Assembly (NCBI GenBank): GCA_014382605.1
Contig: JACNJM010000159.1
Coordinates: forward strand, 1 to 50,747
From: Anaerolineae bacterium
GTDB lineage: Bacteria; Chloroflexota; Anaerolineae; Anaerolineales; UBA11858
Length of the DNA stretch: 50,747 nucleotides
Reading direction: 5' to 3'
Shown here: in pieces, positions 1 to 50,747 of the stretch
How positions within the stretch are numbered: position 1 is the first letter of the stretch
How the letters are laid out: each line of letters starts with the position of its first letter
The notes under the pieces: model-generated
Databases searched by the model: none
Told to the model about the DNA's origin: nothing
The model's input: the letters and a program-made list of their open reading frames with translations, nothing else
Position numbers and translations under genes: made by a program

Positions 1-33
1 CTGCGTTCTTGGCGTTCTCTGCGGTGAAATTGC
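1..33. repeat. Octamer-arm palindromic repeat (family R), right arm only, truncated by the window edge
   Basis: CTGCGTTCTTGGCGTTCTCTGCGGTGAAATTGC. Confidence 0.5.
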
Positions 34-89
34 TTTTCTGTTTCGACTTTAAGAAAGCCCTGCCCATTAATTATATTTCGCTAGGCGCG

Positions 90-1526
90 CTACTCCGGCA
101 CTTTGATAAGCACAATAGTAGAAATCAAGAATAATGCCGCGTAGATGCCAAAAATCACCATATAGCCGAGTCCTGGCAGATGGGGGAAATGGATGGTGAA
201 ATAGTCGGCGATGGGGCCGCCAATATAGGCGCCGACCGCACCCGCACCCGCTCCGGCCAGGTTGGAGATGCCCAGGAATTTGCCAGCATCTTTCTTGGGG
301 ACGATGTCGGTTCCCAATGCCCAACTCGTTGCAAAGAACATCCCAATGCCTGCTCCAACGATGCTGCCGCCGATCATGATGACATTCAGCGTCGGGGAAA
401 GCAGCAAAATCACTGTGCCCACAGTTGCCAGAATTCCACTGAGGGCCACTAATTTTTTTCTGCCGACCTTATCGGTCAGCCATCCGCTGGGGAGTGCAAA
501 AACCAATATCAGCACCCCCACCACCAGTTTGAGTCTGGATGCCGGTCCGGCAGCAGCATCCCCCTCGAGGCTCAGTCGCCCCTGAAGAAAATATACTGCA
601 AATGCGGCCAGATTGTTAGCGCCCACCAGAAACGCCAGTCGATTAATAACCCACCAGGTAAATGCTGGATTTGTGCTCGCCGCTTGCCGCCCGATGCTGA
701 CCTGGATGCTCCCGTAAACGCCAAAAACAACCGCAATCAACATCCCAACCAGGCCAACCAGCCCCATCACAAACACTTGCGCGGGAAGAGCGGCGGCATC
801 AAACAGTTTGCCAACATACTGCACACCTTCACCCGACAACAAGATCACCACTAGAAACAGCAGGGTCATGGCGGCTAACCGTCCGAAGGATTTCCACTTC
901 AGCTGGGCTGGTTTTTCTGCCAAGGGTTGCTCGCGCACAAACATAGTGATGCCAGCGGTGAGCAGCAAGATAAGCGCTACCACAGCGATAGCACCCAGCA
1001 TATTACCAGCGGCAATCATGGGGCCAATCGTCAAAGCAATGATAATTACGGGCAGTAATTCCAGCACGGCTTTGATCCCCGAGAAGCGACCGCGGCGGTC
1101 TTCGGGAACGAGATCGGGGATGAGGCCTTGTTGCGCGCCATGCGAAAGATTGGAGGCGAATTGAACCAGTACCACTGCTGTAAACAGGAACCAATAGCCT
1201 GGCGAGGCGCTCATGGCAAAGAGAAAAATCACATTGAGCAACGCGCCGACGAGAATATAGGGTCGACGGCGACCCCATTTAGACATATTGCGATCCGAGA
1301 GCATTCCAGCGAGGGCCTGCACCAACAAGGCGGTCATCAGGGAATAGAGGCGCATATTGCCATAATAGGTTCCCTGCTGCTCCGGGCCGACAAAGCGCTG
1401 TACCAGCAAAGGCTGAATCAGACCATTGGCCTGGGATACCGCCATAATGCCGAGCCAGTAAATATTGATGGTGATGTAATCGTACCAACGGATGGGGCGG
1501 TTCAGAACAAGCTCCTCAATAACCAA
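90..1526 (-). CDS. MFS transporter
   Basis: 478-aa multi-span hydrophobic ORF with the MFS loop motif 'GMLSDRNMSKWGRRRP'. The start is TTG at 1526; the first ATG would truncate TM1. Confidence 0.8.
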   Translation of the reverse strand: MVIEELVLNRPIRWYDYITINIYWLGIMAVSQANGLIQPLLVQRFVGPEQQGTYYGNMRLYSLMTALLVQALAGMLSDRNMSKWGRRRPYILVGALLNVIFLFAMSASPGYWFLFTAVVLVQFASNLSHGAQQGLIPDLVPEDRRGRFSGIKAVLELLPVIIIALTIGPMIAAGNMLGAIAVVALILLLTAGITMFVREQPLAEKPAQLKWKSFGRLAAMTLLFLVVILLSGEGVQYVGKLFDAAALPAQVFVMGLVGLVGMLIAVVFGVYGSIQVSIGRQAASTNPAFTWWVINRLAFLVGANNLAAFAVYFLQGRLSLEGDAAAGPASRLKLVVGVLILVFALPSGWLTDKVGRKKLVALSGILATVGTVILLLSPTLNVIMIGGSIVGAGIGMFFATSWALGTDIVPKKDAGKFLGISNLAGAGAGAVGAYIGGPIADYFTIHFPHLPGLGYMVIFGIYAALFLISTIVLIKVPE

Positions 1527-1664
1527 TGGCGGGGGGGACGATCACGCAAAGCCGCCAAGACACAGAGAAATAATAGCGATTTCGTGCTCCGCTCGGAATG
1601 ACAGGATCGGTCAAACTACCATTGACCCGTACAAATATTCGCGCTCGCGAAAAGCCTTGTGCCG

Positions 1665-2873
1665 TTATATTTTTCGCGCCTTCAGATGAAAAACTTCATC
1701 CCCCGACAAATGGCCTTCTAACGGCGCAGCATCCAGCGCCATGACGCGGCTATTGGCAAAGAAAGGAAAATCAAAACTCGTTATATCACCAACGTGTTTC
1801 CCCGGAATTGGCATCAGGCGGGCGGTGAGGGGTTTGTTCAGACGTTGGGCCAGCGCCGCCAGATCGAGCAACACCGGAGCAAGTTGTTCGGCGGTGGCAT
1901 CGCCGGGCAAGGGGATTGTATCCAGGCCAGTGCCGCATACCGCTGAATAGAGCAACATATCTTTTAACGTCAGCACCCCCTGTTCGGCGCGGGCCGCCAG
2001 GATAAAGTCTTCCAGCACGGGCAACATCAGGCCGCTGAACCCGGCGCGCTGAAACTCGGCCTTATCAATCGTATCGGCTATAATCGCAGCGGCGGCCAGC
2101 GAGCCGTGCAGCCCCACCGCCGGAACACCCAGACGCTCAAAGGCCGTCCCCAGTGAGAGAGCTTCTTCAGGAAAAGGAGCCAGGGAGAAATCGATACCGC
2201 CAAAGGGCAGATTCAATGAACCCGCGATGGTTGTTAGCCGGGCGGCATGGGTTTCAAGAGCAGCAATTAAATTTTGGCGCGCATCAGCAAGACAACTGGC
2301 CTGGGTGAAGGCTTTTACAGCCAGATCGGCAGATTCGACGGCCAGGGCGAAGGCAGGCGCGTCACCGACATGATAGGCCGCCGGAAAAAAGGGAGCGCCG
2401 GGCGGTACATTTGCCAGAGCTGCAAAGTACAGGTTAGCAAACCCGTTGGGGTCTTGGGGAGCAAGGCGCTCGATAATCTCGGCGCAGGCGCGCACCGCAG
2501 GCAGCGAAACGCCGCCATCTGATGTACTCATCATCGCCGAGGCAAAAACATTCTCGGTGGCTGCCAGCACATCCGGAATCAGAGTGTAGGCGCGCAGATC
2601 ATCAGGCTGTGCCGGGCCAACGGCGATATAGTCAAAACCCAAGGGCGCGGCGGCGCGTTCCAATTGCTGTGCAAATTCAATCACCTCACCCACATCCAGA
2701 GCGGGCACTAATTCGTGGAAAGGCACCGTTGCCAGGCGTGCGGTTTGCACTTCATACCCAACATTGGCAAAAGCTTGCCGCGCCGCGGCAACAAAATTTC
2801 CGGCCTGGGCCAGTGCGTTTTCATTCAGCGGCCAGCGGGGATTGCAAAAATAAGTGATCGAGCGGATTTTCAT
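1665..2873 (-). CDS. DUF711 / UPF0210 family protein
   Basis: 402 aa. The N-terminus 'MKIRSITYF' and overall length are typical of the UPF0210 (PFL4-like) family. Confidence 0.75.
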   Translation of the reverse strand: MKIRSITYFCNPRWPLNENALAQAGNFVAAARQAFANVGYEVQTARLATVPFHELVPALDVGEVIEFAQQLERAAAPLGFDYIAVGPAQPDDLRAYTLIPDVLAATENVFASAMMSTSDGGVSLPAVRACAEIIERLAPQDPNGFANLYFAALANVPPGAPFFPAAYHVGDAPAFALAVESADLAVKAFTQASCLADARQNLIAALETHAARLTTIAGSLNLPFGGIDFSLAPFPEEALSLGTAFERLGVPAVGLHGSLAAAAIIADTIDKAEFQRAGFSGLMLPVLEDFILAARAEQGVLTLKDMLLYSAVCGTGLDTIPLPGDATAEQLAPVLLDLAALAQRLNKPLTARLMPIPGKHVGDITSFDFPFFANSRVMALDAAPLEGHLSGDEVFHLKARKI

Positions 2874-2900
2874 TTGGCCAGGATTGGATGGATAAAAAAG

Positions 2901-3674
2901 TCAGGCGCGTTGGCGGGCGACTTCAAAGAGCAGGATCGCCCCGGCAATGGCGGCATTGAGCGATTCGGCGCGGCCCAGCATGGGGATGTGTACCGGCTGC
3001 GGATTCACCGCCCAGGCCTGATCGCTGGCCCCGTGCGCCTCGCCTCCCAATATCAACCCCAGTGGACGCTCAAACGCGGCCCCGGTATAGGGCTGCCCCT
3101 CCGTGGAGTCGGCTAGAAACAAGATGAGGCCTGACGAAGCGGCGCGTTTTTGGACATCTTCCCAGGATACGGTTTCAATTGGCAGATGAAAATGTGCGCC
3201 CATTGCCGCGCGTAATACTTTTGGCGAGTAAGCGTCCACAACCCCCGGATGCAGCCACACGGCATCGGTTCCGGCAGCCAACGCTGTGCGCAGCAAGGTT
3301 CCCATATTCCCAGGGTCGCGCACGCCATCCAGAATCAAAATAAAATCAGCATCGATGGGGGCAGGCAGAGATTTCATCGACAAAACGGCTAAAATGCCCT
3401 GTGGAGACTGTGTATCACTGGCGTGCTGCATAACTCCAGGGCTAACCGGAATTATTTCCACGCCGCGCTGCTGATAGGCGGTGATGATATCATCGCCGCG
3501 CTCATCTAATCCGGGAGTATAGAGCACAAATTGGGTATGCCAATCTGCTGCTACTGCCTCTTCCACGAGGCGCACACCTTCGATAACAAAAGCTCCTGCT
3601 TCACGACGGCTGCGCGCACGCGCTTGTAAGGCTCGAATTAATTTGATTTTGGGGTTCGTGGTTGAAGTGAGCAT
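2901..3674 (-). CDS. TrmH/SpoU-family RNA 2'-O-methyltransferase (RlmB-like)
   Basis: 257 aa. SpoU motifs 'DPGNMGTLLRTA' and 'IPMLGRAESLNAAIAGAILLFE' are present. Confidence 0.85.
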   Translation of the reverse strand: MLTSTTNPKIKLIRALQARARSRREAGAFVIEGVRLVEEAVAADWHTQFVLYTPGLDERGDDIITAYQQRGVEIIPVSPGVMQHASDTQSPQGILAVLSMKSLPAPIDADFILILDGVRDPGNMGTLLRTALAAGTDAVWLHPGVVDAYSPKVLRAAMGAHFHLPIETVSWEDVQKRAASSGLILFLADSTEGQPYTGAAFERPLGLILGGEAHGASDQAWAVNPQPVHIPMLGRAESLNAAIAGAILLFEVARQRA

Positions 3675-3681
3675 GGGTGGG

Positions 3682-3710
3682 ATTGTAGCATCCCAAAACG
3701 GTTAATACAA
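3682..3710 (-). promoter_or_regulatory. Sigma70-type promoter for the TrmH-family gene, leaderless geometry
   Basis: Minus strand reads TTGTAT-17 nt-TACAAT-cccaccc-ATG(3674). Confidence 0.5.
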
Positions 3711-3741
3711 GAACCCCGGCGCTAAGGAGACACCGGGGTTC
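3711..3741 (-). terminator. Intrinsic terminator after rplT
   Basis: GAACCCCGG-13 nt-CCGGGGTTC followed by TTGTATT on the minus strand. Confidence 0.55.
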
Positions 3742-3763
3742 GAAAATATCTGCGACGTGGGGT

Positions 3764-4117
3764 TTATTGTGCGGCTTTGACCTGCTCAATAACCGCGGCA
3801 AAAGCCTGGGGGTCGCGCACAGCGAGGTCAGCCAACATTTTGCGGTTGATGGTGATATTGGCTTTCTTCATACCGTGGATCAGACGACTGTACGAAATAC
3901 CGTTCAGGCGCGAAGCGGCGTTGATACGCGCAATCCACAGACGGCGCAGATCGCGTTTGCGATTGCGGCGGTCGCGATAAGAATACCAGAGGCTTTTTAG
4001 CCGAGCTTCATTAGCGCGCCGAAAAAGGCGGCTGCGGGTTCCAAATTGTCCTTTGGTCAGTTTGAGGACTTTTTTATGTCGTCTTCGACGGGTATATCCA
4101 GTTTTTACACGAGCCAT
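3764..4117 (-). CDS. rplT: 50S ribosomal protein L20
   Basis: 117 aa starting '[23 protein letters not shown]'. It is the last gene of an infC-rpmI-rplT arrangement. Confidence 0.97.
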
Positions 4118-4198
4118 GTTAATTCTCCTGCGTACTCCTGAGCGTCGGCAACTTTTTCTTGCTGCCCGTTATGAACACTCAACAGTCGCGTATTCATT

Positions 4199-4471
4199 CT
4201 ATTTATTGGTTTGACCGGTGCGAGCATTCGGGTTGGCCTTATATTTACTCAGATAAGGAGCCAAGCGGCGAACGCGCTGTGCAAGTTTTTTGCTTTCTAC
4301 AGGCTGCATGCGGGTAAATTCTGCCTTGGTGCGTTTCGACTTTCGCCGACGCAAATGGCTTTTGCCACCTTTGGTGCGCACGAGTTTACCAGAACCCGTA
4401 ACCCGAAAACGTTTTGAAGTTGCTTTGTGGGTCTTTAGCTTGTATTTCCCTTTTTTGGGTTTTCTAGCCAT
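4199..4471 (-). CDS. rpmI: 50S ribosomal protein L35 (with short N- and C-terminal extensions)
   Basis: Contains 'KTHKATSKRFRVTGSGK'. An SD GAGAGGAG lies upstream, and the gene sits between infC and rplT. Confidence 0.92.
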   Translation of the reverse strand: MARKPKKGKYKLKTHKATSKRFRVTGSGKLVRTKGGKSHLRRRKSKRTKAEFTRMQPVESKKLAQRVRRLAPYLSKYKANPNARTGQTNK

Positions 4472-4479
4472 AATTACAC

Positions 4480-4540
4480 TCCTCTCACAAAAACACCGCG
4501 GCGCAAGGTAAACTCGAGCTACCCGGCAGTTAACCGCGGA
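4480..4540 (-). terminator. Terminator/attenuator-like structure between infC and rpmI
   Basis: On the minus strand, CCGCGG...(nested GGTAG/TTACC stem)...CCGCGG is followed by TGTTTTTGTG, just upstream of the rpmI SD. Confidence 0.35.
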
Positions 4541-4585
4541 TAATTTGTAAAATAATTTCGTTCTTGCTAATTATTGCGTATTGTT

Positions 4586-5110
4586 TTATTTCTTGTCACT
4601 CTTCTCAGGAGCCAGAATCATAAGCATCGAGCGTCCTTCGCGCGAAGGCTGGTACTCCACAATGCTCACGTCCGATAGCTCTTCAGCAACTTCTCTTAAG
4701 GATTCCATCGCGATCTCAGGGTAATGGATTTCACGACCCCGGAACTGTATGCGCACCTTAACCTTATTGCCTTTTTCTAACCAGCGGCGAGCGTCGCGAA
4801 CTTTAAATTGCAAATGATGCTCACTGGTCTTGGGGCGCAAGCGAATTTCTTTGACTTCAATCTTAGCCTGAGCCTTGCGTGCATCCCGCTCTTTTTTCTT
4901 TCGCTGATAGATGAACTTACCCAAATCCATAATGCGGCACACAGGCGGGGTAGCATTGGGCGCAACCTCAACCAAATCGAGTTGCGCTTCCTCAGCCAAA
5001 CGCTGGGCCTCACTCAGGGATACTACACCATGGTTCTCGCCATCTGCTCCGATCAAACGGACTTCGCGGGAGCGAATTCTATGATTGGCACGATAATCTG
5101 GATCGCTTAT
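4586..5110 (-). CDS. infC: Translation initiation factor IF-3, predicted ATA (AUA) start
   Basis: The track ORF starts at an internal TTG (5056) inside the conserved 'REVRLIGADGE' block. The frame is open upstream only to a TAA at 5114-5116. The codon at 5108-5110 is ATA and is preceded by SD GAGGAG (5121-5126). This adds 'ISDPDYRANHRIRSREVRL', which matches IF-3 N-termini. Confidence 0.88.
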   Translation of the reverse strand: MSDPDYRANHRIRSREVRLIGADGENHGVVSLSEAQRLAEEAQLDLVEVAPNATPPVCRIMDLGKFIYQRKKKERDARKAQAKIEVKEIRLRPKTSEHHLQFKVRDARRWLEKGNKVKVRIQFRGREIHYPEIAMESLREVAEELSDVSIVEYQPSREGRSMLMILAPEKSDKK

Positions 5111-5170
5111 TGCTTACTTTCTCCTCTTCTCGACATTTCGAGAATTGCAAACTGTGATAAGACGGGCTGC

Positions 5171-5199
5171 ATCATACCAAAAGAACGGTAAATCGTCAA
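5171..5199 (-). promoter_or_regulatory. Sigma70-type promoter of the infC-rpmI-rplT operon
   Basis: Minus strand reads TTGACG-17 nt-TATGAT. This gives a leader of about 54 nt containing the hairpin TTCTCGA-aatg-TCGAGAA, which abuts SD GAGGAG. Confidence 0.55.
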
Positions 5200-5231
5200 C
5201 ATTCCATTCAACGCTTCTCGGAAATCGCAAC

Positions 5232-7130
5232 TCATTCTGTGCGTACAAAAATATGAATGGGAGAATTTGCACGGCAGGGAATCATCGGCGGCGTGGGTGA
5301 AGTTTCATCAAAGGCTCCGCTTTCCGCGAAACTTGTTGCGAAGCCACCATATTGCCGCGCTTCAATCAGGATCACATCGGCTTCTTGGAGCCACTTTTCA
5401 GCCAATTCCTCGTTCCACCAGCCGAAACGTTCCAACTCGTCGGCATCGCCGGACAAGCGGTAAGAATAACCATCGTTGATCTGCGCGGGGTAAATCTGCG
5501 CCTCGGGGATATAGAGCAGCGGCACTGCCGATAACCCGCCCCACCAATAAACTTTTGCACCCGCAGGCACAACTTCGGCCAAACGCGCTCCGCCTGCTTC
5601 ATAGGAAGCAATCACATCACCACCACAGTCGCGATCATAGGGTGTCAGGCCAACCAACAGGGTTATCAGCGTGCCTACAAGCAAAAGCGCGGTCAAACGC
5701 GCTACAACCGGAGAGATCGTTTCCCCCTGGAACAACCCCCGACCCAGTTTCTCGCCAAAGCGCCAAATCAGCCATCCAGCCAGCAATCCCAAGCTGACAA
5801 ACCCGACTATGCGCAACATATCAATCGCGTATTCCACCACCTGTGTTTCGCTGATGGCAAATTTATTGGCAAAATAGCCCCATAATTCGGTCGTCCCGGT
5901 CTGGATGCGGAAGGATTTGATACGCGGCACATCCACTTGCATGAGCCGGTAAACAAAACGATTCGAGATCAATTTGCTGCCAAAAATAGGGATCAGCCCG
6001 AAGCTGATCCCTGCCGAGAGGCAAAAGATCAATCCCGCGGGGAGCCAGCGCATCCGTGCGCCGCGCCACGAAGATGCGGCCACAATCACCAGCAATACGC
6101 CCAAGATGGCAAAAAACGATATATAGGCATCCAGGCAGTAGACGCAGTAATTTTTGCCCAACGAAGCCCAAGCATGGAAGGCCCATAAGAGCATAAACAG
6201 CGCCACAAGGAAGGTCGCCGCCCGCATTCGCCATGCCGATTTCCACTGGCTCTTGCGCGGCCACAAGATCAAAGTAGTCAATGCGCCCACAGTAGAAAAA
6301 TAGTGCAGGCGTATGGCCTGGAAGAAACTCAAAATGCGATCGCTAAAACTCGTCTCAGGTTGCCAGTTGGGAATCGCCGCGGGGCGCGCCCACGGTTCGA
6401 GAAACGGGAACAACCCCACAGGCAACCAAGAGGCCCACATGTGTAGAATCTCCGGCCAGAAGAAAGCGTGTCCACCCACAAAAGTCAGCATCCCGACGGC
6501 AAAACTCCACAGACCAACCCGCCAGCCGTTTTCCCATAGAATATAGAGAATTAACAGGGGTAACAGCGGAGCCATATTGATGCGTGTCAGCACCACCAAC
6601 ACAGCTAATGCGGTCCCCAGAAGCAATTGCCACAAACGGCGCTGATTGCCCAGGGTCAACACCAGCACCCAGACGAGCATACAGGCCACCAGACCTTGCG
6701 AAGCCATCACACTATAAACTTTAATCAACTGCACGTTGAACGCAAATAACCCCACTGCTCCTGCCGCCCACCAGCGCCCGCCAATGCGCCGCGCCAACCA
6801 CCAGATGCCCAGCAGCATTAGCAGGCCAAGAAAAACGGCAAAATAACGCCCGGTGCGCAGGCCAGGGCCAAAGATGCGCTGCACGATTCCCGGAATGAGG
6901 AACGAAAACGGCATGTGGTTGGTCCAAAAGCCATAATCCTGATAAGGCGTATAGCGTCCGATGGCAAAGAAATAGCCTTTGAGCAAATACGCGCCTTCAT
7001 CGAGAATCGATGTCTGCGTATGGGCATAAACCCAAATTTGCAGCGCAAAAAGCGCGGCTCCCAACCCTGCCAGCGTTTCAGCCAGCCAGGGGCTGGATAC
7101 CAAACGCTTCCATCGCACCGATGGGTTCAT
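5232..7130 (-). CDS. GT-C fold membrane glycosyltransferase (GT39/ArnT/PMT-like) with C-terminal extracytoplasmic domain
   Basis: More than 10 predicted TM segments, with an early-loop 'LDEGAYLLKG' (a DE motif as in PMT/ArnT). The ATG at 7130 lies 1 nt after the gmd stop codon; the longer track start overlaps gmd. Confidence 0.65.
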   Translation of the reverse strand: MNPSVRWKRLVSSPWLAETLAGLGAALFALQIWVYAHTQTSILDEGAYLLKGYFFAIGRYTPYQDYGFWTNHMPFSFLIPGIVQRIFGPGLRTGRYFAVFLGLLMLLGIWWLARRIGGRWWAAGAVGLFAFNVQLIKVYSVMASQGLVACMLVWVLVLTLGNQRRLWQLLLGTALAVLVVLTRINMAPLLPLLILYILWENGWRVGLWSFAVGMLTFVGGHAFFWPEILHMWASWLPVGLFPFLEPWARPAAIPNWQPETSFSDRILSFFQAIRLHYFSTVGALTTLILWPRKSQWKSAWRMRAATFLVALFMLLWAFHAWASLGKNYCVYCLDAYISFFAILGVLLVIVAASSWRGARMRWLPAGLIFCLSAGISFGLIPIFGSKLISNRFVYRLMQVDVPRIKSFRIQTGTTELWGYFANKFAISETQVVEYAIDMLRIVGFVSLGLLAGWLIWRFGEKLGRGLFQGETISPVVARLTALLLVGTLITLLVGLTPYDRDCGGDVIASYEAGGARLAEVVPAGAKVYWWGGLSAVPLLYIPEAQIYPAQINDGYSYRLSGDADELERFGWWNEELAEKWLQEADVILIEARQYGGFATSFAESGAFDETSPTPPMIPCRANSPIHIFVRTE

Positions 7131-7131
7131 C

Positions 7132-8112
<981 letters not shown>

Positions 8113-8208
8113 TTATGAACAAGCCCAAAAAGGTGGCAGCCCCCCATACGCACTCTTTTTGCGGGATTTTTTCTGCGAAGGCGTGAACCTGAGCAGTTAC
8201 TCTATTTT

Positions 8209-8231
8209 TATAATTCAATTTTTGAATTATA
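8209..8231. promoter_or_regulatory. AT-rich perfect palindrome overlapping the gmd -10 box (operator candidate)
   Basis: TATAATTCAA-TTT-TTGAATTATA. Confidence 0.35.
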
Positions 8232-8254
8232 GATGGCGTCAGACACAAGGTCAA
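8226..8254 (-). promoter_or_regulatory. Sigma70-type promoter upstream of gmd
   Basis: Minus strand reads TTGACC-17 nt-TATAAT. The -35 overlaps the stop of the upstream gene, and the -10 is half of the palindrome 8209-8231. Confidence 0.5.
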
Positions 8255-9660
8255 GGTACTACTGAACGATGCAAGCGCGCCCAATCCCAAATCCAGTATA
8301 AGACCGCGCTGGAAATTCCCAATCCAAAGGTTTTGAAAACATCGAGCACCACCCATTCGAGGAGAAGATAGCGGTGCAGATACCAGGGCAGGAACCAGGC
8401 CAAAACTAACCCAACACCAACCAACACACGGCGAAACCAGGGGTCAGGGGTCTGGCGCTGCTCCACCAGCAGCCAGGCCGCTAGAACAATCTGCATTCCG
8501 GCGAAAGCCGCCCGGTATCGGGGATTATCCCACTGGTCGCCACCGCTGCGGAAGGATGCCGAGAGAATCACCACCCATGAGGCCAGACTCAGGGATAGAA
8601 TCAGCCAGCGGCGGGGCTGGCGCAGGGCGCGCAATGGGGCGTAGATCAGCAGCGGCAGGAGCAGAGTCCAGCCGAGGGCGCGCCAGATAGCAATCCCGCG
8701 CCACAAAGGGTTGCCACCCGCAATTAGAGCGGCGGGCAAGAAGGGCTGCACCACTCCATAGACCAAAATCACCCAGGTATAAAACTCGTACGGCACATTT
8801 TTGAAAAGTTTTGTCATCCAGCCAGAAACTTGCGTGCTAGCAGTTTTCTGCCACAAGCTGGTGCGCTCAATCCAGTGTTGTAAATAGGCAAGTGGATTCT
8901 CAAACGAAGCATCCGCCAGGCGCGCGCCGAAGAACCACGCTCCGGCGATGCCCAAAATCAGCAGCGCTCCCAACGCGATCCACAAGCGCCGATCGCGCAG
9001 CCATTGGCCGCGCCACAAAGCCACTGCCAGCAGCAATAATATGAGTGTTAGCATCATCGTAAATGCCGGGGACAATGGAATACTGAGCAGTAGCGCGCCG
9101 AGTACCCATAAACTGTTACGCCAATTGTGTTCCTGGCGCACGCGTGTCAGGCCGTGCATTGCCGCGGTGGCGAGGGTGATCGTGAAGGCCTCGCGCATCT
9201 GCGAGCTACCGAGGAGCATGGCTTCGGGGTAGAAGGCCAACATCCAGACAGCCCATTTCGCCACGCGCTCATCCCACAGGCGGCGGGCAAAGGCCCAAAC
9301 AAAAAGCAACGAAAGCGAGGAAACCAGCGCTGCCAGCGCGATCATCAGCAGGGGTTGGTGAAGATTCCCGCCCAGATAGCGATACACCGCCGCGCTCAAA
9401 AAGAGCAGGCCGCCGTATTGGTCTACGGCGGCATAGCGCTCTGTAAAAGCATCTCCCAACGGTTCATCAGATTGGGCCAGTTCCCAGGCAGCGGTATCGC
9501 GCTCGTAGGCATCGGCCATGATATAACCGGCAACCTCTGAATCGCCGCCATAGCCCCAACGGGGTAGGGCTTGCTGCCAAAAGATTCCCAACCCGAAGCG
9601 CAGGAGGATGCTAAGAATCGTCAGGCGGATGAGCCAGGAGGGAAAGATGGATGATTTCAT
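8251..9660 (-). CDS. Polytopic membrane protein, GT-C-like (unassigned family)
   Basis: About 470 aa with many TM helices, located inside the glycan locus. Start taken as ATG 9660 (the track uses TTG 9681). Confidence 0.5.
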   Translation of the reverse strand: MKSSIFPSWLIRLTILSILLRFGLGIFWQQALPRWGYGGDSEVAGYIMADAYERDTAAWELAQSDEPLGDAFTERYAAVDQYGGLLFLSAAVYRYLGGNLHQPLLMIALAALVSSLSLLFVWAFARRLWDERVAKWAVWMLAFYPEAMLLGSSQMREAFTITLATAAMHGLTRVRQEHNWRNSLWVLGALLLSIPLSPAFTMMLTLILLLLAVALWRGQWLRDRRLWIALGALLILGIAGAWFFGARLADASFENPLAYLQHWIERTSLWQKTASTQVSGWMTKLFKNVPYEFYTWVILVYGVVQPFLPAALIAGGNPLWRGIAIWRALGWTLLLPLLIYAPLRALRQPRRWLILSLSLASWVVILSASFRSGGDQWDNPRYRAAFAGMQIVLAAWLLVEQRQTPDPWFRRVLVGVGLVLAWFLPWYLHRYLLLEWVVLDVFKTFGLGISSAVLYWIWDWARLHRSVVP

Positions 9661-9705
9661 ATAAGGTGGGTAGATTTGCAAATTGGCAAATTTACAGGAA
9701 AAAGG

Positions 9706-10833
9706 TTAAAGATTTACCAGGATACGGGCAGCGCGGGTTTGCCAGTCGTAGTTTTGGGCATCGCGACGCGCCTGAAATGCTAAAGCCTGGACGCTGGCAG
9801 GATCATTGGCAAGCGCGCTCAAGGTAGAGGCCCAGGCGTCGAGGTCGTCTGGCGGAAGCAACAAGGCGTTATTTTCGTTAAGAATTTCGCGCAAGACGGG
9901 CAAATCACTTGACAGAATCGTGCGACCACAAGCTAAATATTCAAACAGTTTCATTGGGCTAAGATAGCGGGCTATATCGCCACCGGAAGATGCCGCCACA
10001 CGCCGTTGATAGGGCATCAGTAGGGCATCGCAGGCGGCCTGATAGCGCGGCAGTTCGGCATTGGGGATAAAGCCGGTCAGGGTGAGATTGCCAAGTTCAG
10101 CGGCATCGCCACTCAGACGAGTCACGTCATCCTGATTGCCGCCAACCAACAGGAAATTAATCTCAGGGAGTTGTTTAGCCAGCCTGAGGATCATCTCTCC
10201 GCCGCGTCCGGCGTAAAGATGCCCAGTGTAACCTACTGTAAAACGTTGCGGAAGTGAGAGTTGAGCGCGAGCATCGGGGGGATCGGGCAGAGCGGCGTAA
10301 CGAGCCAGGTCAACGCCATCGGGGGCGATAAGCGTGAAAGGGGGGGGAGATAGCGGAGTAATCGCCTGAGAGATTGCCTCCCCCAGGGTTTGGGTAATCA
10401 CCACCAGGCGGCGCGCGCCACTCCCACCCAGGAACCGGCGTAAAAGCCAGGGGCCAAGTGTCCCGCGCGGCAGATCGTGAATTTCGAAGATGGTATCCAT
10501 CCCCAAAGAACTGGCGATAGCCGCGGCCTGTGGCAAACGCGTGAAAACTAAATCAGCATCCTGATGGCGAGCGTATTGCACGGCCTTAAAGCCATAATCA
10601 TAACTGCGCAGGCGGGGGTTGGCGGGCAGCCAATCCACGGCGAAACGCTGCTGCAAACCGTAGTGCTGCGCCAGATCGTCCCAGGATGCGGGTTGATGTT
10701 CGGCGCGGTTCTGCGGCACAACCACCTGCAAGGTATGCCCCAAGGCAGTGAAGGCCTGCGCCATTTTCATCGTCTGGATGGTGTTGGCGCGGCGAGAAGG
10801 AAGATACGTGGGGGCAATCAGGCAGATTTTCAT
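9706..10833 (-). CDS. Glycosyltransferase family 4 (GT-B)
   Basis: 375 aa. C-terminal domain has 'SPMKLFEYLACGRTILSSD' (EX7E-type region). Confidence 0.85.
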   Translation of the reverse strand: MKICLIAPTYLPSRRANTIQTMKMAQAFTALGHTLQVVVPQNRAEHQPASWDDLAQHYGLQQRFAVDWLPANPRLRSYDYGFKAVQYARHQDADLVFTRLPQAAAIASSLGMDTIFEIHDLPRGTLGPWLLRRFLGGSGARRLVVITQTLGEAISQAITPLSPPPFTLIAPDGVDLARYAALPDPPDARAQLSLPQRFTVGYTGHLYAGRGGEMILRLAKQLPEINFLLVGGNQDDVTRLSGDAAELGNLTLTGFIPNAELPRYQAACDALLMPYQRRVAASSGGDIARYLSPMKLFEYLACGRTILSSDLPVLREILNENNALLLPPDDLDAWASTLSALANDPASVQALAFQARRDAQNYDWQTRAARILVNL

Positions 10834-10881
10834 AGCACAGTTTCCCCCATGAGTTGATGCAACTTAACACTTGTGCTTATC

Positions 10882-10951
10882 TTAACGCGAATAAGCGAAT
10901 GTTTATTCAACAACATTCGCGCTTTTCGTCCATTCGTGTCATTCGCGTTTA
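10882..10951. repeat. Family R variant (GCGAATR units), asymmetric arms
   Basis: TTAACGCGAATAAGCGAATG-loop-CATTCGCG...ATTCGCGTTTA. The outer 9 bp and inner 7 bp are complementary. Confidence 0.5.
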
Positions 10952-10972
10952 TGGGTATGTGAGAATGGCGAT

Positions 10973-12319
10973 TCATACCGACACTCGAGGGCGCGTACGC
11001 AAATCGGCGAAGACGCGCAGCACCGCCGCCCCGTTTGTGAACACATAGTAGGCAATCAACAAACTGGCGAAGGCCAACGCGCCAAAGCGTTCAGCCAGCC
11101 AGAAGATGGCGGTCACTTTCAGGATCATGCCGATAGCATTAATCACCGTAGGGAAAACCGGGCGAGACAATGAGAGCAACGCGACACGGTTCCAATAGAA
11201 AATATTGACAAATGTAAAGCCCAACGCCAGCACTACCAGCGCCGGATAAGCGGGCAGGTATTGCGCGCCGTAACTAATTTCTAAAATCCATTCGCCAAAA
11301 ACGATCAAACCCAATGTCACCGGGATCGAGTAAATCGCCGCCAACCGCGATCCCTGGCGCAACACATAACGCACATTTTCCCAATTGCGACGAGCAATTT
11401 CACGCGCCAGTTCCGGGTAGGTGGCTTTGGGCAACGGGCTGATGGGGAGTTGCAGTAAATTGGTGATTGCCAGAGCGGTTTTATATAATCCTGCCTGTGT
11501 CGGGCCTAAAAAAGCCGAAACCCACAGCACTTCGCTATCTTTGGCGATCAGGCTGATAGTGCTGCTCAGATTGGTGCTGAAGGCAAAGGTCAGTAAACTA
11601 CGCCGTTCCGATTTGAGGATGCCCAATGGCGTACGCCACCACACCGAACCCCAATTACGGCGAGCTTCAAACAACGCAGCGGTACTGATAGAAAGCGAGT
11701 AGGCGATCTTACCAACCATATAAGCAATAATTACCGCGGCAAGATCACCTTTGGCAATGAAGATGCCGAGGATTAAAACCAGCGTTATCGCGCTTTGGGC
11801 AACGGTAGCAGCGGCAATGATGCGAAAACGGTCAAAAATTTGCAACAGGCCGCTGGCCGTTTCAAAAATAAAATTGGCGATGACGATCAGGCCGTAGAGT
11901 TGGAACCAGCGCGCCAGATTGGCATCTTGTGCGAAGTACTGCGCCCCGAGGGGGGCTAACCCCCAGATGAGCGCCAGCGCAATCAGCGAACCGCCGACCT
12001 CGAGGAGGGCTGCCATTTTGAAGACCGCCGCCGCCCGAAGAAGGTCGCCATCTTCCTGATACTTCCCCACATAGCGCACAACCAATTCGTTCATGCGGAA
12101 CGATGCAAAGCGGTTGGCAACACTAGTAAATTGCGTGATAGCCCCCAGAATACCAAAACTCGCCGGGCCAAGCAAGCGGGCGGCGAAGATGCTCTGAAAA
12201 ACGCTCATCCCGGCGGAGAGTCCGGTAGCGCTGAGTAAATAGCCGGTATTTTTAATAATCCGGCTGAGAAGTTCGTTTTCGAGCAAACGGGCGAGGGGTG
12301 CGGGAAGTTTTAGCGACAT
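10973..12319 (-). CDS. Polysaccharide flippase (Wzx / MOP superfamily)
   Basis: 448 aa with about 12-14 TM segments, located inside the glycan locus. Confidence 0.75.
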   Translation of the reverse strand: MSLKLPAPLARLLENELLSRIIKNTGYLLSATGLSAGMSVFQSIFAARLLGPASFGILGAITQFTSVANRFASFRMNELVVRYVGKYQEDGDLLRAAAVFKMAALLEVGGSLIALALIWGLAPLGAQYFAQDANLARWFQLYGLIVIANFIFETASGLLQIFDRFRIIAAATVAQSAITLVLILGIFIAKGDLAAVIIAYMVGKIAYSLSISTAALFEARRNWGSVWWRTPLGILKSERRSLLTFAFSTNLSSTISLIAKDSEVLWVSAFLGPTQAGLYKTALAITNLLQLPISPLPKATYPELAREIARRNWENVRYVLRQGSRLAAIYSIPVTLGLIVFGEWILEISYGAQYLPAYPALVVLALGFTFVNIFYWNRVALLSLSRPVFPTVINAIGMILKVTAIFWLAERFGALAFASLLIAYYVFTNGAAVLRVFADLRTRPRVSV

Positions 12320-12321
12320 TG

Positions 12322-12404
12322 TAAAGACGGAAGACCAATGACGGATGACGGGAGGGCAAAAGACTCATGCGTACCATGCTCGGTCTCCTGTCTTCCGTCT
12401 TCTG
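12322..12404. repeat. Family R variant (GACGGAWG units)
   Basis: AGACGGAAGAC (12325-12335) pairs perfectly with GTCTTCCGTCT (12390-12400). The element fills the whole epimerase/flippase intergenic gap. Confidence 0.5.
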
Positions 12405-13385
12405 TCAATCTGTATTAATCTCTCGCGTCCACTCGCGATTTTCGTTGTACCATTCGATCAGGCGAGCAATGCCATCTCGCAATGAGACCTGCGGCTCCCA
12501 ACCGAGCAATTGACCGGCCTTGCTGACATCGGCCCGATTCGCCAGCGCATCGGCAGGATGCAAGGGGTGATAGGTGATCTGCGCTTTGCGGCCAATCATT
12601 TCTTCCATAATGGCAATCAGAGCGTTGATGGTGATATTCTCATGTCCACCCAGGTTGATAATCTCGTAACCCACCGGTTTGAGTGCCTGGATAGTGCCGC
12701 GGGCGATATCATCCACATACGTGAAACCGCGCGATTGTTCGCCATCACCATTGACGCGCAGAGGGATGCCCTCGCTGATCCACTTGGCAAAACGAAACAT
12801 TGACATATCCGGACGGCCTGCCGGACCATAGACGGTGAAGTAGCGCACAATGGAGACATCCAACCCGTTGAGGTAATGGTAGGCGTGTGCCATCGCTTCG
12901 GCGCCTTTTTTACTAGCGGCATAGGCCTGCAAGGGGAGGTCGCTAGAAGCGGTTTCCGGGGTGGGCAGGGGCGCTTCACCACCATAGATACTGGATGTAG
13001 ATGCCAAAATAAATTTGGGCACCCTGGTGCGTTTGCACAACTCTAGCAAGTTGAGCGTGCCGGTCATATTCGTATCAACATACACCCAGGGATCCTCGAC
13101 GCTGGCGCGCACACCGGCGCGGGCGGCCAGATTAATTACGGCATCGAAAGGTTGAAAGTTGAAGGTTAAAGGTTCAACGGCTGACCAATCGCCAATATCC
13201 AATCTTTGAAACTCAAAACCATCGCGGCCTTGCAGTTGTTTCAGCCGATATTCTTTCATGCGCACATCGTAAGCGTCGTTCAGATTATCCACGCCAACGA
13301 CGGTATGCCCGGCATCGAGCAGCATTTCAGCGATGCGGGAGGCGATAAATCCGGCAACCCCCGTAACAAGATAGTTTTTAAACAT
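12405..13385 (-). CDS. NAD-dependent nucleotide-sugar epimerase (UDP-glucuronate 4-epimerase-like SDR)
   Basis: 'VTGVAGFIASRI' (GxxGxxG) and 'YAASKKGAE' (YxxxK). ATG 13385 has an AGGA SD; the longer track start (13448) runs into a repeat. Confidence 0.85.
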   Translation of the reverse strand: MFKNYLVTGVAGFIASRIAEMLLDAGHTVVGVDNLNDAYDVRMKEYRLKQLQGRDGFEFQRLDIGDWSAVEPLTFNFQPFDAVINLAARAGVRASVEDPWVYVDTNMTGTLNLLELCKRTRVPKFILASTSSIYGGEAPLPTPETASSDLPLQAYAASKKGAEAMAHAYHYLNGLDVSIVRYFTVYGPAGRPDMSMFRFAKWISEGIPLRVNGDGEQSRGFTYVDDIARGTIQALKPVGYEIINLGGHENITINALIAIMEEMIGRKAQITYHPLHPADALANRADVSKAGQLLGWEPQVSLRDGIARLIEWYNENREWTREINTD

Positions 13386-13391
13386 ACAAAG

Positions 13392-13413
13392 TCCTAATCC
13401 GGGTAACCCGGAA
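13392..13413 (-). promoter_or_regulatory. Conserved 5'-UTR stem-loop plus SD module (copy 1, epimerase)
   Basis: Minus strand reads TTCCGGGTTACCCGGATTAGGA, 6 nt before the ATG. Confidence 0.45.
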
Positions 13414-13430
13414 TAAAAGCAAGATATTCT

Positions 13431-13506
13431 TGAACCGCAAAGACGCAAAGGTCGCTAAGGTTTTCTATTTTTCTCGGCGTTCTTCGCGTCTTTGCGGTGA
13501 AATTTC
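13431..13506. repeat. Family R full copy
   Basis: TGAACCGCAAAGACGCAAAG...loop...CTTCGCGTCTTTGCGGTGAAATTTC. There is a 13-bp perfect stem (13434-13446 with 13486-13498). Confidence 0.7.
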
Positions 13507-13522
13507 TGACAGGTGTAAGACG

Positions 13523-13560
13523 CCAAAAACGAACAACCGACAGCACTATGCCATCGGTTG
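13523..13560 (-). terminator. Intrinsic terminator after the UDP-sugar dehydrogenase gene
   Basis: Minus strand reads CAACCGA-13 nt-TCGGTTG followed by TTCGTTTTTGG. Confidence 0.55.
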
Positions 13561-13576
13561 CCAGCGGTCGTTAAAA

Positions 13577-14893
13577 CTACAGACGGAAAACTTTGGGGTT
13601 ATCGCGCTGCGCGCTGCCCAGGGCGTTGCGGGTATCGACAATACATTTGGCGGTTTCCAAAATCTCAGCATAAACGTAGTCGCTGTGATTGGTGATAATT
13701 ACGACACAATCAGCTGCTTTCACTGCAGACATCAAATCGGGGACACTTTGAAGTTCAAACTCTTCTTCTTTGATAAAGGGAATGTATGGATCATGAAAAC
13801 TTACCACAGCGCCACTTTGCTCCAGCAAGCCAATCACATCCAATGCAGGAGATTCGCGCAAATCGTCAATATCAGGCTTGTAGGCTACACCCAGCACCAG
13901 GATGTTGCTGCCCTTGAGCGATTTACTCTGATCATTTAGTGCATCTTGCACTTTGCGAGCCACGTAACGCGGCATCCCCAGGTTGATTTCGGAGGCCAGC
14001 TCGATGAAACGGGCAGTGTAATTCAACGAGCGCAATTTCCATGAAAGATAGAGTGGATCAATGGGGATACAGTGGCCGCCCAGACCTGGCCCGGGGGTGA
14101 ATTTCATAAAACCGAAGGGCTTGGTAGCCGCGGCGTCAATCACTTCCCAGACGTCAATGCCAAGACGGTCGCACATCACGGCCATTTCGTTGACCAGGCC
14201 GATATTAATCATGCGGAAGGTGTTTTCGAGCAGCTTCGCCATCTCGGCAACTTCGGAGGAGGTGACGGAGACAACGGTCTCCAGCGCGCCGCGGTACCAG
14301 GTAGCCGAAACTTCAGAACAGGCATCGGTAATACCGCCGATCACCTTGGGGGTGTTAATGGTCGTCCAGTCTTCCCGACCAGGATCCACTCGTTCGGGCG
14401 AAAATGCCAGGAAGAAGTCTTCACCAACGACCAAATCGGTATCATCTCCCAACTGTGGCAACAGAATTTCGCGCGTGGTGCCAGGATAGGTGGTCGATTC
14501 GAGTACCACGACCATACCAGGGTGCATATATTTGGCAAGTTCCGTAGTCACGGAGAGAATAAACGAGAGATCAGGGTCACCGGTTTTGCGTAATGGCGTG
14601 GGTACACATATGCTGACGGCATCGGCCTCGGCAAGAGCGGCGAAATCGGTGGTGGCTTCAAGCCTGCCCGCTTCCACGAGTTGAGCAACCAATTCAGTGG
14701 GTACATCTTGAATATAGCTCTCGCCCTTTTTGAGGGCCTCAATCTTGCGTTCATCGGGGTCAATGCCAATAACATTGAATCCGGCTTCCGCAAACACGGT
14801 GGCAAAAGGCAGGCCAACATAGCCCAAACCTAATACAGCAACTTTTGCGGTTTTGTTCTCAAGTTTTTCAATCAATTGGTTTTTGGTATCCAT
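13577..14893 (-). CDS. UDP-sugar 6-dehydrogenase (UDP-GlcNAc/ManNAc/Glc dehydrogenase family)
   Basis: 'VAVLGLGYVGLPFATVFAEAG' and the catalytic-Cys motif 'GGHCIPIDP'. ATG 14893 has an AGGA SD. Confidence 0.9.
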   Translation of the reverse strand: MDTKNQLIEKLENKTAKVAVLGLGYVGLPFATVFAEAGFNVIGIDPDERKIEALKKGESYIQDVPTELVAQLVEAGRLEATTDFAALAEADAVSICVPTPLRKTGDPDLSFILSVTTELAKYMHPGMVVVLESTTYPGTTREILLPQLGDDTDLVVGEDFFLAFSPERVDPGREDWTTINTPKVIGGITDACSEVSATWYRGALETVVSVTSSEVAEMAKLLENTFRMINIGLVNEMAVMCDRLGIDVWEVIDAAATKPFGFMKFTPGPGLGGHCIPIDPLYLSWKLRSLNYTARFIELASEINLGMPRYVARKVQDALNDQSKSLKGSNILVLGVAYKPDIDDLRESPALDVIGLLEQSGAVVSFHDPYIPFIKEEEFELQSVPDLMSAVKAADCVVIITNHSDYVYAEILETAKCIVDTRNALGSAQRDNPKVFRL

Positions 14894-14901
14894 AATGCCT
14901 T

Positions 14902-14923
14902 TCCTAATCCGGCAACGCCGGAA
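14902..14923 (-). promoter_or_regulatory. Conserved 5'-UTR stem-loop plus SD module (copy 2, dehydrogenase)
   Basis: Minus strand reads TTCCGGCGTTGCCGGATTAGGA, 8 nt before the ATG. The stem pair is G-C in copy 1 and C-G here. Confidence 0.45.
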
Positions 14924-14935
14924 CAAACATTTTTT

Positions 14936-15011
14936 TACCACAAAGACACGAAGGCACGAAGAAAAACATAAAAAATCCTTTGTGTCTTTGTGCCTTTGCG
15001 GTGAAATTTTT
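14936..15011. repeat. Family R full copy
   Basis: ACCACAAAGACACGAAGGCACGAAG-AAAAACATAAAAAATC-CTTTGTGTCTTTGTGCCTTTGCGGTGAAATTTT. Confidence 0.7.
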
Positions 15012-15073
15012 AGCTATTCATACAATAATTTCATGCACAAGCCACTAAACACCTAATTAAACCACACTGCGCA

Positions 15074-15742
15074 TTATCCGGGGAGCGGCTCGCCATGATG
15101 GAGATAGATGGGGGATAGCATGGCGAGATCGTCCACCGCGGCGGATTGGAAGCGCCCCCAGGCAAGTTCTGCTAATATTGCCGGACGGCGCATAGATTGA
15201 GCGGGAGATGCCAACCGGGCATTCTCATTCTCGAGGGGGAAACGCCCCCGTAAATCGGTGTTCAACTCGCCGCCCACGCGCGTGGGCTGGTCAAATATCG
15301 CCACAAATTCGTCGATGGTCAAATTTTCCAGCCGACCTGTAGATTGATACTTCCCATCCTCGGCCTGATACCAACCCACAGCCATGCGCTTGCGTCCAGC
15401 TTCGATCACGGCGGCAAACTCCGACTCTATCACCGGCTGTGCGGCAGCCAATACGTCAAAAGAAGGCACGCCAATCACCGGGATATGCAGGCTGAGCGCC
15501 AGCCCTTTGGCAAAAGCCAGGCCAATCCGCAAGGCTGTAAAAGACCCTGGGCCCAGCGCCACACCTACGGCTTGCAAATTTTGGCGGTTTGTTTTGGTCT
15601 TCGAGAGTAAATCCAGCACTGCGGGAGCAAGTTCTACCGTGTGATAGCTTCGGCTGACCCAGGCCATTTCGCCAATTACGCTGGCGCCATCATAGAGCGC
15701 AATTCCCACCATGCGCGTAGAAGTATCAATTGCCAATAACAT
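15074..15742 (-). CDS. tsaB: tRNA t6A biosynthesis protein TsaB (YeaZ)
   Basis: 'MLLAIDTSTRMVGIAL'. The ATG overlaps the tsaE stop (TGATG). Confidence 0.85.
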   Translation of the reverse strand: MLLAIDTSTRMVGIALYDGASVIGEMAWVSRSYHTVELAPAVLDLLSKTKTNRQNLQAVGVALGPGSFTALRIGLAFAKGLALSLHIPVIGVPSFDVLAAAQPVIESEFAAVIEAGRKRMAVGWYQAEDGKYQSTGRLENLTIDEFVAIFDQPTRVGGELNTDLRGRFPLENENARLASPAQSMRRPAILAELAWGRFQSAAVDDLAMLSPIYLHHGEPLPG

Positions 15743-16242
15743 CAGGCCACTCCAAAAACTTGATTGCGAAAACGGCGCAGCAATTTCTGGCAATGTTCGC
15801 CGCGCGCCGAAAAGACCAATTGTCGTCGGGTTTCATCCAGCCACTCAAGTTCTACCCAAATACGCTCTTCAGGCAGCACTGCCTCGATACGGTCGGCCCA
15901 CTCAATCACCAGCGGGCCTTCTTCGAACATACTCTCTAAATCCAGGTCAACCGCATCGGACGCGCCGCGCAGGCGGTAGGCATCAAGATGGTAGAAACGC
16001 TGCTGATCCGGGCGGCGGTACATATTTACCAGCACAAAAGTCGGGCTGGAAACCGGGTCTGATGAACCCCACCCGGAGGCAACGCCTTGCATCATGGTGG
16101 TTTTTCCCGCACCCAAGTCGCCGACCAGACCAACAACGTCGCCGGGCTGCAATAATGCGCCTAAACGCATACCCACGCGACGCGTTTGCTCAGAGCTGCG
16201 GCTGATGAGTTCAAAAGAATGTTGAGAAAAGACAGGGGGCAT
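15742..16242 (-). CDS. tsaE: tRNA t6A biosynthesis ATPase TsaE (YjeE)
   Basis: 'LVGDLGAGKTT' P-loop. Start ATG 16242; the track extension reads through a repeat. Confidence 0.85.
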   Translation of the reverse strand: MPPVFSQHSFELISRSSEQTRRVGMRLGALLQPGDVVGLVGDLGAGKTTMMQGVASGWGSSDPVSSPTFVLVNMYRRPDQQRFYHLDAYRLRGASDAVDLDLESMFEEGPLVIEWADRIEAVLPEERIWVELEWLDETRRQLVFSARGEHCQKLLRRFRNQVFGVA

Positions 16243-16248
16243 AGTTTG

Positions 16249-16277
16249 ATTATAAACCTTCAACCTGTAACCTTCAA
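16249..16277 (-). promoter_or_regulatory. Sigma70-type promoter for tsaE, leaderless geometry, embedded in a family-B repeat
   Basis: Minus strand reads TTGAAG-17 nt-TATAAT-caaact-ATG(16242). Confidence 0.45.
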
Positions 16278-16320
16278 CATATGGCAATTTCAGATTGAAA
16301 GTCACAGGTTTATGGTTTGA
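16251..16320. repeat. Family B hairpin repeat (AACCTTCAAC units)
   Basis: ATAAACCTTCAACCTGTAACCTTCAAC-16 nt-TTGAAAGTCACAGGTTTATGGTTTGA. About 20 of 24 positions pair. Confidence 0.6.
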
Positions 16321-18472
16321 TTTCCAACCGCGCCAGCGAAGCAACCACACGCTTTAGGCCAACATCTTCAAAGAAAATATCGACGATTTCTTCGTGGTCT
16401 TCAATTTTGCTGTTGAGCACCATGCCATCGCCCCAAGCGGCATGGTTCACGTTCATGCCAGGATGATATTGTTGCTCAACGCTTTCGATTTCTTCAGATG
16501 CGTCCCATCGCTCCGGGCGGAATATTGCGCCATAGTTTGAGTTTTGCCGCGCAGGCGCGCCGCTGACTAACTCTAGGGGAATATCTTCCAGGTAGCGCGA
16601 AGGGTCGGCTGATTCCATATAACCATAATTAAAACGGTTGAGGGCATAGAGCAAATATAACTGGTCTTCGGCACGCGTGATGCCAACATACAGCAAGCGA
16701 CGTTCTTCATGCATCGCTTCAGGGTCTTCGAAGGAACGAATATGCGGAAGTGTGCCATCATTCAGGCCAATGATGAAGACCACCGGAAATTCCAGCCCTT
16801 TGGCGGCGTGCAAAGTCAATAAAGTAGGCACGTTGCCAGTATCATCAAGGGTATCCTGATCGGATACCAGGGCAATATTTTCAAGAAATGCTTCCAGGCT
16901 GCGATTCTCGTACTCCGAGGCCAGGCGGCGCAATTCCATCACGTTTTCCCAACGTTCTTTGCCTTCTTCGGTGCCATCTTCGAGATAGGTGCGATAGTCA
17001 ATATCGCCGAGGATGAGGTCCATCAAGCCCATCGGAGTTAAATCATCTTTTTGCGTGTGCCAACTCGAAAGGAGTCTGCCAAACCCGGCCAGGGAAGTTG
17101 CCACCCGGTTGGGGAGCGCCTCACCATGCTCGGAGTCAGGATACAGCCCCATCTGCAAGACAATTTCCCCCGGCGAGAGATTCTGCTGCCCAGCGTAGGT
17201 GCGTAATGTGAGGATGCTTTTATCCCCAATGCCGCGGCGCGGCGTATTGATGACGCGCATCAGGCTGATCTCATCACGCGGGTTATACACCAGCCGCAGG
17301 TAGGCGATCACATCCTTAACTTCGCGGCGTCCGTAGAAACGCTGCGCGCCAACCAGTTTATAGGGGAACCCCGCGGCAAGAAAGGCTTCTTCCAGGATGC
17401 GCGATTGGGCGTTGGTACGATACATGACGGCAAAATCGCCAGGCTCGTTTTTCTGGGCGGCGACATCTTTGGCAATTTGCCCAACAAGAAACGCAGCCAT
17501 CTCGCGATCGTCATAGAGTTCGCGCAGGGTGATCTTGCGCCCGTCGCCGCGCTCGGTAAATAATTTCTTGGGTGTACGTTTGGGATTCTGGTCAATCACC
17601 GCCATCGCCGTATCAAGGATCGTCTGCGTGGAGCGGTAATTTTGCTCCAGCAAAATGACCTGCGAGTCGGGGTAATCTTCTTCAAAGCGCAACACGTTGC
17701 GATAATCAGCGCCACGCCAGCGATATATGGATTGGTCGGCATCGCCAACGACAAAAATATTTTGATGAAAAGATGCCAGATGTTTGAGCAGGGTATATTG
17801 CACCATATTCGTATCTTGAAACTCATCCACCAAAATATGCTCATAACGACGGGCGTAACGCTCGCGCACCGCGGGCATCTGGCCGAGCAGGTAGGCCGTC
17901 CATAGAAGCATATCGTCAAAATCGAGGGCGTTGCTGGCAAGTAGCATCTTTTGGTAACGCTCATAAACGCGTTTAACAACTTCATCACGATACGTCTGCA
18001 CGGGAAAATCATCGGGGAACAGCAATTCATTTTTGGCGCGCGAAATCGAGCCGTGAATGCCGTGCGGGCGGTAAAGTTTGTCGTTCAGGTTCAGGTCTTT
18101 GACGACTTGTTTGACCACCCGAATCTGATCGTCGGCATCGAAAATGACATAATTCGGGTCAAAGGGCAGGTACTGTGCCTCACGCCGCAAAATTCGCCCA
18201 CAAATCGAGTGGAAGGTTCCCAGAGTTAGCCCGCGATTGCGCTCGCCCAGCAAATTGCCGATGCGTTCGTCCATTTCGCGGGCGGCTTTATTCGTAAAAG
18301 TCACCGCCAAAACATGGTAGGGACGCACACCCAGATACCCGATCAGATAAGCAATGCGCTGCGTGAGCACACGCGTTTTCCCCGAACCAGGGCCAGCCAG
18401 CACTAAAATTGCACCGGTTCCCGCTGTCACGGCCTGTTGTTGTTGTGGGTTTAGCTCACGAAGCATATCCAT
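16310..18472 (-). CDS. pcrA: ATP-dependent DNA helicase PcrA/UvrD
   Basis: 'AGPGSGKTRVLTQR', 'DEFQDTN' and 'TLHAAKGLEFPVVF'. ATG 18472 sits 7 nt after a TACAAT -10 box. Confidence 0.93.
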   Translation of the reverse strand: MDMLRELNPQQQQAVTAGTGAILVLAGPGSGKTRVLTQRIAYLIGYLGVRPYHVLAVTFTNKAAREMDERIGNLLGERNRGLTLGTFHSICGRILRREAQYLPFDPNYVIFDADDQIRVVKQVVKDLNLNDKLYRPHGIHGSISRAKNELLFPDDFPVQTYRDEVVKRVYERYQKMLLASNALDFDDMLLWTAYLLGQMPAVRERYARRYEHILVDEFQDTNMVQYTLLKHLASFHQNIFVVGDADQSIYRWRGADYRNVLRFEEDYPDSQVILLEQNYRSTQTILDTAMAVIDQNPKRTPKKLFTERGDGRKITLRELYDDREMAAFLVGQIAKDVAAQKNEPGDFAVMYRTNAQSRILEEAFLAAGFPYKLVGAQRFYGRREVKDVIAYLRLVYNPRDEISLMRVINTPRRGIGDKSILTLRTYAGQQNLSPGEIVLQMGLYPDSEHGEALPNRVATSLAGFGRLLSSWHTQKDDLTPMGLMDLILGDIDYRTYLEDGTEEGKERWENVMELRRLASEYENRSLEAFLENIALVSDQDTLDDTGNVPTLLTLHAAKGLEFPVVFIIGLNDGTLPHIRSFEDPEAMHEERRLLYVGITRAEDQLYLLYALNRFNYGYMESADPSRYLEDIPLELVSGAPARQNSNYGAIFRPERWDASEEIESVEQQYHPGMNVNHAAWGDGMVLNSKIEDHEEIVDIFFEDVGLKRVVASLARLEIKP

Positions 18473-18479
18473 GTGGGGG

Positions 18480-18508
18480 ATTGTATCGCCGTGTCTGATC
18501 GTTGTCAA
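18480..18508 (-). promoter_or_regulatory. Sigma70-type promoter for pcrA, leaderless geometry
   Basis: Minus strand reads TTGACA-17 nt-TACAAT-cccccac-ATG(18472). Confidence 0.55.
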
Positions 18509-18561
18509 AGCCACGTCCCTGCGCTACAATCTAATTTGAAATAAAAAACGATTGCTTAGGC

Positions 18562-18585
18562 TTACGCCTTCGCAATCAAGATTTC
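18562..18585. repeat. Family R half copy abutting the 18586 palindrome
   Basis: TTACGCCTTCGCAATCAAGATTTC; compare CGCCTTCGCGATGAAATTC at 44946-44964. Confidence 0.35.
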
Positions 18586-18638
18586 GCAAAAAAGGGTGTG
18601 CATGGGGTGCGTCGCACCCCATGCACACCCTTTTTTGC
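18586..18638. terminator. Perfect 26-bp-arm palindrome with A6/T6 flanks (bidirectional-terminator-like) between divergent pcrA and holB
   Basis: GCAAAAAAGGGTGTGCATGGGGTGCG-T-CGCACCCCATGCACACCCTTTTTTGC. Confidence 0.4.
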
Positions 18639-18667
18639 GATTTTCCCTTTCGAGAAAACTATCGAAA

Positions 18668-19663
18668 ATGAACAAAAACTGGAATATGCTCGGCCACGAA
18701 TGGGCGGTTGATCTGCTCAAAGGCCATCTGGCAAATGGGCGTATGCGCCATGCCTACTTGCTCACCGGACCTCAAGGAGTGGGAAGGCGCACCCTGGCTT
18801 TACGCGTGGCCCAGGGATTAAACTGTCCTCAACCCACATCCCCTGGCTTTCCCTGCGGAAGTTGCCATACCTGCCAGCGCATCGAACGGATGCAGCACCC
18901 CGATCTGGTGGTGGTGCAGGCCGAAGAGGGCAGTTCTACTCTCAAGGTTGACCAAATCCGCACCCTACAGAGCGGTCTGGCTCTGGCTCCCTACGAAGCG
19001 CCCTATAAGATTGCGCTATTGTTACGCTTTGAAGAAGCCAACCCCAACGCTGCCAACGCCCTACTAAAAACGCTGGAAGAACCGCCGCGCCAGGTGATCC
19101 TTTTCGTCACCGCACAAGATACCGAGGCGCTGCTGCCTACCATCGTCTCACGCTGCGAGACCATTCGTCTGCGCCCTCTGGCGTTGGGTGCGGTCAGTGA
19201 GGGGTTACATCAAAAATGGGCGCTGCCCATCGAACAGGCGCGCCTGCTGGCACATATTTCCAATGGGCGGCCAGGCCATGCCCTGAACCTGCACAATAAC
19301 CCCGATATCCTGGCGAGTCGCCAACAATGGCTGGACGATCACCAACGCTTACTCTCTGCCTCACGCGTGGAGCGCTTCCGCTATGCAGAGCAACTGGCCG
19401 GAGATAAAACTGTACTCAAAGAAACTCTCACCATCTGGATGTCGCTGTGGCGCGATATTCTCCTGCACGTTAGCCGGGCCAGTGCGCCGCACACCAATAT
19501 CGACCGGGAAAGCGAAATTGCTCATATTGCTGCAAATATTCAACCAGAAACGGCACAATTTATGCTGCAACTCTTTAACCAGACTTTTTTGAGATTGGAA
19601 CAAAATACCAACACCCGTCTGACGATCGAAGTATTTATGCTCGATTTGCCAAAAATTGCATAA
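18668..19663 (+). CDS. holB: DNA polymerase III subunit delta'
   Basis: 'HAYLLTGPQGVGRRT' and the zinc module 'CGSCHTCQRI'. The track start (18596) lies inside a perfect palindrome, so ATG 18668 is preferred. Confidence 0.8.
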   Translation: MNKNWNMLGHEWAVDLLKGHLANGRMRHAYLLTGPQGVGRRTLALRVAQGLNCPQPTSPGFPCGSCHTCQRIERMQHPDLVVVQAEEGSSTLKVDQIRTLQSGLALAPYEAPYKIALLLRFEEANPNAANALLKTLEEPPRQVILFVTAQDTEALLPTIVSRCETIRLRPLALGAVSEGLHQKWALPIEQARLLAHISNGRPGHALNLHNNPDILASRQQWLDDHQRLLSASRVERFRYAEQLAGDKTVLKETLTIWMSLWRDILLHVSRASAPHTNIDRESEIAHIAANIQPETAQFMLQLFNQTFLRLEQNTNTRLTIEVFMLDLPKIA

Positions 19664-19884
19664 AATCGCATCGGAACTGATTTTTAGCGGTTATAATGTG
19701 AAAATTGGTTTTTGAAAAACTCTTCCCCCATCAACACAACGCCATTTTTGTAGCGTTCATCACTTTTCCAAAACTGCATTCTAAACAGCCATCTTCGTGA
19801 TGGCCGATATTGCGGGTTGAGTCATAATCTTGTGCGGTAAGTATTTATCCCAAAGCCGCCCATCCCATTTTCCCGGAGGAACGT

Positions 19885-20406
19885 ATGAAAAAAAATTATT
19901 GGGTTACCTTGATTGTCGTTAGTCTGGCATTGGTCTTGACCGCCTGTGGTTCACCTGGCGCAGAAGCACCTGTTGCTGAACAACCCGCAGCCGAAGAAGC
20001 TGCGCCCGCCGAAGCGCCCGCAGCAGAAGCCGCTCCCGCAGCCCAACTTGATGCTGAAACACCTGGCGGCATTTTCCAGGCCGCTATGGCTGGTGTAACA
20101 ACGGATGTAAAAACCTTCCTCGATGGGATTCCGGTGCCTGAGGATGGCACGGTTTCGATGGAAGATGCCAACCGCATGGATTTTGTCACATCCTTGAGTA
20201 TTGAAGAATGCGCTCAGTTTTATCGAGATACCTTCCCCACACTGGGATTGATCGAAATCGAAGAACTTGGCAAACAGACCGATTTCGGCGCGACATTGAT
20301 CTATGGTGGTTATCCCAATGGCAAGGCAATCCGTGTGAAAATTGGGCGGCTTTCAGATATTTCGCGCAATGTCCAGGTCTATATTCTCGATCCCGAAGAC
20401 CTCTAA
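19885..20406 (+). CDS. Lipoprotein of unknown function (Ala/Pro/Glu-rich linker)
   Basis: Signal peptide plus lipobox 'LVLTAC', with SD GGAGG upstream. Confidence 0.6.
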   Translation: MKKNYWVTLIVVSLALVLTACGSPGAEAPVAEQPAAEEAAPAEAPAAEAAPAAQLDAETPGGIFQAAMAGVTTDVKTFLDGIPVPEDGTVSMEDANRMDFVTSLSIEECAQFYRDTFPTLGLIEIEELGKQTDFGATLIYGGYPNGKAIRVKIGRLSDISRNVQVYILDPEDL

Positions 20407-20435
20407 AATTAAAAGCCTCCACACACTACGCAACG

Positions 20436-20489
20436 AAAAACTCAAAGGTGTGCCGCGATAAAATGCTCGCGGCACACCTTTGAGTTTTT
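20436..20489 (+). terminator. Intrinsic terminator after the lipoprotein gene
   Basis: AAAAACTCAAAGGTGTGCCGCGA-8 nt-TCGCGGCACACCTTTGAGTTTTT. Confidence 0.75.
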
Positions 20490-20552
20490 AGGACTTCCGT
20501 AAAACGATGATGAATAGGGGGGTGTGGTGCGGCAGCGAAAGTACTCATTAAA

Positions 20553-20582
20553 TTGCGGCGAGATACTGCGCTATGCTATACT
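20553..20582 (+). promoter_or_regulatory. Candidate promoter for the histidine-kinase operon
   Basis: TTGCGG-18 nt-TATACT. This places the TSS downstream of the track ATG (20573) and so supports ATG 20606. Confidence 0.35.
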
Positions 20583-20605
20583 TGGCCCAGAAAGTAATTT
20601 GCCCC

Positions 20606-22696
20606 ATGACAATATCCCAGAAAAACGATTTCTCATCCACGCAAGAGTCGCTGGAACTGCTATACCACATCAGCCGCGAGATCGCATCAACGCTTGATCT
20701 TTCGACAGTATTGCAGCGCGTATTGGGGCTATCCATGCGCACAATCGGGGCAGTCAGCAGCAGCATCATCGTCATTGATGAAGATGAACAACCACTCGAC
20801 GCGGCTATCATCTACGCGGATGAATTACTAGAACACACGCCAACCAGTATCAAAGCCTTGCTCACACAGGGATTAGCCGGTTGGGTCGTAAAAAATCGAA
20901 AGCCGGCCCTGATTTTAAATACCAAGAAAGATGAACGCTGGATCAAAAGCAGCCACCCCGCCCAGAAAAATAGCAAAGCTAAATCGGTTGTCAGCGTACC
21001 TATCATTGCCCGCGATCAACTCGTTGGCGTGATCACACTCTCACATCCTGTGCCGTTTTTCTTCACCAACGATCACCTCAACCTGGTACAAGCCATCGCC
21101 GATCAGACAGCAATCGCTATTCTGAACGCCCGCCTGTACGCATCCAGCCAGCAACAAGTATTGGTCATGGGCGCGCTTGCCAATAGTGCGGCAAGCATCA
21201 CCGCCTCGCTCAACCTCGACAGTGTACTGCACGATATTCTCAATCAAATCCATCAGGCGCTCAATGTCGAAGTAGTCTCACTGGCATTGGTAGCCCCGGA
21301 AGATAATGCGCTGGTATTTCGGGCCACCACTCAACCGAATACCAAAATTGTTGGCAAAAAAGTAAAATTTGGGGAAGAAATTACCGGCTGGGTGGCTCAA
21401 AGCCAACAGGGAATCATTGTCTCCGATGTTGCAGCAGACCCTCGCTTTGCGCACTTAGTCGATGAAAATGCCGAATCCACACTCCGGGCAGTGATCTGTG
21501 CCCCGATCATCTCCGAAGTTGAGTTGATCGGCGTACTCCAGGCCGCCAACCCTCTCGAGGGAAGCTTCGCCCCAGAAGCCCTGACCTTTATCAGTGGTAT
21601 CGGCAGCCTCGCCGGGACAGCCATCCGCCACGCGCAACTCTTTGAAGAACTTCAATCCGCACATCTCCGCTATCGTGACCTCTATAATAGTAGCATTGAT
21701 GCAATTATCATCACCAATCGCGATGGCATCATCACCGAGGTCAACGACCAGGCAATTCTCTATTCGTGTTACACAAAAGAAGAATTAATCAATAACGATG
21801 TTCAATGCTGTCATACAATCGATATCGAAGTCGTAGGCGAAAAACTCGAAAAAATAACCCAAGAAGAAACATTTTCGTATGAATCCGAACTTCAAGCCAG
21901 CGACGAACGCTTGATCCCCATTCAAGTGCATGTCCACATTGTCCACATCGCTGGGGAAGAGCACCTGCAATGGACATTTCGTGATATTACCGAACGCAAA
22001 GAACTCGACCAATTGCGCGATGACCTCATCTCGATGGTCTACCACGATTTGCGCTCCCCCTTGGCTAATGTCGTTTCGAGCCTGGATGTATTAGACAGCA
22101 TCCAGTCTTTCGATGAAGACCCTACCATTCATTCACTATTCAACATCGCTGTACGCTCCACAAAACGGATTGAACGCCTCACCAACTCCCTGTTGGATTT
22201 CAATCGTCTCGAATCTGGGCAAGCGGTAACCAACACAAACCCGACACATCCTAGCAGCATCATCCAGGCTGCGGTTGAGGCGGTTGAGCCAATTGCGCAT
22301 AATAAAGAGCAGCAAATCTTCGTCCGCATTCAAGAAAACACCCCCGTGGCAGAAGTTGACGAGAATATGATCCAGCGGGTGTTGATCAACCTGATGGAAA
22401 ATGCTGTAAAATATACTCCCCCAGAAAGCCATATCACCGTTGGCGCTGCCAAAGCCGGACACGAACTATGTTTCTGGGTTGAAGATACCGGCCCGGGCAT
22501 TCCAAGTGAAAAAAGAGCCACCATATTTGATAAATATACCCGTCTGCATGGCAAAGGCGGCCCAAAAGGCATTGGTTTGGGGTTGGCCTATTGTAAACTG
22601 GCTGTTGAAGGCCATGGTGGGCGTATCTGGGTAGATGTAACCAATCAAGGTGGGGCGCGTTTTGCATTCACACTCCCCATCGCCAATGAAACATAA
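20606..22696 (+). CDS. Sensor histidine kinase (GAF-GAF-PAS-HisKA-HATPase), no adjacent response regulator
   Basis: H-box 'HDLRSPL', N-box 'LINLMENAVKYTP' and G-box 'GIGLGLAYCK'. Confidence 0.9.
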   Translation: MTISQKNDFSSTQESLELLYHISREIASTLDLSTVLQRVLGLSMRTIGAVSSSIIVIDEDEQPLDAAIIYADELLEHTPTSIKALLTQGLAGWVVKNRKPALILNTKKDERWIKSSHPAQKNSKAKSVVSVPIIARDQLVGVITLSHPVPFFFTNDHLNLVQAIADQTAIAILNARLYASSQQQVLVMGALANSAASITASLNLDSVLHDILNQIHQALNVEVVSLALVAPEDNALVFRATTQPNTKIVGKKVKFGEEITGWVAQSQQGIIVSDVAADPRFAHLVDENAESTLRAVICAPIISEVELIGVLQAANPLEGSFAPEALTFISGIGSLAGTAIRHAQLFEELQSAHLRYRDLYNSSIDAIIITNRDGIITEVNDQAILYSCYTKEELINNDVQCCHTIDIEVVGEKLEKITQEETFSYESELQASDERLIPIQVHVHIVHIAGEEHLQWTFRDITERKELDQLRDDLISMVYHDLRSPLANVVSSLDVLDSIQSFDEDPTIHSLFNIAVRSTKRIERLTNSLLDFNRLESGQAVTNTNPTHPSSIIQAAVEAVEPIAHNKEQQIFVRIQENTPVAEVDENMIQRVLINLMENAVKYTPPESHITVGAAKAGHELCFWVEDTGPGIPSEKRATIFDKYTRLHGKGGPKGIGLGLAYCKLAVEGHGGRIWVDVTNQGGARFAFTLPIANET

Positions 22697-22705
22697 GGAA
22701 CTGCT

Positions 22706-23569
22706 ATGAAAGCTCTCGCAGAGAATATCTACTACGAAGACTCTTATTCTGGCGTGGTACTTGGAGCTATTTTATTCCCCGGCGGCACACTACTGATCGA
22801 TACACCGTTACGCGCAGATGATGCCCGCACTTGGAAAGCTGCCCTGCTCACCCAAAGCCGCGGCGCACATCGTATGATTGTCATATTAGATATTCATGCT
22901 GATCGCACTTTGGGCAACCGGGCGATTGAATACCCGATCATCGCCCACGCAGACACTGCAAAAGCTTTCGGTCAAAGGACAACCATTTTTAAAGGACAAA
23001 ATATAAAAACCGGCGCAGAATGGGAGCATCACCCCGAAGTTAGCGGCACACGTTGGGAGCGTCCTAATATCACCTTCAGCACAGCACTCTCTTTACACTG
23101 GGGTGGACCTGAAATCCACATCGAATCGCATCCCGGGCCTACATCTGGGGCAAGCTGGGTACATATTCCCGAACATAAAATTGTATTTATTGGCGATGCT
23201 GTTTGCAACGATCAGCCGCCCTTTATCGCCAACGCCAATCTGGATGCCTGGCACGAAACACTCAATTTGCTGGCTTCCCGCACCTTTGCAGACTATACCA
23301 TTATCAGCGGGCGCAGCGGCTTTGTAAGTGTGGAAGATGTCCGAGAACATCGCAAATTTCTAAAATCCATTAGCGGACGTTTGGATACTGCCAACAAACG
23401 CAAATATCCCGCCGAAGAAATCGAAAAAATGGTGCCAGCGCTGCTGGAAAAAATCAACTATCCTGCCCAACTGGATGAGTTTTACAGCCAGCGGCTTCTC
23501 CACGGCCTGCAGGAATATTTTGCCCGCAATTATCTACACGATAGCACCCTCTTCGAAGCCGAAGATTAA
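22706..23569 (+). CDS. MBL-fold protein with degenerate metal motif
   Basis: Beta-lactamase-fold-like layout ('LLIDTPL', 'HPGPTSGASWVHIP...VFIGD'), but 'DIHADR' stands in place of HxHxDH. Confidence 0.55.
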   Translation: MKALAENIYYEDSYSGVVLGAILFPGGTLLIDTPLRADDARTWKAALLTQSRGAHRMIVILDIHADRTLGNRAIEYPIIAHADTAKAFGQRTTIFKGQNIKTGAEWEHHPEVSGTRWERPNITFSTALSLHWGGPEIHIESHPGPTSGASWVHIPEHKIVFIGDAVCNDQPPFIANANLDAWHETLNLLASRTFADYTIISGRSGFVSVEDVREHRKFLKSISGRLDTANKRKYPAEEIEKMVPALLEKINYPAQLDEFYSQRLLHGLQEYFARNYLHDSTLFEAED

Positions 23570-23576
23570 TCCGACC

Positions 23577-24623
23577 ATGGAAGTCTCACAAAACTACCAA
23601 CCCCTCCTGGAACTCATTCGCGGGCCAATCGCCGAGTCATTCCACTTCGGCGCGTTTGCAGTTGTAGATAGCCACGGCAATTTGCTTGCCGCACAAGGCG
23701 ACCCCAACACAACCACGTTTCTGCGTTCTTCGGCCAAGCCGTTTCAAGCGCTGCCCCTCATCGAGAACCAGGCCCATATTCACTGGAAACTCACCGAGCA
23801 AGAAATCGCCATCACGTGCGCCTCTCACGCCGGAACCGACGCGCACGCCGCCACCGTGCAGGGCATCCAGGCCAAAATCAGCGCCAGCGAAGCCAATCTC
23901 CTGTGTGGCACACATCCCCCTATGGACGGGGAAACTCGCCGCACGCTCATCCGCAAAAATGAAACCCCCACCTCAAACCGCCATAATTGCTCTGGCAAAC
24001 ACACCGGCATGTTGGCTCAGGCACGTTTTTGGGATTTGCCGTTGGATGACTATCTTAACCGCGATCATCCCATCCAAAAGCGAATTTTACAGACCTTCTG
24101 TGAGATGTGCGACGTGACTCCCTCGCAGGTGATCCTGGGAACCGATGGTTGTTCTGCCCCAAATTTTGCCATCCCCCTGAAGAACGCCGCCCTGGGGTTC
24201 GCGCGGCTCTGCGATCCGCATGATCTCCCACCGGCGCGTGCACGGGCCTGCCAAATTATCACCCAGGCCATGACCCACTACCCAGAAATGATCTCCGGCC
24301 CAGGGCGTTTTGACACGCGTCTGATGGAAGTCACCGGCGGTAAATTGATCGTTAAGGGAGGCGCGGAGGGCTATCAATGTATTGGCATCCTGCCCGGCGC
24401 TATCCAGCCCGGCTCGCCGGGGATAGGGATTGCCCTAAAAATCAGCGATGGCGACCTGAAGGGGCGCGCCCGTCCGGCAGTATCGCTGGAAATCCTGCGC
24501 CAGCTTGGAGCAATCTCTGCCGACGAATTGGCACCATTGGCGGAATTTGGCCCCAGCTTTGATCTATATAACTGGCGCAAAATTCATGTCGGCTCCGCAC
24601 GCCCGGTTTTCTCAATATTATGA
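23577..24623 (+). CDS. Asparaginase II family (PF06089-like) protein
   Basis: 'FLRSSAKPFQALPL' and 'NCSGKHTGML'. Confidence 0.8.
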   Translation: MEVSQNYQPLLELIRGPIAESFHFGAFAVVDSHGNLLAAQGDPNTTTFLRSSAKPFQALPLIENQAHIHWKLTEQEIAITCASHAGTDAHAATVQGIQAKISASEANLLCGTHPPMDGETRRTLIRKNETPTSNRHNCSGKHTGMLAQARFWDLPLDDYLNRDHPIQKRILQTFCEMCDVTPSQVILGTDGCSAPNFAIPLKNAALGFARLCDPHDLPPARARACQIITQAMTHYPEMISGPGRFDTRLMEVTGGKLIVKGGAEGYQCIGILPGAIQPGSPGIGIALKISDGDLKGRARPAVSLEILRQLGAISADELAPLAEFGPSFDLYNWRKIHVGSARPVFSIL

Positions 24624-25276
24624 ACAAAGCCCTTCAAATTCACGAACGATTGCTCAAAAAATACGGGCAACCCGTCTGGCGCAACCCGCTGCCAGCGCTA
24701 GATGAACTCATCTCGACGATACTCTCGCAAAGTACCAATGATAACAACCGCGACAAAGCCTTCGATGCGCTGCGCGCGCGCTTTCCCACCTGGGAGGTTG
24801 TACGCGATGCCAAAGAAAGCGAAGTGATCGAAGCCATCCGCCCGGCTGGATTAGCCAATCAAAAGGGACCGCGCATCCAAAATGTGCTCCGCGAAATCAC
24901 CCAAATGCGCGGCGAATTAAGTTTGGATTTTCTTAAAGACTATTCCCCAGAAAAAGCGCTGGATTGGCTGGTACAGTTCAAGGGCGTTGGCCCAAAAACA
25001 GCCTCGATAGTATTACTGTTTTCACTCGGCAAGCCAGCCTTCCCGGTGGATACGCATGTTTACCGGCTTTCGGGCCGCCTGGGGTTGCGCCCAAAAAAAA
25101 TGAACGCCGATAAGGCCCACGATCATCTGGCGGCACAATTCCCCCCGGAAACGTATTACACGGTGCATCTTAATATCATCCGTTTGGGACGCGAAATCTG
25201 CAAAGCGCGTAAACCCTTGTGCGCAGAATGCCCTTTGCAAGATTTATGTCTGTATTGCGCAGAAAATATGTTATGA
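24620..25276 (+). CDS. nth: Endonuclease III-like HhH-GPD DNA glycosylase with [4Fe-4S] motif
   Basis: HhH 'GVGPKTASIVLLF', 'VDTHVYRL', and C-X6-C-X2-C-X5-C ('CKARKPLCAECPLQDLC'). ATGA overlap with the upstream gene. Confidence 0.85.
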   Translation: MNKALQIHERLLKKYGQPVWRNPLPALDELISTILSQSTNDNNRDKAFDALRARFPTWEVVRDAKESEVIEAIRPAGLANQKGPRIQNVLREITQMRGELSLDFLKDYSPEKALDWLVQFKGVGPKTASIVLLFSLGKPAFPVDTHVYRLSGRLGLRPKKMNADKAHDHLAAQFPPETYYTVHLNIIRLGREICKARKPLCAECPLQDLCLYCAENML

Positions 25277-26775
25277 AAAATCATTTTTCTCTACGTACAT
25301 TTTTGCACGCGGCGCTCATCGAAGGGGTCGTAGCGTTCATCTGGTTATTACTGATCCCCAGCGAGGGCGGGATGACTGGAACACGGCTAATGCTGATTGC
25401 CGCCGTGTTGCTCCCCCTGGCTGTCACCGTGTTCTTCACCTTGAAGGCAAATAAAAACTCCGAGTGGAACCAGCAATCCACCCAAAAGATGGCTGCGCTG
25501 CTCCGTGAAGATGGTAACCGCACGAATATCTTCTTTTTGTCACTCATCGGAACCTTCGGCAGCGGCTATATAATCTATACTGCGCTCGCCACAACCAATT
25601 TGCACACACAAGGGTATTTGCTGCGCCTCGCGCCGCTGGTATTTTGGGCAGGAAGTTTCTCGTTGCAAATTCTGGTTTTCTTGCGTCAGCAAGAGCCAGC
25701 CGCCTGGATTGCATACCTCAAAAAACATGGCTTGGCGATCATGCTGTTGCTCGCTATTCTGAGCGTCGGTTTTGTCGTTCATAACAACTTGGGCAATCCT
25801 AAGCGTCCGGCGAGCGCCTATTACTCTCCCGTTGATAATCTCGAGTTTGATATTGAAGAACAAGATATTTTTTTGGTCTATAAAGAGGGCTTGAATCTGC
25901 TGCAAGGGAATAATCCCTATGCACGCGCCGAAGACCTGACCCAAACCCGCTGGAATAGCGAACTGCCTACCTATTTGCCTCTCATCTATTATGGCTCATG
26001 GCTGACACACCGCGCCGGGTTGCAAGAGCTGGATCAATGGCTCAATATTTGGCGAGGAATTTTCCTGGGAGTCAACCTGCTAATTGCGTATACTCTCTTT
26101 CACCTGGGACATCATCGTTTCAACAGCACCACGCTGGCCGTTTTTGGGGCTTTGTTTTGGCTTTTCAATCGTTGGACATTGCACGTCACAATGATTTATC
26201 ATTTCAACTTCATTCCGATTTTCTTCTTCCTGCTGGCGCTGATTCTGTATCCGCGGCATAAAATTACTGCCTATATTCTCTTTGGCATATCGCTGGGCGT
26301 AAAACACAATGCCATTTTCTTTTTGCCCATTTTCCTGATCTGGGCCTGGCATGAAGCCTCCGAACAGCGCATAAAAAATGTCGTTATCGCCGGCCTGGCG
26401 ATTGCCAGTGTCCCCTTTCTGGCATCGCTGCCACTATTCGCACCCAGCCCGCTTGGATTTATAAAATCGCTGCTAATTTCGCTCACGCGCTTCCCCGAAA
26501 CCCACATGGGCGTACTCTCACTGGATGCGCTGATGGGTTGGGTAGGTTTACCGGCTAAAATCCCTCTGCTGACGATGGTGCTGCTCATTTATGTACTGGC
26601 CTGGAAAAGAAAACTGCGCCCCTTTGCGGCAGGCTTGCTCATCATGCTAATTTTTGTGGACTTTCACTCGGTATTATTCCGCCACTATATGGCCTGGGTG
26701 ATTCCGCTGCTGCCGCTAGTGATTGGTGAGACATTTTACCAGGAGAAAGAACTTGAGCAAGATTTCTGCAGTTGA
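25273..26775 (+). CDS. Polytopic membrane protein, GT-C-like (DUF2029/GT87-like)
   Basis: About 500 aa with many TM segments. ATGA overlap with the nth stop. Confidence 0.5.
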   Translation: MKNHFSLRTFLHAALIEGVVAFIWLLLIPSEGGMTGTRLMLIAAVLLPLAVTVFFTLKANKNSEWNQQSTQKMAALLREDGNRTNIFFLSLIGTFGSGYIIYTALATTNLHTQGYLLRLAPLVFWAGSFSLQILVFLRQQEPAAWIAYLKKHGLAIMLLLAILSVGFVVHNNLGNPKRPASAYYSPVDNLEFDIEEQDIFLVYKEGLNLLQGNNPYARAEDLTQTRWNSELPTYLPLIYYGSWLTHRAGLQELDQWLNIWRGIFLGVNLLIAYTLFHLGHHRFNSTTLAVFGALFWLFNRWTLHVTMIYHFNFIPIFFFLLALILYPRHKITAYILFGISLGVKHNAIFFLPIFLIWAWHEASEQRIKNVVIAGLAIASVPFLASLPLFAPSPLGFIKSLLISLTRFPETHMGVLSLDALMGWVGLPAKIPLLTMVLLIYVLAWKRKLRPFAAGLLIMLIFVDFHSVLFRHYMAWVIPLLPLVIGETFYQEKELEQDFCS

Positions 26776-26833
26776 AAATATATGACGCGAAATTTCACAT
26801 CGATCTGACAAGCTAACCAAGCGAGGTATCCAA

Positions 26834-27247
26834 ATGGCCAATATCTTCCCCAGCGCCGAATGGCTGGAAGCGCTCAAAGCAAAACTGAATAGCGATGAAA
26901 AATACGCCCGCGTCGCACGAAATTGGGAAGGCGATATTATGTTCAATATCGAACCCGGTGGCGGATTCGCTGAATCGCTGCAGCTATATATTGACCTCTG
27001 GCATGGAACTTGCCGCGCGGTCTTTGTCGTTGATCCCGCCAAAGACACCGAACTCAACCCGGCTTATATCCTTAGCGCCCCGTATGACAACTTCACCCGC
27101 ATTCTGGATAACCAGCTTGACCCTATGCAAGCCATGATTACCCGAAAATTGCGCGTGCAAGGCAGTATGAGCTATATGATGCGCAATGTGCCCGTAGTGC
27201 TCGATTTTGTGCGCTGCGCCCAAGAGTTGAATAGTGAATATTTGTAG
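26834..27247 (+). CDS. SCP2 sterol-binding-domain protein
   Basis: 137 aa. 'LDPMQAMITRKLRVQGSMSYMMR' is typical of the SCP2 C-terminal helix. Confidence 0.7.
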   Translation: MANIFPSAEWLEALKAKLNSDEKYARVARNWEGDIMFNIEPGGGFAESLQLYIDLWHGTCRAVFVVDPAKDTELNPAYILSAPYDNFTRILDNQLDPMQAMITRKLRVQGSMSYMMRNVPVVLDFVRCAQELNSEYL

Positions 27248-27302
27248 AGCTATCCAGCTCGCGGGAAAATTCTCAGCGCCAAAATACTGGTAATTGCTCA
27301 GG

Positions 27303-27328
27303 CTAAACGCCTTCGCAGCGAGAATTCC
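27303..27328. repeat. Family R half copy abutting the 27327 terminator
   Basis: CTAAACGCCTTCGCAGCGAGAATTCC. Confidence 0.35.
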
Positions 27329-27365
27329 GAAAAAAGGTGGGGGCGACGCCCCCACCTTTTTTCGG
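27327..27365 (+). terminator. Intrinsic terminator after the SCP2 gene
   Basis: CCGAAAAAAGGTGGGGGCG-A-CGCCCCCACCTTTTTTCGG. Confidence 0.8.
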
Positions 27366-27429
27366 CCTCTTTCTGGGTTCTTTCTGTTCGAGGCTGAACA
27401 GTCACAAATACTGTATAATGGCCCTCCGT

Positions 27430-27457
27430 TAAACCGCGCTCGCTAAACCGTGCTCGC
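27430..27457 (+). repeat. Tandem 14-nt direct repeat in the leader of the second histidine kinase
   Basis: TAAACCGCGCTCGC followed by TAAACCGTGCTCGC, then a partial GAAACCGG. Confidence 0.6.
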
Positions 27458-27475
27458 AATGAAACCGGATCGAAT

Positions 27476-29278
27476 ATGAAAATAAACCTTCAGACTGACA
27501 CGCTCAAAGAACTTCAGGACGCACTGGATCATCTCGAAAAACAAACCCTGCCGATTCAAACCCGTTCTGCGTTGCACAATGCAAAAAAACAGTTAGGGCA
27601 ATTCGCCCAATCACACCAGCTTGAATCCGATCAGGGACGGCTGGCGGCGCTGTATCGCGTCTCGCAAAGCCTGGGGGCCTCCCTCAATCTCGATGAAGTT
27701 CTCACGCAGGTGATGGATGCAGTTATCCAGCTCACCGGAGCAGAGCGCGGCTTTATCACACTGGTGAACCCCGAAAATGACGAACTCGACATCCGCGCGG
27801 CTCGCAATATTCAACAAGAAACCCTGGAAAAAGGCAAATTGCAAACCAGCCGCACTGTTATCCAGTCGGTCATTGATAGCGGCGAAGGTATTATCACCAC
27901 CGACGCGCAGGATGATCCGCGTTTTGCACAGCAGAATTCGGTCATTTTCTATGCGCTGCGCTCTATTCTCTGCGAGCCGCTGCGCGCCCGCAACCGCGTT
28001 ATCGGTGTGATCTATGTCGATAATCGCGCTCAATCGGGCATCTTTGGCCCAGACGATCTCGACTTGCTCAGCACCTTCGCCGGGCAAGCGGCTATTGCCA
28101 TTGAAAACGCCCAGCTCTACACCCAAACCGATCAGGCGCTGGCCGCACGCGTGGCTGAACTTGAAACCCTCAGCCATATTGACCAGCAACTCAATGCCCG
28201 TTTAGATGTTGAACGCGTGCTGGAAATTGCTCGTCATTGGGCTGTGAAGGAAAGCGGCGCGCAAAGCGGATGGGCAGCCCTGTGTGGGGATGATTCTGAA
28301 ACCCTGAGCCTGATTTCTGCGCCACATGATGAAACGGGCAATACCAAAAACCGGGAGTTGTTAGCCACCCTGAGGGAAAATCCTGCCCCCATACAGATTC
28401 ACCCCCAAGACGGGCAACCCGCTCAATTTGTCGTCCCGCTGATCCACGCCGGAAAAATCATCGGCGCGCTAGCCATCATCCATCCCCAGGGATTTACCCA
28501 TGCTTCACAGGAATTCATTCAGCGTCTGGCTGGCCGCGCGGCCGTTGCCGTGGAAAATGCGCGCCTATATCAGGCCGTAGAATATGCTAACGAAGCCAAA
28601 TCGCAATTTATCTCCATTGTGACGCACGAATTGCGCATTCCGCTGACTTCGATCAAAGGCTATAACGATCTGGTTCGGCAGGGCGTTGTCGGCGAAATCA
28701 ATGAACAACAACTCAACTTTTTGAATGTCATCAGTAATAACGTCGAGCGCATGTCTACGCTGATTTCAGATCTTTCAGATATTTCACGCATTGAGCGCGG
28801 CAAAATTCATCTGGATTTCTCACATTTTGAACTGCGCGAACGCATGGCCGAAACGCTGACCAGCCTGAGCCATAAACTGGCCGAAAAGAGACACAAACTA
28901 CACACCCATATTCCCGACGATCTGCCACAAGTGTACGCCGACCCCAGCCGCTTGATACAGATTCTCACTAATTTAGTCAGCAATGCCTGGAAATACACGC
29001 CCGAGGGCGGGGAAATCACCATCAACGCCAAAGCGCAGGACGAACGGGTACGCATAGAAATTCAGGATACGGGTTTAGGTATCAGCGAAGAAGATCAGGC
29101 AAAACTTTTTACGCAATTCTTCCGCTCAGAATCGCCAGAAGTACGCGAACAAATCGGCTGGGGGTTGGGGCTAAGTGTAACCCAACGTCTTGTGGAAATT
29201 ATGCACGGGAAAATTGGCTTCTATAGTCAACTTGGGTCAGGCAGCACCTTCTGGTTTACGCTCCCCACTCAGGCATAG
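27476..29278 (+). CDS. Sensor histidine kinase (coiled-coil, GAF-GAF-HisKA-HATPase), orphan
   Basis: 'THELRIPLTSI', 'LTNLVSNAWKYTP' and 'GWGLGLSV'. Confidence 0.9.
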   Translation: MKINLQTDTLKELQDALDHLEKQTLPIQTRSALHNAKKQLGQFAQSHQLESDQGRLAALYRVSQSLGASLNLDEVLTQVMDAVIQLTGAERGFITLVNPENDELDIRAARNIQQETLEKGKLQTSRTVIQSVIDSGEGIITTDAQDDPRFAQQNSVIFYALRSILCEPLRARNRVIGVIYVDNRAQSGIFGPDDLDLLSTFAGQAAIAIENAQLYTQTDQALAARVAELETLSHIDQQLNARLDVERVLEIARHWAVKESGAQSGWAALCGDDSETLSLISAPHDETGNTKNRELLATLRENPAPIQIHPQDGQPAQFVVPLIHAGKIIGALAIIHPQGFTHASQEFIQRLAGRAAVAVENARLYQAVEYANEAKSQFISIVTHELRIPLTSIKGYNDLVRQGVVGEINEQQLNFLNVISNNVERMSTLISDLSDISRIERGKIHLDFSHFELRERMAETLTSLSHKLAEKRHKLHTHIPDDLPQVYADPSRLIQILTNLVSNAWKYTPEGGEITINAKAQDERVRIEIQDTGLGISEEDQAKLFTQFFRSESPEVREQIGWGLGLSVTQRLVEIMHGKIGFYSQLGSGSTFWFTLPTQA

Positions 29279-29283
29279 AATAA

Positions 29284-29340
29284 CGAAAAAAATAAGGGTG
29301 GCTGAGGGGCAAAGCCCCTTAGCCACCCTTATTTTTTTCG
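29284..29340 (+). terminator. Intrinsic terminator after the second histidine kinase
   Basis: CGAAAAAAATAAGGGTGGCTGAGGGGC-AAA-GCCCCTTAGCCACCCTTATTTTTTTCG. Confidence 0.8.
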
Positions 29341-29360
29341 AGGTCTCATCAATATAAAAC

Positions 29361-30605
29361 ATGCCCACTGAAACTGTTACACTTGAACAACACGTCTACG
29401 GCGGCGAATGTTTAGCGCGCTTATCGGATAAGCGCGCCGTCTTCGTGCCCTATACCTTACCCGGCGAAACCGTTGACATCCGTCTGACAGAAGACAAACC
29501 CCGTTATGCCCGCGGCGAACTTATAAAAGTCATCCATTCAGCGCCAGAGCGCATCCAACCGCGCTGCCCACATGCGCACCCGCCTGCCGAAACGAAAGCT
29601 GTGGCCTGCGGTGGCTGCCATTACCAGCATATTCCCTACGAAATCCAATTACAGATTAAAATCGATGTTTTGCGCGACCAACTCGAGCGCATCGGAAAAT
29701 TCAGCGACCCGCCAATCCGCCCCATAATAACTTCACCCCCCTGGAATTACCGCAACCAGATTCAATTTCACATCTCCCCCGAGGGGCAACCCGGCTATCT
29801 GGTCAGCGGATCAAGCGCTACGCTCCCCATTCGTGAGTGCCACCTGCCCACAGAGACTATCAACGAAATCTGGCCTTTGCTCGATATGGAATCGATCCCC
29901 GGGCTGGATCGCATCATCCTGCGCGGCGGCCTCAACGACGACCAGTTGATCCTTCAAAGCAGCGATCCGCAACCCATTGAACTCGAACTCGATTTGCCGC
30001 TCTCTGTGGTGCACATCGGGCCAGGGGGCCTGCTGGTTCTGGCCGGAGACGATCATATTATCATCGAAGTTCAACAGCGCCTGTTGCGCGTTTCTGCGGA
30101 GTCATACTGCCATACCAATACCCACATAACCGAAAAAATGGTCGCACACCTGATCGAGAATTTACCGCTCACGCCCCATACCACACTCATCGATGCCTAC
30201 TGCGGCACTGGCCTGTTTAGCGCCTTTCTCGCTCCGCACGTTGGCAGGCTAATTGGCATTGATAATTCTTCCAGCGCCTGTGAAGATTTTGAAATTAACC
30301 TGGATGAATACGACCACGTAGAACTATACGAAGCCCCGGTGGAAACCGTGCTCCCGGAGCTTGATCCAGGCCCAGGGATCATCCTGGTAGACCCGCCCCG
30401 CTCGGGGTTGGCGCGCCAAACTCTGGATGCGATCCTGGCCCTGGGGCCGGATGTGCTGGCCTATGTCTCATCCGACCCGGCCACACTGGCGCGTGATGCC
30501 AAGCGTCTCACTACCGGGGGATACCAATTGCAACAGATCACCCCCTTTGACCGCTCTCCACAGACATATCGCATCGAAAGCATCAGTTTCTGGGGAAAAA
30601 TTTAA
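29361..30605 (+). CDS. RumA/TrmA-family 23S rRNA (uracil-5)-methyltransferase (TRAM + Fe-S + SAM MTase)
   Basis: TRAM-like N-terminus, Cys cluster '...CPH...CGGCHYQH', 'LIDAYCGTGLFS' and 'DPPRSG'. Confidence 0.85.
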   Translation: MPTETVTLEQHVYGGECLARLSDKRAVFVPYTLPGETVDIRLTEDKPRYARGELIKVIHSAPERIQPRCPHAHPPAETKAVACGGCHYQHIPYEIQLQIKIDVLRDQLERIGKFSDPPIRPIITSPPWNYRNQIQFHISPEGQPGYLVSGSSATLPIRECHLPTETINEIWPLLDMESIPGLDRIILRGGLNDDQLILQSSDPQPIELELDLPLSVVHIGPGGLLVLAGDDHIIIEVQQRLLRVSAESYCHTNTHITEKMVAHLIENLPLTPHTTLIDAYCGTGLFSAFLAPHVGRLIGIDNSSSACEDFEINLDEYDHVELYEAPVETVLPELDPGPGIILVDPPRSGLARQTLDAILALGPDVLAYVSSDPATLARDAKRLTTGGYQLQQITPFDRSPQTYRIESISFWGKI

Positions 30606-30615
30606 GAAACTGCCC

Positions 30616-30644
30616 TTGCAAAACTAGAACATTTGATCTATAAT
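30616..30644 (+). promoter_or_regulatory. Near-consensus sigma70 promoter for the small ORF
   Basis: TTGCAA-17 nt-TATAAT. Confidence 0.55.
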
Positions 30645-30650
30645 TAGAGC

Positions 30651-30787
30651 ATAAGTTCATTCACCCTGAGGGTTGCCCCCAATCGTTATTACGGCGTATC
30701 GCCTCGACATACGAAAACAATTCTCACAAAAATCGGGACCGTATACCCTCAGGGTTGAACTACAGAACTTACCTGATGGAGGCTAAA
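30651..30787 (+). promoter_or_regulatory. Structured 5' leader (candidate cis-regulatory RNA) of the small ORF
   Basis: ACCCTGAGGGT (30663-30673) is perfectly complementary to ACCCTCAGGGT (30745-30755), enclosing 71 nt that contain internal mini-stems. SD GGAGG lies at 30778-30782. Confidence 0.3.
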
Positions 30788-31021
30788 ATGGACATTGGAA
30801 TGCTCTGGTTTGATAACGATAAGAATTCTGAACTAAATACAAAAGTAGAGCGGGCAGCCGCGTATTATCAAAGAAAATACGGGCAATCTCCAAATATTTG
30901 TTTTGTGCACCCCTCGATGATTCCGGTCAGCGAAAAACAGCGCAAAGCCGCCGTAATCGAATTGCGCACATCCCAATCGCTGCTGCCGAATCATTTTTGG
31001 CTGGGTATCTATTCGCAATAA
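30788..31021 (+). CDS. Small conserved hypothetical protein (77 aa)
   Basis: ATG 30788 lies 5 nt after GGAGG. It is preceded by a consensus promoter and a structured leader. No family recognised. Confidence 0.5.
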   Translation: MDIGMLWFDNDKNSELNTKVERAAAYYQRKYGQSPNICFVHPSMIPVSEKQRKAAVIELRTSQSLLPNHFWLGIYSQ

Positions 31022-31045
31022 TTTGCCCAAGCCCACCATTTTGAC

Positions 31046-31098
31046 AAAAGCCCTGCCGGGTTTCCTCCTCACAGGCTCTCATATCCGGCAGGGTTTTT
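31046..31098. terminator. Hairpin terminator between the convergent small ORF and holA (large loop)
   Basis: AAAAGCCCTGCCGG-25 nt-CCGGCAGGGTTTTT. Confidence 0.45.
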
Positions 31099-31156
31099 GA
31101 TTTAACAAACATAGAGCTTACGCAACACGGTGAAAAATATCCCAAAAATAGGGGTC

Positions 31157-32152
31157 TTATGTCGCCAGCCGTGCAATAAATGTATCCAGGGCAATATCGC
31201 CATCCATCTGACCGATTTTTATCGCCTGGTCAATTGCCAGCAATTCACGATAAATCGTCTCCAACGCTGACTGGGAAAAATTACGTGCCTGATTGATAAT
31301 TTTGCCAATTACAAAACGGTGTGTTTTTAATTCGCGGGCAATATCATCCTGACGATAACCTGCATCGAGCAATTCGCGCGTTTGAATGAGCAGCCGAAAC
31401 TGGCGCACGACCATACCCATCAAACGCAAGGGGGCATCTTCTTCGAAAAGCTGGTGCAACATCCGCAACGCTTGCCGCCCCTGACGATTACCGAGCGCAT
31501 CCACCATGGCAAAAACATCGCTACTACCCACCGGAGCCACCAAATACTCCACATCATCGGGTTCGATGGGGCGGTTGTAATTGACATAGGCCAACAGCTT
31601 GTTGATCTCCTGAACAGCAATACGCGGGTCTTCGCCAATCAGGCTGGCAAGTACTGCGGCTCCTTCGGGCGTAAGTTCCCCTCCCTCGGATTTGGTATAT
31701 TTTTGCAGCCAACGCACCAACTCCGGGCCGCGGGCCGTCAGAAATACTTTTTCGTACACGCGCCCCCCCCGATCGGCGGCCCACTTTTGTAACCAGTGCA
31801 GCTTATTTTTCTTTTTATCCTGATAAGATTGCAATGGCCTGGAAATCACCAATGCCAGGGCTGTTGTTGGGGGTATATTTGTCAAAATCTGCTGGAAACG
31901 CTCGCGCATTGCCGCACTTTTCAAACTGCTTAATGGTTCATACACAATCACCAGGCGGCGTTCAGCCAGAAAAGGCAATGACTGAACAGCCATAATCAGT
32001 TCATCCAGCGCCAGCTTACCTTTCTCCAGCCGAATGGTATTCATCTGCGCAGTGGCAGGGTCGCCCAGCTTGCGCTCCATTTCAGCGACAAATTGGGCGA
32101 TGGCAAATTCATCGTCGCCGTGCAGAAGATAGATTACCGGTTTTGCAGCCAT
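31157..32152 (-). CDS. holA: DNA polymerase III subunit delta
   Basis: 331 aa. 'VIYLLHGDDEFAI...' and the overall delta-subunit layout. Confidence 0.8.
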   Translation of the reverse strand: MAAKPVIYLLHGDDEFAIAQFVAEMERKLGDPATAQMNTIRLEKGKLALDELIMAVQSLPFLAERRLVIVYEPLSSLKSAAMRERFQQILTNIPPTTALALVISRPLQSYQDKKKNKLHWLQKWAADRGGRVYEKVFLTARGPELVRWLQKYTKSEGGELTPEGAAVLASLIGEDPRIAVQEINKLLAYVNYNRPIEPDDVEYLVAPVGSSDVFAMVDALGNRQGRQALRMLHQLFEEDAPLRLMGMVVRQFRLLIQTRELLDAGYRQDDIARELKTHRFVIGKIINQARNFSQSALETIYRELLAIDQAIKIGQMDGDIALDTFIARLAT

Positions 32153-32156
32153 ATAT

Positions 32157-32690
32157 TTATCCCCGGGTAGTGATGCGGTGCGCCGTCAGTCGCCCGCGGT
32201 TGACACAGTCGATTGCAACGATTTCCAAATTGCCAGGAACACCCGATGTTGTGACATATTTTTGCAATCGCATGCCCAGCGGTTGGGCGAACATAAGAGC
32301 CAGTGTTGCCAATGTCGCTACAAATGGCAGGCGTTCAAACTTATCTCGTTTGCGCGGGCCTGCGCCCCACATCCCCAACATACCCGCCATGCCAGCCATA
32401 ATGCCAGCCGTGGCAAAATTGGTGCCGCAGCCCGGATGCACCGCCAGATGATGCTCACCGGCTTTCATGCGCGCCAGGGCTTCTTCGGAAGCGGCATGAA
32501 TATCTTCGAGAGATAAATCGCCTATTAACACAAATCCGGCGGGGTTAGAATGTCCGCCCATTGCTTTCTGGGGATATTTTTTCGCCAGCACGTGTAGGGT
32601 AGCGTGCTCCAGGCCGTGATTACGGCGAATGCGCGAAAGCATGGGAGTTTCGAGCAGGGATTGGATGAATGTTGATTCGAGAAAGGACAT
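32157..32690 (-). CDS. Conserved hypothetical protein with His/Cys motifs and C-terminal hydrophobic segments
   Basis: 177 aa with 'RRNHGLEHATLH' and 'HHLAVHPGCGTN'. It ends 4 nt upstream of holA. Confidence 0.5.
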   Translation of the reverse strand: MSFLESTFIQSLLETPMLSRIRRNHGLEHATLHVLAKKYPQKAMGGHSNPAGFVLIGDLSLEDIHAASEEALARMKAGEHHLAVHPGCGTNFATAGIMAGMAGMLGMWGAGPRKRDKFERLPFVATLATLALMFAQPLGMRLQKYVTTSGVPGNLEIVAIDCVNRGRLTAHRITTRG

Positions 32691-32858
32691 TTTTTGCTCC
32701 GTTTCGCTCCAAAAATTGGTTCAATCTTCTCTAAATAAGGCTACTGCTCAAAGTATCTTCAGATTGAACCCATTTGTTTTTAGATATTCACTCACGCAAT
32801 AGTATCACAATCGCGCCGGACGCGGCGAGCGGGTATAATAGCAGGTCAGAGGTAGCCT

Positions 32859-33215
32859 ATGTATAAACTGATTATTCTCATCGGTCCGGTAGCCAACTCG
32901 CCCACTTTCGGTGATGAATGGCCTCAATTCTTGCACAATGCTGAATCCATGCCCGGACTGCTGCGCGAAGCCACGGTACGAATTCAAACTCCATTATATG
33001 GCGATTCAGAGATTACCATGATCCACGAGTTATTCTTTGAGACTCCAGAAGCGCTACATCGTGCGCTGGCCTCACCCTACGGTCAGGCTGCCGGGGAAAC
33101 GCTGCAAAAGATCACTCACGGACATATGAATCTGCTCATTGCCGAACATAAAGAAGATAGCATCGAAAACTTACGCAACTACCGCAAGGATACTTCCCAT
33201 GCTGACGCCGAATGA
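32859..33215 (+). CDS. EthD-family (TIGR02118-like) protein
   Basis: 118 aa. 'MYKLIILI...', 'PGLLREATVRI' and 'ALASPYGQAAGETL' resemble the EthD fold family. Confidence 0.6.
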   Translation: MYKLIILIGPVANSPTFGDEWPQFLHNAESMPGLLREATVRIQTPLYGDSEITMIHELFFETPEALHRALASPYGQAAGETLQKITHGHMNLLIAEHKEDSIENLRNYRKDTSHADAE

Positions 33216-33681
33216 CCTGCTTAAGTTTATGGGGAAAAATACCATCACTGGGGAGATTCTCTTTTTGGATGCACCAACCCCGACGGTGGAGGCTGCGGCG
33301 ATGGCATTAAACACACAGCCCAACCGGATTGCAAAATCTGTGCTATTTACCTTGCCCGAGGGGACAGTATTGGCGATCACCTGTGGAACAAGCCTGATTG
33401 AGCAACGGGCGCTCGCGTCGGCTTTTGGGGTGGGACGCAAAAAAGTAAAATTGGCTGACCCGAAGACGGTGCTACAAATGACAGGCTACCCCGTTGGGAC
33501 AGTGCCCCCCTTTGGGCATCCCCAGCCCCTCAGAACAGTCATCGACCCGCGTGTGCTGGAGCACGCGCTCATCTACGCCGGTGGCGGGGAACACAACGCC
33601 ATGCTGCGCCTGGATAATTCCCAAGATATTGTCCGCGTCAGCGATGCTACAATTTTAAATCTGCACGACTTACCTGGATAA
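33199..33681 (+). CDS. YbaK/aminoacyl-tRNA editing-domain protein
   Basis: 'AKSVLF' and 'TGYPVGTVPPFG'. Its start overlaps the upstream ORF by 17 nt. Confidence 0.8.
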   Translation: MLTPNDLLKFMGKNTITGEILFLDAPTPTVEAAAMALNTQPNRIAKSVLFTLPEGTVLAITCGTSLIEQRALASAFGVGRKKVKLADPKTVLQMTGYPVGTVPPFGHPQPLRTVIDPRVLEHALIYAGGGEHNAMLRLDNSQDIVRVSDATILNLHDLPG

Positions 33682-33685
33682 AAAA

Positions 33686-33757
33686 ATAACCGCAGATAGA
33701 CACAAATAAACGCTGATTTTCTCTATCCGCGTTTCTCTGTGTTTATCCACGGTTTCT
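33686..33757. repeat. Family R variant full copy (AGATAGAC/ACAAATAA units)
   Basis: ATAACCGCAGATAGACACAAATAAACGC-loop-TATCCGCGTTTCTCTGTGTTTATCCACGGTTTC. Confidence 0.45.
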
Positions 33758-33769
33758 TTGAAACTTATT

Positions 33770-34498
33770 ATGAATCGTAAACAAACTTTACACCCCCTGC
33801 TACGAATATTTCTATCTTTCGCCTTTGTCGCTGCGATTGTTTTAGGCTACCTGCTCTTTCAGTGGTATCAACGCAGCGGACAGCGCTCCACACGCCTGTG
33901 GGACTGGTTACGCAACTCTGGCGCTTATTCCGAATGGTCCATAGACGCCGGGCAACGCTGCGGCGCGGCGCCCTTTGCCTTCCCCACGGACGGCTATATC
34001 GGCTTTCTGTGGGACGATTCCTTCCGGCCCGGCCACCGGCATCAAGGATTGGACATCTTCGGCGGGCAGGAGCCGGGCGTCACGCCGGTCTATGCGGCCT
34101 ATTCCGGCTATCTGACGCGCCTGCCAGAGTGGAAGTCGTCACTCATCATCCGCATCCCCAGCGACCCGCTGAAACCATCCCGCCAAATCTGGGCCTATTA
34201 CACCCATCTTGCCGACAGCGGAGGATTTACGTATATCGAATCCGATTTCCCGCCGGGCACATCTGAGCTATGGGTTGAATCCGGGACTCTGCTAGGCTAC
34301 CAGGGCAACTACTCTGGCGACCCTAATAACCCAACGGGCGTGCATTTGCACTTTTCGATTGTACTGGATGACGGACAAGGGCGCTTCCGCAACGAACTCA
34401 AAATCCAAAACACCCTCGATCCTTCGCCCTACTTCGGGATGACGCTAAACGCCAACGATAGTCTGGGGGATGTTGTGGTATGCGAGGAAAATCAATAA
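33770..34498 (+). CDS. M23 family metallopeptidase (membrane anchored)
   Basis: 'HRHQGLDI' (HxxxD) and 'GVHLHFSI' (HxH), with an N-terminal TM segment. Confidence 0.85.
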   Translation: MNRKQTLHPLLRIFLSFAFVAAIVLGYLLFQWYQRSGQRSTRLWDWLRNSGAYSEWSIDAGQRCGAAPFAFPTDGYIGFLWDDSFRPGHRHQGLDIFGGQEPGVTPVYAAYSGYLTRLPEWKSSLIIRIPSDPLKPSRQIWAYYTHLADSGGFTYIESDFPPGTSELWVESGTLLGYQGNYSGDPNNPTGVHLHFSIVLDDGQGRFRNELKIQNTLDPSPYFGMTLNANDSLGDVVVCEENQ

Positions 34499-34505
34499 AG
34501 GCTAC

Positions 34506-34553
34506 AAGTTGAAGGTTACTTGTGCAACACACCAACCTTCAGTTTTCAACCTT
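34506..34553. repeat. Family B hairpin repeat between convergent genes
   Basis: AAGTTGAAGGTTAC...CAACCTTCAGTTTTCAACCTT. Confidence 0.5.
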
Positions 34554-35382
34554 AAACGATGAGATTATCAATAAGTCTCGTCCGCCCAACCCGCACGGCC
34601 ATCGAGAACAGCACACGGTCAACTTTGCCTTTGTGTTCTTGCAAGGTATCAGGATGCGCGCAGGAAATATATTCCAGATCGGCCAGTGGCTCGGCGTTGA
34701 CAATCTCGGTGACGAGGGCGCGCAACTTGTCGGCGTCGTGCTGCCCGGCGTGGAAAGCGTCTTTAGCAGCGTTCAGCGAGCGCGAAAGCACCGTGGCCGC
34801 CTGGCGTTGAGCCGAGTCAAGATAGGTGTTGCGGCTGGAGAGCGCCAGCCCATCGGGTTCACGCACAATCGGGCAGACGACAATCTCGATGGGGAAATTC
34901 AAATCTTGCACCATGCGCCGAATCACGACCGCCTGCTGGGCATCTTTTTGACCAAAATAAGCCCGCTGTGGCTGCACCCCATTGAAGAGTTTCGCCACAA
35001 CCGTAGTCACGCCGCGAAAATGCGTCGGGCGGCTGGCGCCTTCCAGCACTTTGGTCACTTCATCTACTGTCACCCAGGTCTGAAAGCCTTCAGGGTACAT
35101 CACTTCGGGCGTTGGCGTCCATAACAAGTCTACACCCGTATCTTCGAGCAAATGCGAATCGCGTGCCAGATCGCGCGGGTACGAAGCCAAATCTTCAGTG
35201 GGGGCAAACTGTGTGGGATTGACAAAAATGCTTGCCACAACCGAGGCACATTCTTCGCGGGCACGGCGCGCCAGCGAGAGATGGCCTGCATGCAAATAGC
35301 CCATCGTGGGCACGAAACCTACGGGGCCAGTGAGTTTTGCGCGTTCGGCGCGCAGTTCAGAGATAGTAGTTACAGTTTTCAT
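34552..35382 (-). CDS. panC: Pantoate--beta-alanine ligase
   Basis: 'PTMGYLHAGHLSL' and 'FGQKDAQQ'. Confidence 0.95.
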   Translation of the reverse strand: MKTVTTISELRAERAKLTGPVGFVPTMGYLHAGHLSLARRAREECASVVASIFVNPTQFAPTEDLASYPRDLARDSHLLEDTGVDLLWTPTPEVMYPEGFQTWVTVDEVTKVLEGASRPTHFRGVTTVVAKLFNGVQPQRAYFGQKDAQQAVVIRRMVQDLNFPIEIVVCPIVREPDGLALSSRNTYLDSAQRQAATVLSRSLNAAKDAFHAGQHDADKLRALVTEIVNAEPLADLEYISCAHPDTLQEHKGKVDRVLFSMAVRVGRTRLIDNLIV

Positions 35383-35455
35383 AGTTTGGTTTCAAGTTTT
35401 AGTCAGGATTTACGCACTTTCGCAAAAGAAAGCCCGAAAACAGGGGTGTGTGGGT

Positions 35456-36430
35456 TCACTGAGGAAACTCCATGGACTCTGTGCCTCTGTGGTCAGGTTT
35501 CTCAGCCATCGGTCTTCCATCCCCAATCAATGCTTTTACAAGCAGCCACAGGGTATGATTTACAGGTGTAGGGATACCAAATTTTTCACCAGCCCGCACC
35601 ACGGCACCACAGATGGCGTCAATTTCGGTTGGCGCGCCGCGGGCCACATCTTGCAGCATCGATGATCGGTTCTGCGCCGTGCGGCGGGCCACATCTTCGG
35701 CCACCGCGGCGGGGTCATCAAAGGGCAGCGCCACACCGCGGGCGGCGGCCACGGCAGCCACTTCGCGGGCGGCAGCGAACATTAATTGACGCGCTTCAGG
35801 GCGATTCAATAACTCGCCGTTGGAGGCGCCCAGCAGGGCGGTCAGTGGGTTGATGGCCGCGTTGACGGCCAGTTTGCCCCAAATCAGCGCATCCACATCG
35901 GGAACGATTTGTGTGGGAAAGTTGGCCTGCTCAAAAAATTGGATCAGCGGCCCAAGGGCAGGATTCGCCCCTAGCGAGATAACTCCCTCCCCGCCGGGAC
36001 GCACATGACCCGGCCCGAGCAGGGTTGCCCCAGCGGTGGTGGAACCTAACTCCACGCGGCCTGCACCGAGCGCGTCTATCAAGGCTTCACGGTTCCCCAG
36101 GCCGTTTTGCAAGCTCAGGGCAATACCATCGTCGGCCAAACATTGCGCCAGTTGACGCGCCGCCCGTTCCGTTTGCCAGGCTTTGACCAGCACCAGCGCA
36201 AATCGCGCTCCGGCGCATTCAGCAGGATTATCCGTGGCGGTGACGGGGATAAATTGTTCTCCACCTTCAGAATCCACCAAACGGATGCCGCGCCCGTTGA
36301 TAGCGGTGATCCCTTCGGGCCAGGTGCCCAGCATGGAAACAGAAGCACCTGCGAGCACGAACCGTGCCGCGAACAGGTTGGCGAGGGCGCCGATTCCAAT
36401 AATTAGCACGTCAAAACGTCTATCCGTCAT
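35456..36430 (-). CDS. panE: 2-dehydropantoate 2-reductase (C-terminal ~20 aa run into a repeat remnant)
   Basis: 'VLIIGIGALANLFA' Rossmann motif, located between panB and panC. Confidence 0.85.
   Translation of the reverse strand: MTDRRFDVLIIGIGALANLFAARFVLAGASVSMLGTWPEGITAINGRGIRLVDSEGGEQFIPVTATDNPAECAGARFALVLVKAWQTERAARQLAQCLADDGIALSLQNGLGNREALIDALGAGRVELGSTTAGATLLGPGHVRPGGEGVISLGANPALGPLIQFFEQANFPTQIVPDVDALIWGKLAVNAAINPLTALLGASNGELLNRPEARQLMFAAAREVAAVAAARGVALPFDDPAAVAEDVARRTAQNRSSMLQDVARGAPTEIDAICGAVVRAGEKFGIPTPVNHTLWLLVKALIGDGRPMAEKPDHRGTESMEFPQ
35477..35501. repeat. Family R half copy inside the 3' end of the panE ORF
   Basis: CTCTGTGCCTCTGTGGTCAGGTTTC. Confidence 0.4.
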
Positions 36431-37305
36431 GCGCCAAATTCGTTAAGAAATTGCTGCCATTCATCTTCCAACATCTCGACGGAGTGTTCTTCAGCAGGGA
36501 AGGTGCGAGCTTCGACATCGGCTTTATAGGCCGTGAAGGCGGTTTCCATTTGTGCGCAGAAGTTGGCATATTGCCTGACGAAACGCGGCGTGAAACGCTC
36601 GAACAGGCCCAGCAGGTCGTGCGTGACGAGTACCTGACCGTCGCAGCCTGCCCCGGCACCGATACCAATCGTCGGGATTTCAAGGCGTTGGGAGACAAAT
36701 TCGGCCAAGCGAGCGGGCACGGATTCGAGTACGATGCTGAAGCAGCCCGCAGCTTGCAGCAACAAGGCGTCTTCGAGCAGGCGTTGGGCCGCGGCTGCGT
36801 TGCGCGCCTGGGCACGCATCCCGCCCAATTGATGCACGCTCTGTGGGGTCAGGCCCAAATGCCCTTGCACGGGGATGCCAGCCCCAACAATGGCACGAAT
36901 CACTTCAATGCGCTCGCGACCCCCTTCGAGCTTGACAGCATCCATCCCGGCTTCTTGCAGAAATCGCCCGGCGTTGCGCACAGCGTCATTCACATCGGCC
37001 TGATACGACATAAAGGGCATATCGCCAATCAGCAGGGCGTAGCGTGCGCCACGGGCCACGGCGCGGCAGTGATGCAGCATCTCATCCATCGTCACCGGGA
37101 GAGTGTTCTCGTAACCCAGAACGACCATACCCAGCGAGTCGCCGACCAGAATCGAATCGACGCCAACGCGGTCGAGAGCCAGCGCGGTGGGGTAATCGTA
37201 AGCCGTCAGCACGCTGATCGGCTCACTGCGCTGCTTCTTTTGCACAAAACTGCGCGTGGTTATTTTTTTGCGTTGCGCGGGGGAATCAACAGATGTTGTA
37301 GACAT
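36427..37305 (-). CDS. panB: 3-methyl-2-oxobutanoate hydroxymethyltransferase
   Basis: 'LTAYDYPTA' and 'VGDSLGMV'. SD AAGGAGG lies upstream of ATG 37305. ATGA overlap with panE. Confidence 0.95.
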   Translation of the reverse strand: MSTTSVDSPAQRKKITTRSFVQKKQRSEPISVLTAYDYPTALALDRVGVDSILVGDSLGMVVLGYENTLPVTMDEMLHHCRAVARGARYALLIGDMPFMSYQADVNDAVRNAGRFLQEAGMDAVKLEGGRERIEVIRAIVGAGIPVQGHLGLTPQSVHQLGGMRAQARNAAAAQRLLEDALLLQAAGCFSIVLESVPARLAEFVSQRLEIPTIGIGAGAGCDGQVLVTHDLLGLFERFTPRFVRQYANFCAQMETAFTAYKADVEARTFPAEEHSVEMLEDEWQQFLNEFGA

Positions 37306-37416
37306 GGTACCCTCCTTTTTGGGTAGGGGCCGGTTAAACAACGATATTTCATTTGCTGGTCTCGTCCCGGCTGATGAAAATCAGTACAGGCGATAAATGT
37401 GTTGCAAATTAGTAGG

Positions 37417-37432
37417 CTGAAAGTTGAAAGTA
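37417..37432. repeat. Family B half copy fused to a family R half copy
   Basis: CTGAAAGTTGAAAGTA. Confidence 0.35.
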
Positions 37433-37435
37433 AAA

Positions 37436-37466
37436 TCTTTGTGTCTTCGTGCCTTTGTGGTTAAAC
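37436..37466. repeat. Family R half copy overlapping the add stop codon
   Basis: CTTTGTGTCTTCGTGCCTTTGTGGTTAAAC. Confidence 0.45.
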
Positions 37467-38456
37467 TTTTTTTGATTTGAGAGTCACCTTCCCATGCTCT
37501 GACAGGAAGGCGATTTCGAGGGCGTTGCGTTGCGCTTGATGAATTTGTGCCTTGCTCAGGCCCGCGGCGGGGGCGGCGACTTTATATTCGTAGGCTAAAT
37601 CAATGGCACTGATTCCGGGGTCATCCGTGTTGAGGGTTGCTAGCAAGCCCTGCTCTAAGAAGCCGCGCATGGGATGGCTGGCAAGATCGGGAACGGTCGT
37701 AGTTTGCAGATTGCTGGTCAGGTTGGCCTCGATGCCGATGCGATGTTCACCCATGTATTCTCTCAAAACCGGATCGTGCATGGCAGCTACGGCGTGACCG
37801 ATGCGCGTGGCGCCCAGGCCCTCGATGGCTTGCCAGATGCTTTCTGGGCCAGCCGATTCGCCCGCGTGGACGGTTATTTGCCAACCGGCATGGCGGCCTT
37901 TTTTGAAATGCTCCACAAAAAGCTCGCCAGGGTAATTGGCCTCGTCACCCGCCAGATCAAGGGCGGTCAGATGCTCTTTTTGGGATAACAGGGCATCCAG
38001 TTCTTTCCAGCCCATCTCCGGGCCGTAGGTGCGGCTGATAATGCCGATCAGGTTGGTTTTTACGCCGAAATCACGCTCACCTTGCTGTGCGCCATCCACT
38101 ACGGCGGCAACCACCCCGGCGGGGTCGAGATTGTGAGGTTGGGCCATAAAGACAGGACTAAAGCGCAATTCGATATAGTTAATGCCTTCGTTACGGGCGT
38201 CTTCTACGTTTTCGTAGGCCACACGGCGGCAGGCATCGTAATCGGCCAAGACGCCCACCATCCACTCAAATTTGGCGAGGAAGGCCATCACGCCGGGCTG
38301 CGGCTCCATCACCTGCACATACGGGCGCAGGGAATCCACATCCCAGGCCGGAAGCGGCAGGTTATGCTGCCTGCCCAAATCCAAAATCGTTTCCAGGCGA
38401 ATGCTGCCATCCAGGTGGCGGTGCAGGTCAATCAGAGGGAAGGTTAGATCAATCAT
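37461..38456 (-). CDS. add: Adenosine deaminase
   Basis: 'MIDLTFPLIDLHRHLDGSIR' (close to the E. coli Add N-terminus), 'TVHAGE' and 'TLNTDDPG'. Confidence 0.93.
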   Translation of the reverse strand: MIDLTFPLIDLHRHLDGSIRLETILDLGRQHNLPLPAWDVDSLRPYVQVMEPQPGVMAFLAKFEWMVGVLADYDACRRVAYENVEDARNEGINYIELRFSPVFMAQPHNLDPAGVVAAVVDGAQQGERDFGVKTNLIGIISRTYGPEMGWKELDALLSQKEHLTALDLAGDEANYPGELFVEHFKKGRHAGWQITVHAGESAGPESIWQAIEGLGATRIGHAVAAMHDPVLREYMGEHRIGIEANLTSNLQTTTVPDLASHPMRGFLEQGLLATLNTDDPGISAIDLAYEYKVAAPAAGLSKAQIHQAQRNALEIAFLSEHGKVTLKSKKV

Positions 38457-38509
38457 AAGTTTATCCGCGTGCATCCGCGGCTTCTTGTTTCATACTTGGC
38501 GTGTTCATA

Positions 38510-38538
38510 ACTATACCCCCAAACGACTTCTCGATCAA
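38510..38538 (-). promoter_or_regulatory. Candidate promoter for add
   Basis: Minus strand reads TTGATC-17 nt-TATAGT. The -35 overlaps the LCP stop codon. Confidence 0.4.
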
Positions 38539-39971
38539 GGCAAATTATTTGTGGCAGCCCAATCGTCACCCAGCACCACAACCACATCGACTGCGTTGCC
38601 ATATTCATAATTGAACTGAATGTGGCGCGTGTCCACATCAAATAAACTGGTGAGATATTGCATCGTATAGGGTCGTCCCACATGGTCTACCAAAGTTGTG
38701 TTGGCATAGAGTTCATCCAACTCGCGGGTTTCCACCACCGTTGCACCCTGCGCACGCAAATAATTCGCCGTGCGCAGGGTCAGCCCCGGATCATCACTGC
38801 CATTCCACACTGCAATGGAGGTACCCTCCTGGGCGAGCAAATCCAATGGATCGCCTACGGCCAAAGGTGATAGCGAACCTGATGTGTCAAAAATTTCATC
38901 GCGCAGCACGCGAATGCGATCCGGGTATGGGACAAGAATACTCAAATTATTCGGCGACCAACCAAATGCCACGTAATTAATATCGATCACCCCCTGGCGA
39001 ATATTCTCCCTGGGTACCTGTGCAGCCACCGCGGCCAATCGCAGCACTTCATCCAACTGCATATTGGTTTTTATCCCCGCGGCCAATTCCGTATACAGGG
39101 TGGGCGCTTTGCTAATCAGCATGGGCAGCAATTCAAGATCAAGAATACGGTCACGGATGCCCATAATCACCTGCTGCTGGCGACGGGCGCGGGCAAAATC
39201 GCCATCACCCTGGCTACGGTTGCGCGCATAAGCCAATGCCAACTCGCCTGGCAAAACCTGCACACCGGGCTGCAGGTAACGCGTATTATCATCGCCCAGC
39301 GGATCAATTTTGATGCGCTCCGGGATATCCAGCTTAACGCCGCCGAGTTCGTCGATAAAACGGATAAAGGCATCGAAGTCGACCACCGCATAGTAGTGGA
39401 TCGGCACCCCGATGACCAGTTCCACGGTTTGCACGGACAAGCCGGGGCCACCATAAGCGTGGGCTGTGTTGATTTTGGCGTGTCCAACCCCGGGGATGGC
39501 CGCCCAAAGATCGCGCGGAATCGAAAGTACGCCTGCTGTCTTGGCGACGGGATCCATCGTCAGGAGGATCATGGTATCCGAGCGGGAGGGACCAACCTCA
39601 TTGGCCCAATCGCGATAGTCGAGGCCCATCAATAAAATCGTGACGCGCTCGGTGCCATTCCACGGAACAAGGGTCGGCGTAATTTCAAGGATTTGGCTGG
39701 GTAAGGGTAGCGGCGTAGGGCGGTCAGGTGTAGTAGCAGCGGGCGCTTGCGTTTCGATAACATCGGTGGAGAGAACAGGCTCAAAACGAGGCAGTGTAGG
39801 GATCGCAGTGCGATAATTCTGTGTGTAGCTAATTTCGCGGCTCACCAAATAGGTTACAAAACCAGTCACGAACATCAACACAATTAACGCCATAGTCCAG
39901 GCCACCCAGGAGAGGCAGGCAGAGCGAGATTTAGCAGGTGGCTGTTGGTGCAATTTCGGCATTCGATTCAC
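38535..39971 (-). CDS. LytR-CpsA-Psr (LCP) family glycopolymer ligase, membrane anchored
   Basis: N-terminal TM, 'ILLMGLDYRD...RSDTMILLTMDP', and a C-terminal LytR_C-like region. Start is GTG 39971 or ATG 39962. Confidence 0.85.
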   Translation of the reverse strand: MNRMPKLHQQPPAKSRSACLSWVAWTMALIVLMFVTGFVTYLVSREISYTQNYRTAIPTLPRFEPVLSTDVIETQAPAATTPDRPTPLPLPSQILEITPTLVPWNGTERVTILLMGLDYRDWANEVGPSRSDTMILLTMDPVAKTAGVLSIPRDLWAAIPGVGHAKINTAHAYGGPGLSVQTVELVIGVPIHYYAVVDFDAFIRFIDELGGVKLDIPERIKIDPLGDDNTRYLQPGVQVLPGELALAYARNRSQGDGDFARARRQQQVIMGIRDRILDLELLPMLISKAPTLYTELAAGIKTNMQLDEVLRLAAVAAQVPRENIRQGVIDINYVAFGWSPNNLSILVPYPDRIRVLRDEIFDTSGSLSPLAVGDPLDLLAQEGTSIAVWNGSDDPGLTLRTANYLRAQGATVVETRELDELYANTTLVDHVGRPYTMQYLTSLFDVDTRHIQFNYEYGNAVDVVVVLGDDWAATNNLP

Positions 39972-40007
39972 TTCAATACCCTAACCTGGACAAGCCAGAA
40001 CCAAAAA

Positions 40008-40043
40008 GGTTTCACCACGAAGGCACAAAGAGCGCAAAGTGCC
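40008..40043. repeat. Family R half copy (left-arm type)
   Basis: GGTTTCACCACGAAGGCACAAAGAGCGCAAAGTGCC. Confidence 0.45.
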
Positions 40044-40046
40044 TGA

Positions 40047-41339
40047 TCAGGGAGTAGCGCTTGGCGGCGGAACCGTCGTCAGGGTTGGGGGTGGAATAGT
40101 CGTCAACGTTGGCGGCGGGGCTGTGGTTAGCGTTGGCGGTGGAACCGTCGTCAGCGTTGGGGGTGGCACTGTGGTCAGCGTCGGCGGCGGAACCGTCGTC
40201 AGGGTTGGCGGCGGGACGGTCGTCAATGTTGGTGGGGGCACAGTGGTCAGGGTTGGGGCTACTGTTGTTGCAGTCGGCATACCGGATACTGTCGCCGATG
40301 GCCCTGGCAGAGGAGTCAGTGTGACCGTATTCGTCAATGTAATCGAAGGTATCAGAGTCATGGTCTGTGTGGGCGGCGAACAGATATTCGCTACATGCGT
40401 CAATGTCAGCGGTAACTCTTCATCAGCGCCGCCAAATTGCAACGCCAATTCGTACTGTTTCTGGGCTTCGCACCAGCGTCGCTCGGCGGCTAGTTCTGCG
40501 CCATAGTGCAACAGCGACATGCGGTAACGCCACCCGGCGCTGGAGCCGGTTCCATCGCGCAAACCGGGCACAGAGGCGGCGACCTGCCCAAAATAATAAA
40601 CCGCTTGTTCTGGATACGCTTGCCAAAACCCCAAACCGGTTAAATATAATCTGGCCCAGCCGCGGTACACTGTGGCCTGATAATCTAATGGGCCAATTTT
40701 TTCTGCCAGCGAAAGATCATAAAGCCCCCCCTCCAGGTCGCCGAGTTGTAAAATGCGCTGCTCGCCGCGATTGCGCAGCGCAGCAAAAAGGCTGTCATCC
40801 ACTTCAACAACGCGATAGGTCAGATCTTCGTTGCGCAGGGCAATCAATGCCGCTACGGCGCCATCCCAGTCGCCAGCCGCCAGCAGGGATTGGGCGCGCT
40901 GGAAGATGGATTCAACCCCGCTGGGGTCGCGCGTGGGTGTGAGGGTGATCGTAGGGCTTGGCGCCAGCGTAGGCGGGAATTGCGTAAGTGTGGGGGTTGC
41001 GGTGGTATTCAAAATTTGCAATATTTCGCTGAGATACTCCCAGGCATCTGGATAATCTTCGGGGGCAAAGGCCACCACATATTCCAAACGCTGACGCGCC
41101 GATTCATAACTTCCGGCCTGGTAATCTTCCAACCCTAATTGATATTGCTCGTCAATTACCTCCGCATTCGGCGCAATGACCTCGTTGGCGGCCAATACCG
41201 CCCCGTGCTGATACCCCGCCCAAGCGCCAATAAAACCGATCAATATCAGCAAAACAAGCGCCAACCCTGCCAGCAGAATCTTGTTCGCGGCAGATTTTGG
41301 CGCTTGTCGGGATGTCTTACGTGTTGAGGGAGTGGACAT
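40047..41339 (-). CDS. Membrane-anchored TPR-like protein with C-terminal (PTLTTVPP)x8 repeat tail
   Basis: N-terminal TM 'ILLAGLALVLLILIGFIGAWAG', a helical-repeat middle region, and eight tandem 8-aa repeats at the extreme C-terminus. Confidence 0.6.
   Translation of the reverse strand: MSTPSTRKTSRQAPKSAANKILLAGLALVLLILIGFIGAWAGYQHGAVLAANEVIAPNAEVIDEQYQLGLEDYQAGSYESARQRLEYVVAFAPEDYPDAWEYLSEILQILNTTATPTLTQFPPTLAPSPTITLTPTRDPSGVESIFQRAQSLLAAGDWDGAVAALIALRNEDLTYRVVEVDDSLFAALRNRGEQRILQLGDLEGGLYDLSLAEKIGPLDYQATVYRGWARLYLTGLGFWQAYPEQAVYYFGQVAASVPGLRDGTGSSAGWRYRMSLLHYGAELAAERRWCEAQKQYELALQFGGADEELPLTLTHVANICSPPTQTMTLIPSITLTNTVTLTPLPGPSATVSGMPTATTVAPTLTTVPPPTLTTVPPPTLTTVPPPTLTTVPPPTLTTVPPPTLTTAPPPTLTTIPPPTLTTVPPPSATP
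40063..40254 (-). repeat. Eight tandem 24-bp coding repeats (TLTTVPPP units)
   Basis: Units start at 40063, 40087, 40111, 40135, 40159, 40183, 40207 and 40231. Units 1 and 6 are identical; the others differ mostly at synonymous positions. Confidence 0.9.
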
Positions 41340-41374
41340 ATTTTTACAGGGCTAATCACAAAGCGTGCAAAGGT

Positions 41375-41935
41375 TCACATTTTGCGAAATAAGTAAGTCA
41401 CGCCGCCAAGCAGCGCATAAAGCAAACCCAACAGCACCAACGCGAATTTGGGCACGGCGCACGCAGCGGCGATCAAAGCCCAGGGCTGGGCAGGCGCCAC
41501 GAAGAGCATCACCAACAGGGAAATATTCTCTACTACATCCAGCAGGCCAGCCAGAATCAATCCCCAGGCCAACCAGCGACCCAGGGCGGCGACTTTCACC
41601 ATTTTTTGGGAGAACGTATCGGCCGCCATGATGCAGCCCAGGCCGATGGCCGCCGCATATAGAGGGATAAAGAGAAAATCCAGCCCCTGGATGAACGCGG
41701 CACGCTCGCGGGCGACGGCATCCCAACTGGCTAGGATGCTTTCTACCACTGGGGTGGTTGCCGCCAACTCAAAGGATACAATCCCCGCGGGAGCCGCGTC
41801 GGTCGTTAGCGGGGATCCCGTCAGCATGAAAACCGCTTCAACCAGCAATGTCAGCGCAACCAATACCCAAAATACACGCTGCCGGCGGCTCACTGTGATT
41901 TGTTCAAATGGATGTTGCATAGATTGTGCCTCCAT
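41375..41935 (-). CDS. Small multi-TM membrane protein, unknown function
   Basis: 4-5 hydrophobic segments. The start is uncertain (ATG 41935, ATG 41920 or TTG 41950). Confidence 0.45.
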   Translation of the reverse strand: MEAQSMQHPFEQITVSRRQRVFWVLVALTLLVEAVFMLTGSPLTTDAAPAGIVSFELAATTPVVESILASWDAVARERAAFIQGLDFLFIPLYAAAIGLGCIMAADTFSQKMVKVAALGRWLAWGLILAGLLDVVENISLLVMLFVAPAQPWALIAAACAVPKFALVLLGLLYALLGGVTYLFRKM

Positions 41936-41943
41936 CAGCCAAT

Positions 41944-41972
41944 TTGTCAATTATAATACTGAAAAAGATAAT
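41944..41972 (+). promoter_or_regulatory. Candidate promoter for the ytxH-like gene
   Basis: TTGTCA-17 nt-GATAAT, about 40 nt upstream of ATG 42014. Confidence 0.4.
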
Positions 41973-42013
41973 AGTTGGCTCTTTGGACACCAACTGACAC
42001 AAAGGAGATTATC

Positions 42014-42226
42014 ATGAAGCGGGTCACAAATTTCTTAATCGGCTTTTTCTTTGGGGCATTGCTCGGTGGCATGATCACTTTGTTGCTGACGCCCTCCTCA
42101 GGCGATGAATTGCGCACACAGCTTCAAGCACGTGCCCAAAGCATTCAGGATGAAGTCAAAACGGCTGCGGCTGCGCGGCGAGCTGAACTCGAAGAACAGC
42201 TCTCTACTCTGCGAAAACCAGCATAA
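42014..42226 (+). CDS. YtxH-domain protein
   Basis: 'FLIGFFFGALLGGMITLLLTPSSGDELR', with SD AAGGAG upstream. Confidence 0.7.
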   Translation: MKRVTNFLIGFFFGALLGGMITLLLTPSSGDELRTQLQARAQSIQDEVKTAAAARRAELEEQLSTLRKPA

Positions 42227-42229
42227 TAA

Positions 42230-42272
42230 CAAAAAAAGGGAGTGTGCTGCGAGCAGCACACTCCCTTTTTTT
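42230..42272. terminator. Bidirectional intrinsic terminator between the convergent ytxH-like and peptidase genes
   Basis: A7-GGGAGTGTGCTGC-gag-GCAGCACACTCCC-T8. Confidence 0.8.
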
Positions 42273-42282
42273 TGAGTTTTAT

Positions 42283-44361
42283 TTAGCGTGTCAGTTCAAA
42301 GCGATAGGCTGCCCGTTGGCGTGTGTGGCGGGTTGTTCCTGAAACCACAAAGATAACTTCATCCACATCGCCGCCAATTTCGACCGGAATTTCTACGGCG
42401 TTATCTGTCCCCAGTGGAATCATCTCAACCTGAGTCGTATCGCCAACCGTAATCAGCGCCAGCCGGAATGTTTGGGGAAGTTCGTTGCGAATACGCACAA
42501 ATCCGGCCGCCTCCCAACCACCAGAATCAGCCTCGAGGTCGGTTGAGTAGCCCACTTCGGGGATGGCAATCTCATCGAGCATAAAACCCTCCCCATTCAC
42601 GGCCGCATCGGTCACATATTCAAATCTTAATTGCACCTGCTGACCGGCAAACTGCGAAATATCCACTTCTTCCAAAATCCATTCACCATTCAATCCGGAA
42701 AGCCCGTTGTAGCTCCAGCCATAACTATTGCCGGAGGGGTCTTCCGCCGTGCCAGAAGGGGTTGTTAGAATTTCCCAGTGATTGCCATCCAGCGAAGCTT
42801 CCAGATATACATAATCATAATCGGCCTCGATGTCGTACCAGGTCTGATACATAAGGGTCAGCGGGCCAGTGTGATTGCTAAAATCGAAACTGCGCGTGAG
42901 GGTCATATCCGACTCATCGCCCTTGTTCGACCAGAAAGCATAATCGCCCGAGTATGGGTCGGCAGGCAACACGCCCACCACTACACTGCCTTCAAAATAC
43001 AGATTATACGTCCCGCTGCAAGCAATGCGATAATAATCCACCCCATACTGGCTGACATCGCGCGTCAACACTTCAGAGGGGCAGGTGTGTACGCTCTCTG
43101 TGACCGAGGTTGAAGGCGCGCCGGGATAATTGGCGTAAGTATAACGACCATCGGCCACCTTTTCATCTTGCAAATAGGAAGCCAGCACCCAGTCGGCAAA
43201 AAAATCGTCGGCGCTGATCGGCTCATTTGTGAGTGGATCGCGAATACCCAATTCTTCCAGTACCGCGTCAACGCTCTTCATGCCGTTGTCGGGATGCGCC
43301 ACCAATGCCTGGGTGGCTTCCTCGCCAAAGCGATTGAGGAAATAATCCACAAACAGGAAGCCTGCCCCATAGTGTGGGCCGGTAGCGCTGGAATCGTTGG
43401 GCCAGTCGTTGAGTTGCAGATCGGGGTTGCTGGTGTAGGAGTAATCAAAACCGCCAACATCATAACCATTGATAAAGGCAGCCAACTCTGAAAAACCCTC
43501 ATTCAGCCAGGATGATTCATTACGGTCGCGATACCAGTGGATCATGTGTTGAAATTCGTGCGCCAGCACACCCAGAGTAAAATCGCCCGAAAGGTTCAGG
43601 TTATCGGAGTTGAGCACAAAAGCCTCGTGTGCGTTGGAATATTCATGCGCCAGCGGATGATACTCATCTGCTGAAGAAAAATAGCCCGCCAGGCCCCAGC
43701 CCAAGCCACTGGCATAAATAATATACAAATGCGGGTCATTATCCACGCCGGGACTCCATTCGCTGCCAAAGAATTCACGATTGCGCGGGTAAATCTCTCT
43801 CTCGAAGGTTTCCACCAGCGCTGCAACTTCATCTGCTTCAAAAGTTACCCCATCTTCAATCCAGAAATAGACATGCTCGGTGACATATTGCAAAGTGACA
43901 TCAACCTGAAAACTTTCATTCGTATCCACATTGGTGAGCCACATCACATCTTGTTCGCCGACCTGATACGTTGGAGGAGCAGCCACCGTCAGGGGGACAT
44001 TTTCCTGCCCGCCAAGGCGTTCAGCCAGTTCAAGCATATCGTTGACGGGGACAACTGCTTCTTCCAGCGTTTGCAGGGTTTCGTGTTTCCAATCAGGTGC
44101 AGCGGACTCGGCCTGGGGCTGATTCTGCTCATCGGGCGTGGAATTTGCATCCGGGGTTTGGGCCGCGGGCTGCATAGTCGCCTGCAGGGTGGGGCGCAGC
44201 ACAACCGGGGTGGACGTATCCGGGCCAGTTGACCAATCCACATTCCCATCTTGCTGATATAGTCCAAATACTGCCGCACCGCCAATCACCACCAGACACA
44301 GGCAAGCGCACAACAATAGCACCAATAAAACAACAATAACAATAATCAGGGTTTTATTCAT
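42283..44361 (-). CDS. Membrane-anchored HExxH zinc metallopeptidase (gluzincin-like) with C-terminal beta-rich domain
   Basis: N-terminal TM, plus 'VLAHEFQHMIHWYRDRNESSWLNEGFSE' (HExxH followed by a downstream NEG glutamate). Confidence 0.6.
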   Translation of the reverse strand: MNKTLIIVIVVLLVLLLCACLCLVVIGGAAVFGLYQQDGNVDWSTGPDTSTPVVLRPTLQATMQPAAQTPDANSTPDEQNQPQAESAAPDWKHETLQTLEEAVVPVNDMLELAERLGGQENVPLTVAAPPTYQVGEQDVMWLTNVDTNESFQVDVTLQYVTEHVYFWIEDGVTFEADEVAALVETFEREIYPRNREFFGSEWSPGVDNDPHLYIIYASGLGWGLAGYFSSADEYHPLAHEYSNAHEAFVLNSDNLNLSGDFTLGVLAHEFQHMIHWYRDRNESSWLNEGFSELAAFINGYDVGGFDYSYTSNPDLQLNDWPNDSSATGPHYGAGFLFVDYFLNRFGEEATQALVAHPDNGMKSVDAVLEELGIRDPLTNEPISADDFFADWVLASYLQDEKVADGRYTYANYPGAPSTSVTESVHTCPSEVLTRDVSQYGVDYYRIACSGTYNLYFEGSVVVGVLPADPYSGDYAFWSNKGDESDMTLTRSFDFSNHTGPLTLMYQTWYDIEADYDYVYLEASLDGNHWEILTTPSGTAEDPSGNSYGWSYNGLSGLNGEWILEEVDISQFAGQQVQLRFEYVTDAAVNGEGFMLDEIAIPEVGYSTDLEADSGGWEAAGFVRIRNELPQTFRLALITVGDTTQVEMIPLGTDNAVEIPVEIGGDVDEVIFVVSGTTRHTRQRAAYRFELTR

Positions 44362-44422
44362 TTCATCACACTCTTTTTCGAGATTTTTTCCGCTCTCGGT
44401 GGCTGAATTTAATTAACATCTG

Positions 44423-46063
44423 TTATTCTTCCCGCAGTAACGCCAACGCATACTCATTCTGATAAATAATTCTGTAACCGGGCAATTCATCGGCATAGGC
44501 ATCACCATAGAATCTTTGCCAGGCGCGCATCTGATCGGGATCAACTGCGGTTTCAATCGCATCAGGTTGGGTGAACTCTAACACATAATTCATTTCCAGC
44601 AACAAAATATCGGGTTGTTTCTCATGGATATAGTCATAAGTTGCCAGCTTCCATTTCATCAGCACATCGTAGTTGGGTTTGGGCGGCACGTAGGCGGTCA
44701 GATCACGGTAGATCGCCAAAGGCTCATCGGCAAGCCCCATCTCGGTTAACCGCGCTTCCACTTCGTGGTAGAAAGCAATACTCTCAGACCGCTCTTCACG
44801 GTAAAGAATATCCGTATAAATTTTGGCATCCTGTTGGAGATACAACCCATATTGGATCACTAATAAAAATAAGAGGATAAATACAAAATCGCGAAGACAC
44901 GAAGAACGTAAAGATTTTTTATTTTGTTTTTCTTCGCGTGCTTCGCGCCTTCGCGATGAAATTCTTTCAGGGAAGAGATGCACCAGCCCCGAAGCAAGCG
45001 GGATTGCCATCGGCAAGAAGTATAGCGGGCGCACGGTTGAGCCGCCCACCGCCAAGAAGTAGGGTAGCGAAAAGGCCAGAATCATCACGTTTGTGAAGCG
45101 GAAGCGCGGTGTGCGCATCCCCTGGATCAGCCCGGCCAGCATCAGCAGCAGCGTAAACCACTGCCCGTAATACGGCCAGATGATGCGTTGTATTTTTTCC
45201 TTTGTGAGATTCCAGTCAGCGTATTGCGTGTAATATCCGGCGCGCGTCTGAAAAATAAGTTGCTGCTGCCGGGCTAGAATTTCTGCCCGGGTTTGAGGAA
45301 TAAGCAGCAACGGATTCGAGATCACCAACCCCAACGCCATCACCGCCACAAAGGAGAAGGCCACCCACAGAGCGCGGCGAAGTTCCAGTTTTTGATCTTT
45401 CAACCCCCAAAGAATATATAGCGGAACCGCCAGTGCAAAAAATGCCCCGGCAAATTTAACGCTCACACCTGCGCCGCACAGAGCCGCAGCAATATAAAAA
45501 TTCCGCCCGAAGCGGAACTCGTCTTTTTGCAGCATATAGAAGATGAGTGTGATCAGCAAAATCGACAGGCTATCGGGATGCCACCAGAGATTATTCAACA
45601 CCGTCGCGGGCAACGCCAACAGAAACGCAAACAGCCCCAGAATTTTCGCAGTGGATTTGCGTTCTGTTTGCAAATCTACCATCAGGGCCACGGAGAAAAT
45701 CACCGGCAGCACGCTGACCAACTGGCGCAACAGCAGCATAATGGTAGCTGAATCTTGCCCCCAGGCTGCCCCTACGAAAAGGCGATAGGGCAGCAGCATG
45801 ATCGCCGAGAACAGATAGAAAGGGTAGCCGTAATCGTAATGTAAATACACCACAAAACGGCGAATCGTCTCAAAAATTGTATCGCCCGGCGTGAGCATCC
45901 GCAAAACATGCTGGTATTGGGCAAACTCATCCTTCTCGAAAATGGAAAGCATATTCCAATCCTGAGCGCCGGTAAAATTGGGGAAGATCATCAGCGAGAA
46001 ATAAATCAGGCCGATGACGAGCATCCCCCAGATGGCAGAACGTGAGAATGTATTTGATTTCAT
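44423..46063 (-). CDS. GT-C fold membrane glycosyltransferase with C-terminal soluble domain; carries an in-frame palindromic-repeat insertion
   Basis: Multi-TM N-terminal 365 aa with the loop 'EKDEFAQY'. Then a repeat-encoded basic loop, one TM, and a soluble domain of about 150 aa. Confidence 0.6.
   Translation of the reverse strand: MKSNTFSRSAIWGMLVIGLIYFSLMIFPNFTGAQDWNMLSIFEKDEFAQYQHVLRMLTPGDTIFETIRRFVVYLHYDYGYPFYLFSAIMLLPYRLFVGAAWGQDSATIMLLLRQLVSVLPVIFSVALMVDLQTERKSTAKILGLFAFLLALPATVLNNLWWHPDSLSILLITLIFYMLQKDEFRFGRNFYIAAALCGAGVSVKFAGAFFALAVPLYILWGLKDQKLELRRALWVAFSFVAVMALGLVISNPLLLIPQTRAEILARQQQLIFQTRAGYYTQYADWNLTKEKIQRIIWPYYGQWFTLLLMLAGLIQGMRTPRFRFTNVMILAFSLPYFLAVGGSTVRPLYFLPMAIPLASGLVHLFPERISSRRREAREEKQNKKSLRSSCLRDFVFILLFLLVIQYGLYLQQDAKIYTDILYREERSESIAFYHEVEARLTEMGLADEPLAIYRDLTAYVPPKPNYDVLMKWKLATYDYIHEKQPDILLLEMNYVLEFTQPDAIETAVDPDQMRAWQRFYGDAYADELPGYRIIYQNEYALALLREE
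44886..44965. repeat. Family R full copy located in-frame inside the GT-C ORF
   Basis: AAATCGCGAAGACACGAAGAACGTAAAG-loop-TCTTCGCGTGCTTCGCGCCTTCGCGATGAAATTC. Confidence 0.7.
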
Positions 46064-46094
46064 AGCAGCGTTTTCAACTACAACCCATAATGCG

Positions 46095-46167
46095 CCACTG
46101 AGAACGCCGAATTCGCGGAGAAAAACTAAGAAAACTTTGCATTCTCCGCGTACTCTGCGGTTTCAGG
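46095..46167. repeat. Family R variant; the right arm forms the last codons and stop of the O-antigen-ligase-like ORF
   Basis: ...CGCGGAGAA-loop-TTCTCCGCG... (9-bp perfect inner stem), ending GCGGTTTCAGG. Confidence 0.45.
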
Positions 46168-47604
46168 ATTCAGCCCAGTTCCAGGGGCGTATACCTGCAC
46201 GCTGGCGGTAATCAGACCGAAAACAACCCACATATTGGGGATAGCAAACGAATCGACTGAAAATCCCACGCCCAGAAAAACGACCAGCGAGAGCAGCCCG
46301 GCCAAGCCCCAGTAACGCGGCTCACGCTCTGGCGATAGCAAAAGATATAGCGTCGCACCCAGCACCGCCACCACAAAAGCCACAAACGCTGCCGAGCCAA
46401 TCAGGCCGGTCTCGGCGAGAATGCGGGCGAACATATTCTTGGGCACCACCAAACGATTACGTCCTTCGGCAGGAGTAAATTTATATACCAATTCCGGGGT
46501 GGGATAAAGCGGGCGATCCGTAAGCGTCTCTTCAAAGTAAAACGTGTAATTACCCAGGCCAATCCCCGTCCAAGGATAATCTTCATAGATGCGGTAAGCG
46601 GTCTCCCAATAGGCTATGCGCTGGCTAACCGCAATATATTGCACATACGAGCCAGTGGCGTTTTCATCGGTCCAATAACTCCAAAGGCGAGAGAAATAGC
46701 GATTACGCGAGCCAAAGGCAAACACTACCGCCAGCAAGACAGCCAGCATCAACCCTACTTGCAACAAACGCCGCGTAATGCCGCGCCAGTTCAGGCTGCG
46801 ACCGGGTTTTCGTCCGCCGCGAAACAAGAAGGCCAGTACTAATTGCAATCCCCACAGCACATAACCGGTACGCGAATAGGTATACACCAGCACAAATGAA
46901 GCCCAGACCAGCAACAACAATTCCACGGTCACAAAGCGCCAACGGCGACGAAAGGCCGAATAGCCCGACATAACAGCGGCAAACAGCCAGGGCATCAGTA
47001 AAAAAGTGATCTGCTCGGCGAACCAGTTGGGTTCATAGGTCATACCAGAGATGCGCGTCTCGAACAGGCCGCGCACCGAGAAGAAGCCCTGCAAATATTC
47101 GATCAGGTCAAAATATTCGGGCGTGTAAAACAGAATATAGCCAATTTGCACACAGCCCCACAGCAAGGCGATGCCAAATCCGGCGTACAACCAGCGCAGG
47201 GCAAAACGCAGTTCTTCAACGGTGCGCGGGATGACGGCCACGGTGATATAAAAAGCTGCGCCCAATAACAGCGTAGCAGTCATACGCACGGCCCGCGAGG
47301 ACACACTGATGCCGATATCCGGATCAATGCCGCGGGTACAGGCCAGGGCAGTACTCGCCAGCGCAACCAGCACAAAAGCCCCCAGCGGCAAAGCCGTGCG
47401 CGGCGTGGAATGCGTGAACAACCGTGGCAGAGTGTAAATCAATAGAAGGACAATTAATGGATAAATAGATAGTGGTCGCACTTCGGTGCGACCACCGACG
47501 CCACCCGGAAAGTAGGGGAAGCTGGTGACCGGTAAAGTGAGTAGAAACAGCGCCCAAAAGATTTTCTGCACTCGTTCCACTCGCTGAATCCAAACCCGTG
47601 GCAC
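46126..47604 (-). CDS. O-antigen ligase/polymerase family (Wzy_C domain) membrane protein
   Basis: About 12 TM segments, with 'YTYSRTGYVLWG' in the Wzy_C-type region. The GTG start overlaps the upstream stop (TAGTG). Confidence 0.7.
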   Translation of the reverse strand: MPRVWIQRVERVQKIFWALFLLTLPVTSFPYFPGGVGGRTEVRPLSIYPLIVLLLIYTLPRLFTHSTPRTALPLGAFVLVALASTALACTRGIDPDIGISVSSRAVRMTATLLLGAAFYITVAVIPRTVEELRFALRWLYAGFGIALLWGCVQIGYILFYTPEYFDLIEYLQGFFSVRGLFETRISGMTYEPNWFAEQITFLLMPWLFAAVMSGYSAFRRRWRFVTVELLLLVWASFVLVYTYSRTGYVLWGLQLVLAFLFRGGRKPGRSLNWRGITRRLLQVGLMLAVLLAVVFAFGSRNRYFSRLWSYWTDENATGSYVQYIAVSQRIAYWETAYRIYEDYPWTGIGLGNYTFYFEETLTDRPLYPTPELVYKFTPAEGRNRLVVPKNMFARILAETGLIGSAAFVAFVVAVLGATLYLLLSPEREPRYWGLAGLLSLVVFLGVGFSVDSFAIPNMWVVFGLITASVQVYAPGTGLNPETAEYAENAKFS

Positions 47605-48653
47605 TAGACTCGCTCCCGGGGAGTGCTGCGCGCCAACGCGAAGAGCAGCCAGAGCAATAAAGCGATAAACCCACCCACCAGCATCAACAGCCCCGCCGGG
47701 CGCACATCTTCCACGGTGGGAGCAATCTCCTCGGGTAAGCCCAAACTCAGATTCGCCGAGAGCGCAAGACTCAGTTCTGCCTGGCGGGCATACGCATCGG
47801 CCAGTTCATCGTATTGCGTTTCAAGCATCTCGCTACGGGCAGGGAGATCGGCCAGTTCGGCCTGAATCACAGCGCGAAAATCATCGAGCCAGGCCAGAAC
47901 TTCGACAGAATCCGCCCCGGGGGCAGGAATCGCTTCGAGGAGCAACGACCAACCCGCCCCCCAGTCGGCGGCGCGGGCTACTTGGGCCAGAATCAGACCG
48001 CGGGCGTAGGCATCCACCTGATCGACGGCTTCCACATCCTGACGCAATTCCGAAAGATTCAAATCAATTTGCGCTAACAACTCCTGGCGAATTTGCATCT
48101 CAGCCAGTTCGGCAGCGAGCGGAACCATGCGAGTATCGAGCGCAACAACCTGGCGGGCATGGCTGATGGCTTCGTTGACACGAACATCAATCACGACCGC
48201 CCAGGCGCGCACAAGCTGTACGGCGTGTTCCGGGCTGGCAGCTTCGGCAGCAAGATGCCAGCGTCCGGCGTTGCGCCACGAACCGCGCAACATGGGGTAG
48301 AGGTCGGCGGGGGTGAAATCAAGCCAATACAAATCTTCCGCCTGCAACGCGGCGAGCGTGTCGATGAGAAATTCATCACCGCGCACCATCTCGTTGAGTT
48401 GGGCCATATTCCAGTTTTTGTAATCATCCAGACTGCGGAACTCATCTTGCGCCACACCCACAATATAGCGATCGCGCGGGCCGCGATAGGCATCAATGCC
48501 CACATAAAGATCAAGATTGGCGCGGTAATCGGGAGCAAGCAAATTACTCGCCCCCCAACCGAGCAGCGCCCCAACCAGAAACGCCAACGCCACAAGATAC
48601 CAACGATGGGTGATTACAAGGATATAATCCCGCAAATTCCAATCTTCCACCAT
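47604..48653 (-). CDS. Wzz-like polysaccharide co-polymerase (chain-length determinant)
   Basis: N- and C-terminal TM helices flank a long helical periplasmic-type region. SD GGAG lies upstream. Confidence 0.6.
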   Translation of the reverse strand: MVEDWNLRDYILVITHRWYLVALAFLVGALLGWGASNLLAPDYRANLDLYVGIDAYRGPRDRYIVGVAQDEFRSLDDYKNWNMAQLNEMVRGDEFLIDTLAALQAEDLYWLDFTPADLYPMLRGSWRNAGRWHLAAEAASPEHAVQLVRAWAVVIDVRVNEAISHARQVVALDTRMVPLAAELAEMQIRQELLAQIDLNLSELRQDVEAVDQVDAYARGLILAQVARAADWGAGWSLLLEAIPAPGADSVEVLAWLDDFRAVIQAELADLPARSEMLETQYDELADAYARQAELSLALSANLSLGLPEEIAPTVEDVRPAGLLMLVGGFIALLLWLLFALARSTPRERV

Positions 48654-48671
48654 ACAATCTCCAGTGATAAA

Positions 48672-48755
48672 AAATTAACGCAAGAACGCAAAGAAACAAA
48701 GGCGCAGAGATTTTTATGCTTTTCTTTGCGTCTTTGCGTCTTTGCGTTAAATTTC
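48672..48755. repeat. Family R full copy
   Basis: AAATTAACGCAAGAACGCAAAGAAACAAAGGCGCAGAG-loop-TCTTTGCGTCTTTGCGTCTTTGCGTTAAATTTC. Confidence 0.7.
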
Positions 48756-48778
48756 TTTAATCCATCATGGGGACGATT

Positions 48779-49915
48779 TTACCCGATTTTGATCGCTTCT
48801 AACACATGCTGATAAACCTGCAAAGTGGCACGGTTGATTTTTTCATGCGTAAAGCGTTCCAGCACCACTTGCCGCCCGGCTGCGCCCATTTTCATACGCC
48901 GGGCCGGGTCTAAAACTAATTCTTCAATAGCACAGGCCAGCGTATAAGGGTCATTCGGCGGCACAAGCAGGCCATTATGCCCGTGCTGCAGCACAGCGCG
49001 GCAACCGGAAATATCGCTAGCGATGATGGGACGTCCACAGGCGGCAGCTTCAATCAACGCGGTAGGCACACCTTCGCCATACATTGTCGGCAGGGCAATA
49101 AGATGCGCCTGGGCATAAATGCGCTCCATATCGTGCTGCCAGCCCCACCATTCGATAATGCCCTCGCGGTGCCAGGCGCGCAGCATATTGGGCGTCAACG
49201 AGGCTGGATTGCCAGGGTCTGGCCCGCCAACCAGCACCATACGCACCTTCAAGCGCTCTCGTAAAATACGCGCGGCTTCGACAAAAATGCCCACGCCTTT
49301 ATCCCAAAGCGTGCGCGCCGCCATCAGTACAATCACCGGGGCGGGCGGCTCCGGCGTGGGAGCGAAGCGCTGCGGGTCTGTGCCGACACCTTCAATCAGC
49401 CAGGCGCGTGATGGGGAAACAAATCTCTGCTCGGAAAAATAATCTTGGTCGGCTTGATTTTCGAAAATTACAGCAGCAGCATTTCTTTGCATTACACGTT
49501 GATAGAGAGGGCTGACCACCAACTGCAGAACGCGGGCGAGCCAATCGCCTCCTTGAAAGACATAGCCGCGGCCTGAAATCGAGTTGACCACACCGGGGAT
49601 GCCAGCCCACACCGCAGCGAGTGAGCCGTACAAAACCGCTTTGATGGTGTGATGATGCACCAGATCGGGTTGCTCGCGGCGGTAAATTCGCACCAAATCG
49701 AGCAACGAAATAAATTCCATCCAGGGAGCTACGCTGCGGCGACGCAGAATCCACGGCTGCCAGCGGAAACCTGCATCCTGAAGGCGAACTGCGAACTCCC
49801 CCGGGGGGGATACCAGCGCAACATCAAAGCCCTGTTCCCGCAGTTGGTGAATCAGCGCGTAACGGAAATTGTATAGATACCAGTCGGTGTTGGCGGCAAA
49901 GATGATTTTGGGCAT
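48779..49915 (-). CDS. Glycosyltransferase family 4
   Basis: 'YGEGVPTALIEAAACGRPIIASD'. Start is ATG 49915 (or TTG 49924). Confidence 0.85.
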   Translation of the reverse strand: MPKIIFAANTDWYLYNFRYALIHQLREQGFDVALVSPPGEFAVRLQDAGFRWQPWILRRRSVAPWMEFISLLDLVRIYRREQPDLVHHHTIKAVLYGSLAAVWAGIPGVVNSISGRGYVFQGGDWLARVLQLVVSPLYQRVMQRNAAAVIFENQADQDYFSEQRFVSPSRAWLIEGVGTDPQRFAPTPEPPAPVIVLMAARTLWDKGVGIFVEAARILRERLKVRMVLVGGPDPGNPASLTPNMLRAWHREGIIEWWGWQHDMERIYAQAHLIALPTMYGEGVPTALIEAAACGRPIIASDISGCRAVLQHGHNGLLVPPNDPYTLACAIEELVLDPARRMKMGAAGRQVVLERFTHEKINRATLQVYQHVLEAIKIG

Positions 49916-49936
49916 GGGGGGCAAGTATGCTGGTTA

Positions 49937-49960
49937 GCAAGTTGAAAGTTATTGGTTGGA
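49937..49960. repeat. Family B half copy
   Basis: GCAAGTTGAAAGTTATTGGTTGGA. Confidence 0.35.
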
Positions 49961-49962
49961 TT

Positions 49963-50747
49963 TTATCGCAATTGTTGGTAAAGTCGCAAAAGGCGGGCTG
50001 ACACTGTGCTCCAGTCGTAGTCTTGTTCGTAAGCACGGCGGGCGTTGGCAGCGAATTCGGCGTACAAAACCTTATCGAGTTGCAAACATTCCAACGCTTT
50101 AACAAGCTCCGGTCGGTGCCCGTATTCAACAACCAGGCCGCAATTTTCAGCCTGCACAATGCGGTCAATATTCGTATCTGCGGCGACGATGACCGGTTTG
50201 CCCAGCATCATGGCTTCAAAGAGTTTGTTAGGGCTGGCATAACGATGATTGGGAATCGCCGGGTCGTAGAGTGCCAGAACGACATCCGCCGCGGCGGTGA
50301 GGGCTAAAGCACGCTTATACGGGATACGCCCATGCCAGGTGACGTTGGGAAGTTCATCAGACAACGCCAATATTTGATTTTCATCGCCGCCAAACCCGGC
50401 CAGGTCGAGATGCCATTCGGGATGATCGCCAAGCACATTGAGTACATTTAGCAAACCGCGCTCGGTTTGTAAAAGTCCAACATAAACAAGATTTAGTGTT
50501 TTTTTAGCAGAAAAATCACCGCGAATAGGCGAAGAACGCCAAGTTTTTCTCTTTTGTTCTTCCTGGCGCTCTTTGCGTCTTCGCAGTTTCAAAAATTTCA
50601 TTTGAGTTTGGCTTGTTCGAGTTAGCGTATTGTAGTCGTAATCTCTCGGTGTATTCAATACCACAGCTCGATTCTGCGGCAAACGCTCCCCAACCTGCAC
50701 CCAGCGGGATTCGTCGGTAATGATGAGCGCATCTACGCGGCGAATGG
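49963..50747 (-). CDS. Glycosyltransferase family 4, 5'-partial (open to the window edge); carries an in-frame palindromic-repeat insertion in the interdomain linker
   Basis: C-terminal GT-B domain with 'SPNKLFEAMMLGKPVIVAAD'. The frame stays open upstream of the track start through 50747 ('...IRRVDALIITDESRWVQVG'). Confidence 0.8.
   Translation of the reverse strand, partial: IRRVDALIITDESRWVQVGERLPQNRAVVLNTPRDYDYNTLTRTSQTQMKFLKLRRRKERQEEQKRKTWRSSPIRGDFSAKKTLNLVYVGLLQTERGLLNVLNVLGDHPEWHLDLAGFGGDENQILALSDELPNVTWHGRIPYKRALALTAAADVVLALYDPAIPNHRYASPNKLFEAMMLGKPVIVAADTNIDRIVQAENCGLVVEYGHRPELVKALECLQLDKVLYAEFAANARRAYEQDYDWSTVSARLLRLYQQLR
50513..50599. repeat. Family R full copy located in-frame inside the partial GT4 ORF
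   Basis: AAATCACCGCGAATAGGCGAAGAACGCCAAG-loop-TTCTTCCTGGCGCTCTTTGCGTCTTCGCAGTTTCAAAAATTTC. Confidence 0.65.

Follow-up and report, generated by a model that had tools for sequence, protein, structure and literature searches.

In bacteria, small palindromic repeats such as REP elements, Rickettsia palindromic elements (RPEs) and MITEs have been described chiefly in Proteobacteria, with a few further groups, and a given family seldom extends beyond one genus or family. RPEs are ~100–150 bp long, restricted to Rickettsia and devoid of tandem short units; we know of no transposase for them. Classical MITEs have target-site duplications and terminal inverted repeats (TIRs) that match a parent IS, and occur as near-identical copies within a genome. 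The Foldback (FB-type) transposons of eukaryotes are kilobase-scale, mostly non-coding elements that fold back through long inverted repeats of tandem short units (10–31 bp or more, varying in number), with P/MULE-type transposases and target-site duplications. CRISPR loci consist of direct repeats of 24–48 nt and unique spacers of similar size. REP, BIME and REPIN sequences are short, dispersed, mostly intergenic and occasionally intragenic palindromes found in many phyla, and REP elements have stems of 20–40 bp with an unpaired GTAG or CGTC tag at one end (PMC3733652). RPEs occupy intergenic sites and are also inserted in frame at tolerated surface, loop or linker positions of proteins (in part from PMC3733652). 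The STRR/TAACTGA repeats of cyanobacteria and Beggiatoaceae are slippage-prone, tandem intergenic units of 7–8 nt that occur in distant lineages, mostly as direct arrays in fixed orientation upstream of start codons (PMC4679880). For foldback transposons, the literature used for comparison is PMC4079207 and PMC3169594.

The 50,747-nt Anaerolineales sequence analysed here (the window) contains many DNA hairpins of 60–90 bp whose arms are built of tandem 8-base units. Nine hairpins are complete and a tenth is truncated at the window edge; three single arms are solid, and two further remnants are weak (Table 1). A unit-array detector found five paired elements, compared to 0.04 expected from 300 Markov simulations, together with three solo left arms (0.17 expected) and two solo right arms (0.05 expected) in the same simulations. 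The terminal pattern YTTYGYGNYTTYGYGRTGAAATT has five matches in the window with at most two mismatches (0.01 expected), and the minimum free energies of the full hairpins lie 3.0 to 8.3 SD below those of mononucleotide shuffles. The detector, energy and terminus counts bear out an earlier reading of the window (the sequence-only reading), which had described a dense family with a common architecture and complementary arms. That reading had placed all nine full hairpins correctly, and its perfect 13-bp pairing of 13434–13446 with 13486–13498 is accurate. Its half copies were sustained only in part: 37436–37466 and 40008–40043 are good solo arms, 35477–35501 is only a 2-unit remnant, 31117–31140 is doubtful, and 18562–18585 and 27303–27328 belong to another motif of ~40 nt, present in three copies, that precedes terminator-like hairpins.

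Metagenome scaffolds do hold artefacts, such as 100-N gaps with 55-nt duplicated ends, and hairpins could also arise by chance or from low-complexity sequence. However, the enrichment over shuffles is large, independent assemblies show identical copies, and copies also occur in complete chromosomes from long reads and in isolate genomes (e.g. OZ243937, Methylobacter tundripaludum and Kouleothrix aurantiaca). An origin in chance, low complexity or misassembly is already refuted.

Table 1. Octamer elements and remnants in the window and the state of the corresponding sites in related contigs (L129–L134, L134 being an outgroup).
Position	Strand	Form	Gene context	z	Related contigs
1..33	.	right arm with GGTGAAATT terminus, 2-unit right array; copy cut by window edge			
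1545..1567	.	solo left-arm remnant, 3 units (ACGCAAAG CCGCCAAG ACACAGAG); missed by the sequence-only reading			
10882..10951	.	full hairpin, CGCGAATR dialect	flippase and GT genes on either side	-4.2	absent in L134, where the flanking genes overlap
12322..12404	.	full hairpin, GACGGAWG dialect	epimerase and flippase genes on either side	-3.0	L132 and L133 have orthologous copies; L134 lacks one
13431..13506	.	canonical copy with 3+2 units and a loop of 22	UDP-sugar dehydrogenase and epimerase genes on either side	-6.1	GACGGAAG-dialect element in L132; nothing in L133 or L134
14936..15011	.	canonical copy with 3+3 units and a loop of 16	upstream of UDP-sugar dehydrogenase gene	-8.3	orthologous copy with compensatory changes in L132; decayed in L133; absent from L134
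33686..33757	.	full hairpin, ACAGATAR/ACAAATAA dialect	two + strand genes on either side	-6.9	dialect nested in L131; remnant in L133
35477..35501	.	weak 2-unit right-arm remnant (CTCTGTG C CTCTGTG GT)	panE 3' end		
37436..37466	.	solo right arm, 3 units and GGTTAAAC terminus			
40008..40043	.	solo left arm, GGTTTCAC terminus and 3 units			18 nt only in L130
41357..41372	.	weak 2-unit left-arm remnant; missed by the sequence-only reading			
44886..44965	.	canonical copy	in frame in 509-aa membrane-protein gene (44423..45952, - strand), encodes RISSRRREAREEKQNKKSLRSSCLRDF		
46095..46167	.	full hairpin, CGCGGAGAA dialect	last codons and stop of Wzy-like gene (46126..47604, - strand)	-5.0	other element in L129; none in L130; nested composite in L131
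48672..48755	.	canonical copy	GT378 gene and 349-aa gene on either side		one arm of 3, 4 or 5 octamers among same-species contigs (insertion at 48736)
50513..50599	.	canonical copy, 87 nt (29 codons)	in frame in inter-domain linker of GT4 glycosyltransferase gene (from 49979 beyond window end, - strand), encodes ~MKFLKLRRRKERQEEQKRKTWRSSPIRGDF		

Each arm consists of two to five tandem octamers next to a terminal tag. The units read CRCRAAG+N on the left and N+CTTYGYG on the right of an A/T-rich loop, and the termini read AAATTTMAC...GTKAAATTT both in the window and in other phyla. Window copies are 70–87 nt long, with arms of 16–31 nt and loops of 12–27 nt. Across the wider family, arms of 23–35 bp enclose loops of 6–60 nt or unrelated cores of 76–230 nt; like MITEs, the elements have TIRs round a short non-coding core. 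The copies do fall into dialects, as had been proposed, with units one or two substitutions off the canonical unit, and a variant unit is homogenised over every unit and both arms of an element. A fixed polarity, considered because of an end asymmetry (GTGAAATT versus GTTAA), was rejected, as only one K/M position breaks the symmetry of the terminus. Arms are 82.6% complementary to their own partners, compared to 74.9% for arms of unrelated copies; most of the pairing therefore stems from the shared motif. These values, and the conservation of the unit CRCRAAG and the terminus GTKAAATT across ~15 phyla, do not support the earlier suggestion that selection acts on pairing rather than on primary sequence.

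Like REP, BIME and REPIN sequences, the octamer elements have a high copy number, no target-site duplication, no coding capacity and a conserved tag next to the stem. Unlike REP elements, they are 60–90 bp or longer, with AAATTTMAC/GTKAAATTT tags and tandem-octamer arms, and no RAYT gene accompanies them within the window (see below). They resemble RPEs in being palindromic, in their in-frame insertions, in their old, diverged copies and in having no known transposase, and differ in their host (an Anaerolineales MAG), in their tandem octamers and probably in sequence, no match in Rfam or elsewhere having been found for the octamer elements. Bacterial MITEs (Correia/NEMIS, ERIC, Nezha, RUP and others) similarly have TIRs round a non-coding core of 50–300 bp, lie beside or within operons and form hairpins in transcripts; in contrast to classical MITEs, no target-site duplication or near-identical copies were found for the octamer elements, and no parent IS among the arm pairs and neighbour ORFs covered (see below). 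The likeness to FB transposons, which lies in the folding back, the missing coding capacity and the inverted arms of tandem units whose arrays lengthen and shorten, is architectural only and implies no homology. Unlike the STRR/TAACTGA repeats, the octamer elements are dyad-symmetric, with conserved termini and other unit sequences. STRR-like GGGGACT arrays, arranged as hairpins, adjoin octamer elements at locus L013. The elements differ from CRISPR arrays in being dispersed single hairpins whose repeats are 8-nt tandem units in inverted arms, and from intrinsic terminators in their loops of 12–27 nt and in the lack of a T-run after the stem; a terminator scan skips the full elements. Canonical A-run/stem/T-run hairpins are found elsewhere in the window.

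A covariance-model search against Rfam 15 gave no match at gathering thresholds. Three matches appear at E ≤ 1: a terminator-like palindrome outside the family accounts for two, and the third, RsaJ, overlaps the 14936 copy with 21 bits against a threshold of 100. The differences in size, tags and layout, together with the lack of an Rfam family, uphold the earlier view that the elements are neither REP/BIME nor CRISPR. An exact-sequence search of the literature with 12 element strings gave no match, and keyword searches returned only general work on REP, STRR and foldback sequences; no published description was found in the searchable literature, in line with the claim that the family is undescribed.

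Comparison of orthologous sites in related genomes, which the sequence-only reading had proposed as an indicator of mobility, revealed that elements had been gained and lost, had received nested insertions and had diverged with compensatory changes. In the outgroup L134, none of the four intergenic sites in the dehydrogenase operon carries an element, and at one site the window and L132 have different elements, in two dialects. Once gained, copies persist long at one site: relatives at only 61–75% protein identity keep hairpins at the same intergenic sites with both sides of pairs changed (for example, CACAAAG/CTTCGTG in the window and CACTAAG/CTTAGTG in L132). Arm length rises and falls in steps of exactly 8 nt: differences between same-species contigs are exactly 8 or 16 nt, equivalent to one or two units, and contigs carrying the alleles of 3, 4 and 5 octamers are 99.5–99.7% identical. 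Other palindromic elements can also be inserted into loops: in L131, an ACAGATRAA hairpin is nested in the loop of a CACGAAG element, and an element in L096 contains a GTAG-tagged REP doublet. No clean pair of filled and empty sites with exact junctions was recovered between close strains, the same-species contigs sharing their copies, and no near-identical copies suggestive of recent transposition were found, as the window copies all differ from one another. In comparison with the window, some metagenome contigs seemed to carry 155-nt “insertions”, which proved to be 100-N scaffold gaps plus 55-nt overlaps, with no indels.

Retention at orthologous sites and compensatory changes are also expected of a selected structure. 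The hairpins might be RNA structures under host selection, which would serve in operon punctuation or in mRNA processing and stability (as RNase III sites or 3'-exonuclease barriers), with pairing selected in the polycistronic transcripts of glycan-biosynthesis operons. The long, stable stems and the persistence of hairpins across relatives at 61–75% protein identity are consistent with this explanation, as is the gene context, which is mostly co-directional (36) or convergent (19) and less often divergent (6; 44, 18 and 13, respectively, in a second count). However, the sense strand has no excess of G:U over A:C (94 versus 90, p = 0.65), in agreement with the earlier remark that the strand favoured by G:U pairs is inconsistent, and it is the more stable strand in 19 of 35 copies (p = 0.65). 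Both orientations are equally frequent relative to transcription (22:22) and to local GC skew (58:58), so that none of these tests (transcription, GC skew and G:U) shows a strand or orientation bias, or a tie to transcription or replication. Moreover, the dehydrogenase operon of L134 works without any copy, some copies lie in frame within coding regions, and the copies are not canonical terminators, which the genome has separately. A need for pairing alone also fails to explain why the unit sequence is conserved across phyla. We consider host selection for RNA structure an unlikely explanation of the family.

The in-frame copies within genes had been overlooked by the sequence-only reading, as had the cross-phylum distribution and the 8-nt polymorphism in unit number. 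Two copies in the window (44886–44965 and 50513–50599) and a third just beyond it are in frame; their hosts are the 509-aa membrane protein, the GT4 linker and a PMT-like protein, in which conserved domains resume on either side. The GT4 insert is missing from distant homologues of 374–385 aa. The generalization that copies almost always fill gene boundaries therefore holds for most copies, which are intergenic, but not for the two within called genes, and the copy at 46095–46167 is a further exception. Gains have occurred between genes as well as in frame, where protein loops and linkers are tolerant. Elsewhere, most of the 14 pattern matches “inside” long ORFs were spurious ORFs in GC-rich DNA, and a match in a penicillin-binding protein (L105) was due to chance; we therefore claim in-frame insertion only for the lineage of the window.

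The attC recombination sites of integrons, which delimit gene cassettes, have RYYYAAC/GTTRRRY core sites and accompany an IntI integrase and a variable cassette array. Octamer elements share with them the form of imperfect palindromes of 60–90 nt between co-directional genes, and some termini (...TTAAC/GTTAA...) resemble attC core sites. Against this assignment, the window has no integrase, the housekeeping and glycan genes on either side are syntenic, in an order identical to that of the element-free L134, and copies occur in both orientations and within coding sequences. The tandem-octamer arms are also foreign to attC. An identity with attC sites is very improbable and already largely excluded.

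Inspection for target-site duplications, which readily found 8-bp duplications for a MITE of Phototrophicaceae, detected none for the octamer elements: the longest common substring of the flanks is 4.97, compared to 4.84 ± 0.16 for mismatched flanks. The multi-copy matches in Phototrophicaceae belong to that separate MITE of ~360 nt, which has its own 28-bp TIR and 8-bp duplication and carries one octamer arm as cargo. The idea, prompted by this duplication, that octamers are accumulated target-site footprints was rejected, as generic copies show no duplication. The stated absence of a transposase or RAYT family was confirmed, as no window ORF matches one in Pfam. The top 25 Pfam families found in 148 neighbour ORFs also contain no RAYT. 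Arm pairs 0.4–3.4 kb apart, considered as candidate autonomous copies, enclose gltD, a LysR regulator, a dioxygenase-like ORF or ordinary genes, or represent two separate elements. Thus, neither an autonomous copy nor a mobilising enzyme was found among the arm pairs, the window ORFs or the 148 neighbour ORFs.

With moderate confidence, we interpret the copies as small, non-autonomous, foldback-like palindromic insertion elements whose arms evolve by octamer slippage. They would be “selfish” DNA of a foldback-type MITE or REP-like kind, and their lifestyle is best read as closest to those of REP elements, RPEs and MITEs. Mobilisation would occur in trans, by an enzyme encoded elsewhere that recognises the tag and the octamer array. 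We would guess that the lack of target-site duplication fits a hairpin or single-strand (HUH/Y1-like) or recombinase route rather than classical DDE cut-and-paste. Templated correction within the palindrome may account for part of the maintained complementarity, and the shared motif for another part. Transcripts of either orientation are predicted to fold into a stem of ~20–30 bp, which in operon transcripts could act as an incidental RNase III site or exonuclease barrier.

The family is not specific to this genome. The same architecture was identified in ~15 phyla, at no fewer than 120 loci in one pattern scan (compared to ~9 chance matches by our own arithmetic), and the terminal tag, the octamer unit and the loop style are shared over phyla. 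Carriers include Chloroflexota, Planctomycetota, Acidobacteriota, Verrucomicrobiota, Cyanobacteria, Bacteroidota, Nitrospinota, Desulfobacterota and Proteobacteria, and are mostly uncultured, environmental lineages. The neighbouring genes are of ordinary and varied kinds: 148 neighbour ORFs cover 197 Pfam families, with no enrichment. A BLAST search with the consensus element gave one weak plasmid match and no phage match, and a scan of viral contigs gave one match. As the elements are nearly absent from plasmids, phages and viral contigs, there is no evident vehicle for cross-phylum spread.

Conservation of the unit motif and terminal tag across phyla would also be consistent with a DNA-level function, in which CRCRAAG units are iterated sites for a conserved nucleoid, topoisomerase or recombinase factor, arranged symmetrically about the dyad as a protein-binding array or cruciform. 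BIME elements, which bind gyrase and IHF, provide a model. The symmetry and orientation independence of the elements agree with such a role, as does the 74.9% complementarity of unrelated arms, since it is the motif and not the partner that is conserved. However, no protein emerged as a candidate, the units are spaced at 8 bp, out of step with the helical repeat, and unit number is free to vary from 2 to 5, even in one species. Dialects that change the motif persist, and in-gene copies and decayed remnants resemble drifting insertions rather than maintained sites. We regard a binding array as quite unlikely.

Returning to insertion elements, it is conceivable, although we put it forward only tentatively, that the copies belong to one hairpin superfamily, spanning at least ~15 phyla and defined by the conserved tag and octamer motif, which a putative widespread enzyme propagates or maintains using the octamer arrays as recognition sites. 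Such a superfamily, with a common enzyme, would be a bacterial counterpart of the eukaryotic foldback transposons, and the possible mobilising or maintaining activity, common in environmental bacteria, would be new to science. A single recognisable palindrome design over ~15 phyla contrasts with the genus- or family-confined repeat families known so far. As a corollary, in-frame copies in glycosyltransferase and membrane-protein genes of surface-glycan clusters could be contingency (phase-variation) switches, because the 8-nt slippage steps are not a multiple of 3; they could also supply new protein loops. Outside Rickettsia, the family is a tractable system in which palindromes inserted in frame and slippage by 8 nt shape proteins and operons. 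Genome annotation is affected as well, as copies are translated into junk peptides (…TKDTKG…, …LCVLCGE…), genes are lengthened and gene callers are confused. The cultured carriers include Methylobacter tundripaludum and Kouleothrix aurantiaca, which makes the family experimentally testable.

The full hairpins reported in the sequence-only reading were all recovered in the window, at the coordinates given there. The left arm of the octamer element is built of tandem CRCRAAG+N octamers and the right arm of their complement, N+CTTYGYG, on either side of an A/T-rich loop that can lie in either orientation, and at the ends AAATTTMAC ... GTKAAATTT makes up an extended near-palindrome. These sequences are clearly enriched over chance. 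With ≤2 mismatches, the terminal pattern YTTYGYGNYTTYGYGRTGAAATT matches the window at 5 places, versus 0.01 expected, and a detector of unit arrays gave 5 paired elements (mean of 0.04 in 300 Markov simulations), 3 left solo arms (0.17) and 2 right solo arms (0.05). Folding energies of the 9 full copies lie 3.0–8.3 SD under those of shuffles. Besides these, we count one copy truncated by the window edge and, as partial copies, 3 good solo arms plus 2 weak remnants. The list of half copies held only in part, as those at 18562 and 27303 belong to a different ~40-nt, three-copy motif and that at 31117 is doubtful.

The family extends beyond the genome of the window. A scan with a 23-nt terminal pattern, covering one genome per GTDB species, returned at least 120 loci, versus about 9 chance matches expected by our own arithmetic. 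The matches listed come from Chloroflexota, Planctomycetota, Acidobacteriota, Verrucomicrobiota, Cyanobacteria, Bacteroidota, Nitrospinota, Nitrospirota, Desulfobacterota, Alpha-, Beta- and Gammaproteobacteria, TA06, WOR-3, FCPU426 and Cloacimonadota; some lie in long-read chromosomes or in isolates (Methylobacter tundripaludum, Kouleothrix aurantiaca), and about half have a matching left arm upstream in identical layout. Across 829 kb of scan loci, the detector identified 63 paired elements (up to 4 per 8 kb) and about 120 solo arms, many of the latter being opposite ends of longer elements in which the arms enclose 76–230 nt of unrelated sequence, as in MITEs. The element is all but missing from plasmids, where one weak match was found, from phages, with none, and from 2.9 million viral contigs, with a single match.

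By NCBI naming, the window proteins are those of an uncultured Anaerolineales/Anaerolineae MAG, and several ENA metagenome assemblies hold contigs 99.5–99.8% identical to the window. It encodes housekeeping genes and two surface-glycan clusters, and none of its ORFs matched transposase, RAYT or integrase families. The remark that copies almost always fill gene boundaries needs qualifying, since copies also lie in frame within called genes. In the gene call for a 409-aa GT4 glycosyltransferase, an 87-nt element (29 codons) lies within the linker that separates the N- and C-terminal domains and is translated to about MKFLKLRRRKERQEEQKRKTWRSSPIRGDF. GT4 homologues at 55–64% identity (374–385 aa) are without this segment, and the closest relatives (65–75%) have in this position a diverged segment derived from the element, for example FNHNTLKGTGGHQEHKEKKALS, encoded by TTTAACCACAAT...CTTCGTGGTTAAA, in relative L129. 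A second in-frame copy encodes RISSRRREAREEKQNKKSLRSSCLRDF in a 509-aa membrane protein; a third, in a PMT-like protein just past the window end, is present in relatives L130 and L131 too. Another copy supplies the C-terminal codons and stop of a Wzy-like gene. None of the copies is a canonical terminator: a terminator scan reported none of the octamer elements, and separate textbook A-run/GC-stem/T-run hairpins are present in the same genome.

Syntenic loci from relatives revealed both gain and loss. The dehydrogenase operon is also present in the outgroup L134, where 0 of 4 sites carry an element and two gene pairs abut or overlap; the Wzy-end copy is missing in L130; and the site at 13431 holds a canonical copy in the window versus a GACGGAAG-dialect copy in relative L132. 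Copies also persist while changing: between GT378 and the gene for 349 aa, the window has an octamer hairpin, as do relatives at 75%, 65% and 61% identity, and the sequence differs in each. Elements are also nested: an ACAGATRAA-dialect hairpin sits inside the loop of an outer CACGAAG element in L131, and an element in scan locus L096 encloses a GTAG-tagged REP doublet. Contigs of one species differ within elements only at 48736, by +8 nt in L126 and by +16 nt in L125, L127 and L128, so that one arm has 3, 4 or 5 octamers; this 8-nt-step variation is slippage.

Selection on pairing rather than on primary sequence had been proposed. Complementarity between the two arms of an element is 82.6%, versus 74.9 ± 0.8% between arms from different loci, a modest but significant excess; as arms pair nearly as well across loci, pairing is mostly a by-product of the common unit motif. 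Transitions predominate among arm mismatches (2.2:1), a ratio biased by the detector's tolerance of R/Y changes. In the L132 orthologue of the copy that lies upstream of the dehydrogenase, unit pairs are altered on both sides, for example from CACAAAG/CTTCGTG to CACTAAG/CTTAGTG. That the hairpin is a selected RNA structure is nevertheless unlikely. The sense strand shows no preference for G:U over A:C (94 versus 90, p=0.65), and orientation is unbiased relative to transcription (22:22) and local GC skew (58:58). Each dialect (GACGGAWG, CGCGAATR, ACAGATAR and CGCGGAGAA) is 1–2 substitutions off CRCRRAG and is carried by all units in both arms of its element, a uniformity that reflects concerted evolution inside the element. 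A protein-binding array in DNA, built on such repeated units, is a less probable reading again. Both roles are compatible with a selfish origin.

On balance, we lean towards the octamer copies being non-autonomous, dyad-symmetric insertion elements, because copies insert at new sites, nest, occur in frame, decay to remnants, are independent of orientation and have TIR-like arms that can enclose arbitrary cores. This fits the evidence better than a dedicated RNA motif, terminator or attC site. Our confidence is only slightly above even, because no mobilising activity was found, no recent identical copies were seen and the comparisons yielded no exact filled-versus-empty junctions. Flanks gave no target-site duplication (shared length 4.97 versus 4.84 ± 0.16); the same inspection readily revealed 8-bp duplications for an unrelated Phototrophicaceae MITE. 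Divergent-gene gaps hold fewer copies than convergent ones (6 versus 19; 13 versus 18). The 148 neighbouring ORFs are diverse (197 Pfam families, no enrichment), with no transposase among the 25 families listed. In lifestyle the element resembles REPs, RPEs and MITEs, and in architecture eukaryotic foldback transposons, whose arms also consist of tandem units. It lacks the REP-defining size and GTAG/CGTC tag and, unlike classical MITEs, has no target-site duplication or parent IS found. Neither Rfam 15 nor the searchable open-access literature yielded a prior description, and the closest survey (PMC3733652), which treats REPs with GTAG and CGTC tags, leaves the octamer design out. The family can thus be called undescribed only provisionally, within the open-access literature.

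Coordinates of octamer copies and other features (in the window unless a locus is named)
Feature	Position	Strand	Sequence or remark
Typical octamer copy	14936-15011		TTTTTTTAC-CACAAAG-A-CACGAAG-G-CACGAAG / AAAAACATAAAAAATC / CTTTGTG-T-CTTTGTG-C-CTTTGCG-GTGAAATTTTT
Copy in GT4 gene	50513-50599
Copy in membrane-protein gene	44886-44965
Copy at Wzy-like gene end	46095-46167
Terminator-like palindromes	18584-18640, 27327-27365, 29284-29340, 20436-20489, 42231-42272, about 8125-8160		A-run / GG(G)TG(T/G)G... stem / T-run
uvrD start	18471	-
holB start	18668	+
~40-nt motif	18552-18590, 27292-27330		TGCTYAGGYT-N-ACGCCTTCGCAR-N5-6-AATYYCG
~40-nt motif	about 8165-8205	reverse
TTCCGG hairpin	13390-13415, 14900-14925	-	TTCCGG-N3-5-CCGGA
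TTCCGG hairpin, relatives	L132 9960-10000, L133 8240-8271, L131 15375-15400
Terminator-like hairpin	13532-13562	-	GGCAACCGATGGCATAGTGCTGTCGGTTGTT + CGTTTTTGG
panC	34552-35382	-	Pantoate_ligase, E=3e-108
Spurious long ORF	34522-35124	+	overlaps panC
Phototrophicaceae MITE	L066 4851-5208
Nested palindromes	L013 2377-2591, 2684-2798, 4334-4556
100-N gaps	L001 8898-8997, L002 3527-3626, others

Other hairpins accompany these elements. Perfect or near-perfect palindromes, several with stems beginning alike (AAAAAGGGTGTG, AAAAAGGTGGGG), look like bidirectional intrinsic terminators; one, a 28-bp perfect palindrome at 18584-18640, separates uvrD from holB, whose starts diverge, an odd site for a terminator. 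The ~40-nt motif, with no Rfam match, lies directly 5′ of a terminator-like hairpin, in every copy on the sense strand and before the following gene, and could be a leader, attenuator or 3′-UTR element. A small TTCCGG hairpin, conserved in relatives, directly abuts the Shine-Dalgarno AGGA, 7–10 nt ahead of the epimerase and UDP-sugar dehydrogenase start codons, and may control translation. Directly after the dehydrogenase stop, a terminator-like hairpin stands upstream of, and separate from, the octamer element, so that two different structures share this intergenic region. The real gene at the place of the spurious + strand ORF is panC, after which come panE and panB.

The MITE of the Phototrophicaceae MAG (about 360 nt, copies 94–98% identical) recurs at at least 7 more loci of chromosome OZ243937 (L031, L034, L047, L086, L087, L110), with short forms at L037, L044 and L051. 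It has clear 8-bp target-site duplications. Its 28-bp TIRs are imperfect, one reading GGRAATGTATCC..TTCGGTTGA and the opposite one TCAACCGAATTCGATACACTACC, a related sequence; immediately within the right TIR lies a solo octamer arm together with GGTGAAATT. In ENA metaSPAdes scaffolds, 100-N gaps with a duplicated 55-mer on either side look in BLAST like 155-nt insertions relative to the window. In scan locus L013, gltD stands between large nested palindromes, each about 215 nt long, with tandem short units of several kinds (CGCAAAGG outside; GATCCACAGATTT then GGGCGGATT inside), and a nearby hairpin built of GGGGACT heptamers resembles cyanobacterial STRR1.

Follow-up and report, generated by a model that had tools for sequence, protein, structure and literature searches.

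The 67-nt spacer between the genes pcrA and tsaE of an Anaerolineae bacterium folds into a hairpin whose arms are built from short repeated units, and on the minus strand the same sequence resembles a promoter placed directly before the tsaE start codon. This arrangement raises two questions: how much of the promoter the repeat has contributed, and whether a repeat of this kind, by spreading, could seed promoters elsewhere. The initial annotation had proposed that one repeat copy supplies a complete promoter for a leaderless tsaE. We analyzed the window, a stretch of 50,747 nt, together with the 3.66-Mb metagenome-assembled genome from which it derives (G000; 339 contigs, 52% G+C) and the genomes of relatives, which are uncultured members of the Anaerolineales (phylum Chloroflexota).

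The pcrA-tsaE spacer and the predicted tsaE promoter

The genes and sequence elements of the locus, all on the minus strand, are listed below in the direction of reading.

16310–18514, minus strand: pcrA/UvrD-family helicase gene, from the ORF list (NCBIfam TIGR01073 pcrA, E 1.6e-241)
16312–16310, minus strand: pcrA stop codon TAA
16310–16294, minus strand: 5′ arm of the hairpin, AACCUGUGACUUUCAAU, a degenerate arm of AAC-type units AACCTGTGACTTTCAAT, from folding
16279–16293, minus strand: hairpin loop, CTGAAATTGCCATAT, from folding
16278–16262, minus strand: 3′ arm of the hairpin, GUUGAAGGUUACAGGUU, part of the GTT-type array
16255–16278, minus strand: GTT-type array GTTGAAG GTTACAG GTTGAAG GTT, spanning the −35 box and the whole spacer to the −10 box
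16277–16272, minus strand: candidate −35 hexamer TTGAAG from the promoter scan, 4/6 compared to TTGACA, 17 bp from the −10 hexamer
16254–16249, minus strand: candidate −10 hexamer TATAAT, outside the repeat, ending 6 nt before the ATG
15742–16242, minus strand: tsaE, 166 residues (TIGR00150 T6A_YjeE, 91.3 bits for a cut-off of 60.1)
15074–15742, minus strand: tsaB (TIGR03725 T6A_YeaZ)

The spacer reads TAA-ACCTGTGACTTTCAAT-CTGAAATTGCCATAT-GTTGAAGGTTACAGGTTGAAGGTT-TATAAT-CAAACT-ATG on the minus strand. The promoter scan recovered exactly the site that had been noticed initially, TTGAAG-17 nt-TATAAT-CAAACT-ATG, with a score of 10/12 and without a TG extension, and this was the sole promoter-like site in 1.3 kb. 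The layout around the tsaE start also holds, with a shift of one base: the ATG occupies positions 16242–16240, and the frame that begins at 16243, as first given, contains stops. Alignments of tsaE orthologues begin at residue 1.

No Shine-Dalgarno sequence is found 4–10 nt upstream of the tsaE ATG, where the upstream sequence is GGTTTATAATCAAACT; 14 nt separate the ATG from the end of the nearest GAAGG, too great a distance for such a role. The usual start point of a sigma70 promoter lies 7 nt downstream of the −10 box. As the gap between the box and the ATG is 6 nt, transcription is predicted to start at the A of the ATG. Across the genome, the first base of TATAAT peaks at positions −13 and −12 from ATG codons (32 and 22 cases, respectively), compared to about 4 cases at each of the other offsets, and control hexamers give a flat distribution. 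The tsaE site fits this modal leaderless-type geometry of the genome. A TATAAT peak ∼12 bp before the start codon is a published in-silico signature of leaderless genes, and Chloroflexi are reported to have it in the form TAtaaT (PMC3160421). The genes listed in the −12/−13 class are ordinary long ORFs.

It is thus very probable, as had been proposed, that tsaE has its own sigma70-type promoter positioned to give a leaderless mRNA. The activity of this promoter, its exact transcription start and the contribution of TTGAAG are predictions from sequence and conservation. Since the tsaE stop and the tsaB ATG overlap as TGATG, tsaB is probably translationally coupled to tsaE and carried on the same predicted leaderless transcript.

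A heptamer repeat family with variable copies

The repeat consists of tandem heptamers that follow the pattern GTT-NNN-R (GTTGAAG, GTTGAAA, GTTACAG and GTTGCAG), with an occasional octamer such as GTTGGCAG. By construction, the repeat unit carries TTGAAG or TTGAAA, as the initial annotation had pointed out. The sequence GTTGAAGGTT occurs 87 times in the 3.66-Mb genome, compared to 6.4 occurrences expected. Arrays of at least three units number 40 in the genome and 0 in a shuffled genome, and those of at least two units number 145 and 32, respectively. The arrays are short (3–5 units) and most of them sit in gene gaps. A census of relatives with the pattern GTTGAARGTTNNARGTT gave 42 matches in G000, 133 in the closest relative (G011, with a TsaE identity of 96%), 60 in G012, 25 in G010 and 212 in G015, with all other searched genomes at background level. 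The heptamer family is, therefore, real and lineage-restricted, with a patchy distribution among relatives. A literature search found no paper on heptanucleotide repeats in Chloroflexi.

Three further copies had been noticed in the window, near positions 34506, 37417 and 49937. All three are real, with the boundaries given here, and a fourth lies within a coding region.

34499–34551, strand not assigned: family copy that fills the exact gap between two convergent stop codons
37412–37432 (start approximate), plus strand: array of two to three units, CTGAAAGTTGAAAGT, joined to an octamer-family half copy
49937–49960, plus strand: short GTT-type array, GTTAGCAAGTTGAAAGTTATTGG
13147–13178, plus strand: array inside the ORF of an NAD-dependent sugar epimerase/dehydratase (12405–13385, minus strand)

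The array at 13147–13178 is read in frame as EPLTFNFQP. At the site orthologous to 34499–34551, the closest relative has a longer copy made of other units. Loops and unit orders are unique to each copy, which indicates a family without a master sequence.

Variability of the same kind is seen when individual sites are followed between G000 and G011. We compared 20 array sites, with flanks that are 75–96% identical. At most of these sites the element is present in both genomes, with differing units, lengths or arms. Three sites serve as examples. At C338, an array of 25 nt that is present in G000, but not in G011, lies directly before an ATG, where it gives GAAGG, 7 nt, ATG and an altered N-terminus. 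At C169, 30 nt corresponding to a second arm are present in G000, but not in G011; this extra arm is apparently in frame within a long ORF (12181–14145, plus strand). The third site, C268, has in G011 an octamer-family hairpin in place of one arm. No target-site duplication is visible at the two filled-versus-empty sites, C338 and C169.

The copy at tsaE is related to these arrays in sequence and departs from them in the order of its arms. Its GTT arm, GTTGAAGGTTACAGGTTGAAGG, matches the GTT arms (the first arm as read) at C127:4228 and C175:16931 over 21 nt, and the GTT arm at C115:13 over 15 nt. The order of the parts in the tsaE hairpin is AAC-arm, loop, GTT-arm, whereas all other two-armed copies detected in the genome (16 of 16) have the order GTT-arm, loop, AAC-arm. 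The reversed order means that the tsaE hairpin is not a canonical copy of the family.

The tsaE upstream region in relatives

Upstream regions of tsaE orthologues were read in 30 relatives from 17 families of the order Anaerolineales. The motif TA[T/G]AAT is found 6–11 nt before the tsaE ATG in 24 of the 30 (as TAGAAT in one genome), a count that, like those that follow, overstates independence because the genomes are related. The box is kept with or without pcrA upstream, and whatever the content of the spacer. In three relatives (L012, L014 and L019), the pcrA-tsaE spacer is 23–29 nt long and free of repeats, with the box 6 nt ahead of the ATG and the −35 position inside the final codons of pcrA. 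The presence of the box in such repeat-free orthologues indicates that the repeat is younger than both the −10 hexamer and the leaderless geometry.

These observations separate the two halves of the promoter. The proposal that the repeat copy brought both hexamers, so that the family could seed promoters as it spreads, has in its favor that the −35 hexamer and the 17-bp spacer do consist of repeat units, and that part of it stands. TATAAT, on the other hand, is no unit of the family, lies outside the array, and occurs at the same distance from the ATG in the orthologues with repeat-free spacers of 23–29 nt. No other copy of the repeat in G000 has a −10 box at promoter spacing. A complete promoter from the repeat is already contradicted by the orthologues, and we consider it scarcely credible.

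The suggestion that spread of the repeat could seed promoters does not survive a wider search. The tsaE site is the only case of GTTGAAR-17-TATAAT in G000, and the spacing from GTTGAAR to TATAAT, TAnAAT or TAnnnT across the genome shows no peak at 16–18 bp. A cross-genome pattern that joins an array to a −10 box, GTTGAARGTTNNNNGTTN{6,8}TANAAT, was applied to 41 genomes, among them the two with the most arrays (133 and 212 matches). It gave two extra matches, in G015 and G018, neither of which precedes a start codon, so that the tsaE site of G000 is the only match adjoining a gene start, and no second repeat-derived case was found in the 41 genomes. The family does not seed promoters in general, and repeat-borne TTGAA motifs should not be taken as promoter “seeds”. 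A decayed version of the tsaE array and box persists at the same site in G010.

A hexamer with at least 4/6 matches to TTGACA lies at exactly 17 bp in 15 of 24 orthologues, again among related genomes (the distance is 16 bp in L012). The hexamers are TTCACG in five, TTTACC or TTTACG in four, TTGTCG or TTGTCC in three, TTGAAG in two and CTGACG in one. A random hexamer reaches at least 4/6 about 4% of the time, and leaderless-type promoters of G000 have such a hexamer at 17 bp in 12 of 94 cases, compared to 6 of 94 at control spacings. Compared with both of these rates, the frequency among the orthologues indicates that a −35 hexamer is maintained at the tsaE promoter, whatever its origin. In G000 and in G010, repeat units make up this hexamer.

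The sequence that carries the hexamer turns over between relatives. Between G000 and its closest relative, G011, nothing is common between the pcrA stop and TTTATAAT; where G000 has the GTTGAAG hairpin, the G011 spacer forms a hairpin from GACGTC-type units, which 17 nt follow, and its CTGACG lies at 17 bp. The array has thus been lost or replaced in the closest relative, which argues against strong constraint on that particular sequence. G010, which has a TsaE identity of 73%, retains GTTGAAGcTTACAGaTTGAAGGTTTATAAT, with 28 of 30 positions identical across the −35 to −10 region. Outside this region, the G010 spacer cannot be aligned and has lost its fold (z +0.9). Spacers of 86–137 nt with CGTGGAG-type arrays are found in other members of the genus (L004 and L006–L010).

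We propose that the tsaE promoter is a hybrid, in which a repeat-derived −35 hexamer and spacer have been joined to an old, resident −10 box, and we regard this account as reasonably probable on the sequence evidence. TTGAAG and the spacer lie within the array, and the −10 box exists in orthologues that lack the repeat. The tsaE and tsaB genes would be expressed from an old sigma70-type promoter, with transcription beginning at the A of the ATG to give a leaderless mRNA, and the order Anaerolineales would have this geometry from its ancestor. A fast-evolving heptamer repeat would have come, in a forerunner of the present lineage, between the pcrA stop and the −10 box, such that the promoter-proximal GTT-type arm would now fill the entire 17-bp spacer together with the −35 position. 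The GTTGAAG unit would set TTGAAG at 17 bp, replacing an ancestral −35 hexamer of the TTTACG/TTCACG type; relatives have TTTACG, TTCACG or TTGTCG at the same 17-bp position. The hairpin itself would be dispensable, a by-product of the repeat and at most a 3′ stem-loop on pcrA read-through RNA. The reversed arm order counts against the hybrid account, and the origin of the hairpin lies outside it.

The weight of the −35 hexamer is the main point on which a competing explanation turns. The promoter could be real and leaderless with the −10 box alone sufficient, the repeat arm being a neutral passenger and TTGAAG at 17 bp a coincidence. Where an array with a period of 7 bp directly adjoins the −10 box, TTGAAR falls at 16–18 bp with a chance of about 3/7, so the −35 fit could have been luck that selection then tolerated. 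The leaderless-type promoters of G000 show almost no −35 enrichment (the 12 of 94 and 6 of 94 above), no general −35 consensus is visible in their aligned matrix, and a TGn extension occurs in 27 of the 94; the small −35 signal and the frequent TGn suggest that the −35 hexamer may matter little in this organism. The different sequence at the −35 region of the closest relative is in keeping with this. However, the tsaE promoter lacks the TGn that often compensates for a missing −35 hexamer, the orthologues keep a hexamer at exactly 17 bp at the rate described above, and in G010 the −35 to −10 region has stayed nearly identical while the remaining spacer has decayed. Promoter function through the −10 box alone, with the repeat arm as a passenger, is, in our judgment, rather unlikely.

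Another alternative dispenses with an internal promoter, with tsaE expressed by read-through from pcrA, and TATAAT being either an AU-rich translation enhancer or fortuitous. Synteny of pcrA and tsaE is conserved across the order. In one relative (G032, L026), the two genes overlap as TGATG without a TATAAT box, so coupled expression is possible in principle. This explanation does not account for the retention of an exact TATAAT, beyond mere AU-richness, at 6–11 nt from the ATG together with a −35 hexamer at 17 bp. The absence of a Shine-Dalgarno sequence for internal initiation and the fit of the arrangement to the genome-wide leaderless class also speak against it, and it seems very unlikely.

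The remaining alternative places the function in the RNA. The arms of the hairpin form 17 contiguous pairs (14 Watson-Crick and 3 G-U), with an outer helix of 5 bp, so that the first estimate of 20 paired positions out of 24 was roughly right; the arm described as containing the pcrA stop codon is the 5′ arm, which begins inside the TAA at 16312–16310. The predicted RNA fold has an energy of −30.2 kcal/mol (z −4.35), which was equaled by none of 200 shuffles, and the DNA fold has a z-score of −3.55. The sense strand makes the better-folding RNA of the two strands, since each of the three non-Watson-Crick pairs is a G-U when read in this direction, although three G-U pairs on one strand are not significant (chance p about 0.25). 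A functional hairpin at the 3′ end of pcrA, acting as a terminator, a 3′ stabilizer or an RNase III site by which the expression of pcrA and that of tsaE are kept apart, would fit this stable sense-strand stem, and its overlap with the promoter would be secondary. RNase III is encoded in the genome, which makes cleavage of a read-through RNA conceivable, and a different hairpin occupies this position in several relatives.

As a terminator, however, the hairpin lacks a U-tract, the stem being followed by GAAGGUUUAUAAUC, and a terminator scan of the same 1.3 kb found no terminator-like site. Canonical hairpins with A/T tracts are present elsewhere in the window, at 18584–18640, 20436–20489 and 29284–29340. 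Of 21 scorable orthologous spacers, only 7 have a fold better than z −2, leaving two thirds without significant structure, and some orthologous spacers measure just 23–29 nt or are replaced by an overlap (TGATG). The structure is, therefore, not required at this position, and we rejected a conserved, required role for the hairpin. A hairpin RNA as the functional part of the spacer appears quite unlikely. No match to the Rfam 15 covariance models was found on either strand of 15900–16700 at E values up to 1. Pairing of the GTT arm with the first tsaE codons was also considered and dropped, as it is too weak and the fold does not choose it.

The comparison across relatives alone shows how a promoter can be reassembled in parts: across the order, the −10 box and the predicted leaderless start stay in place, and the upstream half is exchanged among unrelated repeat families, with a −35-like hexamer retained at exactly 17 bp. 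To our knowledge, there are almost no experimental promoter data for Chloroflexota. The locus is a small natural experiment on the importance of the −35 hexamer for leaderless promoters of this phylum.

Relation to known repeats and to PF05635 cassettes

In the classic insertion-sequence case of a hybrid promoter, the −35 hexamer comes from the element and the −10 hexamer, at a distance of 17 bp, from the resident DNA. Hybrid promoters formed by the outward −35 boxes of insertion sequences or by Correia elements (PMC2649163) are like tsaE in that a repeated element beside a gene gives promoter hexamers. In contrast to those elements, the heptamer family lacks a transposase, a target-site duplication and terminal inverted repeats of fixed sequence, and its copies are not uniform in length. 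Correia elements of Neisseria can also make whole promoters at their ends (PMC2649163), whereas the tsaE repeat gives only the −35 hexamer and the spacer. The copies are not of the Correia or MITE type, as their lengths and arms vary and no duplication accompanies the filled sites at C338 and C169.

The nearest likeness among intergenic repeats is to the heptameric STRR of Calothrix and the GGGGAYT repeats of Nostoc and GGGAATC repeats of Xanthomonas (PMC4692102). These consist of tandem 7-nt units that are over-represented between genes, sometimes as inverted pairs able to form stem-loops, and they occupy the same intergenic sites in close relatives with highly variable length and sequence (PMC4692102). 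The family of G000 has every one of these traits. The units of G000 differ in being degenerate (GTT-NNN-R) and not perfect, and in forming arrays of only 3–5 units. Two-armed copies in G000 have a fixed arm order, and arrays are also found in frame or fused to other families. REP, BIME and REPIN sequences share with the family the dispersal of short extragenic palindromes between genes. They differ in that the copies of G000 have units in common, each with its own unit order and loop, without a common palindrome. A link to REPINs and their RAYT transposases was rejected, since none of the three PF01797 Y1 transposase genes of the genome is flanked by heptamer or octamer units.

As for the downstream half of the promoter, leaderless TA-led genes (PMC3160421), including those with the −10 motif of Deinococcus-Thermus (PMC12340547), have TAnnnT or TATAAT ∼12 bp before the start and no Shine-Dalgarno sequence. 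The tsaE gene is of the same kind, and the added point is the repeat-derived upstream half. With hybrid promoters from repeats (PMC2649163), leaderless TA-led genes and heptameric intergenic repeats all being known ingredients, the tsaE locus is a tidy case of a known process and not a new kind of system.

The origin of the hairpins may be connected with a second group of repeat-flanked genes. A broader explanation, which is conceivable, if doubtful, is that the hairpins are cargo-less remnants of a mobile cassette system, in which small PF05635 four-helix-bundle or GxxExxY genes sit between inverted arrays of 7–8-nt units and which has a preference for gene boundaries as insertion sites, and that its arms have been repeatedly domesticated as expression signals. 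The domesticated arms would then include the −35 hexamer of tsaE, the GAAGG resembling a Shine-Dalgarno sequence before another ATG, and in-frame protein loops. If this were true, the tsaE promoter would be one visible product of an undescribed class of selfish elements by which gene boundaries are shaped, in Chloroflexota as well as in other phyla.

The evidence for such cassettes comes from the genes of PF05635, the “23S rRNA intervening sequence protein” family of four-helix bundles, which has nine matches in about seven genes of G000. At five of the seven loci inspected, the gene is bracketed by inverted arrays of 7–8-nt units, with a different unit family at each. PF05635 genes with GTTGAAG-type arms are present in relatives, at G011:C150:16059–16376 and G015:C129:8521–8835. 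In both, the order is GTT-arm, gene, AAC-arm, which matches that of the short-loop hairpins. Based on this common arm order, the short hairpins may be cargo-less versions of PF05635-type cassettes, a likeness that is suggestive only. The tsaE copy differs from the cassettes in having no cargo and the reverse arm order; with this order and its decayed partner arm it looks like a remnant or a composite, which is again suggestive only. ORF-bearing 23S rRNA intervening sequences, such as that encoding S23p in Coxiella (PMC4990558), share PF05635 with these loci and differ in that the loci here have no link to rRNA. A class of repeat-armed PF05635 cassettes was not described in the literature searched. 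Arrays of the octamer family are associated with a further type of gene: of the four GxxExxY genes that are full-length, three have CGCAAAGA-type arrays of this family on both sides. The PF05635 copy at C124 has arms of the GACGTC type.

Probable promoter and junctions of tsaE

A GCGCTTTAC(G/C) motif provides the -35 element at a spacing of 17 bp in several genera (tsaE orthologues L006, L011, L013 and L025). In the shortest tsaE spacers (L012 and L014), a similar GCGTTTTACG is located just 2 nt away from TATAAT, a proximity that suggests a deletion of roughly 15 nt. Downstream, the tsaE stop overlaps the tsaB start as TGATG (15740–15744 of the window), so translation of tsaB is probably coupled to that of the putatively leaderless tsaE. 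At orthologue L026 (contig C47 of the relative G032), it is pcrA and tsaE that overlap as TGATG, with no TATAAT box, which is an alternative, coupled way to express tsaE in the same taxonomic order.

Elsewhere in the window lie three palindromes, perfect or nearly so, that are flanked by A/T tracts and resemble canonical bidirectional intrinsic terminators:

18584–18640, palindrome
20436–20489, palindrome
29284–29340, palindrome

These palindromes show that terminator-type signals, which the tsaE hairpin lacks, exist in this organism.

Small genes between inverted arrays

Inverted arrays of 7–8-nt units flank small PF05635 (four-helix-bundle) and GxxExxY (PF13366) genes in G000, the genome of the window:

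C144:14936–15250, PF05635 gene
C229:13202–13510, PF05635 gene
C24:3189–3497, PF05635 gene
C124:1759–2070, PF05635 gene
C175:8411–8701, PF05635 gene
C186:10503–10853, GxxExxY gene
C95:4802–5152, GxxExxY gene
C311:7567–7920, GxxExxY gene

The unit family differs at every one of these PF05635 genes; the arrays of all three GxxExxY genes belong to a CGCAAAGA-type octamer family. Where G000 holds a 23-nt array (C106:5284–5306), its closest relative, G011, has a 658-nt insert between orthologous flanks. This insert looks to code for a putative GxxExxY-type protein, and a hairpin of CGCGAATA-type units stands after the gene.

Arrays at and within coding sequences

Several arrays of G000 adjoin or enter genes:

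C338:6147–6169, 25-nt array immediately 5′ of a gene's ATG
Window 13147–13178, GTT-type heptamer array within ORF 12405–13385 (minus strand), an NAD-dependent sugar epimerase/dehydratase gene
C169:12879–12907, second array arm of 30 nt inside the long ORF 12181–14145 (plus strand)
C6:33219–36787, four near-identical arrays (GTTGGCAGGTTGAAGGTTGAAGG), spaced ∼1.5 kb within similar sequence

In the comparison of G000 with G011, the C338 array and the C169 second arm are both found only in G000. The former yields GAAGG-TTGAATC-ATG, an SD-like spacing, and the N-terminus of the gene is altered (MIRVENL in G000 versus MSIIRVKNL in G011). The latter, with the ORF read by eye, appears to add ∼10 residues in frame, N-terminal to a conserved YWQLEYEPK motif. 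The epimerase/dehydratase array translates in frame as …AVEPLTFNFQPFDAV… and takes the place of a variable loop of near-equal length, which in three relatives is …ILETLTRPNIPTFDAV…. The four C6 arrays are probably part of a large repetitive coding gene and were left out of the intergenic array census.

Follow-up and report, generated by a model that had tools for sequence, protein, structure and literature searches.

A tandem repeat of exact 24-nt units closes one reading frame of an uncultured Anaerolineales bacterium (Chloroflexota), in a stretch of 50,747 nt that is called the window below. The units keep their peptide while their codons diverge. This raises the question of what the encoded Pro/Thr-rich tail is, what maintains it, and whether it forms an O-glycosylated stalk, as the original prediction proposed. 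Eight 24-nt units coding for PTLTT(V/A/I)PP were confirmed at the C-terminus of the protein, at window positions 40065-40256 on the minus strand (TRF: period 24, 8.3 copies, no indels); the interval first given for them, 40063-40254, covers the same array and lies 2 nt off the codon register. On the minus strand, the order is PTLTTVPP five times, PTLTTAPP, PTLTTIPP and PTLTTVPP; the frame then ends with PSATP and its stop codon (40047-40064, minus strand). The sole identical pair is formed by units 3 and 8 in gene order (6 and 1 on the plus strand), as had been noted.

A degenerate leading unit, the ninth, precedes the eight: it reads PTATTVA over 7 codons (40257-40277, minus strand) and is a possible seed of the array. 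G012 carries SGVPTA at the place of PTATTVA. At the other end, DNA alignment pairs CCAAGCGCTACTCC with CCAAGCGATACGCC of the sister species (G011), and at the sequence level PSATP is recognisable as a remnant of the 7-aa PSDTPxP unit found in that species. The reading frame is backed by homology over the full gene length; a Gly/Val-rich ORF on the plus strand (40039-40506) is a mere shadow of the array. An independent assembly (strain L023) contains the same eight units.

The array gene encodes P0001, read from the ORF and its translation as a 430-aa N-anchored TPR-like protein with a P/T tail (40047-41339, minus strand). After a basic N-terminus, residues 20-42 approximately (41214-41282, minus strand) form a single transmembrane helix, within a helix modelled by AF2 at residues 16-53. 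The positive-inside rule predicts an N-in/C-out topology, which would place the tail outside the cytoplasm. Residues 59-320 (40380-41165, minus strand) form a TPR-like helical repeat domain with AF2 block-mean pLDDT values of 89-98, mostly above 94, in the helices; in the model its 12 helices are paired, in keeping with the stacked helix-turn-helix superhelix of TPR proteins. In a Foldseek search of the PDB, the top matches were all TPR proteins, with a probability of 1.0, E-values of 1.5e-4 or worse and low TM-scores. These matches were generic (SPY/OGT TPR, P58IPK, BamD, NlpI, PilF) and point to no specific function. The Pfam TPR_20 profile reached 20.2 bits in P0001, below its curated cut-off of 25; TPR Pfam matches are present in some homologues. 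A profile search against PDB sequences returned weak TPR matches and 8zvk_A (3e-06), which covered only the low-complexity P/T region and was discarded as compositional rather than homologous.

Two P/T-rich segments depart from this fold. An internal linker of residues 110-140 approximately (TATPTLTQFPPTLAPSPTITLTPTRD; 40920-41012, minus strand) interrupts the TPR-like domain, with pLDDT below 50 for residues 115-130; T113, T115, T136 and D138 are invariant in the family, as are two Cys of the domain, which enter into the predicted extracytoplasmic location together with the basic N-terminus and the single helix. The second segment is the C-terminal tail, residues 321-430 (40050-40379, minus strand), which follows the invariant Cys320 and is predicted to be disordered from AF2 and composition. 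Residues 321-330 still reach a block-mean pLDDT of 85, but from 331 to 430 the values fall to 39-59 and the model has no secondary structure. The tail contains 30% Pro and 34% Thr, and no Lys, Arg, Asp or Glu. As to a sorting signal, P0001 ends in ...PPPSATP, with neither an LPXTG motif nor a hydrophobic C-terminus. AF2 and Foldseek together support the prediction that the array lies at the very C-terminus of a TPR-like protein with an N-terminal anchor.

Variation among the eight units was then compared by codon position. All 8 third positions vary, against 3 of the 16 first and second positions, one of these three being a synonymous CTG/TTG change. At minimum, 15 synonymous and 2 non-synonymous changes are needed, both of the latter conservative (binomial P = 8e-6). 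On average, pS reaches 0.60 and pN only 0.03, so that pN/pS is about 0.05. This unit comparison, which had been asked for with the original prediction, bears out purifying selection on the peptide. The difference at four-fold sites is 0.59 among units, so that most of them are old and not products of recent slippage, also as proposed.

Anti-recombination pressure on the DNA had been invoked as well. Codon scrambling would then be selected, synonymous differences being favoured because they lower slippage or recombination in the array, and this would explain why the units differ more at four-fold sites (0.59) than do the gene bodies of the two species, G000 (this genome) and G011 (0.21, or 21%). 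Between G000 and L023, 2 of 64 four-fold sites changed in the array against 1 of 196 in the body, a contrast that is suggestive only (Fisher P = 0.15). However, the units proved more alike in DNA than random synonymous recodings. Codon sharing between units is 0.39, compared with 0.29 in random draws from genome codon usage (P = 0.014), and the longest exact repeat is 24 nt, compared with 13 ± 3 nt in the recodings (P = 0.002). Repeated 12-mers number 17, compared with 2.8. Moreover, the first Pro codon of the unit is CCA in 7 of 8 cases although CCA is a minor codon (16%), which indicates descent of the units and not dispersal. The excess divergence also has a simpler account, in which the array is older than the split and the sister lineage lost it; G000 still carries one vestigial unit of the sister type. 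Selected scrambling was thus rejected by the test against random recoding, and we regard it as very improbable. The contrast between 0.59 and 0.21 does not fit a simple history in which the array arose after the split and then drifted. Either the sister lineage lost an older array, or synonymous change has been several-fold faster within the array.

Homologues of P0001 number 296, and the named ones come from Anaerolineales/Chloroflexota. A family member was found in 39 of 41 related genomes and, among the genomes sampled, the family is restricted to Anaerolineales. All 116 members parsed carry a tail, with a median length of 113 aa (IQR 93-126) and a composition of 25% Pro and 28% Thr (about 53% Pro+Thr); the median of Lys+Arg is 0. 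At least 12 of the 116 have independent periodic arrays with a period of 7, 8, 10 or 12 aa, and peptide repeats with diverged codons likewise occur in G011, G002 and G005. In G011, where the protein body is 95% identical, eleven PSDTPxx units occupy the same junction; counted from the sequences, the tail is about 111 aa long there and 110 aa here. A strain of this sister species (L024) has 7 PSDTPxx units and differs from G011 by 84 nt, in frame. L023 (99.1% identical to the present strain) keeps all eight units with 2 changes, both synonymous. Orthologues therefore keep the P/T tail, and repeat number varies between strains in frame. The range of 54-243 aa in the family and the 83-aa tail tolerated in L024 show that any constraint on length is loose.

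By eye, no frame-shift or rearrangement was seen that would link the 8-aa unit to the 7-aa unit of the sister species. The double PTLTTxPP unit, searched as a degenerate DNA pattern in 185,579 species genomes and 241 million metagenome records, had no other occurrence. P/T-rich tracts are present in 12 ORFs of the host genome, which thus uses such tracts generally. The array is best explained as a tandem repeat peculiar to this species, within a P/T tail that the family shares.

Such turnover might also be expected of a functionless low-complexity expansion, that is, a slippage product that is tolerated and has no role. The unit sequence does change fast, to the point that the double unit is found in no other record searched, and copy number varies between strains of the sister species. 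Against this stand the pN/pS of 0.05, the presence of the tail in 116 of 116 members with a stable composition and no Lys/Arg, its lack in most paralogues not linked to an LCP gene (see below), and copy-number variation that is in frame only. A tail with no role is, in our estimation, quite unlikely.

Directly downstream of the TPR gene lies a gene for an LCP (LytR-CpsA-Psr) glycopolymer transferase (38535-39971, minus strand; PF03816 3.5e-39, LytR_C, TIGR00350). The adjacency, already pointed out in the original prediction, is conserved in 19 other genomes: the TPR gene is directly upstream of the LCP gene in 13 of 13 other genomes of the genus and in 6 of other genera. The gap measures about 10-80 nt across linked genomes, and about 10 nt in G011. 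Here, the intergenic spacer (39972-40046) contains a piece of about 30 nt (approximately 40010-40040) of a dispersed genome repeat, which recurs in G000 as at least 20 partial copies, including one at 14978-15011 of the window. A hairpin just 3' of the TPR-gene stop was no more stable than shuffled sequences (z = +1.0), so a terminator between the two genes is not supported by it. Given the short gap, they are probably co-transcribed. On the other side, a gene for a conserved 181-aa protein (41375-41920, minus strand), which had no Pfam match, is directly upstream; it is kept there in 11 of 13 other genomes of the genus and was called as a gene in L023 and L024. A membrane-anchored InhA-like metallopeptidase with a MAM domain (42283-44361, minus strand; PF20773 3.1e-31) and a Wzy_C (O-antigen ligase/polymerase-like) membrane protein (46126-47604, minus strand; PF04932 2.5e-13) are encoded further upstream.

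Tail length differs with linkage. In all 8 LCP-linked copies parsed, the tail measures 71-127 aa, compared with 1-26 aa in 7 of 8 unlinked copies, a comparison that is descriptive only because kin genomes are non-independent. The paralogue of the host genome itself stops directly after the second conserved Cys.

The LCP enzyme might act on the tail, transferring a phosphate-linked glycopolymer onto it instead of, or besides, peptidoglycan. The conserved gene pair with its short gap and the near-restriction of long tails to LCP-linked copies would fit such a transfer, and there is a precedent in Actinomyces oris, where lcpA and gspA are adjacent, protein glycosylation depends on the LCP enzyme, and a transfer of this kind by LcpA onto GspA is proposed (PMC6381275). 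There as here, a surface-protein gene adjoins an LCP gene. However, GspA is an LPXTG protein anchored by sortase, whereas P0001 has an N-terminal anchor and lacks a sorting signal. Even in GspA the acceptor sites are not known, and gene adjacency equally fits a scaffold or regulator role. Transfer by the LCP enzyme onto the tail is thus an unlikely event in our view, and it is just as improbable that the Anaerolineales tail is a protein acceptor of either the co-encoded LCP enzyme or the GT-C enzyme of the cluster.

This GT-C enzyme belongs to another part of the original prediction, which placed GT-C enzymes within 5 kb of the array and drew on the GT39 mannosyltransferases of Actinobacteria. 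One divergent PMT_2-like gene was indeed found at that distance; the gene next to it is Wzy_C and not GT-C. The product, P0004 (44423-46063, minus strand), had no Pfam match and no PDB sequence match of its own, and is a putative GT-C-type membrane glycosyltransferase through its homologues at 35-45% identity, which pass the PMT_2, PMT or GT87 cut-offs. Its gene belongs to the strand-run of envelope genes that includes the TPR gene, from which it is 3.1 kb upstream. It is also in the cluster in G008, G010 and G023, and is absent from the otherwise conserved cluster of G021. The Pfam-detectable PMT_2 genes of the window are more than 30 kb from the array. Over the whole host genome, about 15 PMT_2-type matches and 2 YfhO-type genes were counted, so that GT-C enzymes are encoded in it. 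PMT_4TMC (PF16192) had no match in this 92.85%-complete genome, the control matching in Corynebacterium only, and PF02366 (PMT) gave only weak partial matches of about 36 bits. No canonical GT39 was therefore found, and the actinobacterial frame had to be given up for this Anaerolineales host.

An O-glycosylated stalk would need a GT-C enzyme to modify the Thr residues outside the membrane with a polyprenyl-phosphate sugar, and the glycans would stiffen the tail and protect it from proteases. The Thr content of the tail (34%), its disorder and its predicted extracytoplasmic location suit this reading, as do the divergent GT-C gene kept in three other clusters and the PMT_2-type and YfhO-type genes of the genome. 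Precedents exist in GT-C-glycosylated C-terminal tails of streptococci (PMC12041528) and in the Pro-Thr linker of Cellulomonas fimi, which is heavily mannosylated (PMC12757957). However, the failure to find a canonical GT39, the weak PMT matches and the absence of the GT-C gene from the G021 cluster count against it, and the GT-C, Wzy_C and GT4 genes of the cluster are more simply read as glycopolymer synthesis supplying the LCP enzyme. Moreover, our literature search found nothing on P/T tails or protein O-glycosylation in Anaerolineae. We hold the glycosylated stalk as a tentative reading, somewhat doubtful; it is compatible with the plain disordered tail preferred below and adds a modification to it.

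Similar known systems include streptococcal membrane-anchored proteins, LytR among them, in which GT-C enzymes glycosylate Ser/Thr-rich C-terminal disordered regions and so shield them from proteolysis (PMC11092751, the same as PMC12041528). As in PrsA, PBP1a, LytR and PknB (PMC12041528), a disordered tail rich in hydroxy amino acids ends a membrane-anchored protein of envelope biogenesis, predicted here to lie outside the membrane, and GT-C genes are present in the genome. In contrast, the tail of P0001 is Pro/Thr-rich and strictly periodic, belongs to another phylum and is carried by a TPR protein, and its glycosylation is only a candidate; the GtrB/PgtC2 or Pgf pathway, a streptococcal feature, was not identified here. 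The Chloroflexota host is presumably monoderm, like streptococci. Pro-Thr linkers ('PT box') of glycoside hydrolases from C. fimi and other bacteria, O-mannosylated by actinobacterial Pmt (PMC12757957, PMC3490864), share Pro/Thr composition, extended disorder and secreted context with the tail. They join two folded parts, as the internal linker of P0001 (residues 110-140) does, whereas the C-terminal array is a free end; their Pmt-bearing hosts are actinobacteria, unlike the present host, in which a GT39 with PMT_4TMC was not found. Peptide units are also kept while codons vary in the Ser-Asp repeats of staphylococcal Clf/Sdr proteins and the octapeptide Xr region of protein A, which are extended, lie outside the cell and vary in copy number between strains. 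These regions sit between a ligand-binding domain and a C-terminal wall anchor, whereas the tail of P0001 is distal to its anchor and differs in composition.

Altogether, we favour, with a probability of about 0.6 for the explanation as a whole, a disordered extracytoplasmic P/T tail that is common to the family and carried by a TPR protein whose gene is paired with an LCP gene. The tail would be an extension of about 110 residues on an Anaerolineales-restricted protein made of a transmembrane helix and a TPR-like domain. Selection would hold its composition (Pro for stiffness, Thr, and no Lys/Arg) and its approximate length, but not its sequence. Units of 7-12 aa would duplicate near the C-terminus, persist through purifying selection on the peptide while synonymous sites drift, and be replaced between species. 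The tail may thus serve the membrane-anchored TPR scaffold as a spacer or 'bristle', extended and resistant to proteases, and may reach into the region of the wall in which the LCP enzyme is active. It is no wall-spanning segment of the classical type, since it does not run between anchor and domain but lies distal to the anchor. Its many Thr residues may plausibly be O-glycosylated, with odds that we put below even.

Pro/Thr-rich disordered tails and linkers are familiar in exported bacterial proteins, which makes the repeat itself unremarkable. The contribution is modest: an undescribed family restricted to Anaerolineales, which combines a membrane anchor, a TPR-like domain and a P/T tail and whose gene is tightly paired with an LCP gene, the long tail going with this pairing. 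The array also illustrates cleanly, in a natural case, how selection can act on what a disordered tail is composed of and how long it is, even as sister species exchange one repeat unit for another. If the tail were an acceptor, a protein-linked wall glycopolymer would be displayed on a membrane-anchored TPR scaffold; this would reveal a GspA-like route of protein glycosylation in Chloroflexota, where none has been described, and would account for the near-confinement of long tails to LCP-linked copies. Finally, if the tail is glycosylated, it would open a first way into the study of protein glycosylation and envelope assembly in a phylum that is mostly uncultured and has received little attention.

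The TPR-like protein that carries the repeat is encoded by a 430-aa ORF on the minus strand (40047-41339), and its final 69 residues consist of eight 8-residue PTLTT[V/A/I]PP units and a closing PSATP before the stop codon. Tandem Repeats Finder described the array as 8.3 copies of period 24 with 0 indels, super-periods of 48 and 72 nt scoring slightly better. The ORF, this analysis and a codon-by-codon comparison thus agree with the original prediction of an eight-unit repeat; its coordinates captured the array itself, but the codon register was 2 nt out. All third codon positions varied across units, and only three first or second positions did so: CTG/TTG (synonymous), GTT to ATT and GTT to GCC. 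In gene order, units 3 and 8 were identical, with unit 5 two nucleotides away from both. At a minimum, 15 synonymous versus 2 conservative non-synonymous changes are required (binomial P = 8e-6, from 8.3 synonymous and 15.7 non-synonymous sites). Between units, mean pS was 0.60 and mean pN 0.03; this ratio of 0.05 bears out the proposed purifying selection on the peptide. Seven Pro-Pro-Pro triplets were counted in the array (40065-40256); motifs of this kind generally cause ribosome stalling and EF-P dependence. Antisense to it runs a 155-aa Gly/Val-rich ORF (40039-40506, plus strand), which has no homology support and is a shadow of the repeat.

Codon divergence between units had also been ascribed to relaxed or anti-recombination pressure on the DNA. 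However, the units were more alike than expected: codon identity was 0.39 versus 0.29 in random draws from genome codon usage (P = 0.014), the longest exact repeat was 24 nt versus 13 +/- 3 expected (P = 0.002), and 17 12-mers were repeated versus 2.8 expected. Codon scrambling, or selection for DNA dissimilarity, is therefore not supported. The units are not maximally scrambled and carry a signal of common descent and of one or more subsequent duplications or conversions (units 3, 5 and 8).

We measured the tail, defined as the segment past the second conserved Cys, in 116 homologues. Its median length was 113 aa (IQR 93-126), with 25% Pro, 28% Thr and a median Lys+Arg of zero. C-terminal periodic arrays (periods 7, 8, 10 or 12) were present in at least 12 homologues, for example PTATNTDPPP x4 and APAPTETFTS x3, and were also codon-diverged at the DNA level. 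The P/T tail is a family trait; the repeat unit is not. A degenerate-pattern search of 185,579 species genomes and JGI metagenome records for a second carrier of two 8-aa units gave no match. In G000, the genome holding the window, tracts with at least 26 Pro+Thr per 40 residues occurred in 11 further ORFs (contigs C215, C307, C255, C306, C25, C60, C86, C157, C295 and C339). These were mostly non-periodic TPTPTxT-type linkers, the window array being the only near-perfect periodic one.

Comparison of repeat number across strains showed that copy number varies in frame. L023, an independent assembly of a 99.1%-identical strain, has the same eight units with 2 synonymous changes. In the sister species G011, the protein is 95% identical over residues 1-355 and collinear until ...LPGPSAT-SG-P, where eleven 21-nt PSDTP[IVA][LSP] units begin (locus L002, 2562-2792; super-period 42 nt). 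L024, another strain of that species, has seven (6880-7212), an in-frame difference of 84 nt, or exactly four units. The 7-aa unit looks ancestral and the 8-aa array special to G000, because the PSATP ending of G000 shows DNA-level homology to the final G011 unit and another relative, G012, ends in PTATPIP-PTNTPIP-type units. If the array arose after the split from G011 and drifted neutrally, synonymous change in it would have to be at least 4x faster, since 59% of four-fold sites differ between its units versus 21% between the G000 and G011 gene bodies (52% for G000/G012; LCP genes, 0.235 and 0.54, respectively). A simpler alternative is an ancestor with both kinds of unit, each lineage having lost one and expanded the other, which the vestigial 7-aa unit of G000 fits.

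The family was present in 39 of 41 relatives. A phylum-wide sample recovered it in 12/12 other same-order genomes drawn and 1/3 elsewhere in the class; beyond these, only matches at E = 1e-13 were found, confined to two genomes from a single other family. Every homologue that carries a name is a MAG protein from Anaerolineales, Anaerolineae or Chloroflexota, and therefore the actinobacterial frame adopted previously does not apply. An AlphaFold2 model (45-sequence alignment) displayed a long N-terminal helix (residues 16-53), which includes a hydrophobic stretch (20-42) preceded by a basic N-terminus, and 12 helices over residues 59-320, mostly with pLDDT >94. The internal P/T linker (pLDDT <50 at 115-130) and the tail from about residue 325 were disordered. 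Foldseek matched generic TPR superhelices only, and two Cys (290 and 320) are invariant. The predicted topology is N-in/C-out.

The downstream gene encodes an LCP (LytR-CpsA-Psr) transferase (PF03816 at 3.5e-39; TIGR00350), as anticipated, and the TPR-then-LCP order is conserved in 13/13 other genus genomes and 6 genomes of other genera, several of which retain the wider cluster. The intergenic gap is about 10 nt in G011 and 75 nt in G000 (39972-40046), where it contains a piece of about 30 nt (core about 40010-40040) of a dispersed repeat with more than 20 partial genome copies, one at 14978-15011 of the window. The final unit (PSATP*) is curtailed exactly where this insert starts. Tails were 71-127 aa in LCP-linked copies (8/8 parsed) versus 1-26 aa in 7/8 unlinked ones, a descriptive comparison among kin genomes rather than a statistical test. 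The G000 paralogue (C165, 9826-10767; 38% identity) keeps the internal P/T linker, has no LCP neighbour and terminates directly past the second conserved Cys, without a tail.

Upstream on the same strand lie genes for a conserved protein of 181 aa that matches no known family (41375-41920; directly upstream in 11/13 other genus genomes), an InhA-like metallopeptidase and P0004, a 546-aa multi-TM protein (44423-46063), then a Wzy_C protein, a 349-aa ORF and two GT4 glycosyltransferases. A 70-aa YtxH-like gene, annotated in L023 and L024, sits on the opposite strand between the first two (41975-42226). P0004 itself had no match in Pfam or among PDB sequences. Since its homologues at 35-45% identity exceed PMT_2, PMT or GT87 cut-offs, it is predicted to be a divergent GT-C enzyme of a clade missed by current profiles.

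O-glycosylation of the tail is plausible: the tail is Thr-rich, disordered and predicted to be extracytoplasmic, many GT-C genes, one of which belongs to the cluster, are present in the 3.66-Mb assembly (339 contigs, 93% complete; PMT_2, 15 matches; YfhO, 2 genes), and precedents exist in streptococci (PMC12041528) and actinobacteria (PMC12757957). However, the PMT matches are weak, and no PMT_4TMC domain was found in G000, hence no canonical GT39. Moreover, the gene cluster is naturally interpreted as making glycopolymer for the LCP enzyme, and literature searches found nothing for this phylum. Transfer by the LCP enzyme to the protein, for which the A. oris LcpA/GspA pair (PMC6381275) is the model, would be a more novel but less likely route, compatible with the conserved adjacency; the TPR protein, however, lacks the LPXTG feature of GspA.

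Altogether, the repeat is genuine and under selection. It represents an already known kind of feature, a P/T-rich disordered tail of predicted extracytoplasmic location, here in a previously undescribed family of Anaerolineales that is paired with an LCP gene. Its best-supported role is that of a spacer selected for composition and length.

Follow-up and report, generated by a model that had tools for sequence, protein, structure and literature searches.

Results

The GT-C gene and the element within it

The window, meaning the whole stretch of 50,747 nucleotides analyzed in this study, contains a gene for a glycosyltransferase of the GT-C fold whose reading frame runs through an inverted-repeat element of a family named here family R (Table 1). 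The ORF translation, which includes '...HLFPERISSRRREAREEKQNKKSLRSSCLRDFVFILLFLLVIQYGLYL...', and the fold of the hairpin confirmed the original prediction that the 546-aa frame reads through a complete element without a stop codon. The element had been placed at 44886–44965, and its family extent, stretched to 84 bases by family-consensus bases on the flanks, is in close agreement. The arms of the inverted repeat (44888–44914 and 44931–44957) are 27 nt each, are 81% complementary and enclose an A/T loop of 16 nt. The RNA fold of this hairpin reached −35.8 kcal/mol compared with −17.8 ± 3.3 kcal/mol for shuffled sequences (z = −5.47), and none of the 200 shuffles folded as well. On the coding strand, a purine-rich arm (CGCGAAG three times) is followed by an A-rich loop and a pyrimidine-rich arm (CTTYGYG three times), running from the third base of codon 369 to codon 392. 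These 24 codons provide the peptide SSRRREAREEKQNKKSLRSSCLRD (residues 369–392).

As had been proposed, the segment genuinely belongs to a family of dispersed repeats. The covariance model R1, built from 13 metagenome copies with none taken from the window, scored the element at 68.7 bits (E = 7e-18). Both 33-nt modules that characterize the family are present and inverted: the 5' module on the coding strand, GAATTTCATCGCGAAGGCGCGAAGCACGCGAAG, matches 31 of the 33 consensus positions by eye, and the 3' module retains its octamers, with the terminal GGTGAAATTT degenerated to GATTTTGTATTT.

Table 1. Position of the genes and repeat copies described in the window.
Feature	Position	Strand	Evidence
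GT-C fold glycosyltransferase gene, 546 aa	44423..46063	-	ORF list, homologues, AlphaFold, Foldseek
Family-R inverted-repeat element, in frame in the GT-C gene	44881..44964	-	Covariance model R1, hairpin arms, fold energy
Copy that overlaps the Wzy_C (O-antigen ligase-like) gene 46126–47604 at its 3' end	46087..46168	-	R1 25.7 bits, E = 4.4e-5; inverted repeat I8
Second in-frame copy, interdomain linker of a GT4 glycosyltransferase gene	50511..50594	-	R1 47.4 bits, E = 1.5e-11
Intergenic copy between two co-directional glycan-cluster genes	48670..48755		R1 44.2 bits
Intergenic copy, best family-model match	13427..13505		R1 75.2 bits, E = 8e-20
Intergenic copy	14930..15009		R1 73.8 bits, E = 2e-19
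Solo half-element, single 33-nt module, intergenic	37437..37465		Motif and relaxed-module scans
Solo half-element, opposite in orientation to 37437..37465, intergenic	40007..40042		Motif and relaxed-module scans

A strong hairpin followed by a U-rich stretch (..CGCGAUUUUGUAUUUAU..) could also act as an internal intrinsic terminator or attenuator that ends much of the transcript inside the gene. A T-rich run does follow the stem on the coding strand, and a consensus scan flagged a small sub-hairpin with a tail at 44902–44889. However, the scan returned 6 terminator-like sites compared with 2.6 ± 1.9 in shuffles, which is not significant, and the flagged stem has 5 pairs only, against 27 pairs and a 16-nt loop in the full stem. 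The T-rich run consists of codons for hydrophobic TM residues (DFVFILLF), other family-R copies have no such run, and the real terminators of this genome are different, being AAAAAGGG..CCCTTTTT palindromes. Terminator function is therefore highly unlikely.

Structure and homologues of the host protein

In the AlphaFold model of the 546-aa protein (mean pLDDT 88), a multi-TM domain is followed by a variable linker, a last TM helix (383–420) and a C-terminal alpha/beta domain (427–544), which reproduces the single TM helix and soluble domain of about 150 aa foreseen for the C-terminal side. The pLDDT falls below 50 only at residues 1–4 and at 368–385, between helices 350–363 and 383–420. The element residues make up most of this second low-confidence stretch, so that the structure prediction agrees with the earlier expectation that the segment would be disordered.

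Neither a Pfam search nor a PDB profile search matched the protein at the sequence level; therefore, the GT-C assignment was settled by structure prediction and Foldseek, which supported the predicted GT-C domain at the level of the fold. Against the PDB, the model matched ALG12 (9s6t, E = 1.7e-7) and ArnT (5f15, E = 1e-6), and further matches were STT3, AglB, PglB, PimE, Pmt4 and Emb with TM-scores of ~0.5 (E from 1.7e-7 to 2.4e-4 for ALG12, ArnT, STT3, AglB and PglB). Residues E43, D45 and E46 (FEKDEFAQ) in the first extracytoplasmic loop are invariant in 27 aligned sequences, and some homologues carry PF13231, PF02366 or PF09594. The C-terminal domain of GT-C enzymes lies outside the cytoplasm, and the model places the element loop between the penultimate and last TM helices, where it is probably cytoplasmic. 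The loop-containing stretch has 10 K+R and 4 D+E, and the C-terminal domain has 13 K+R and 27 D+E. The other GT-C candidate of the window, ORF 5232–7169, reached 25.7 bits for PMT_2, just under the Pfam cutoff of 26.1; its product showed no similarity to the 546-aa protein in BLASTP, and the R1 scan found no repeat copy in it, in line with its earlier description as repeat-free.

Because the element sits between two structural units, the original prediction had offered as an alternative that it fused two formerly separate genes, one for a GT-C membrane domain and one for a TM-plus-soluble-domain protein, into a single ORF. This position is the only point in favor of a fusion. Of 165 homologues, mostly of 530–560 aa, ~120 are full-length (34–85% identity, covering 93–100% of the query), and the linker, the last TM helix and the C-terminal domain are present in every aligned homologue. 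A single ORF contains both parts in repeat-free homologues with identities as low as 34%, and cultured Anaerolineae (Levilinea, Leptolinea, Ornatilinea and Flexilinea) have both domains in an ORF of ~530–560 aa. These data refute the fusion, whose probability we regard as practically nil.

Orthologous copies and the repeat-free sister clade

Throughout the protein family, neither the length nor the sequence of the linker between the TM domain and the last TM helix is constant. At the same linker site, octamer arrays are found in the window and in two orthologous loci, L001 and L003, where the linker is 42–45 residues long (42 in the window protein), compared with 37 residues in the sister clade (57–63% identity, loci L006–L016). 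The sister-clade linker is conserved ('ERISFGxxVWRQxNLQ..') and contains neither the octamer motif nor an R1 match. The suggested search of orthologues for an empty site was thus answered in part: the sister clade lacks the repeat, but a different linker of ~19–22 residues stands at the site, which represents a replacement and not a clean gap, and no exact empty site was found among the orthologues. The 24 element codons stand in place of ~19 ancestral linker codons. As the net gain in length is no more than +5 to +8 residues relative to the sister clade, any insertion must have been accompanied by a deletion or replacement.

The copies in L001 and L003 have decayed, scoring 16.5 and 15 bits with R1 compared with 68.7 bits in the window. 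DNA identity among the orthologues is 57–63% in the element region versus 81–85% in the rest of the gene, and the three copies encode unrelated peptides; the conservation of the segment at the protein level that would have spoken against an insertion was thus not seen. A net positive charge of the segment is kept in all three lineages, whereas the sister-clade linker is much less basic.

These copies also bear on the reading that the open frame is an artefact or belongs to a dead gene, either because mis-assembly across the repeat created the frame or because a pseudogene is still open by chance. Repeats are classic sites of mis-assembly, and the contig of a related NCBI MAG (L206) stops within the GT-C gene, after codon 159. 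However, the independent cluster P0001, with three contigs from other assemblies, carries the same segment with 2 aa differences over the shared 509 aa, and the segment is therefore not an assembly error. The frames of L001 and L003 are open through their own diverged copies, and the downstream C-terminal domain is highly conserved in the alignment, with invariant residues through Y519. An artefact or pseudogene is thus barely credible.

The repeat family and its other copies

Two inverted 33-nt modules make up the family-R unit, with a short loop rich in A/T between them. Each module is formed by AAATTTCACC followed by three CRCRAAG octamers, and the module ends read AAATTTCACC and GGTGAAATTT. 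The arm octamers are in tandem and vary only by transitions. Since the purine arm contains no T and A is almost absent from the pyrimidine arm, the arms are unable to form stop codons, and 2.9 of the six frames per element are open compared with 1.2 in shuffles. The spacing of module pairs is 59–610 nt, except for four longer pairs, and the mid-size elements (160–190 nt) have no conserved core, only nested arrays of other short units. Among ~124 metagenome copies, 105 lie outside long ORFs. The remaining 19 lie within long ORFs; of these, the nine loci whose ORFs reach at least 250 aa were inspected, and in each the ORF looked like a spurious high-GC frame or the element was located upstream of the likely true start, so that these genic copies were set aside.

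The 33-nt module is almost identical in Chloroflexota, Verrucomicrobiota and candidate division WOR-3, and related modules bracket GxxExxY genes in Bacteroidota, Gemmatimonadota, Pseudomonadota and Spirochaetota. The genes between inverted modules belong to the GxxExxY / PDDEXK_3 family (TIGR04256, E = 7e-43; PF13366, E = 7e-41). GxxExxY proteins are abundant, and to our knowledge their function is not known. The 56 kb of sequence available for this organism showed no gene of the GxxExxY family.

No consistent direct repeat was found at the element ends as a target-site duplication. Rfam gave no match at the gathering threshold in the window or in 14 related loci, and at E ≤ 10 it gave only chance miRNA-like hairpins at the GT-C locus. 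BLASTN of the consensus element against plasmids gave no match, possibly owing to low-complexity masking. Two copies end in GTTAAAT or GTTAAAC, which prompted an attC/integron reading; this was rejected on inspection, as most copies share the end GGTGAAATTT and the octamer arms bear no likeness to attC. A likeness to a parS half-site (TTTCAC) was dropped as unsupported.

Six full copies of the family lie in the window, where the octamer motif YTTYGYGNYTTYGYG occurs 19 times compared with 2.0 expected. The GT4 gene with the second in-frame copy runs from 49963 beyond the window end; the copy encodes ..MKFLKLRRRKERQEEQKRKTWRSSPIRG.. and leaves the frame open. In the full protein (P0121, 409 aa), the segment faces a clean gap in 12 aligned orthologues of 373–382 aa, although the filled and empty sites are too diverged for defining the junctions. 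A third in-frame copy was found just outside the window, in a 726-aa GT39 gene (L206, 2715–2794; R1 65.7 bits), and the loop of the sister clade at this site is shorter. At the 3' end of the Wzy_C gene, the element takes in the final ~14 codons (..ETAEYAENAKFS) together with the stop codon; this site has a similar copy in L003, a different copy in L001 and none in L004. The intergenic copy of the glycan cluster is conserved in position in L001 (3286–3380, 39 bits) and L004 (3452–3521, 31 bits).

Discussion

This study provided evidence that the segment in the GT-C gene is likely to be an old insertion of a dispersed inverted-repeat element, tolerated as a disordered basic loop and not adapted. 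This agrees with the original suggestion that an intergenic-type element inserted into the gene and is tolerated as a positively charged loop, given its membership of the family, the hypervariable linker and the modelled disorder. Based on the orthologues, a non-autonomous, ORF-less family-R copy would have entered the linker-coding part of the GT-C gene in the ancestor shared by the members of a small Anaerolineales clade. The event would have exchanged ~19 linker codons for 24 element codons with the frame kept, and the element may have persisted from then on as a translated loop, basic and disordered, that links the penultimate TM helix to the last one. The element appears to be tolerable because linker length and sequence can change freely within the protein family, because the arms cannot form stop codons, and because selection preserves the frame for the TM helix and C-terminal domain that lie downstream. 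Insertion appears to be the mechanism rather than an origin in place, and the element seems to be neutral.

The neutrality needs to be worded with care. The window copy is far better preserved than its orthologues, which counts against neutral drift, and its hairpin could have been maintained, or renewed by conversion from another copy, instead of drifting neutrally. As the positive charge is kept in three lineages, there is also room for weak selection on charge. These points, together with the location of the hairpin immediately 5' of the codons of the last TM helix, are in favor of the alternative that the segment was exapted: the basic peptide would set the topology of the last TM helix in accordance with the positive-inside rule, or the mRNA hairpin of −36 kcal/mol would be a translational pause or RNA-processing site just before this helix. 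Related ORF-bearing cassettes form long stems like the 23S rRNA intervening sequences cut by RNase III (PMC11270868), which would suit such processing. Nevertheless, the peptide is not conserved in the three orthologues, the segment DNA evolves faster than its flanks, the other two copies have decayed to 15–16 bits, and the repeat-free sister clade does with a much less basic linker. In addition, in-frame copies in two unrelated glycosyltransferases argue for a general tolerance of loops and not for a specific function. Exaptation, which the original prediction had also offered, is thus not borne out and is unlikely.

As to its kind, family R is REPIN- or MITE-like. By analogy with REPINs, which are mobilized by RAYTs, we hypothesize only that family R might be mobilized by the GxxExxY PD-(D/E)XK nuclease. 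More broadly, and with considerable doubt, there may be an undescribed cross-phylum element of which family R is the ORF-less miniature and whose full form would be a GxxExxY nuclease gene bracketed by two inverted 33-nt modules. Such a partnership would resemble that of REPINs and RAYTs with a different nuclease fold, and the miniatures would have entered glycosyltransferase genes of one Anaerolineales lineage repeatedly and in frame. In the literature, we found no paper describing family R, nor one describing a GxxExxY / PF13366 / TIGR04256 cassette. If the cross-phylum reading is true, the Anaerolineales lineage would join Rickettsia in having recurrent protein-coding palindromes.

The GT-C gene clearly illustrates how a selfish hairpin repeat is carried within a protein, and it comes with comparative evidence that is usually lacking, namely a sister clade free of the repeat, orthologous copies in decay and a model of the structure. 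Recurrent translated palindromes are usually exemplified by Rickettsia; recurrent in-frame palindromes are now shown in a lineage of free-living Chloroflexota. The T-free and A-free arms offer a simple compositional reason for the unusual ORF compatibility of the repeat. Moreover, the link of GxxExxY genes to a dispersed hairpin repeat provides a testable idea of GxxExxY function.

Comparison with known systems

The original prediction held that translated palindromic repeats are rare. This requires qualification: the phenomenon is already known from the Rickettsia palindromic elements (RPEs) and from in-frame MITEs (review PMC10969869), and in this organism they recur, as ~56 kb contain three strong copies that lie in frame, each in a different glycosyltransferase gene.

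Family R resembles the REPIN–RAYT system (Bertels and Rainey 2011, PMC3116915; PMC3337134) in its hairpin unit of two inverted short repeats around a spacer, in its mostly extragenic copies, and in the presence of a small nuclease-type gene flanked by the same repeats in inverted orientation. In contrast, the flanked gene is GxxExxY / PDDEXK_3 and not an HUH tyrosine transposase, and no RAYT (HUH Y1 transposase) gene was seen among the genes found between inverted modules. REP palindromes have a GTAG or CGTC tetranucleotide tag at one end (PMC3733652), which is absent from the family-R module ends, and REP sequences are lineage-specific, whereas the 33-nt module is all but identical from one phylum to the next.

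MITEs with in-frame genic insertions include BOX, ERIC, QMITE1 and the Anabaena MITEs (review PMC10969869). Family R shares with MITEs the terminal inverted repeats, the small size (59–600 nt), the variable core, the lack of a transposase and the occasional in-frame fusion with host ORFs. Unlike in MITEs, neither a target-site duplication nor a parent IS with a classical transposase was found, and the arms are tandem octamers that vary only by transitions.

The 23S rRNA intervening sequences consist of a small ORF in a long inverted-repeat stem that is removed by RNase III at the RNA level (PMC11270868). The common features are a long inverted-repeat stem around a small ORF and its tolerance in a transcribed, essential gene. 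The stems of the intervening sequences are excised, whereas the element in the GT-C gene, judging from its open frame, would be translated; their ORF family is 23S_rRNA_IVP, as opposed to GxxExxY in the relatives of family R.

The RPEs, in the account of Ogata et al. (2000, 2002) given by the review PMC10969869, are protein-coding palindromes located in frame in genes. Compared with the published RPE descriptions, family R is set apart by its octamer-array structure, its apparently unrelated sequence and its size (~80 nt versus ~150 nt). Each RPE family encodes a conserved peptide, whereas the family-R peptides are not conserved; most family-R copies are intergenic, and the host is a free-living member of the Chloroflexota and not an obligate intracellular alphaproteobacterium. 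Both are dispersed palindromes that recur in unrelated protein-coding genes, in frame, and are translated (for family R, would be translated) where the fold tolerates them, and both have orthologues without the segment, as a clean gap for the GT4 copy and as a replacement for the GT-C copy. Given its different, octamer-based structure, family R is treated here as an analogue of the RPEs and not as a member.

Results

A complete inverted-repeat element lies in-frame within the GT-C glycosyltransferase gene, and this part of the original prediction proved real and statistically solid. The two arms of the element (27 nt each, 81% complementary) enclose an A/T loop of 16 nt, and the folding energy of the coding strand is -35.8 kcal/mol compared with -17.8 ± 3.3 kcal/mol for shuffled versions (z = -5.47; 0 of 200 shuffles as stable). 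Three octamers in tandem make up each arm, with CGCGAAGN in the 5' arm of the coding strand and NCTTYGYG in the 3' arm. The window contains 19 occurrences of the YTTYGYGNYTTYGYG motif, where 2.0 would be expected. Since T is missing from the purine arm and A is nearly missing from the pyrimidine arm, neither arm can supply a stop codon in any frame; among 23 elements, 2.9 of 6 frames per element were open, compared with 1.2 in shuffled versions.

Positions of the elements, genes and cassettes described in the text
Feature	Sequence	Position	Strand	Remarks
GT-C glycosyltransferase ORF	window	44423–46063	minus	546 aa; translation includes ...HLFPERISSRRREAREEKQNKKSLRSSCLRDFVFILLFLLVIQYGLYL...
Family-R copy in GT-C ORF	window	44881–44964		third base of codon 369 to codon 392; arms 44888–44914 and 44931–44957
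Family-R hairpins resembling the GT-C copy	window	13427–13505; 14930–15009; 46087–46168; 48670–48755; 50511–50594
Family-R half-elements	window	about 37437–37465; 40007–40042
Second in-frame copy	window	50511–50594	minus	GT4 gene, 49963 to beyond 50747 (window end)
Third in-frame copy	L206	2715–2794		~3 kb past window right end; 65.7 bits; 726-aa GT39/PMT_2 gene
Fourth in-frame copy, weaker	L206	2089–2163		same 726-aa gene; peptide ..HQDTETRRNTFKIFLCSFVA..
Orthologous GT-C copies	L001; L003	7099–7191; 2939–2996
Orthologous GT4 copy	L001	1485–1552
Palindromes AAAAAAGGG...CCCTTTTTT	window	18584–18640; 20436–20489; 27327–27365; 29284–29340; 42231–42272		at gene ends
GxxExxY genes, metagenome	L133; L138; L144; L098; L193	393–885; 9594–10085; 2995–3603
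GxxExxY gene, plasmid	Bacteroides finegoldii			TTCACC + CRCRGAGGA x3, inverted, both sides
GxxExxY gene, plasmid	Bernardetia			arrays on both sides
GxxExxY gene, plasmid	Treponema saccharophilum			11-nt inverted repeat ACACGGATTCG / CGAATCCGTGT, both sides
GxxExxY gene, plasmid	Gemmatirosa			complete hairpin immediately downstream
GxxExxY gene, plasmid	Sphingomonas			module directly upstream

As an independent test, public metagenome contigs were scanned for the conserved 5' junction AAATTTCACCRCRAAGRCRCRAAG, which was found in at least 120 contigs with GC contents of 0.39 to 0.71. Position frequencies of 111 unique metagenome copies define a sharply bounded module of 33 nt, AAATTTCACC-RCRAAG-R-CRCRAAG-NA-CRCRAAG, beyond which they reveal no conservation. 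The modules nearly always form convergent inverted pairs spaced 59–610 nt apart, except for four longer pairs at 955–2190 nt. Minimal hairpins of ~60–110 nt, like the window copies, form the most frequent class. The covariance model R1, derived only from 13 metagenome hairpins with the window genome excluded, scored 68.7 bits (E = 7e-18) at the GT-C copy and 75 to 26 bits at the remaining five window copies. As this model was naive to the window genome, the membership of the GT-C element in family R is established. The window, the GT-C locus and the related loci gave no match to Rfam families.

Octamer variation in the window and loci copies is almost wholly by transitions at two fixed positions, where C-R-C-R-A-A-G pairs with C-T-T-Y-G-Y-G, and the same variant tends to occupy both arms of one element. 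This pattern would be compatible with G-U-tolerant RNA pairing or with arm-to-arm copying. Mid-size elements (140–300 nt; metagenome loci L085–L204, e.g., L113, L119, L155, L151, L091 and L087) have no conserved core and carry nested inner inverted arrays built from further short tandem units (AACAGRG, ACAGGAT, GGCAAAG and CGCAGAT), giving one long composite hairpin. Between 15 and 37 kb of the window, where the larger ORFs are mostly on the plus strand, there are no family-R copies. A separate class of perfect or near-perfect palindromes at gene ends looks like bidirectional intrinsic terminators, distinct from family R.

Concerning the host protein, neither Pfam nor a sequence-profile search of the PDB gave a match to the 546-aa sequence. 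Its 165 homologues, mainly from Anaerolineae, mostly have 530–560 aa at 93–100% query coverage, and some contain PMT_2, PMT or GT87 domains. The AlphaFold model, built from a 27-sequence alignment, has a mean pLDDT of 88, and its top Foldseek matches in the PDB are all GT-C enzymes (ALG12, ArnT, STT3, AglB, PglB, PimE, Pmt4 and Emb). Invariant acidic residues are expected in the first, catalytic loop of GT-C enzymes, and E43, D45 and E46 are invariant there. The predicted GT-C assignment is thus borne out at the level of the fold.

The possibility that the repeat had fused two formerly separate ORFs is refuted, since all full-length homologues hold the membrane domain, linker, last TM helix and C-terminal domain within a single ORF, including the repeat-free proteins of cultured Levilinea, Leptolinea, Ornatilinea and Flexilinea at 34–45% identity. 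From the conserved HLFP motif to the invariant Q404, the family varies in sequence and in length (28 to 45 residues). The syntenic sister clade (L006–L016; 57–63% identity) has a conserved linker of 37 residues, ERISFGxxVWRQxNLQ..., without an octamer motif or an R1 match. Octamer arrays occupy exactly the same linker site, with 42–45 residues, in the window and its closest relatives L001 (85% identity) and L003 (81%). On visual comparison, a shared 3' arm (TTCTTCGTGTCT) can be recognised in all three, and the central parts are alike in L001 and L003; therefore, the simplest reading would be one insertion in their common ancestor.

The repeat is absent from the sister clade, but the linker there is a different one. 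The GT-C copy is not the product of a clean insertion, as its 24 codons stand in place of about 19 ancestral linker codons, leaving no exact empty site. The ERIS codons 366–369 (GAAAGAATTTCA; 44957–44968) overlap the module terminus (GAATTTCA), yet the sister clade, which has no repeat, conserves them as well (GAGCGGATTTCT). This suggests that microhomology or a preferred ATTTC target may have set the insertion site.

Several data bear on whether the segment is tolerated or exapted. The peptides of the three orthologous segments (SSRRREAREEKQNKKSLRSSCLRD, NSRGATENTKSSSVALMEKLRILRVS and HHGTLKGTSDTKNTEKLFVLLVRKLRVF) are unrelated, the element DNA is 57–63% identical among orthologues compared with 81–85% for the remaining gene, and decay has brought the orthologous GT-C copies down to 16.5 and 15 bits. 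In the AlphaFold model, pLDDT falls below 50 only at the first four residues and at 368–385, and the latter stretch lies within and just before the element-coded residues 369–392. The loop-containing stretch is strongly basic (10 K+R, 4 D+E) whereas the C-terminal domain, which in GT-C enzymes is usually outside, is acidic (13 K+R, 27 D+E); we infer from this that the loop is cytoplasmic. These data fit a tolerated spacer in a hypervariable linker, and the insertion-and-tolerance reading is well supported, whereas exaptation is not supported.

Some room is left for a function of the segment, as its net positive charge is kept in 3 of 3 lineages and the window copy is preserved much better than its orthologues. 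The two genic window copies score 69 bits (GT-C) and 47 bits (GT4) compared with 15–22 bits for the orthologous genic copies, while the intergenic orthologous copies score alike (44 and 26 bits in the window, 39 and 28 in L001). Renewal by conversion, or maintenance in the lineage, may possibly account for the better genic copies of the window organism.

The GT-C gene is not the only one with a translated copy. The full GT4 protein P0121 (409 aa, NCBI-annotated; L206, contig JADHTL010000061.1 of the Anaerolineales MAG GCA_016776485.1) is 100% identical to the window across the 260 aa encoded there. Its interdomain linker contains ..MKFLKLRRRKERQEEQKRKTWRSSPIRG.. where 12 aligned orthologues of 373–382 aa have a clean gap, and L001 and L004 carry decayed copies at this site. 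Another GT4 orthologue, P0125, has a different, longer insertion, ..VDLPRRDHTDRGAITGIFFHSARLANSAV.., in the same linker (alignment columns ~200–250), which thus seems to be a repeated landing site. The third copy encodes a peptide between TM helices, ..FTAETRRAQSFFAIPSRTLRLCGSF.. (also given as ..TAETRRAQSFFAIPSRTLRLCGS..), and the sister-clade GT39/PMT_2 protein is shorter at the positions of both L206 copies. Further, the Wzy_C (O-antigen ligase-like) gene 46126–47604 terminates within the copy at 46087–46168, which contributes its final ~14 codons and its stop codon; at this spot L001 has a different copy and L004 none.

Altogether, 3 of 7 strong copies within about 56 kb are fully translated. 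Among about 120 metagenome loci, the long ORFs inspected held no convincing genic copy, and about 600 kb of this locus from 68 other Anaerolineae species held essentially no family-R copies. This difference indicates that the family is patchy and has expanded in the window lineage. A gene cluster for cell-envelope glycan occupies the region of 44–50.7 kb (GT4, GT4, unknown, Wzy_C, GT-C, InhA-like MAM protease and LytR_cpsA_psr) and is syntenic with L001 and L004.

Discussion

Translated palindromic repeats are already known as RPEs and in-frame MITEs (PMC10969869). The present case gains interest because three glycosyltransferase genes carry such copies and because the parent family is cross-phylum and apparently undescribed. 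Exact-sequence look-ups placed organisms with the AAATTTCACC variant in Verrucomicrobiota/Chthoniobacterales and candidate division WOR-3, and the window belongs to Chloroflexota.

In the metagenome loci, 5 of 5 GxxExxY genes (TIGR04256, E about 1e-43; PF13366 PDDEXK_3) lie between or adjoining modules; the product is a PD-(D/E)XK-like protein of about 125 aa, and the genes are flanked by inverted octamer-array modules. Because these loci had been chosen for having modules, plasmid records picked by protein similarity alone (L207–L211) were examined as an unbiased sample, and there too 5 of 5 GxxExxY genes adjoin such arrays or similar inverted repeats. The cassettes, often wedged among housekeeping genes (e.g., fabD-GxxExxY-fabG), have carriers including Verrucomicrobiota, Bacteroidota, Gemmatimonadota, Alphaproteobacteria and Spirochaetota. 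No GxxExxY gene was found in the available sequence from the window organism, and a literature search found no published account of the cassettes. We hypothesise that GxxExxY might mobilise family R. Although no RAYT, the hallmark of REPIN-RAYT systems, was found and family R lacks their GTAG/CGTC tag (PMC3733652), the arrangement resembles these systems in having a small nuclease-fold gene within inverted repeats together with many ORF-less hairpin doublets (PMC3116915, PMC3337134).

Follow-up and report, generated by a model that had tools for sequence, protein, structure and literature searches.

The window, i.e., the whole 50.7-kb stretch of DNA analyzed here, ends inside a GT4 glycosyltransferase gene whose reading frame includes a hairpin repeat, designated family R. 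The gene lies on the minus strand, which corrects the first-pass annotation, and the following features were mapped within it.

49963..50747, minus strand: 3' part (260 codons and the stop) of a GT4/GT-B glycosyltransferase gene, assigned by translation and Pfam; the ORF runs beyond the window
50513..50599, minus strand: family-R hairpin, translated in frame, encoding residues ~198-227 of the protein P0001 within a 50-aa interdomain linker (~183-232)
50562..50587, minus strand: sense 5' arm of this hairpin, CUGCGAAGACGCAAAGAGCGCCAGG, encoding LRRRKERQE (RNAfold pairing mapped to the window)
50544..50561, minus strand: loop, AAGAACAAAAGAGAAAAA, A-rich in sense and encoding EQKRK (RNAfold)
50518..50543, minus strand: sense 3' arm, CUUGGCGUUCUUCGCCUAUUCGCGGU, encoding WRSSPIRG, then GAUUUUUCU (RNAfold)

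The minus-strand ORF (49963..>50747) is open across the element without a stop (...VVLNTPRDYDYNTLTRTSQTQMKFLKLRRRKERQEEQKRKTWRSSPIRGDFSAKKTLNLVYVGLLQ...), and positions 50513-50599 read in the GT4 frame yield the peptide KFLKLRRRKERQEEQKRKTWRSSPIRGD. The full-length protein, P0001, has 409 aa, and an NCBI protein from an Anaerolineales MAG is identical to it. Pfam domains Glycos_transf_1, Glyco_trans_1_4 and Glyco_trans_1_2 were found in the product. Pfam and the structural model both give the two Rossmann-like domains of a GT-B enzyme, i.e., a Glyco_trans_4-type N domain and a Glycos_transf_1 C domain, and these domains and their conserved motifs align with homologues, showing an intact ORF. 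The AlphaFold model of P0001 has a mean pLDDT of 87.8; its best structural matches were MshA, sucrose-phosphate synthase, BshA, PimA and WaaG, with TM values of 0.64-0.74 for MshA, BshA, PimA and WaaG. The locus is also present in an independent assembly, GCA_016776485.1 (locus L001), with 99.6% identity across 5.2 kb and exactly the same GT4 protein.

The hairpin within the gene folds with 22 pairs and a dG of -34.1 kcal/mol (z -4.15), and none of 200 shuffled sequences folded equally well. Over 65 nt, its sequence matches another copy, at 44890-44954, with 77% identity, and its complementarity to an arm at 13473-13508 is 83%. In a terminator scan, which takes loops of 3-8 nt only, the distal fragment alone of this hairpin was marked as terminator-like.

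Six full and two half copies of family R occur in the window. They are hairpins of 60-85 nt whose arms consist of tandem 8-nt units (CRCRAAGR) and whose ends read (T)TCACC/GGTGA(A); the stems are 22-28 bp long, and the element is essentially two arms plus a short loop. Because the number of units per arm varies, a single consensus structure is unreliable, and we used a mismatch-tolerant search for arm pairs with shuffled controls rather than a covariance model. A looser version of the hairpin search returned 6 full hairpins versus 0.05 in shuffles, and there are 13 instances of the arm motif CRCRAAGRCRCRAAG versus 0 in shuffles. With the intact ORF and the same protein in a second assembly, these statistics bear out the earlier claim of a real in-frame element in the GT4 linker. 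The remaining copies are listed below.

10886..10938, no strand given: intergenic hairpin resembling family R, weak and diverged (each arm has 3 mismatches; 0.05 hairpins per window in shuffles)
13436..13496, no strand given: intergenic family-R hairpin (hairpin and motif searches)
14939..15000, no strand given: intergenic family-R hairpin with three-unit arms (hairpin and motif searches)
37437..37459, no strand given: family-R half copy (one arm), abutting the stop of an adenosine deaminase gene
40016..40030, no strand given: family-R half copy (one arm), intergenic
44882..44965, minus strand: in-frame family-R hairpin within the gene of a 546-aa membrane protein (ORF 44423..46063), at a variable loop between helices
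48679..48746, minus strand: intergenic family-R hairpin 33 nt past the stop of the neighboring GT4 gene, followed in sense by UUAAUUUUUUAU, GGAG and ATG

All intergenic copies lie 0-80 nt past the stop of a co-directional gene. The copy at 48679-48746 (c6) differs in length by 16 nt, i.e., two units, between two strains, which suggests that arm length changes through slippage of the 8-nt units. No transposase, target-site duplication or within-species empty site was found for family R, and inspection of the flanks of 50513-50599 and 44882-44965 revealed no direct duplication; the insertion event in the GT4 gene is therefore one that we infer.

The evidence for such an event comes from homologues. 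In an alignment, the linker between the two domains is 50 aa long in P0001; of the 20 homologues that lie outside a clade with long linkers, 15 have 17-18 aa there. P0001 exceeds the modal 18 aa by 32 residues, and the element adds about 30-32. The segment is thus an insertion, as had been proposed, and not a normal conserved linker. That clade emerged from a tree built without the linker, in which P0001-P0005 and P0016 (linkers of 26-53 aa) grouped together and every member of their sister group had a linker of 18 aa. Since the six long-linker proteins form one clade, a single old insertion is the most parsimonious explanation, and by this comparison the insertion appears to be old and common to the six GT4 orthologues, not recent.

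All six orthologues have a recognizable or decayed hairpin of this type at the same site. A near-perfect stem of ~21-23 bp is present in L129 (z -6.7), and hairpins also occur in L128 (z -3.5) and L002 (z -3.0); decay is evident in L123 (z -1.0) and L125 (z +0.5), and the outgroup L127 has no hairpin at the orthologous linker site. Stems are kept in 4 of the 6 linkers, with arms that differ between genomes and yet remain mutually complementary. The inserts vary in sequence, length, charge pattern and position within the linker, contain indels and are 0.42-0.61 identical (over the longer insert) versus 0.70-0.88 in the flanks. At the DNA level, a segment ACAATAC.CT is common to the window and L002, in an alignment that is ambiguous overall and compatible with a single insertion as well as with re-insertion into a copy already present.

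A chance-like variable linker, a pseudogene or an assembly artefact would leave nothing meaningful at this site. Linker length is indeed variable in a few unrelated homologues (P0018, P0022 and P0023), and the window derives from a metagenome-derived genome. The motif statistics exclude chance, however, and the ORF is intact, its protein recurs in the independent assembly, and syntenic orthologues also carry the feature in their GT4 genes, so that we give this explanation next to no credence.

In the model of P0001, the insert falls between strands 174-177, the last of the N domain, and 234-240, the first of the C domain. Means of pLDDT over ten-residue blocks from 181 to 230 were 66, 51, 77, 59 and 47, with values below 50 at residues 187-196 and 218-227; the strongly basic peptide is modeled as partly helical at 187-218. 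The insert is thus predicted to lie at the surface between the two GT-B domains, modeled with low confidence, and the earlier suggestion of such a placement agrees with the AlphaFold model and the structural matches.

Additional in-frame copies allowed us to ask what is shared among the encoded peptides. The copy at 44882-44965 has the same frame relative to its arms as the GT4 copy (CGA AGR CGC ... TCT TCG ... CGC G.T TTT) and yields the peptide SRRREAREEKQNKKSLRSSCLRDF; the two peptides share the pattern RRR(K/E)..EE.Q.K+..RSS..R.DF. The first-pass annotation had described the two copies as having the same orientation and frame. The frame holds, and because the element is a near-perfect palindrome, "same orientation" concerns loop polarity alone. 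It had also assigned both hosts to envelope glycosyltransferases, which stands for the GT4 gene; the 546-aa protein gave no significant Pfam match and may be a GT-C-like membrane protein, as judged through weak matches of its homologues only. The loop that hosts its copy is hypervariable in all homologues, the net gain from the element there is only ~5-10 residues, and the hairpin is decayed in L002, L123 and L127.

An adjacent GT39/PMT gene (L001:1600-3780) carries family-R hairpins in frame at residues ~167 and ~372 and a further hairpin of another family at residue ~545, and more distant homologues lack each of the three inserts or have a shorter one. Loop polarity is reversed in both family-R copies of this gene, and one of them also uses another 3'-arm frame; the resulting peptides are hydrophobic or Cys-rich, e.g., SFFAIPSRTLRLCGS and KIFLCSFVA. 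Altogether, four family-R copies in the GT4, 546-aa and GT39/PMT genes are read through without a stop, with conserved domains on either side; judging from sequence, the inserts in the membrane proteins sit between hydrophobic stretches.

For frame and orientation statistics we used these 4 independent intragenic sites and 75 hairpins from all loci. Each reading frame is open in 37-57% of the 75 hairpins, so the chance of a shared frame under a stop-codon filter alone is ~0.4, or ~0.2 when loop polarity is included. Such a filter would distribute copies over the three frames, counted relative to the last CTTYGYG unit, at about 0.39/0.36/0.25. The first-pass annotation had offered two explanations for the similar peptides, i.e., a selection filter through which only tolerated in-frame copies survive, and recurrent domestication of the peptide. 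The former fits the data. The latter would make the basic peptide a domesticated module, such as an amphipathic or basic aid to membrane binding, recruited independently in at least two envelope glycosyltransferase genes. The likeness of the peptides in two genes, the basic and partly helical character of the GT4 insert and the location of all in-frame copies seen within envelope polysaccharide genes could be taken as signs of such recruitment. Nevertheless, the peptide is unconserved among orthologues, whose inserts vary in both sequence and length and have diverged more rapidly than the flanking regions, and this already largely refutes the idea. A profile of the peptide matched only 3 proteins at E <= 0.001 among 1.84 billion representatives, none a domain protein: one is probably a translated CRISPR array, another looks like a translated tandem hairpin and the third is a fragment of 42 aa. 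No protein family is thus detectable. The mixed polarity and frame and the unlike peptides of the GT39/PMT copies, a shared frame at a level expected by chance and the low confidence of the insert in the model point the same way. We therefore consider domestication of the peptide very improbable, and the likeness between the GT4 and 546-aa peptides would result from the same palindromic DNA being read in the same frame.

A different possibility is that the insertion is real, the hairpin is maintained in the coding sequence for a role at the RNA or DNA level, and the peptide is a by-product. Possible roles include a translation-masked intrinsic terminator or attenuator, a site of mRNA stability or processing, and a site of pausing where the two domains meet. 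The complementary but divergent arms in the orthologous linkers would be expected from such a role, as would the folding of the transcripts: in all 4 intragenic copies the sense RNA folds 6-8.5 kcal/mol better than the antisense, via G.U pairs, a bias that is absent in intergenic copies. At n=4, however, the one-sided probability of this bias is ~0.06. U-rich tracts follow the hairpins in sense, i.e., GAUUUUUCU in the GT4 gene and AUUUUGUAUUU at 44889; against this, the terminator scan of the window gave 26 hits versus 19 +/- 4.4 in shuffles, which is no enrichment, with a 3-8-nt loop limit that misses these hairpins. The intergenic copy at 48679-48746 and its flanks are 95% identical between genomes, versus 80-81% for the adjacent gene and 54-56% at third codon positions. 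This copy is thus more conserved than the neighboring gene and under apparent constraint. The recurrence of the family architecture across phyla (see below) also speaks for a role of the nucleic acid, whereas the decay of the hairpin at the linker (L123 and L125) and at the 546-aa site, and the variable length and position of the insert within the linker, speak against it. Maintenance of the hairpin for such a role is, on balance, unlikely as the main explanation; still, the apparent constraint on one intergenic copy hints at a nucleic acid-level role beyond that of a passenger.

Several known systems resemble this arrangement. Descriptions in PMC10969869 and PMC3733652 present the Rickettsia palindromic elements (RPEs; Ogata et al. 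2000) as dispersed palindromes of ~100-150 nt found between genes and in frame within intact coding sequences, with families described as encoding conserved peptides. Family R likewise has intergenic copies as well as in-frame copies in genes that stay intact, adds tens of residues at fold-compatible sites, and affects several unrelated genes per genome, some with more than one copy. Unlike RPEs, which are from Rickettsiales, it belongs to Chloroflexota/Anaerolineales, is only 60-85 nt long, with arms of tandem 8-nt units, and encodes an unconserved peptide; judged by the published descriptions, it shows no visible sequence kinship with RPEs and appears to fall outside RPE-1 to RPE-10.

Intragenic GTAG- and CGTC-tagged REPs (PMC3733652) and REPIN-RAYT systems (PMC3116915) offer a second parallel. 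As in these systems, there are many hairpin copies, most of them shortly past gene ends where neighboring ORFs run in the same direction, with G.T pairs suggesting transcription, no target-site duplication, occasional in-frame copies encoding 20-30 aa, and vertical persistence at orthologous sites. Family R differs in lacking a terminal GTAG or CGTC, its outer ends being TCACC/GGTGA, and in its octamer-built stems, which are 22-28 bp long as opposed to 6-13 bp; a scan of part of the window ORFs turned up no RAYT gene. As GCGTC sits inside the units, identity with CGTC-tagged REPs was considered, but the published families have shorter stems (8-9 bp), loops of 4-5 nt and a terminal tag, and the idea was rejected. 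A third parallel is provided by bacterial MITEs (ERIC, BOX and Anabaena MITEs; PMC10969869), small non-autonomous inverted-repeat elements likewise able to create in-frame translational fusions, but family R is entirely inverted repeat, and no target-site duplication, parent IS or distinct internal sequence was seen. By analogy, the GT4 insert would work like RPEs and intragenic REPs, from which published descriptions set it apart as a sequence.

We thus favor, with a probability of about 0.78, the view that a REP/MITE-like hairpin repeat was inserted in frame into the GT-B interdomain hinge long ago and has been tolerated there. In the ancestor of the six-member clade, a copy would have landed in the hinge or arisen there by conversion. 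Its survival may be explained by a length that preserved the frame, a frame free of stops, a charged and hydrophilic encoded peptide, and a hinge that tolerates extra residues. A difficulty for this tolerated-insertion reading is the presence of near-perfect long stems in several orthologues despite differing arms, with synonymous sites near saturation. Simple neutral decay of one ancient copy is therefore insufficient, and correction of one arm by the other, replacement of the element by another copy, or selection for the hairpin must be invoked in addition. The better folding of the sense RNA in all four intragenic copies likewise counts against this reading.

Survival of hairpin repeats in frame has been documented mainly in Rickettsia and a few REP-rich proteobacteria, and the case described here extends to an uncultured Anaerolineales lineage, in which five element-derived loops in three adjacent envelope-glycosylation genes persist across a whole clade. 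The copies amount to a natural experiment on positions that tolerate ~10-30 extra residues, i.e., the GT-B hinge and inter-helix loops of GT-C-like enzymes. They also carry a practical warning, as segments derived from such elements inflate linkers, mislead homology modeling and create spurious likeness between unrelated proteins.

A more valuable lead may lie in the repeat, given its occurrence in many phyla, the lack of Rfam and literature matches and an intergenic copy that outconserves its neighboring gene. No match to an Rfam family at the gathering score was obtained for the window or for 15 loci, and 0 of 11 arm 15-mers were found in the searchable literature. We therefore mention, as a long shot, that family R could be one lineage of an apparently undescribed class spanning many phyla, with arms of 8-nt CRCRAAGR units capped T(Y)TCA...TGA(R)A, that is selectively maintained as a functional nucleic acid element, e.g., a protein-recognized or terminator/attenuator module; intragenic copies would then be kept for an mRNA hairpin acting at domain or loop boundaries, e.g., as a translation-masked terminator. 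A scan of genome contigs with a three-unit arm pattern found at least 120 stretches in many phyla, the source genome not being among the matches listed. In the cross-phylum comparison, 16 of 193 arms or hairpins fall in long ORFs, nearly all of which look spurious in G+C-rich DNA; the only credible intragenic copy among them is in truB of a Sphingomonadales MAG.

A partial open reading frame (ORF) on the minus strand, running from 49963 to beyond 50747, is translated without a stop through the element at 50513-50599 (...VVLNTPRDYDYNTLTRTSQTQMKFLKLRRRKERQEEQKRKTWRSSPIRGDFSAKKTLNLVYVGLLQ...), and its C-terminal part matches Glycos_transf_1 and related Pfam models. The full host protein, P0001, is annotated at NCBI as a 409-aa GT4 protein of an Anaerolineales MAG. 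On the sense strand, the element folds into a hairpin of 22 pairs with an 18-nt A-rich loop (arms 50562-50587 and 50518-50543; dG -34.1 kcal/mol, z -4.15), and none of 200 shuffles folds equally well. Over 65 nt it shares 77% identity with the copy at 44890-44954, and its complementarity to the arm at 13473-13508 is 83%. An assembly artefact was ruled out, because an independent assembly of the same organism (GCA_016776485.1, locus L001), 99.6% identical to the window across 5.2 kb, contains the element and encodes the identical protein.

The element belongs to family R, whose arms are built of tandem 8-nt units, CRCRAAGR. The window has 13 occurrences of the two-unit arm motif where shuffles have none, and a mismatch-tolerant arm-pair search returned six full hairpins compared with 0.05 in shuffles. 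All full copies have folding z values of -4 to -8.

Family-R copies in the window (full hairpins from the arm-pair search)
10886-10938, full hairpin (weak)
13436-13496, full hairpin
14939-15000, full hairpin
37437-37459, half copy
40016-40030, half copy
44882-44955, full hairpin, in the ORF of a 546-aa membrane protein
48679-48746, full hairpin, intergenic
50520-50585, full hairpin, in the GT4 ORF

The hairpin, motif and arm-pair statistics against shuffles, together with the translation and family membership, confirm the first-pass annotation's observation that a repeat element is read in frame in the GT4 linker. A separate repeat, at 40061-40300 within a minus-strand ORF (40047..41339), consists of seven or more tandem 24-nt units (TTGGCGGCGGAACCGTCGTCAGGG-like). 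These would encode an 8-residue repeat, and the protein has a weak TPR match.

That the element is an insertion, as had been proposed, is supported by an alignment of 26 homologues. The linker between the NTP.D and L.LVYVGLLQ motifs has 50 residues in P0001; of the 20 sequences that do not belong to the long-linker clade, 15 have 17-18. In a neighbour-joining tree built from the same alignment with the linker taken out, the long-linker sequences (P0001-P0005 and P0016; 26-53 aa) group as a single clade, whose sister group has 18-aa linkers throughout. The most parsimonious explanation is that the ancestor of this clade received a single insertion. The orthologous GT4 linkers carry hairpins of a like kind at the DNA level, differing in length and sequence: a near-perfect stem of ~21-23 bp in L129 (AACCACGAAGGGCACGAAG...CTTCGTGCCCTTCGTGGTT, z -6.7) and weaker hairpins in L128 (z -3.5) and L002 (z -3.0). 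The hairpin is largely decayed in L123 and L125, and the outgroup locus L127 has a short GT4 linker without a hairpin.

An AlphaFold2 model of P0001, computed from the 26-sequence alignment, adopts a GT-B fold (mean pLDDT 87.8, pTM 0.83), and the structures it resembles most are those of MshA, sucrose-phosphate synthase, BshA, PimA and WaaG (TM 0.64-0.74). The N domain's final strand is 174-177 and the C domain's opening strand 234-240; the model draws the chain between them as a long helix and then coil. Mean pLDDT in ten-residue blocks of this stretch is 66, 51, 77, 59 and 47, with values below 50 at 187-196 and 218-227. Because of this low confidence between the two strands, the insert (residues ~198-227) is predicted to be a surface segment added to the hinge, with a poorly determined structure.

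In its behavior the element resembles REP- or REPIN-type hairpin repeats. Each intergenic family-R copy follows a co-directional gene, 0-80 nt past its stop codon, and no target-site duplication is visible in the flanks of 50513-50599 or of the copy at 44882-44965. Family-R copies are passed on at orthologous sites, and the one at 48679-48746 occupies the same intergenic position in five orthologous loci (L001, L002, L123, L125 and L127). At this copy, one arm in the 99.6%-identical strain L001 has exactly 16 extra nt, i.e., two 8-nt units, which indicates that arms change by slippage. Membership in the GTAG or CGTC REP superfamilies was ruled out by stem length and terminal tag: in these the stem is 6-13 bp long and a terminal tag is present, whereas family R has 22-28-bp octamer-unit stems ending in TCACC/GGTGA and lacks that tag. 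No Rfam family matches the element, and none of 11 arm 15-mers was found in the searchable literature. Rickettsia RPEs are an established case of palindromic repeats lying in frame within intact genes, and intragenic REP dimers encoding 20-30 aa have been reported in several bacteria (PMC10969869; PMC3733652). Family R works alike, but its sequence has the defining features of neither RPEs nor GTAG/CGTC REPs. The phenomenon is thus a known one, and what is new is the phylum and the element family.

A scan of 596 Gb of genome contigs with a three-unit arm pattern, for which ~4 chance matches are expected from information content, matched at least 120 stretches. The matches listed come from Acidobacteriota, Chloroflexota, Planctomycetota, Verrucomicrobiota, Proteobacteria (Sphingomonadales, Sorangium, Geomonas and Thioalkalivibrio), Bacteroidota, Cyanobacteria and others, and many have octamer arms on either side, making them full hairpins (e.g., L007:1261-1404, L017:4059-4223, L023:4982-5085, L025:2717-2789 and L030:6413-6435). 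The five positions flanking the arm on its outer side, taken over 153 arms in 119 loci, are T(58%) Y(82%) T(65%) C(56%) A(54%), a T(Y)TCA motif not imposed by the search pattern. This wider class of hairpins likewise matched no Rfam family, and its arm sequences gave no match in the searchable literature. The only credible in-frame case among the matches listed is truB of a Sphingomonadales MAG (L086:1079-2149; TruB_N, E = 2.5e-47), where an octamer-arm repeat is read as LCVFASLRETEKDLFAQRRKDAKD, pyrimidine-rich arm first.

Just past the 3' end of the window, a gene for a GT39/PMT-family membrane glycosyltransferase (L001:1600-3780) has three hairpin-derived in-frame segments; in a comparison with 22 homologues, those beyond the near clade lack each segment or have it in shorter form.

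In-frame segments of the GT39/PMT protein
Residue ~167, family-R hairpin, YHQDTETRRNTFKIFLCSFVAKP
Residue ~372, family-R hairpin, TAETRRAQSFFAIPSRTLRLCGS
Residue ~545, hairpin of a different family, PQINTDKKICVHLRSLVPFRVS; peptide ...ICVHLRSLVPFRVS

Both family-R copies here have T-rich sense loops, the polarity opposite to that of the two intragenic copies in the window, and one has a different 3'-arm frame. Four of the eight full family-R hairpins in 56.5 kb are in frame, in addition to one copy of the other hairpin family. Such crowding in this Anaerolineales gene cluster is unusual, since the elements in other phyla are almost always intergenic among the matches listed. A second hairpin family, with units like GATGAACGCAGAT / ATCTGCGTTCATC and peptides such as ICVHLRS and RVDLRSS, was seen at L001 ~3230-3300, L010:7900-7990, L127:12340-12420 and in the GT4 linkers of L002 and L128, where it adjoins or replaces family-R arms. 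A small palindrome, ACCCTT(A/T)AGGGT, is nested within some elements.

The 546-aa ORF (44423..46063) reads through the copy at 44882-44965 in frame (peptide SRRREAREEKQNKKSLRSSCLRDF) and, as had been claimed, this copy has the same frame relative to the arms as the GT4 copy. The likeness of the two peptides is an automatic result of the same palindromic DNA being read in the same frame. The first-pass annotation had offered a selection filter or recurrent domestication as explanations, and our data support the former. Frames are open in 57%, 52% and 37% of hairpins (n=75, all loci), the least open including the one closed by the TGA of the terminal GGTGA motif, so the stop-codon filter is weak; a second surviving copy would share the frame with a chance of ~0.4 (~0.2 with loop polarity added), and three of four independent sites would do so with P ~0.17. 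A domesticated module is not supported. The window and its orthologues are 0.42-0.61 identical across the longer insert, where indels also occur, compared with 0.70-0.88 in the flanks, and a profile of the translated element found only three sequences at E <= 0.001 among 1.84 billion representative proteins: a translation that looks CRISPR-array-like, a tandem hairpin translation and a 42-aa fragment. In the 546-aa protein, the loop varies from ~6 to 35 residues in all homologues (a close relative, L002, has ENSRGATENTKSSSVALMEKLRILRVSVV at this site), so the element's net gain is only a few residues. Also against a module are the weak stop-codon filter and the mismatching in-frame copies. The 546-aa protein has no significant Pfam match; some homologues have weak PMT, PMT_2 or GT87 matches.

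Viewing the element as a harmless passenger does not explain two observations, which keep alive, as a rival reading, a role at the nucleic-acid level. Across the intergenic hairpin at 48679-48746 and its flanks, L001 or L002 shares 95% identity with L125 (L001:7781-7921, L002:4283-4416, L125:12384-12538), compared with 80-81% for the adjoining gene and 54-56% for its third codon positions; this copy looks constrained. It is followed in the sense direction by UUAAUUUUUUAU, a U tract, then by GGAG and the next ATG, and may be a terminator or attenuator. The second observation is that the sense RNA of all four intragenic copies (window 44884-44964 and 50511-50592; L001:2095-2165 and 2710-2792) is 6-8.5 kcal/mol more stable than the antisense, via G.U pairs; intergenic family-R copies have no consistent folding bias. 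Several orthologous linkers also retain long stems despite arm sequences that differ between genomes, but the sample is small and in other orthologues the hairpin has decayed. What merits further study is the cross-phylum hairpin class, together with the conserved intergenic copy. Four other long, perfect or near-perfect palindromes in the window (18584-18640, 20436-20489, 29284-29340 and 42231-42272; arms 19-28 bp, loops 1-8 nt), unrelated to family R and with runs of A and T on their flanks, resemble bidirectional intrinsic terminators.
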